Shown here one piece after another: positions 1 to 14,438 of a stretch of 14,438 nt of DNA. Both the position numbers and the translations under genes were made by a program. The stretch lies in assembly GCA_037444445.1 (NCBI GenBank), contig JBBIMK010000039.1, forward strand, positions 1-14,438, given 5' to 3'. The notes under the pieces were generated by a model. It saw nothing but the letters and a program-made list of their open reading frames with translations. It was not told the DNA's origin and did no database searches. The DNA is from a bacterium. Lineage in GTDB: Bacteria; UBP7; UBA6624; JBBIMK01. Each line of letters opens with the position of its first letter. The stretch's first letter is position 1.

Positions 1-48
1 AAAGAGGGGTATAAAAAAATCGTTCAGGGTGGTCAGAATCTCTTGACC

Positions 49-90
49 CAATACATTTAGAAGGCCTTGTGCTACAATACATTTAGAAGG
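49..90. repeat. Two perfect 16-nt direct repeats CAATACATTTAGAAGG (49-64 and 75-90), 26 nt start-to-start, immediately upstream of the Cys-rich ORF
   Basis: Read directly from the sequence. The flanks diverge immediately (ccttgtgcta vs gggaggtgat), so this is not a simple tandem duplication of a longer block. The second copy overlaps the putative -10 and runs into the Shine-Dalgarno region. Confidence 0.9.
50..78 (+). promoter_or_regulatory. Putative extended -10 promoter for the Cys-rich ORF operon (TGcTACAAT at 70-78; weak -35 aATACA at 50-55)
   Basis: TGnTACAAT motif lies 28 nt upstream of ATG 106. GGAGG Shine-Dalgarno at 92-96, 9 nt before the ATG. The -35 matches only 3/6, so the call rests on the extended -10. 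Confidence 0.4.
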
Positions 91-105
91 GGGAGGTGAT
101 AAAAG

Positions 106-480
106 ATGTTAAACCGAAGATGGAAAAACAACCTCCGACGATGGGCAGTTGAAACCACTATTCTCGCACTTGCTCTCATTCTATCCCCTAAGGCTTATTC
201 TACAATAGTTCCTAACGCTACTTGTATGGCTATTCAAGCCGACTACTTAGCCTGTGAAGGTCAAGATGACTGTTGTGGTGCTCCCTATTTAGATTGCTCT
301 GGTGGATGTGTCTATGGCTGCTATGCTCCTACCTGTCATCTGTGGGAATTTTGGCATGATGAATACGCCTGGTCCTGTTCGGATTGTGTTCAATATGTGA
401 TGTGTGCAGATGGGACATCTCACTGGATTGGAAACTGTCAAGCGAACCCGTTTCATGCTCGCACAGGTCAGTGTTGCTAA
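106..480 (+). CDS. Secreted cysteine-rich small protein, unknown family (124 aa; predicted mature part approx 92 aa with 14 Cys, ends in -GQCC)
   Basis: Strong SD (GGGGGAGGTGAT) upstream. N-terminus has a basic n-region (MLNRRWKNNLRRW), a hydrophobic core (AVETTILALALIL) and a c-region SPKAYS, typical of a Sec signal peptide. Cys patterns include DDCCG, CSGGCVYGCYAPTC, CSDCVQYVMC and a terminal CC. The protein is rich in Trp/Tyr/His. I recognise no family. Confidence 0.75.
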   Translation: MLNRRWKNNLRRWAVETTILALALILSPKAYSTIVPNATCMAIQADYLACEGQDDCCGAPYLDCSGGCVYGCYAPTCHLWEFWHDEYAWSCSDCVQYVMCADGTSHWIGNCQANPFHARTGQCC

Positions 481-488
481 CCTCCTAA

Positions 489-2642
489 ATGGGTGGCGTA
501 GGTCGTAACACAATTCTAATTGTTAGTGGCGTTTTTAGTGGAGGGTCTTTGTTACTCGTTAGAATGCCTGTAGATAGGTATTTTTTGTTTTTTATTATTC
601 CCCATTTGTTGCTTTTAATTGTCTTAGCCTTCATTTTCAGTGAATTTTTAAGACAGTCATGGAATCCGAAGGTCCTCCCCCTTTTGCTGGTTTCACGAAA
701 AGGATTGTATTGCATCTTATTTCATAAAATCCTGACCACAATCTTACTGGTGGGGCTCATCTCAGGGTTCACCATTGCTGTGAAAGTGTTGCTCCACCGG
801 GGGTTTTATCTAACTTCGGAGCAGTGGAAAGTATCACTGATTGGTGTTCAATTTTACTGGCTTGCCCTGCTCTTCTACTTAAACATCTTCTTTCTTTTCT
901 GGTGGCTTCCAACCTTTTATCGCATGACTCTCTCCATTACCTTATGCCTGATTTCTTATATTTCACTGGCAAAAAGCTTTGGAACGATTATAGAGTGGAC
1001 TTCTTACGGCAGTGTTTTTGAAATGTGGGGGCATTCACTTTTTTCACCCTTTTCTATTATCGGATTATACGGTGACGAGATTTCTGCTCCTTATAGCCTC
1101 GTTCTTTCAACTTTGAAAATTCTGATTTTTTCTATGATGTTTTGCGGGAGTCTTTTGCTGATACTATACTTCAGCCTTATCATCTACCAGACTCTCTCTG
1201 ATGTTCGTATCATCCCTATTTATAAAGAATATCGCTGGTTATGGGGAACTTTCCTGAGCATTTTTCTAATATTTATTACTTTTGGAGGGCTGGTTTTTAA
1301 GCGTCAGGCTCAAAATATAGTTTATCTTGCTAATGCACCTCTTTCGTCGTCAAAGGCAACCTCGTCTTTTCCCGCTATCAATGAGGAACGGAAGCGTCAG
1401 ATAAAACTTGCAATAGAACGAGAAAAAGCCTGGGTTATCCGTGAAGTAAACATCTCCATCGAGCCTTCCAGCATATATGCGGAAATCGTCGAGCAAATTT
1501 TTCTTCAGCGGTTAGGTGATGTGCAAAAGCTCAAATTTCGTGTGCCATTTCAATATCATGACTTATCCGTGCGAATCAATGGGAATCCCGTGCCACCTGA
1601 AAGATTAAAATTTTCCCATTCGGCACTTACACTCACTGGATTTTCTTTTCCCGAGCAATTCCAGTTACTTTTCACCTACCAAATCCCCTTACAACTCTTC
1701 GAAGTTCATCAAGGGCATGAGATAGCAACCATAACGACTTTGGATTGTAATGTTTCTAAGCCCTTCGTGAAATTGCCCAGAGAAATGCTTTTTCGCAGGC
1801 CTAACTTCAGATCAACAGATTATCTATCAGGCAGGACCATATCCGTAACGGCAGAGTTCGGAATTCCCCTGATTAATCATGGGGAATTATTTCCTATTCG
1901 GGTCAGTTTTCCTTCTAAATGCAGTCATTACCGATTCTCGGGTTTTCATCAGGTGGTCCATCACAATCAAATTTTTTTGTCTGCAGAAGGTGACTCTATA
2001 ATTGATATTTACGGATATGATGAAGCAAAATCCTGGGTCGCTACCGATTTAATTACTATAGAGGGAGCCAATGATTTCACACCTGATGCCCGAAACCAAC
2101 TCAGGCAGGTTACTCCCCGTTTATCCAACATACTTAGTAGTTATGGCTTTTCAGCTCCACTCTTTCTCAAATCCACATGCTTTTCCTTATCAAGATTTCC
2201 CACTCCGCTTTCACGACGCGCTTCTATAAATGGTACTCGCAGGGATTTTTTCACATTTTATCTTCTTTCCCGATGTGTGATCCAAGAAATATCTCCATAT
2301 TTAGAAGGCTGGAAACTCAATCGGATTTTAGCTGGCATTCTTACATACAAAGCCTTTGTGGAAAATGGTTGGATGACTAAAAGTGATTTCATGGAACAAA
2401 TACGTGCATTCGTTGAACCCTTGCAGAGTCCTGGTGCCCCAGTTCCCGATTTCTATGACTTGCTAAGTTATTATTTAACTGATAAGAAGAATGTAGATGT
2501 GGAGATAAGCCATAAGTTAAAGGAAGTGAGCGAGATATTGCTCTGGCTTCGTGGCAAATCGTTTGATAATCCTTATTATTCTATGGTTCATACCCCATCT
2601 TCTGAAGATTGGTTGCCTCTGAGTTTGACGACCGAAGAGTAA
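489..2642 (+). CDS. Polytopic membrane protein (about 8 predicted TM helices in residues 1-270) fused to a roughly 430-aa soluble domain; unknown function, possibly the permease partner of the downstream ABC remnant
   Basis: Long uninterrupted ORF starting 9 nt after the Cys-rich ORF stop. Hydrophobic segments include ILIVSGVFSGGSLLLV, FLFFIIPHLLLLIVLAFIF, ILTTILLVGLISGFTIAV, FYWLALLFYLNIFFLFWWL, ILIFSMMFCGSLLLILYFSLIIY and WLWGTFLSIFLIFITFGGLVF. No HExxH, CxxC or Walker motifs. No clear SD before ATG 489, so the start is uncertain (alternative Met at 564). Confidence 0.7.
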   Translation: MGGVGRNTILIVSGVFSGGSLLLVRMPVDRYFLFFIIPHLLLLIVLAFIFSEFLRQSWNPKVLPLLLVSRKGLYCILFHKILTTILLVGLISGFTIAVKVLLHRGFYLTSEQWKVSLIGVQFYWLALLFYLNIFFLFWWLPTFYRMTLSITLCLISYISLAKSFGTIIEWTSYGSVFEMWGHSLFSPFSIIGLYGDEISAPYSLVLSTLKILIFSMMFCGSLLLILYFSLIIYQTLSDVRIIPIYKEYRWLWGTFLSIFLIFITFGGLVFKRQAQNIVYLANAPLSSSKATSSFPAINEERKRQIKLAIEREKAWVIREVNISIEPSSIYAEIVEQIFLQRLGDVQKLKFRVPFQYHDLSVRINGNPVPPERLKFSHSALTLTGFSFPEQFQLLFTYQIPLQLFEVHQGHEIATITTLDCNVSKPFVKLPREMLFRRPNFRSTDYLSGRTISVTAEFGIPLINHGELFPIRVSFPSKCSHYRFSGFHQVVHHNQIFLSAEGDSIIDIYGYDEAKSWVATDLITIEGANDFTPDARNQLRQVTPRLSNILSSYGFSAPLFLKSTCFSLSRFPTPLSRRASINGTRRDFFTFYLLSRCVIQEISPYLEGWKLNRILAGILTYKAFVENGWMTKSDFMEQIRAFVEPLQSPGAPVPDFYDLLSYYLTDKKNVDVEISHKLKEVSEILLWLRGKSFDNPYYSMVHTPSSEDWLPLSLTTEE

Positions 2643-2673
2643 TTATGACTTAAAAAGGGGGAAGGGCATAATT

Positions 2674-2822
2674 ATGAGAGGGATGCTGAAGGTAGCAGGT
2701 GTGGTGAAGTTGTATATACCGGGATGTTCGGGCTTCTGGGCTCTAACGGAGCCGGGAAGACCACGCTGATGCGTATCTGTGCCACACTTCTGGAGCCCAC
2801 GAAAGGGGAGGTTCTTTTCTAC
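2674..2822 (+). pseudogene. Remnant of an ABC transporter ATP-binding protein (ABC-2/DrrA-NatA-like Walker A region), frameshifted and 3'-truncated
   Basis: ATG 2674 with SD AAGGGGGAAGGG gives MRGMLKVAGVVKLY, an ABC-ATPase-like N-terminus, and hits a stop at 2767-2769. Another frame, from 2724, reads MFGLLGSNGAGKTTLMRICATLLEPTKGEVLF, with Walker A GSNGAGKT at 2739-2762. The approx 15 residues normally found between K-x-Y-G and GE-x-FGLLG are missing. Q-loop, signature LSGGQ, Walker B and H-loop are all absent, because the homology stops at about 2820, where the convergent wecB ends. Confidence 0.8.
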
Positions 2823-3958
2823 TGGACGAAGTTTTTCAGCAGGATAGAGACGATGCGTCGGGCGGCTTTGCCATCTCCAAAAGGATTGGGAGCGGAAGTG
2901 GCCCGGTGGTAGCGACCTGTATCTTTCAGCAGGTTTCTCACGATGCGTGCGATGTAAATCGGATTTGTTCCCACCAGCAAGGCACTGCCGGTTTCCAGGG
3001 CTTCCACCCGCTCGGTCGTAGAGCGCATGATGAGAGTGGGTTTTCGGAAAGTGGGCGCTTCTTCCTGGATGCCACCGGAGTCTGTAAGTACCAGTCGGCA
3101 ACCTTTTAAGAGCATTAAGAATTGTGGGTAATCTACTGGAGGAAGCAAGTGAATGTGAGGTGTCCCCATGAGCGATTTTTGAACTATCCGCTGGACTTCC
3201 GGGTTGAGATGAACCGGCCAGATGATGTGTAGATTCGGATGTTCAGTAAGGATTCGTTGCAGGGAATCACAGATTTGCTGAATTCCTTCACCGATACTTT
3301 CACGACGATGGGCAGTCACCAGCAGGTAAGGTGTAAGCCCATTCAGCGAGAACCCGACCAGATTAGAAAGTGCCTTCCATAGGGGATGGAATTTGGGCGA
3401 AAGGATTTTTCTACGCGCCCAGAGCGCGGCGTCTACCACTGTATTGCCGGTTATATAAATGTGCTCGGCGTCAATTCCTTCTTGCAGGAGATTCGCCCGG
3501 GCTTTTTGTGTGGGCGCAAAATGATAGGTAGCCAGGTGGCTGATCAATACCCGATTCAGTTCCTCCGGGAACGGGTTCTCCCGGTCGAAGGAGCGTAATC
3601 CTGCTTCTACATGTGCGAGAGGTACTTTACGGTAATAAGCCACAAGAGCCGCCGCCAGAGCGGTGGTGGTGTCGCCCTGGGCAATGAGAAGGTCAGGGTT
3701 ACCGGTGCGCTGAAAATACCGCTCTAATCTTGTAATCGCTTTACAGAGAAGTGTTGCCAGCGAACAACCAGGCTTCATAATTGCTAAGTCTTCGTCCGGT
3801 GTGATTTCAAAAAATCGCAGGAATGGTGTGAGCATTTCCCGGTGTTGACCGGTAGAAATGATGGATAAGGTGATCTCAGGATGTTTTCTCATTTCATGGA
3901 TGACCGGTGCCAGTTTGATGGCTTCGGGCCTGGTTCCCAGTACCACGCTTACATTCAT
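2819..3958 (-). CDS. wecB: UDP-N-acetylglucosamine 2-epimerase (non-hydrolysing)
   Basis: Full-length 379 aa. N-terminus VVLGTRPEAIKLAPV, plus DLLIAQGDTTTALAAALVAYY, VAHVEAGLRSFD, PFPEE-NR, VLTDSGGIQEEAP and GDGKAARRIV are characteristic of the WecB/MnaA epimerase_2 family. Confidence 0.9.
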   Translation of the reverse strand: MNVSVVLGTRPEAIKLAPVIHEMRKHPEITLSIISTGQHREMLTPFLRFFEITPDEDLAIMKPGCSLATLLCKAITRLERYFQRTGNPDLLIAQGDTTTALAAALVAYYRKVPLAHVEAGLRSFDRENPFPEELNRVLISHLATYHFAPTQKARANLLQEGIDAEHIYITGNTVVDAALWARRKILSPKFHPLWKALSNLVGFSLNGLTPYLLVTAHRRESIGEGIQQICDSLQRILTEHPNLHIIWPVHLNPEVQRIVQKSLMGTPHIHLLPPVDYPQFLMLLKGCRLVLTDSGGIQEEAPTFRKPTLIMRSTTERVEALETGSALLVGTNPIYIARIVRNLLKDTGRYHRATSAPNPFGDGKAARRIVSILLKNFVQ

Positions 3959-4009
3959 TTTTTTCTTACTCCTGCCTCCAATTGAACCAATGCGTGAAAC
4001 GCGTAGATT

Positions 4010-5401
4010 TCATTCACCCGCTGGCTGTTCATCATTCCCTTTTCCATGGTAAAGAAGATGCAGGATTTTACGGGTTTGATTCGTGACTTTCACGCGGTCA
4101 TCCAGGCGATGTCCGACAATCCAGAGAATTTTTTCATCATCGGTAATGATTGGGACGGAGGAGCGGTAAAGAGAAGGGATTTTTTCATCCACGAAGAAAT
4201 CCTGTAATTTTTTGGGGGCGTTCATGCCCAGGGGATAGAATCGGTCGCCGGGCTTCCAGCCCCGAACCCGAATCTTACCACGAATGCACCCTGCATCCAG
4301 AAATGCCTCCCAGGGTTTCGCCTTTTGAATCTTCAGGTGAAGATGGGGCGCAGGGGAAAGAATGGTGCAGGTGTAGTCTCCAACTTTTCCCGGTACCTGA
4401 AGAAGGATTGGCTGAACTTTTTCCGGCTGAGGGAGAATATGTAGTGATTTGCCTTCTTTCATTAGCCACCATTTCGCAGAAAGTTGCCAGATTTTTCTTT
4501 CCGGGAGGGATTGACAGGCCTGAAGGAGTTTTCTCAATGTTTTTCCATGAAAAGGGACCTTAAGAATCTGAAGCCATAGGAGAAAAACCCGCCGTTGAAT
4601 AGGGTAGGGTTGACGAAGAAAGGAAAGAGAGAGGCGGTTTCCGGATATATATCTTTTAGAGATTTTTTGGGCTTGTTTTTGTATAAATTCATCCTCTTCA
4701 TTGAGGAGGGAAATGATTTCCAGCATTTTTTTCTGCCATCCTGGGTTCAGAGTTCTGTTCAGGTAGGGAATCAGGCGGTGACGAATCCGATTCCGGAGGA
4801 AGCGGAGGTCAGAGTTAGAAGGGTCAATTCGGTAAGGCAGGCGGTGTGCCCGACAGTGATGTAAAATGGCTTCGCGGGGCAGGGCTATCAGCGGGCGGAT
4901 GAGAAGAACTTCCCTGCCCTGAGGAGTTTTTATGCTCCGCACAGGGGGTATTCCTTTCAAGAATTCACGGGATGCCCCCTGAACCAGCCTCATCAAAAAA
5001 GTTTCCAGGTTATCGGATGCGGTGTGTCCCAGGGCGATTTGGTGGATGTTCCATTTGTCAGCCACTTGAAGGAGGTGCTGGTAGCGTGCCTCTCGTCCTG
5101 CTTCTTCCAGAGATTTTTTTTGTTCCCGGGCCCTCTGTTTCACATCTTCGTATCTCAAGGCGAGAGGAATCCGCCATTTCTGACAAAGGGATTGAACAAA
5201 ATTGGCATCTTCATCGGCGCTTCTCCCTCTCAATCCGTGATGGAGATGAAAGGCGAATACTTGAATGTGAAGCCCTTTAGCCAGGTGCTTGAGCAGGTGC
5301 AAAAGGGCAACGGAATCCGGTCCCCCTGAGCAGGCCACCAGCACTCTTTGGTGTGGGCGAAGCATCTTGTTCTTTTGGAGGGTTTGGAAAAGGGAGTGCA
5401 A
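4010..5401 (-). CDS. tilS: tRNA(Ile)-lysidine synthetase
   Basis: PP-loop motif VACSGGPDSVALLHLL, HLHHGLRG, and a length and C-terminal domain typical of TilS. The track start at 5401 is a TTG. An internal ATG at 5365 (MLRPHQRVLVACSGG...) is an equally plausible start. Neither has a good SD. Confidence 0.88.
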   Translation of the reverse strand: MHSLFQTLQKNKMLRPHQRVLVACSGGPDSVALLHLLKHLAKGLHIQVFAFHLHHGLRGRSADEDANFVQSLCQKWRIPLALRYEDVKQRAREQKKSLEEAGREARYQHLLQVADKWNIHQIALGHTASDNLETFLMRLVQGASREFLKGIPPVRSIKTPQGREVLLIRPLIALPREAILHHCRAHRLPYRIDPSNSDLRFLRNRIRHRLIPYLNRTLNPGWQKKMLEIISLLNEEDEFIQKQAQKISKRYISGNRLSLSFLRQPYPIQRRVFLLWLQILKVPFHGKTLRKLLQACQSLPERKIWQLSAKWWLMKEGKSLHILPQPEKVQPILLQVPGKVGDYTCTILSPAPHLHLKIQKAKPWEAFLDAGCIRGKIRVRGWKPGDRFYPLGMNAPKKLQDFFVDEKIPSLYRSSVPIITDDEKILWIVGHRLDDRVKVTNQTRKILHLLYHGKGNDEQPAGE

Positions 5402-5404
5402 GTG

Positions 5405-6370
5405 TTAAGAGCGGTTTTTCAGGAATTCCTGTTTCAACTGGAGATAAAGATTTTTATCCCCACCCTTTTCGCGGAATTTCTCCAGAAAAACCAGGGCTTT
5501 CCGCTGGTCTCCCCTGGCATGATACAACTCTGCCAGTTTCTGGAGCGGAAAAGGTGAACGGTTGAAAACATCGGCCGCTTCCAGAAGAAACTTCTCTGCT
5601 TCGGAATACCGTTTTTGTTCCATCAGCAGTTGACCCAGTTTCAATTTTGCGCCGGCATTTTTTGGAAATAGTTTCAAAACTTCACGGTATTCCTGTTCTG
5701 CTTCCCTTTTTTTGCCTTCTTCAAACAGGATATTGGCATATAACATGCGTCCTTCCACATACCGGGGGTCTATTTCAATGAGGTGTTTTCCCAACCTTTC
5801 TGCATCTTCCAGTTTTTTTAAATCATAAGTGAGGAATTCAATGGCTACCAGGGCGCCATGAAGGGACAGACTTTTATCATTCTCAAAGGCTTTCATTACA
5901 GTTTCATAGGCTTTTTTGGGATCGCCAGATTTGTAATAAGCGGTAGAGAGCAGGTAAAAGCCTACGCCATATCCGGGCTCTATTTCAGTGAGTTTTTCCA
6001 GATGGTGGATGGCTATTTTCAGGTCTTCACCCAGTCCTGCAGAATATAATTGGGTGATGGACTTCACAAGGTAAGCCTGGCAACGGACGGGTAAACGATA
6101 GATTTCTTTTACGGGTAACTCAATCAGTTCCAGTGATGAACGGGAACCACACGGAGAATCAGGGGATGGGAGAGGAGAGGGAGAATTCGGTGTGCCTGTG
6201 AGAGGAGTGGAGGTGGGATGGCTCGCTGAAGGTGTAAAAGGGCTGGCTTTCGTGGCTGATGTGGCAGGTGGCTCGGGGGGTTTTTCCGTGCGCTTTTGAG
6301 GAGGAACGCAAGAGATAATCCCACTGAGCAGGAAAAAACATAAAACTCTCACCCTTTTGTTGTTTGGCAT
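5405..6370 (-). CDS. TPR-repeat protein, probable lipoprotein with a Pro/Ser/Thr-rich linker
   Basis: N-terminus MPNNKRVRVLCFFLLSGIISC has a signal peptide and a lipobox-like IISC. It is followed by a low-complexity P/S/T stretch of approx 60 aa, then repeated TPR-like helices (YLLSTAYYKSGDPKKAYE, MLYANILFEEGKKREAEQEY, KLGQLLMEQKRYSEAEKF, LAELYHARGDQRKAL). Confidence 0.75.
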   Translation of the reverse strand: MPNNKRVRVLCFFLLSGIISCVPPQKRTEKPPEPPATSATKASPFTPSASHPTSTPLTGTPNSPSPLPSPDSPCGSRSSLELIELPVKEIYRLPVRCQAYLVKSITQLYSAGLGEDLKIAIHHLEKLTEIEPGYGVGFYLLSTAYYKSGDPKKAYETVMKAFENDKSLSLHGALVAIEFLTYDLKKLEDAERLGKHLIEIDPRYVEGRMLYANILFEEGKKREAEQEYREVLKLFPKNAGAKLKLGQLLMEQKRYSEAEKFLLEAADVFNRSPFPLQKLAELYHARGDQRKALVFLEKFREKGGDKNLYLQLKQEFLKNRS

Positions 6371-6381
6371 AACTTTTCTAC

Positions 6382-6455
6382 TGGCTGTGCGGGGATTTGA
6401 ACCCCGGACTCTACGGGTATGAGCCGTATGCTCTCGCCATCTGAGCTACACAGCC
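6382..6455 (-). tRNA. tRNA with CAU anticodon, elongator-type (tRNA-Met; a tRNA-Ile2 lysidine substrate cannot be excluded)
   Basis: The reverse complement folds by hand into a 74-nt cloverleaf: GGCTGTG TA GCTC AGATGGCGA GAGC A TACGG CTCATAC CCGTA GAGTC CGGGG TTCAAAT CCCCG CACAGCC A. G1-C72 is paired and there is no GGG/CCC anticodon stem, so it is not an initiator. The acceptor stem GGCU... resembles E. coli elongator tRNA-Met. No CCA is encoded. Confidence 0.85.
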
Positions 6456-6460
6456 TGTTT

Positions 6461-6536
6461 TGGGTGCGGGGGCGGGATTCGAACCCGCGACCTCCGGGTT
6501 ATGAGCCCGACAAGCTTACCACTGCTCTACCCCGCA
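6461..6536 (-). tRNA. Initiator-type tRNA-Met (CAU), CCA encoded
   Basis: The reverse complement reads TGCGGGG TA GAGC AGTGGTAA GCTT G TCGGG CTCATAA CCCGG AGGTC GCGGG TTCGAAT CCCGC CCCCGCA C CCA. It is very close to E. coli tRNA-fMet, with three G:C pairs at 29-31:39-41 and an A11:U24 pair. Position 1 is U (pairing with A72) instead of the usual mismatched C, and the discriminator reads C. Confidence 0.88.
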
Positions 6537-6560
6537 ATCCTATTTCATTATATCAAACTT

Positions 6561-7022
6561 TTATGAAGGGAGTGAACCCCTGGTTAGAACCTGCCGAACT
6601 AACTGTTGAACGGCCTTTCCCTCTGCTCGCCCTTTAACTTTCGGCATGACAGAACGCATCACGAGCCCGATATCTTTCTCCCCTGAGGCTCCCAATTCCT
6701 GAACCTCCTGTTGAATGAGGTTCTGAAGTTCTTCCTCTGACAGGGGGGGAGGGAGATACCCTTCAATCAGATGTAACTCCAGGCGTTCCTGTTGAGCGAG
6801 GTCATTTCTTCCGCTCTTATCAAATTCTTCCACAGCCTCCCGCCGCTTCTTTGCCTCCCGCCCCAGTATCTCCAGAATCTCTTCTTCTGTGAGTTCTCTT
6901 CTGCGGTCAATTTCCGCATTTTTTAAGGCGGCTTTCAACAGGCGATAAACGCCGGTTCGGAAGGTATCCCGATTTTTAACAGCAATGCGATAGTGTTCTT
7001 CTATCAGTTGTTTGAGTCCCAT
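6561..7022 (-). CDS. yqeY: GatB/YqeY domain-containing protein
   Basis: 153 aa. L-IEEHYRIAVKNRD, LKAALKNAEI, REAKKRREAVEEF-K-GR-DLAQQE--EL-LIEGYLP and MPKVKGRAEGK-V match the YqeY-like family over the full length. Confidence 0.85.
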   Translation of the reverse strand: MGLKQLIEEHYRIAVKNRDTFRTGVYRLLKAALKNAEIDRRRELTEEEILEILGREAKKRREAVEEFDKSGRNDLAQQERLELHLIEGYLPPPLSEEELQNLIQQEVQELGASGEKDIGLVMRSVMPKVKGRAEGKAVQQLVRQVLTRGSLPS

Positions 7023-7068
7023 ATTCTCTTAACCGGTGGTTTGCCTGTCTGTGTCGGTGTAAGGTGAG

Positions 7069-7296
7069 TTATGCTTCAGGTTTTTCGTTCCGAAACACCT
7101 GGGTTGCCTGGAGTCCTTTGGAGGTTTCTTCGTACTCAAATTCTACCTCGTCACCCTGGTTGAGTGAACGGAAACCTGACGACTGAATGGCAGTGTAGTG
7201 AACGAAGTAATCCTTCCCGTCCGCTGAGGTAATGAATCCATACCCTTTCTTCGGGTCGAACCACTTTACTTGACCCTTTAATCTCTGACCGGGCAC
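7069..7296 (-). CDS. Cold-shock protein, CspA family
   Basis: 75 aa. RNP1-like KGYGFI and RNP2-like FVHY motifs, plus [47 protein letters not shown]. Confidence 0.93.
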
Positions 7297-7365
7297 TGCT
7301 TACTACCCCCTTCTTTTTATTCCAGACGCAGAAAAACTACTTTTCCTCCGCATCCGTCTAAGGAT

Positions 7366-7394
7366 AGCATATCATATTCTCTGAAAAATTGCAA
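7366..7394 (-). promoter_or_regulatory. Putative sigma70 promoter for the cold-shock gene (-35 TTGCAA 7389-7394, 17-nt spacer ending TGa, -10 TATGCT 7366-7371)
   Basis: The minus strand reads TTGCAAtttttcagagaataTGaTATGCT. This leaves a 5' UTR of approx 60 nt before ATG 7296, with GAAGGGGG as SD. It sits in the only sizeable gap (136 nt) of the minus-strand array. Confidence 0.45.
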
Positions 7395-7432
7395 ATCTGT
7401 GGAGTGAGAACCCATTGACGAGTATGTGGAAG

Positions 7433-7846
7433 TTAATGGCTGGAGGCCGGGTGGTGATGGCTTTCTACCTTCTTTGAACCTTCGGTGCGGAAGGAAGAGC
7501 CGCAGGCACAAGTGGCAATCACATTGGGGTTTTCAATCTTGAATCCCCCTCCGATAAGATTGGTATCCTCATAATCAATCACGGAGCCTTTTAATCGGAA
7601 GGAACTCATCAAATCCACATACACCTGAATCCCCTGGGATTCAAAAATCATATCTCCCTCACGAGCTTGATTCTCTAAATCCATCGCATATTCGTAGCCG
7701 GCGCATCCTCCTCTTTTGATGTAGATTCGCAAGCCCCAGCCCTGTTTTCCTGCCCGCTCTCTCAGAGTTCGGATTCGGCCCGCGGCTTTTTCCGTTAACT
7801 CCACTAACTTTTTCGTGACATCTTCCATCTCTTCAACCTCTCCCAT
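7433..7846 (-). CDS. A-type iron-sulfur cluster carrier (HesB/IscA/ErpA family) with a C-terminal His-rich extension
   Basis: Conserved LRIYIKRGGCAGYEY, GGGFKIENPN and C-x-C-GSSF. The 201-aa track ORF overlaps the upstream gene and its first 64 residues look non-genic. I start the CDS at ATG 7846 (MGEVEEMEDVTKK...). ATG 7828, with GGGAGAGG 9 nt upstream, is an alternative. Confidence 0.8.
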   Translation of the reverse strand: MGEVEEMEDVTKKLVELTEKAAGRIRTLRERAGKQGWGLRIYIKRGGCAGYEYAMDLENQAREGDMIFESQGIQVYVDLMSSFRLKGSVIDYEDTNLIGGGFKIENPNVIATCACGSSFRTEGSKKVESHHHPASSH

Positions 7847-7883
7847 CTCTATTTTAACTGATTTTCTCCTGGGTCGCAACAGG

Positions 7884-8741
7884 TCAGGTAAGAGGCGAGT
7901 TGGTTTTAAGCGGGGCTGGGCTTTCGGTGAGTGGCTCCTCGGGCTGAGGTTCACCTTCAACCAGGCTCCTGGCATCCCTTCCGAATTTTTCCAGCACCAG
8001 GGTTGAGTGAATTGGAATCGTGCGTTTTTTCTGCTCATTCAGCAGTTGAAAGTGCAGTTCCACGGTGGAAGTGGCTTTCAGCAGAGCAAAAGGAACCCGC
8101 TCGGAATACCAGCCCTGATAAATGAGACTTTCGGAGAGTGAAAAATCATGGGGTAGGGCGGGTGGAATAGCGATTCTCATACGCAGTATCTGATATCGGG
8201 CTTCAAACTTCCCGGGTGAAATCACCATAGTTTGAGGCAGAGGGTCCTCTTCCACTTTCCACTGGATGAGGGGTTTTAGGAAAGATAGGCTCGTTTCCCA
8301 CTGAAAGGGTTTCCAGGGAAGTGATTCCAGGCGCACAGGTGTTTCATCGCCCTTTTGAAAGATAATTTCCTGTATAGAAGAGATAGGTTGAAAATACGAT
8401 GTGAAGTCTTCCACGAGTGTAGCTGGGAATTTTTTCAAGGATTCCTCAGGCAGAAGAACTTTGAGTTTGAGAGCCTCATCCTCACCTTCCGGGAAATAGT
8501 CCATTTCCAGCCAGTCGCAGGGTTTTCCTTCACGGTTTTCAGAGTCCACGATGGCCAGGCGAAGGCGGGCATAATGTGAAATCACCAGCCCCAGGCCGGG
8601 CTCTGCTCGGATGATGATTTTGTACTCTGCGTAAGACCCTGGTTTCGTGGGGAAGTATAGGGGACTGGTAGCCTTATCAGCGAAAAGGAACCCTGTGCTA
8701 AACAGAAGCCACAATATGCCAGATTTCCAATACTTCGTCAT
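7884..8741 (-). CDS. Hypothetical exported protein (285 aa), unknown family
   Basis: AGGAGG SD 10 nt upstream. N-terminal signal-peptide-like MTKYWKSGILWLLFSTGFLFADKA. The mature part looks beta-rich and the C-terminal tail is acidic and Pro-rich (EGEPQPEEPLTESPAPLKTNSPLT). No motif recognised. Confidence 0.65.
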   Translation of the reverse strand: MTKYWKSGILWLLFSTGFLFADKATSPLYFPTKPGSYAEYKIIIRAEPGLGLVISHYARLRLAIVDSENREGKPCDWLEMDYFPEGEDEALKLKVLLPEESLKKFPATLVEDFTSYFQPISSIQEIIFQKGDETPVRLESLPWKPFQWETSLSFLKPLIQWKVEEDPLPQTMVISPGKFEARYQILRMRIAIPPALPHDFSLSESLIYQGWYSERVPFALLKATSTVELHFQLLNEQKKRTIPIHSTLVLEKFGRDARSLVEGEPQPEEPLTESPAPLKTNSPLT

Positions 8742-8757
8742 TGTGTTTTTTCCTCCT

Positions 8758-10152
8758 TCACAAAATGTATTTCTGCAGGTCCTCGTTTTCCAGGATGTCT
8801 TTCAGGTTTTTCCTGACGAATTCCCGGTTGATGAGTATTTCTAAATCTTTCTCGTGAGGCGCTTCAAAGGCGATGTCCTGGAGGCATCGTTCCACGACGG
8901 TGTAAAGCCTTCTGGCGCCGATGTCCTGTGTGGATTCATTCACTTCGTAGGCGATTTTGGCGAGTTCTTCAATGCCATCTTCTGTAAAGGTCAGATTCAC
9001 ACCATCTACGCTGAGTAGTGCCTGATATTGCTTGGTGAGGGCATTTTCAGGCTCTACGAGGATTCTTTTGAAATCATCTACGGTGAGGCTCTGCAGTTCT
9101 ACGCGGACCGGGAAACGCCCCTGAAGTTCTGGAATTAAATCGGAGGGCTTGCTCGTGTGAAAGGCGCCGGCAGCGATAAACAGGATGTGGTCCGTTTTCA
9201 CAGGCCCGTATTTGGTGGGAACTGTGGTGCCTTCCACGACGGGAAGCAAATCTCTCTGCACCCCTTCTCGGGACACATCCGGTCCCACAGTTTGCCCATG
9301 GGAGGTAATTTTATCTATTTCGTCCAGGAAGATGATACCGGTTTCCTGTGCCCTTCGGATGCCTTCCTGAATAATTTTTTCCCGGTCCAGGAGAGATTCA
9401 AATTCTTGCTCCAGGAAAATCCGCTGGGCTTCTTTGATTTTGGTTTTCTTACGCTTCTTTTTTTTGGGGAAAGTATCTTCCATCAACTGCTGGAAGCTGA
9501 TGCCGATTTCTTCCATGCCTGGCAAATTAGAAAGGTCCATCACTTTTACCCTCGGTTCCTGGACCTCAATTTCAATTTCCCGTTCATCCAGGGCTCCTCG
9601 GCGGAGTTCTTCCAGGAGGAGGCGTCGGGAGTGTTTCACCTGCTCCAGCATGCTTTCGCTTTCCTCATCCATGAAAGGAGTGCGAGCGGTTTTGGGATAA
9701 GGGACCAGGATGTCTAAAATTTTCTCTTCTGACCGTTTTTGAGCGGTTTTTTCCACCCTCTGCTGTTCTTCCATCCGAACCATCTGAATGCTGGTTTCTA
9801 CCAATTCTCGGACCATGGATTCTACATCCCGCCCCACATAGCCCACTTCGGTGAATTTTGTCACTTCAACTTTAATGAAAGGGGCTTTGATGAACCGGGC
9901 GATACGGCGGGCAATCTCAGTCTTTCCCACCCCCGTAGGTCCAATCATCAGGATATTTTTGGGGGTCACTTCTTCCTGCATCGGAGAGGGAAGCATTTTT
10001 CTCCGATAATGGTTCCGAATGGCAATGGACACGGCTTTCTTGGCATCCTTCTGGCCCACGATATATTTATCCAGTTCTGCGACGATTTCCCTGGGAGTCG
10101 GGAATGGGTGGGTTAAAGAGAATGGAGTAGAGCGATTTGCCACGATTTTCAC
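8758..10152 (-). CDS. hslU: ATP-dependent protease ATPase subunit HslU
   Basis: TPREIVAELDKYIVGQKDAKKAVSIAIRNHYRR, Walker A MIGPTGVGKTEIARR, Walker B IIFLDEIDKI, FIAAGAFH and the C-terminal domain are all present. The track start at 10290 would overlap hslV by 137 nt. GTG 10152 lies 1 nt after the hslV stop with GGAG 4 nt upstream, and gives a 464-aa protein with a normal N-terminus. Confidence 0.92.
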   Translation of the reverse strand: MKIVANRSTPFSLTHPFPTPREIVAELDKYIVGQKDAKKAVSIAIRNHYRRKMLPSPMQEEVTPKNILMIGPTGVGKTEIARRIARFIKAPFIKVEVTKFTEVGYVGRDVESMVRELVETSIQMVRMEEQQRVEKTAQKRSEEKILDILVPYPKTARTPFMDEESESMLEQVKHSRRLLLEELRRGALDEREIEIEVQEPRVKVMDLSNLPGMEEIGISFQQLMEDTFPKKKKRKKTKIKEAQRIFLEQEFESLLDREKIIQEGIRRAQETGIIFLDEIDKITSHGQTVGPDVSREGVQRDLLPVVEGTTVPTKYGPVKTDHILFIAAGAFHTSKPSDLIPELQGRFPVRVELQSLTVDDFKRILVEPENALTKQYQALLSVDGVNLTFTEDGIEELAKIAYEVNESTQDIGARRLYTVVERCLQDIAFEAPHEKDLEILINREFVRKNLKDILENEDLQKYIL

Positions 10153-10153
10153 C

Positions 10154-10699
10154 TCACTCCAGCGTTTCCATAATGACTTCATTATTGGTATAAATGCAGA
10201 TTTCTGAGGCGATGTGAATCGCTTCTTTTGCGATTTCTTCCGCAGGTTTGGAGGTGAAGCGAAAAAGGGCTTTCGCCACCGCAAGAGCATAAGGCCCTCC
10301 GCTCCCTATGGCTAACACTTCCTCATCCGGCTCAATCACTTCACCACTGCCGGAGATTAAGAGGAGTCCTTCTTTATCAGCCACCAGGAGAAGTGCTTCC
10401 AGTCTTCGTAGATAGCGGTCGGTACGCCATTCCTTCGCCAGGTCTACTGCGGCCTTTTTTAATTTTCCTTTGGCGGCATCCAGGTGTTTTTCAAATCGCT
10501 CAAACAAAGCCAGGGCGTCCGCAACGGAGCCCGCAAATCCAGCCAGCACTTTCCCGTTGTAGAGCCGGCGAAGTTTCACGGCTTTTTGTTTCACAACCGT
10601 TTCGCCCAGGGTCACCTGTCCATCGGCGGACATAGCGACTTTCCCATTCCGTCTCACCGCCACCACCGTAGTTCCCCGCGTGTGTGGAATTGCATTCAC
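10154..10699 (-). CDS. hslV: ATP-dependent protease proteolytic subunit HslV
   Basis: [41 protein letters not shown] and [17 protein letters not shown] start. Nine residues (MNAIPHTRG) precede the catalytic Thr. Confidence 0.93.
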
Positions 10700-10723
10700 C
10701 TTTTTCTTTCCTTTCCGTCGTGC

Positions 10724-11533
10724 TCAGGAGAAGAGCAATCCTGCATAACCGACGACGGCATCATAATCTCCTGAAGTTTCGCCGGATGTGGCGTAGTCCA
10801 CGAAAACTGCCCGCGTAGCGCCCAGACATTTTACAGTCCGAATCAAAATCGTTGCCGGAAGATACCCGCACATGGAAATATCTTCTTCCGTCACCCGTTT
10901 CCAGAGTTGTTCTTCGTCCAGTACCAGCATGGCTTCAATGGCGCGCCGGTCTCTTTTTCGCGCCTCAGCGTCCGGGAGATAGTGGCTCATATCTGAACTT
11001 GCCACGAGGAGGACCTCTTTACCCAGGGTTTTTATCGCCCGGGCAATTTCATCTCCCGTTTTCAACGCCTGCTGGAGGTCCAGGCCTGACGCTACGACCG
11101 CCGCTATCTTTACCTTCGGATGTCGCTTCTGAAGGAAGTTGACCTCCACTTCTAAGGAATGCTCGCGAAGATGTGCTGAAACATCGCCTTCTGCCACCTT
11201 CACTTCTCTCAGAAGACTCTGTGTTAATTCCGGGTCAATTTCCACTCTCCCGAGAGGCGTTTGCCATTCTCCGCCCGGAAAGACGGAGAAAGGAGTGCCA
11301 TAGCCCGTGTGATTGGGCCCCAGAAGGAGCACCCGGTCTGGAATCTTCGCAGAAGAAAAGACCTTTCCCGCCACTTTCCCGGAATAGACATATCCAGCAT
11401 GGGGTGCCAGCACCCCTTTTGCATTCGTCGGTTCACCATTCACCATCAGACTGGAGAGCATCCGGTCCAATTCTCCTGCCTCCGATGGGTAGAAATATCC
11501 TGCCACTGCCGGATGGCGTATCGTTTTCTTCAT
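10724..11533 (-). CDS. amrB: Memo-like protein (AmmeMemoRadiSam system protein B)
   Basis: N-terminal R-PAVAGYFYPSEAGEL, APHAGYVYSG, LLGPNH, SSDMSHY and ETSGD---VVGYAG are typical of the Memo/AmrB family. Full-length at 269 aa. Confidence 0.85.
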   Translation of the reverse strand: MKKTIRHPAVAGYFYPSEAGELDRMLSSLMVNGEPTNAKGVLAPHAGYVYSGKVAGKVFSSAKIPDRVLLLGPNHTGYGTPFSVFPGGEWQTPLGRVEIDPELTQSLLREVKVAEGDVSAHLREHSLEVEVNFLQKRHPKVKIAAVVASGLDLQQALKTGDEIARAIKTLGKEVLLVASSDMSHYLPDAEARKRDRRAIEAMLVLDEEQLWKRVTEEDISMCGYLPATILIRTVKCLGATRAVFVDYATSGETSGDYDAVVGYAGLLFS

Positions 11534-11582
11534 TCCTTACTTAATTTTACACCTTTTTTCAGAACAGGCGACTCTTTTTCTT

Positions 11583-11591
11583 TGCTATAAT
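11583..11591 (+). promoter_or_regulatory. Putative extended -10 promoter (TGcTATAAT) for the paralog-mtaD operon
   Basis: Perfect TATAAT at 11586-11591 preceded by TGc, 22 nt upstream of ATG 11614. GGAG SD at 11603-11606. No convincing -35. Confidence 0.45.
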
Positions 11592-11613
11592 GGAAGTAGC
11601 AGCGGAGTAACCA

Positions 11614-12117
11614 ATGAAACCGCAGGGATGGATTGCATTTATTATTTTATTCGCCGTCTGGTTTTATTTTGCTGATTATCTCCTGAAAAAATTTCCGCTG
11701 GGCCCTGAAGCAAGAGGGGGTTTTATCTTCCTTATGTCTTTGCCATTTCTAACAATCATTTCGGCAGTAATTTACTGGAAATATTTCATTACTGCCGATT
11801 TCTTTGAGATGCCTCCCATTCGGTATACTCGTGAGTTCTGGGTTTGGCTGATGGCGAAGATGAGAGGTGAAAAACGCCTCTGGCTGATGCCCCCTAAGAA
11901 TATTCGTATCCCCCCTCCCCTGGGGGATGACACTTTACGCGACGCCCATCTGGAATCCCTCATTTTAGAAAAAGCCATCCCGGATGCCGAGGAGTATGTG
12001 AGGGAAAAACTCGATTGGTCTCGCCTTGTATCCGGTGAGGAGGGAGAGAGGATGTTAAAAATCTACCTGCATTACATGAATTTTCTCATCCGTTTCCAGA
12101 GGGAATTAGAGCAGTGA
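11614..12117 (+). CDS. Membrane protein, unknown function (2 TM plus approx 100-aa conserved cytoplasmic domain); paralog of the next gene
   Basis: 167 aa. TM segments WIAFIILFAVWFYFADYLL and GFIFLMSLPFLTIISAVIYW. The C-terminal domain shares FFEMP, IPPPLGDDTLRD-HLE-LI, EYVREKL and IYLHYMNF with the downstream ORF. Confidence 0.65.
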   Translation: MKPQGWIAFIILFAVWFYFADYLLKKFPLGPEARGGFIFLMSLPFLTIISAVIYWKYFITADFFEMPPIRYTREFWVWLMAKMRGEKRLWLMPPKNIRIPPPLGDDTLRDAHLESLILEKAIPDAEEYVREKLDWSRLVSGEEGERMLKIYLHYMNFLIRFQRELEQ

Positions 12118-12129
12118 GAACTGTTTGAG

Positions 12130-12903
12130 ATGCCAACCAATGTGGCTTTTCTCTCGTTATTTGTCGGGTTAGTGGTACTCCTTATGTTCTCTATTTTCAC
12201 TACTGAGGCTCCAGCAGGCGGATTTTTTGTAGGCTCCACAGAGGAGGGAAAGACAAGAGCCATTGCGATTCTATCGCTTTCAGTCGTGAATGCTGTTCTC
12301 ATATATTTTGCTTTTACTTCTTCCGCAGGTGCAGGTTTATCCAGCGCATTGGCTATTTCCTTTTTTATCATTACTGCAACCCTTTATATTATGGGAAGTT
12401 CCAGGGGGGTTGCTTTCTTCGTCGGCTTCATTCTTGTTTACTGGGAATATCTGGCGTGGATTCGGCATCGCTACTCTGGAGAATTGAAATGGATTGGTGA
12501 ATACATCATTCTGCTTACCCTTCCTCTGGTTGGGATTTTATGGGCGTTGATTTTTTATCGCTATATTCTGGAGGAAGATATCTTTGATATGCCCACCCGG
12601 ATCGCCAGGGAATACCCTGCTTACTTCAGGAAGAAGGTAAGAGAGGAAGGCCTCTTGCGCCGTGCGCTTCGCCATACAATTTCTATTCCTCCCCCTCTGC
12701 AGGATGATTCTCTCCGGGACATCACTCTGGAAACACTCATCCGAAAAGGTAAAATAGAGAAAGTGGAGGGCTACCTCCGGGAGAAGTTGGAAGAGTTACG
12801 GGAACTGCCCGAATCTCTGAAGGAACAACATCGTAGAATTTATTCCCATTATCTATCTTTCTGGACTTCACTCAAAGGAGTCATCAAGGATGAAAACTTT
12901 TAA
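12130..12903 (+). CDS. Membrane protein, unknown function (about 5 TM plus the same conserved C-terminal domain); paralog of the previous gene
   Basis: 257 aa. Hydrophobic N-terminal 150 aa, then IFDMP, IPPPLQDDSLRD-TLE-LI, GYLREKL and IYSHYLSF in the same order and spacing as in the upstream ORF. Its 3' end overlaps the mtaD start by 14 nt. Confidence 0.65.
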   Translation: MPTNVAFLSLFVGLVVLLMFSIFTTEAPAGGFFVGSTEEGKTRAIAILSLSVVNAVLIYFAFTSSAGAGLSSALAISFFIITATLYIMGSSRGVAFFVGFILVYWEYLAWIRHRYSGELKWIGEYIILLTLPLVGILWALIFYRYILEEDIFDMPTRIAREYPAYFRKKVREEGLLRRALRHTISIPPPLQDDSLRDITLETLIRKGKIEKVEGYLREKLEELRELPESLKEQHRRIYSHYLSFWTSLKGVIKDENF

Positions 12904-14200
12904 CCTCTGGATTGAAGGGGGAAGTATTTTTACCCTGGATAGAAAGAACACGGTATATTCTGAGGCATACATTGGGGTAAAGGATGGGCGGATTGCCTAT
13001 CTGGGGGAAAAACCTCAAGAGGCCGTATCGGCTCAGGAAGTTCTAAACGCCCGAAACAAATGGGTTTTTCCCGGTTTCATCAATGCTCACACCCATGCGG
13101 CCATGGTCTATTTTCGTGGGTTTGCGGATGACCTCCCGTTAAAAGAGTGGCTGGAACAGCATATCTGGCCCCTGGAGGGAAAATGGGTGACGCCAGATTT
13201 CATCCGGGATGCAGTTCAACTGGCGGCGGTGGAGATGCTCCGCTCCGGCACTACTGCTTTTTGTGATATGTATTTCTTTCAGAATGAGGCAGCGGAAGTT
13301 CTTCAGTCCATCGGCATTCGGGCATTTCTCGGGGAAGGAATTATTGATTTCCCCACTCCATCTGCCCCCCGGTCGGAAGCAGGGTTGAAAGTGACTCAGA
13401 GGTTCATTGAAAAATGGAATCATCACCCCACCATCCATCCCATCGTGGCTCCTCATGCTCCCTACTCCTGCTCCGAGAAAACCTTAAAAGCGTGCAGAGA
13501 ACTGGCTGATGCTTATGGTGTGCCTCTTCAGATTCACCTGACAGAAGAATCCCGGGAGCGGGAGAATTTCTTGAAACAAAAGGGTATGACCTCCGTAAGG
13601 TATTTACAATCTATCGGGTTTTTGGGACCCTCTGTCAGTGGGGCTCATGCCAACTGGCTGGATGCTGAGGACATCGGGATTCTTCGGGACACGGGCACTG
13701 GCGTAGCCCATAATCCAGAAAGCAATATGAAACTGGCAACGGGGTTTTGCCCTGTGCCGGAGTTATTGAAAGCAGGGGTAAAAGTAGGACTGGGCACCGA
13801 TGGCGCCGCCAGCAACAACGATTTGGATATGATAGGCGAGATGCGCTCTGCCGCTCTCCTCCATAAGGCCTCTCATCGTGACCCTTCCGCTGTGACTGCT
13901 GAGCAGATAATCAAAATTGCCACCTTCGGCAGTGCTTCTATCCTCGGTAAAGACAATGAACTGGGCTCCATTGAAGTGGGAAAACTGGCAGATGTCATCA
14001 TAATCTCCCCCGATAGTGTCCACCTTACACCCCATTATCATCCCTATTCTGCCCTCGTTTACTCAGCCAAATTTTCCGATGTTGACACCGTGATTGTTCA
14101 CGGGAAGATTTTGATGAAAAGCAGAGAACTTCTCACCGTGGATGAAGAGAAAGTTCTCGCTCACGCTCACCAGTTCCAGCGCACCCTTTCTTCTTCCTGA
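12890..14200 (+). CDS. mtaD: Amidohydrolase of the 5-methylthioadenosine/S-adenosylhomocysteine deaminase (MtaD) type
   Basis: 436 aa. Metal-binding FINAHTHAAM, PLKEWL---IWP, APHAPYSCS, QIHLTEE, GAHANW, VAHNPESNMKLATG and GLGTDGAASNNDLDM. AAAGGAG SD 9 nt upstream. The family call is firm; the exact substrate (MTA/SAH, or another adenosine- or guanine-like amine) is not. Confidence 0.8.
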   Translation: MKTFNLWIEGGSIFTLDRKNTVYSEAYIGVKDGRIAYLGEKPQEAVSAQEVLNARNKWVFPGFINAHTHAAMVYFRGFADDLPLKEWLEQHIWPLEGKWVTPDFIRDAVQLAAVEMLRSGTTAFCDMYFFQNEAAEVLQSIGIRAFLGEGIIDFPTPSAPRSEAGLKVTQRFIEKWNHHPTIHPIVAPHAPYSCSEKTLKACRELADAYGVPLQIHLTEESRERENFLKQKGMTSVRYLQSIGFLGPSVSGAHANWLDAEDIGILRDTGTGVAHNPESNMKLATGFCPVPELLKAGVKVGLGTDGAASNNDLDMIGEMRSAALLHKASHRDPSAVTAEQIIKIATFGSASILGKDNELGSIEVGKLADVIIISPDSVHLTPHYHPYSALVYSAKFSDVDTVIVHGKILMKSRELLTVDEEKVLAHAHQFQRTLSSS

Positions 14201-14310
14201 ATTTTTTTATGAGCATTTTCACCTGACTCCTTACGCTATAAGATTCCATCTTTTACCTCCTTACTATGAAAAGATTTTTCAGCCCGAAACTTCCTGAAAA
14301 GGATAAAAAT

Positions 14311-14338
14311 TTGACAGATTGAAATAGTGTGATATAAT
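14311..14338 (+). promoter_or_regulatory. Near-consensus sigma70 promoter (TTGACA, 16-nt spacer ending TGa, TATAAT)
   Basis: TTGACA at 14311-14316 and TATAAT at 14333-14338, with an extended -10 TG at 14330-14331. The hexamers are perfect and preceded by the A-rich tract ggATAAAAAT. The predicted TSS at about 14344-14346 lies 2-4 nt before ATGATG at 14348. Confidence 0.6.
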
Positions 14339-14350
14339 ACTCAAGCGATG

Positions 14351-14423
14351 ATGGAGAAAGAGTCCGGTCAGAGGGGCAGGCTACTGCCTGCCTGCCTGCC
14401 TGATTTTTGCGGATATTCTCCAT
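14351..14423 (+). other. Structured element downstream of the promoter: outer helix ATGGAGAA/TTCTCCAT enclosing a GC hairpin, a (TGCC)4 tract and a T5 run
   Basis: ATGGAGAA (14351-14358) is the exact reverse complement of TTCTCCAT (14416-14423). TCCG (14363-14366) pairs with CGGA (14410-14413). GGCAGGC (14375-14381) pairs with GCCTGCC (14386-14392), or in slipped registers with the later TGCC repeats (14385-14400). The TTTTT run is at 14404-14408. Function unknown: attenuator, small RNA, or the 5' end of a CDS running off the window. Confidence 0.35.
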
Positions 14424-14438
14424 TTTTCCCTCCACCCA

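Follow-up and report, generated by a model that had tools for sequence, protein, structure and literature searches.

What does a GC-poor cluster of plus-strand genes encoding a Cys-rich exported miniprotein and a large membrane protein do beside a housekeeping array? The locus lies at the left end of the window, the 14,438-nucleotide stretch of DNA analysed here, which is the entire contig JBBIMK010000039.1. The original prediction had grouped these two genes with a decayed ABC ATPase into a three-gene module resembling producer-immunity and export loci. We therefore ask which genes belong together, what their products look like and which of several functions best fits them.

Locus layout and the conserved core

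The 5′ side of the module is cut by the contig start. Two intact plus-strand genes encode the Cys-rich exported miniprotein (106–480; 124 aa, 14 Cys) and a membrane protein (489–2642; 717 aa, with ~7 TM helices and a ~440-aa extracytoplasmic domain predicted), and are followed on the same strand by the pseudogene stub of a DrrA-like (ABC-2-type) ABC ATPase (2674–2812; start ATG at 2674). The convergent minus-strand gene wecB (2819–3958; UDP-GlcNAc 2-epimerase, TIGR00236 at 8e-135) forms the right boundary and lies outside the module. Spacings of 9 nt and 31 nt had been reported for the three genes; the second is correct, whereas the first is 8 nt. As also described originally, no terminator separates the genes in a scan of the 8-nt and 31-nt gaps, and the module differs in composition from the array that it adjoins (41.3% GC versus 49.0% for the remaining contig). 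The GC content is 5–8 points below that of the flanks in all three hosts known to carry the module. DNA identity to the closest relative peaks at 82% over positions 61–120 and is about 50–60% across the module. The neighbours of the cassette are housekeeping genes.

A HMMER scan of 1.84 billion representative proteins returned just two homologues of the 717-aa protein (E values of 9e-123 and 6e-85), in both of which it is conserved over its full length; the family comprises three lineages among about 15 billion proteins. In both homologous loci, a Cys-rich ORF with a signal peptide (120 and 116 aa) lies directly 5′ of the large gene. The two ORFs thus lie side by side in each of the three lineages in which one or the other occurs, which upholds their original reading as real genes. 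Sequence comparison indicates that they are a real, very rare conserved pair.

The third constant gene, however, is not the ATPase. In both relatives, the Cys-rich ORF is preceded by a gene, missed by the original prediction, for a membrane-anchored TlpA/ResA-like thiol-disulfide oxidoreductase. The two encoded proteins carry an N-terminal hydrophobic segment and CKFC and CHYC motifs, and they match AhpC-TSA/Redoxin (1e-19), ResA (4e-17), DsbE (6e-13), Thioredoxin_8 and TlpA models, the ResA, DsbE and TlpA matches lying far below the family cut-offs. In the window, frame 1 contains no stop from base 1 until the TAG at 58–60, and its tail (KEGYKKIVQGG...) bears a loose likeness, over 19 residues only, to the Redoxin tails of the relatives (...TEFQKLLQEV and ...PEFKKWLRQV). 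By synteny, plus-strand bases 1–60 are probably the final 19 codons and stop of the same oxidoreductase gene. Collectively, these comparisons indicate that the conserved core consists of the oxidoreductase, the miniprotein and the 7-TM protein, instead of the trio proposed first.

The region upstream of the miniprotein gene contains the 16-nt sequence CAATACATTTAGAAGG as two perfect direct repeats on the plus strand (49–64 and 75–90, within 49–90; period 26 nt). This confirms the repeat noted previously; at least three matches were reached in 0 of 200 shuffles. The −10 element and the 5′ UTR both share bases with the second copy. The repeat is not kept in the closest relative or in the third lineage, where only the region of the second copy aligns. 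An extended −10 element, TGcTACAAT (70–78), and the SD sequence GGAGGTGA (93–100) are both kept in the closest relative, and the third lineage has TATAAT and an identical SD. Plus-strand positions 70–100 are a likely promoter and translation start region; a consensus promoter scan made no call for the extended −10 region at 70–78. The −35 hexamer proposed earlier (TTGACC, 43–48) lies 24 nt from TACAAT (73–78), too far for sigma-70, and was not called by the scan. In the three lineages, the large gene starts 8 nt after the miniprotein stop, 1 nt after it, or overlapping it by 10 nt, respectively, and the two genes are, judged from this spacing, translationally coupled.

The miniprotein and the 717-aa membrane protein

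All 14 Cys of the miniprotein lie beyond residue 39. A predicted 33-aa signal peptide is followed by an acidic mature part of ~91 aa that ends in TGQCC. The basic n-region of the signal peptide, MLNRRWKNNLRRWAVE, is invariant across the three homologues, and cleavage after AYS/TYS/SMA was assigned by the −3/−1 rule. The leader contains no GG motif but a basic n-region, a hydrophobic core and an AxS-type cleavage site. Its invariant NLRRWAVE fits only the minimal Tat pattern (RRx-hydrophobic-hydrophobic), and by motif reading the strongly hydrophobic h-region is Sec-like. The miniprotein is 60% identical to that of the closest relative and 48% identical to that of the third lineage. The three proteins contain 14, 12 and 10 Cys, always an even number, and 10 Cys are invariant. 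The mature protein is rich in Cys and aromatic residues and almost devoid of Lys/Arg; net charges in the three are −9, −9 and −4. Neither CxxC, CxxCH nor another metal motif is conserved among the three; CX4CH occurs in two of them, and the third-lineage protein has no His.

The original statement that the two intact proteins belong to no known family stands: neither of them matched anything in Pfam, NCBIfam, PADLOC, PHROGs or PDB sequences. For the 717-aa protein, NCBIfam at E ≤ 1 gave no family for the window's protein, and a Pfam search at E ≤ 10 gave no ABC-2 membrane family, Peptidase_M1, ResB or CcsA (WWD) match for any of the three homologues. Rule-based topology (hydropathy and the positive-inside rule) places ~7 TM helices at residues 8–272, with loop charges that fit an N-in/C-out arrangement. 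The C-terminal ~440-aa domain is predicted to face outside the cytoplasm. Consistently, it contains four invariant, widely spaced Cys and no CxxC in the three homologues, as expected for disulfides outside the cell. The TM part has no His that is invariant among the three.

An AF2 model computed from the three-sequence alignment has a pLDDT of 46 overall and of 50–84 in residues 315–400 and 520–690, residues 400–516 being unmodelled. When this model (mean pLDDT 46) was compared with the PDB using Foldseek, the top 48 matches were all M1 aminopeptidases, over ~91–99 residues and with E values down to 1.8e-4. The match appears to place residues ~315–400 onto the M1 N-terminal beta-sandwich, and we tentatively assign the C-terminal domain an M1-like fold; hhalign to Escherichia coli PepN gave no signal (probability 0.6%). 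In this low-confidence model, the beta-rich then helical order of the domain over about 440 aa is reminiscent of two-domain enzymes among the M1 zinc aminopeptidases (PepN, and class III lanthipeptide leader peptidases such as EryP). Unlike them, it is fused behind seven TM helices, is predicted to lie outside the cell and lacks the catalytic motifs: a regex search found HExxH, HExxH-X18-E and GxMEN in none of the three homologues. A catalytic M1 aminopeptidase was rejected on the absence of GxMEN and HExxH-X18-E and of a Pfam Peptidase_M1 signal.

The ATPase remnant

The ATPase stub reads in two frames: the one at 2674–2769 is closed by a TGA, and the other carries the Walker-A part (GMFGLLGSNGAGKTT...TKGEV). 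The Pfam ABC_tran (2.5e-8) and NCBIfam DrrA (8e-9) models match the stub. Aligned with its intact counterpart in the closest relative, it lacks ~22 internal codons and has a frameshift and a 3′ truncation, in agreement with the original description of a decayed DrrA-like ATPase. Only the start and Walker A are kept; the sequence ends after ...TKGEV, so a full Walker A/signature/Walker B set is missing. Homology extends to ~7 nt from the wecB stop codon. The identical wecB/stub junction occurs in a strain of ~97% identity that was assembled independently, so it is not an assembly chimera. At the same place in the closest relative, an ATPase gene starts 96 nt 3′ of the large gene and reads intact to the end of that contig, through residue 86 at least (DrrA at 7e-20). 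In the third lineage, the ATPase is absent and HIT-family and then J-domain genes occupy this position, so the ATPase is not a conserved neighbour. In the window it is a dead remnant outside the conserved core. We read the DrrA-like ATPase as an adjacent or optional gene that two deletions have destroyed here, whereas both core genes stayed intact.

The position of this gene is the starting point for an explanation that we consider improbable, namely that the DrrA-like ATPase powers an ABC transporter whose membrane component is the 717-aa protein and which exports or expels the Cys-rich peptide, as a producer-immunity/export unit of the LanFEG/BcrAB type that is crippled in the window. As in LanFEG/BcrAB/DrrAB systems, a DrrA-like ATPase gene or stub adjoins the core in two of the three lineages, and the best NCBIfam matches of the ATPase include both DrrA and lantibiotic-protection ATPase. 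The hint of an M1-like fold may also parallel proteins that carry the NCBI name 'ABC transporter permease/M1 family aminopeptidase'. However, none of the three large proteins shows an ABC-2 signature, even at E ≤ 10, and the seven predicted TM helices with an outside C-terminus and a large outside domain differ from a six-TM, in/in topology. The ATPase is absent or dead in two lineages, yet the core genes are intact and conserved, and the sister strain has the same dead junction. Moreover, ABC-2 operons normally carry the ATPase gene 5′ of its permease gene. Here the membrane protein gene comes before the ATPase gene, which makes it more likely that this ATPase was the first gene of a different operon, since deleted. 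Its divergence is also host-like (dS 0.75 over 31 codons of the most conserved ATPase motif), whereas that of the core is saturated. The LanFEG/BcrAB-type logic of the original prediction fares no better for the mature miniprotein, whose net charge of −9 is unlike that of typical cationic bacteriocins. An ABC-2-type transporter was rejected as a candidate because the ATPase is truncated and an inconstant neighbour, no permease family matches and seven TM helices are predicted.

Divergence between hosts and the proposed function

We compared the window host with the closest-relative host, in which the module and its flanks lie on one 60-kb contig. Flanking orthologues of the two hosts are 67–92% identical, with dS of 0.44–1.36 and 29–52% of 4-fold sites differing. 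For the core pair in the same two hosts, the miniprotein is 57% and the large protein 41% identical, dS is saturated and 62–69% of 4-fold sites differ; dN (0.34 and 0.51) is far below the saturated dS. Other hypothetical membrane/envelope proteins of this genome pair are 67–78% identical, with unsaturated synonymous sites. The cassette is found in hosts of 49% and 64% GC and almost nowhere else, and its genomic context differs among hosts. Since its alleles are near-saturated between close hosts and it is GC-poor everywhere, the cassette resembles accessory loci that are exchanged or polymorphic, such as those for antagonism/immunity or surface recognition. The high synonymous divergence could stem partly from weak codon bias in a GC-poor gene. 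These data also bear on the notion that the ORFs are non-functional, either open by chance or decaying as the ATPase has. The adjoining pseudogene and the GC-poor position at a contig end would suit it, but each ORF is intact and has its protein sequence conserved across the three lineages, with dN far below dS, the miniprotein gene has a strong conserved SD, and the Cys pattern and leader are invariant; this notion is most improbable and already largely refuted.

We propose, with a probability of about 40% and on the evidence of three lineages, that the miniprotein and the 717-aa protein form a ligand/partner pair outside the cytoplasm that the oxidoreductase matures and that may be related to conflict. 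The window would hold the 3′ part of a rare accessory cassette. The miniprotein would leave the cytoplasm by its Sec-type signal peptide, the oxidoreductase would set or proof-read its 5–7 disulfides, and the exported product would dock on the outside domain of the membrane protein. This domain would resemble an M1-aminopeptidase beta-sandwich plus helical domain whose zinc site has been lost, and on account of that loss we propose that it binds rather than catalyzes. The two proteins would then act as a ligand/partner (effector/protector) pair on the outward-facing side of the membrane. Against this, TlpA-type proteins are usually reductants, which would suit the handling of a cofactor or metal no less than folding.

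Dedicated thioredoxin-fold oxidoreductases are encoded in several bacteriocin loci, such as sublancin sunA/bdbA/bdbB, pediocin PedC and Streptococcus thermophilus BlpG. Like them, the cassette places a small exported Cys peptide beside a private thioredoxin-fold CxxC protein and a membrane partner, conserves the leader more than the mature part, and is GC-poor and divergent between close relatives. Unlike them, it has no double-glycine leader, C39-peptidase ABC exporter or small immunity protein; the mature part is ~90 aa long, strongly acidic and has 5–7 putative disulfides, and the partner is a 717-aa 7-TM protein. Pfam and NCBIfam revealed no sequence similarity to these systems, and an exporter gene was found in none of the loci. 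A class II/sublancin-type bacteriocin precursor was rejected for want of a GG leader and a C39-peptidase exporter and for the mature charges of −9, −9 and −4. Two points speak against a classical secreted bacteriocin: this acidity, and a Sec signal that on its own would take the miniprotein no further than the periplasm in a diderm. The gene order in the relatives, a membrane-anchored thioredoxin-fold CxxC protein and then a candidate Cys-containing exported substrate and a large polytopic protein with a periplasmic domain, also resembles TlpA/ResA/CcmG systems (e.g., ResA-ResB-ResC cytochrome c maturation). The cassette differs from them in that no ResB/CcsA (WWD) or Cytochrom_C_asm Pfam match, invariant TM His or conserved CxxCH in the miniprotein was found, and System II cytochrome c maturation was rejected on these points.

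TlpA/ResA/CcmG-type proteins typically reduce Cys for cofactor or copper insertion, and a periplasmic metal/thiol module is accordingly conceivable, though unlikely: the acidic Cys-rich protein would bind or buffer metal or carry thiols, the TlpA-like reductase would hold its Cys in the reduced state, and delivery or uptake of the cargo would fall to the 7-TM protein. The ResA, DsbE and TlpA matches of the upstream genes, the composition of the mature miniprotein, CX4CH in two of the three proteins and the origin of the closest relative, the Fe-rich Chocolate Pots hot spring (PMC6137239), are consistent with it. Cys counts that are even and vary in pairs, however, fit disulfides better than a fixed metal site. 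In addition, no metal motif is conserved, neither a CcdA/DsbD electron donor nor a metal transporter is a conserved neighbour in the loci of both relatives, and a housekeeping metal role leaves the saturated divergence between close relatives unexplained. The same divergence weighs against a reading in which the cassette is a component of the envelope confined to these lineages, serves an ordinary role in structure or biogenesis and evolves fast simply from its extracytoplasmic location, neither conflict nor exchange being involved. In favour of this reading, a membrane or extracytoplasmic location is predicted for all three core products, the cassette sits among housekeeping genes, and mobile-element, toxin and defence signatures were absent (PADLOC and PHROGs among the databases used). 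Yet the other membrane/envelope hypotheticals of the genome pair stay unsaturated, and a GC-poor cassette in differing contexts of 49% and 64% GC hosts, and almost nowhere else, is not what an ordinary component would lead one to expect; we regard this explanation as rather doubtful.

A bolder version of the ligand/partner reading, which we offer as speculation with a low chance of being right, is that the triad is a polymorphic extracytoplasmic effector/partner system of thermophilic bacteria, with no described counterpart. It would combine an acidic disulfide-knotted miniprotein with an invariant leader, a private TlpA-like enzyme that matures it and a 7-TM reader with a zinc-less M1-like pseudoenzyme domain, and would serve self/non-self recognition, immunity or signalling. 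If so, it would add two new families, an acidic miniprotein with 5–7 disulfides and an unusually constrained signal peptide and a 7-TM protein with a peptidase-like pseudoenzyme domain. It would also be one of the few systems with a private thioredoxin-fold enzyme devoted to maturing a single exported substrate, and the cassette would be swapped, or held as deeply divergent alleles, in uncultured hot-spring bacteria. The wider importance of so tiny a family, in three lineages, is uncertain. With the module redefined, attention should shift from the ABC ATPase to the oxidoreductase as the partner of interest. As for wecB at the right boundary, it is 82% identical to its orthologue in the closest relative, where that gene does not adjoin the module.

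Gene content and conservation of the cassette

At the left end of the window, which is the whole NCBI contig of 14,438 bp, the predicted module of ORF1, ORF2 and an ATPase remnant was confirmed with minor corrections. ORF1 (106–480, + strand) encodes a miniprotein of 124 aa, whose 14 Cys all lie beyond residue 39, and ORF2 (489–2642, + strand) encodes a large membrane protein of 717 aa. The ABC ATPase remnant starts with an ATG at 2674 (+ strand) and is short and split over two frames. A terminator scan found no terminator-like site in either intergenic gap, and the proposed 31 nt between ORF2 and the remnant were borne out; the gap between ORF1 and ORF2, however, is 8 nt rather than 9 nt. The GC content of the module is 41.3%, compared with 49.0% for the remaining contig. 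A repeat search identified a perfect 16-nt direct repeat (49–64 and 75–90), and 200 shuffles yielded no case of three matches. TTGACC at 43, originally read as the −35 element, is separated from TACAAT by 24 nt and thus cannot be used as such. No Rfam family was found within the module.

HMMER, run in full over 1.84 billion representative proteins, returned two homologues of the 717-aa protein and no others: P0003 (43% identity; annotated as 539 aa, with an ORF of 717 aa in the closest-relative locus L083) and P0004 (29% identity, 701 aa). On both homologue contigs, a Cys-rich ORF (120 or 116 aa) lies immediately upstream of the large gene, overlapping it by 10 nt in one lineage and ending 1 nt ahead of it in the other. 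The two genes are thus neighbours in both relatives, so the concern that they might never co-occur does not hold and the pair is real. The three miniproteins are 48–60% identical with 10 invariant Cys, and all begin with the almost invariant MLN(R/K)RWK(N/G)NLRRWAVE, continue with a hydrophobic core that has an AxS-type cleavage site, and end in TGQCC. No paralogue bearing this leader was detected in any fetched DNA.

Consistent with the original prediction, neither intact protein could be placed in a known family: both lacked a match in Pfam or NCBIfam at E ≤ 1 and in PADLOC and PHROGs, and neither had an accepted match among PDB sequences. Even at E ≤ 10, Pfam gave no match for any homologue of either protein. 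The PDB profile match of the miniprotein to the "Cake" designer beta-propellers (E 9e-8) was rejected, as it is the sum of eight ~3-bit matches to a single blade motif that recurs. Word-index protein searches, queried with the 717-aa protein, the miniprotein or the three-sequence profile, retrieved only the query itself, in the case of the profile among a capped set of 8000 candidates. Metagenomes scanned with alignments of the large protein and of the miniprotein yielded nothing, and neither did a viral-contig scan or tblastn against plasmids; exact look-ups gave no record for the window's own proteins, and a WecB genome scan identified no close genome (best match 48% identical). The miniprotein/large-protein cassette is real, very rare and uncharacterised, and its membership differs from that originally proposed.

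In both relatives, a gene of 193–194 aa lies directly upstream of the miniprotein gene. Its product has a hydrophobic anchor at the N-terminus, along with a CxxC motif and a thioredoxin fold, matching AhpC-TSA (1e-19) and ResA (4e-17) as well as DsbE and TlpA. In the window, no stop interrupts frame 1 between base 1 and a TAG at 58–60, and the resulting 19-residue tail bears a loose likeness to the oxidoreductase C-termini of the relatives; by synteny, the oxidoreductase gene thus probably stands here too, truncated where the contig begins. The probable tail (1–60) retains 40% DNA identity, having diverged like the core.

ATPase decay and divergence of the cassette

The ATPase is indeed decayed, as had been proposed. 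The remnant retains only the start and Walker A in two reading frames, with matches to Pfam ABC_tran (2.5e-8) and NCBIfam DrrA (8e-9). In L082, the other closest-relative locus, an intact DrrA-like ATPase start lies 96 nt past the large gene and runs for 86 aa to the contig end (DrrA, 7e-20); compared with this copy, the window ATPase has lost ~22 codons and carries a frameshift. Homology stops ~7 nt from the stop codon of the convergent wecB. The same wecB/remnant junction occurs in L085, an independent Logan assembly with ~97% identical proteins, indicating that the truncation is genuine and older than the split of these strains. In the third lineage (L081), no ABC gene follows the large gene, and the downstream genes encode a HIT-family ATP adenylyltransferase-like protein and a J-domain protein. 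The ATPase is therefore no constant member of the module: the conserved core comprises the oxidoreductase, the miniprotein and the large membrane protein, with the ATPase as an optional member or simply a neighbour.

The contigs of L082 (11974), L083 (11785), L084 (2135) and L085 (10152) end within the Walker-A region of the ATPase adjoining the module or shortly ahead of it. The corresponding window region is ~2720–2790, and the break in four independent assemblies suggests that P-loop k-mers recur in paralogous ATPases or that the strains are heterogeneous exactly at this junction. Additionally, the TPR-tilS-wecB block follows iscA-csp-yqeY in the window (2819–6370) and precedes amidohydrolase-Memo-hslVU in L086 (829–4077), the far end of the L083 contig. 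The two lineages differ here by a rearrangement, and the truncated ATPase sits at one of the breakpoints.

The L083 contig spans 60 kb, and L086 holds orthologues of the genes flanking the module in the window. These orthologues show 67–92% protein identity, dS of 0.44–1.36 and differences at 29–52% of four-fold sites. In contrast, the miniprotein and the large protein are 57% and 41% identical to those of L083, respectively, with 62–69% of four-fold sites differing and saturated dS, a measure that weak codon bias can inflate. Host-like divergence was found in two pieces, both short: the first 16 miniprotein codons with the promoter and SD (dS 0.40; 82% DNA identity over 61–120), and the ATPase remnant (dS 0.75). 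The former belongs to an island of ~82–94% DNA identity (window 61–160, L083 9070–9165) covering the putative TGcTACAAT promoter, SD and first 16 miniprotein codons and embedded in otherwise near-saturated DNA. In all three hosts, cassette GC is 5–8 points under that of the flanks, with hosts of 49% and 64% GC, and the surroundings of the cassette differ in each host. Judged by host-level flanks and a saturated core, the two cassette copies coalesce far deeper than the host genomes, which suggests lateral exchange or divergent alleles that have long persisted. Such a pattern is typical of accessory loci in antagonism, immunity or surface recognition.

Predicted products and candidate function

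The miniproteins carry a predicted signal peptide of 33 residues and a mature part of 82–91 aa, which is strongly acidic and Trp/Tyr-rich, contains at most one basic residue and has a net charge of −9, −9 or −4. The predicted mature N-terminus, T(I/T)VP, is conserved. Their Cys counts (14, 12 and 10) are always even, fitting 5–7 predicted disulfides. The invariant RR-containing n-region matches the minimal Tat pattern only, and the h-region is Sec-like in appearance. A candidate SD-sequestering hairpin (GGAGGU with ACCUCC, codons 9–11) was the MFE fold in two lineages, but its stability does not exceed that of shuffles (z ~0.15) and it has one covarying pair, so it is not claimed here.

Hydropathy analysis of the large protein indicated seven TM segments within residues 8–272. 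The TM1–2 and TM5–6 loops are strongly basic and the long TM4–5 loop is acidic, fitting an N-in/C-out topology, by which the C-terminal domain of ~440 aa is predicted to lie outside the cytoplasm. This domain contains four invariant Cys, widely spaced and without CxxC, as would be expected for structural disulfides. From the three-sequence alignment, AlphaFold2 produced a weak model (mean pLDDT 46), in which a beta-sandwich at ~315–400 and a helical region at ~520–690 reached pLDDT 50–84; the single-sequence model was useless (pLDDT 41). When the weak model was queried against the PDB with Foldseek, the top 48 matches were all M1 aminopeptidases, aligned over ~91–99 residues with E down to 1.8e-4, and the aligned part would be the beta-sandwich. 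None of the three homologues contains GxMEN or HExxH, and hhalign against E. coli PepN (sequence checked against PDB 2dq6) gave no signal, so the C-terminal domain is tentatively at most a zinc-less M1-like domain. No M1 peptidase was found among the fetched loci. Charge comparison between the miniprotein and the outside domain was uninformative for complementarity.

We tentatively propose, at a probability of roughly two in five, that the cassette encodes an extracytoplasmic ligand/partner pair, probably related to conflict or recognition. Translational coupling of the two genes would yield both proteins in a fixed ratio, the private TlpA-like enzyme would set the miniprotein disulfides, and the outside domain of the large protein, peptidase-like but zinc-less, may serve as the docking site. 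The original prediction of ABC-based producer immunity of the LanFEG/BcrAB type is weakened: the large protein lacks an ABC-2 signature and its predicted topology is unlike that of ABC-2 permeases, the ATPase is missing from one lineage and the pair has persisted without it, and the mature peptide is acidic. TlpA-type proteins are mostly reductants, making a metal- or thiol-handling role a serious rival to the ligand/partner pair, although the even Cys counts favour disulfides and no metal motif is conserved. Also in line with metal handling, the Fe-rich Chocolate Pots hot spring is the source of the closest relative (PMC6137239).

Other features of the contig

Two membrane proteins, tandem paralogues of 167 and 257 aa, are encoded at 11614–12117 and 12130–12903 (+ strand). 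Over 123 aa their identity is 40%, and they have a common C-terminal motif, IPPPL.DD(S/T)LRD..LE(S/T)LI; both are kept in L085, and one copy is present in L086. Adjacent tRNA-Met (CAT) genes (6382–6455 and 6461–6536, − strand) are flanked by the TPR and YqeY genes. On the same strand, the mechanical ORFs for an IscA-like protein (7433–8038, 201 aa) and HslU (8758–10290, 510 aa) have long N-terminal extensions overlapping upstream genes. The genes called in relatives encode 131 aa for the IscA-like protein and 461 or 474 aa for HslU, and the true starts are probably internal to the mechanical ORFs.
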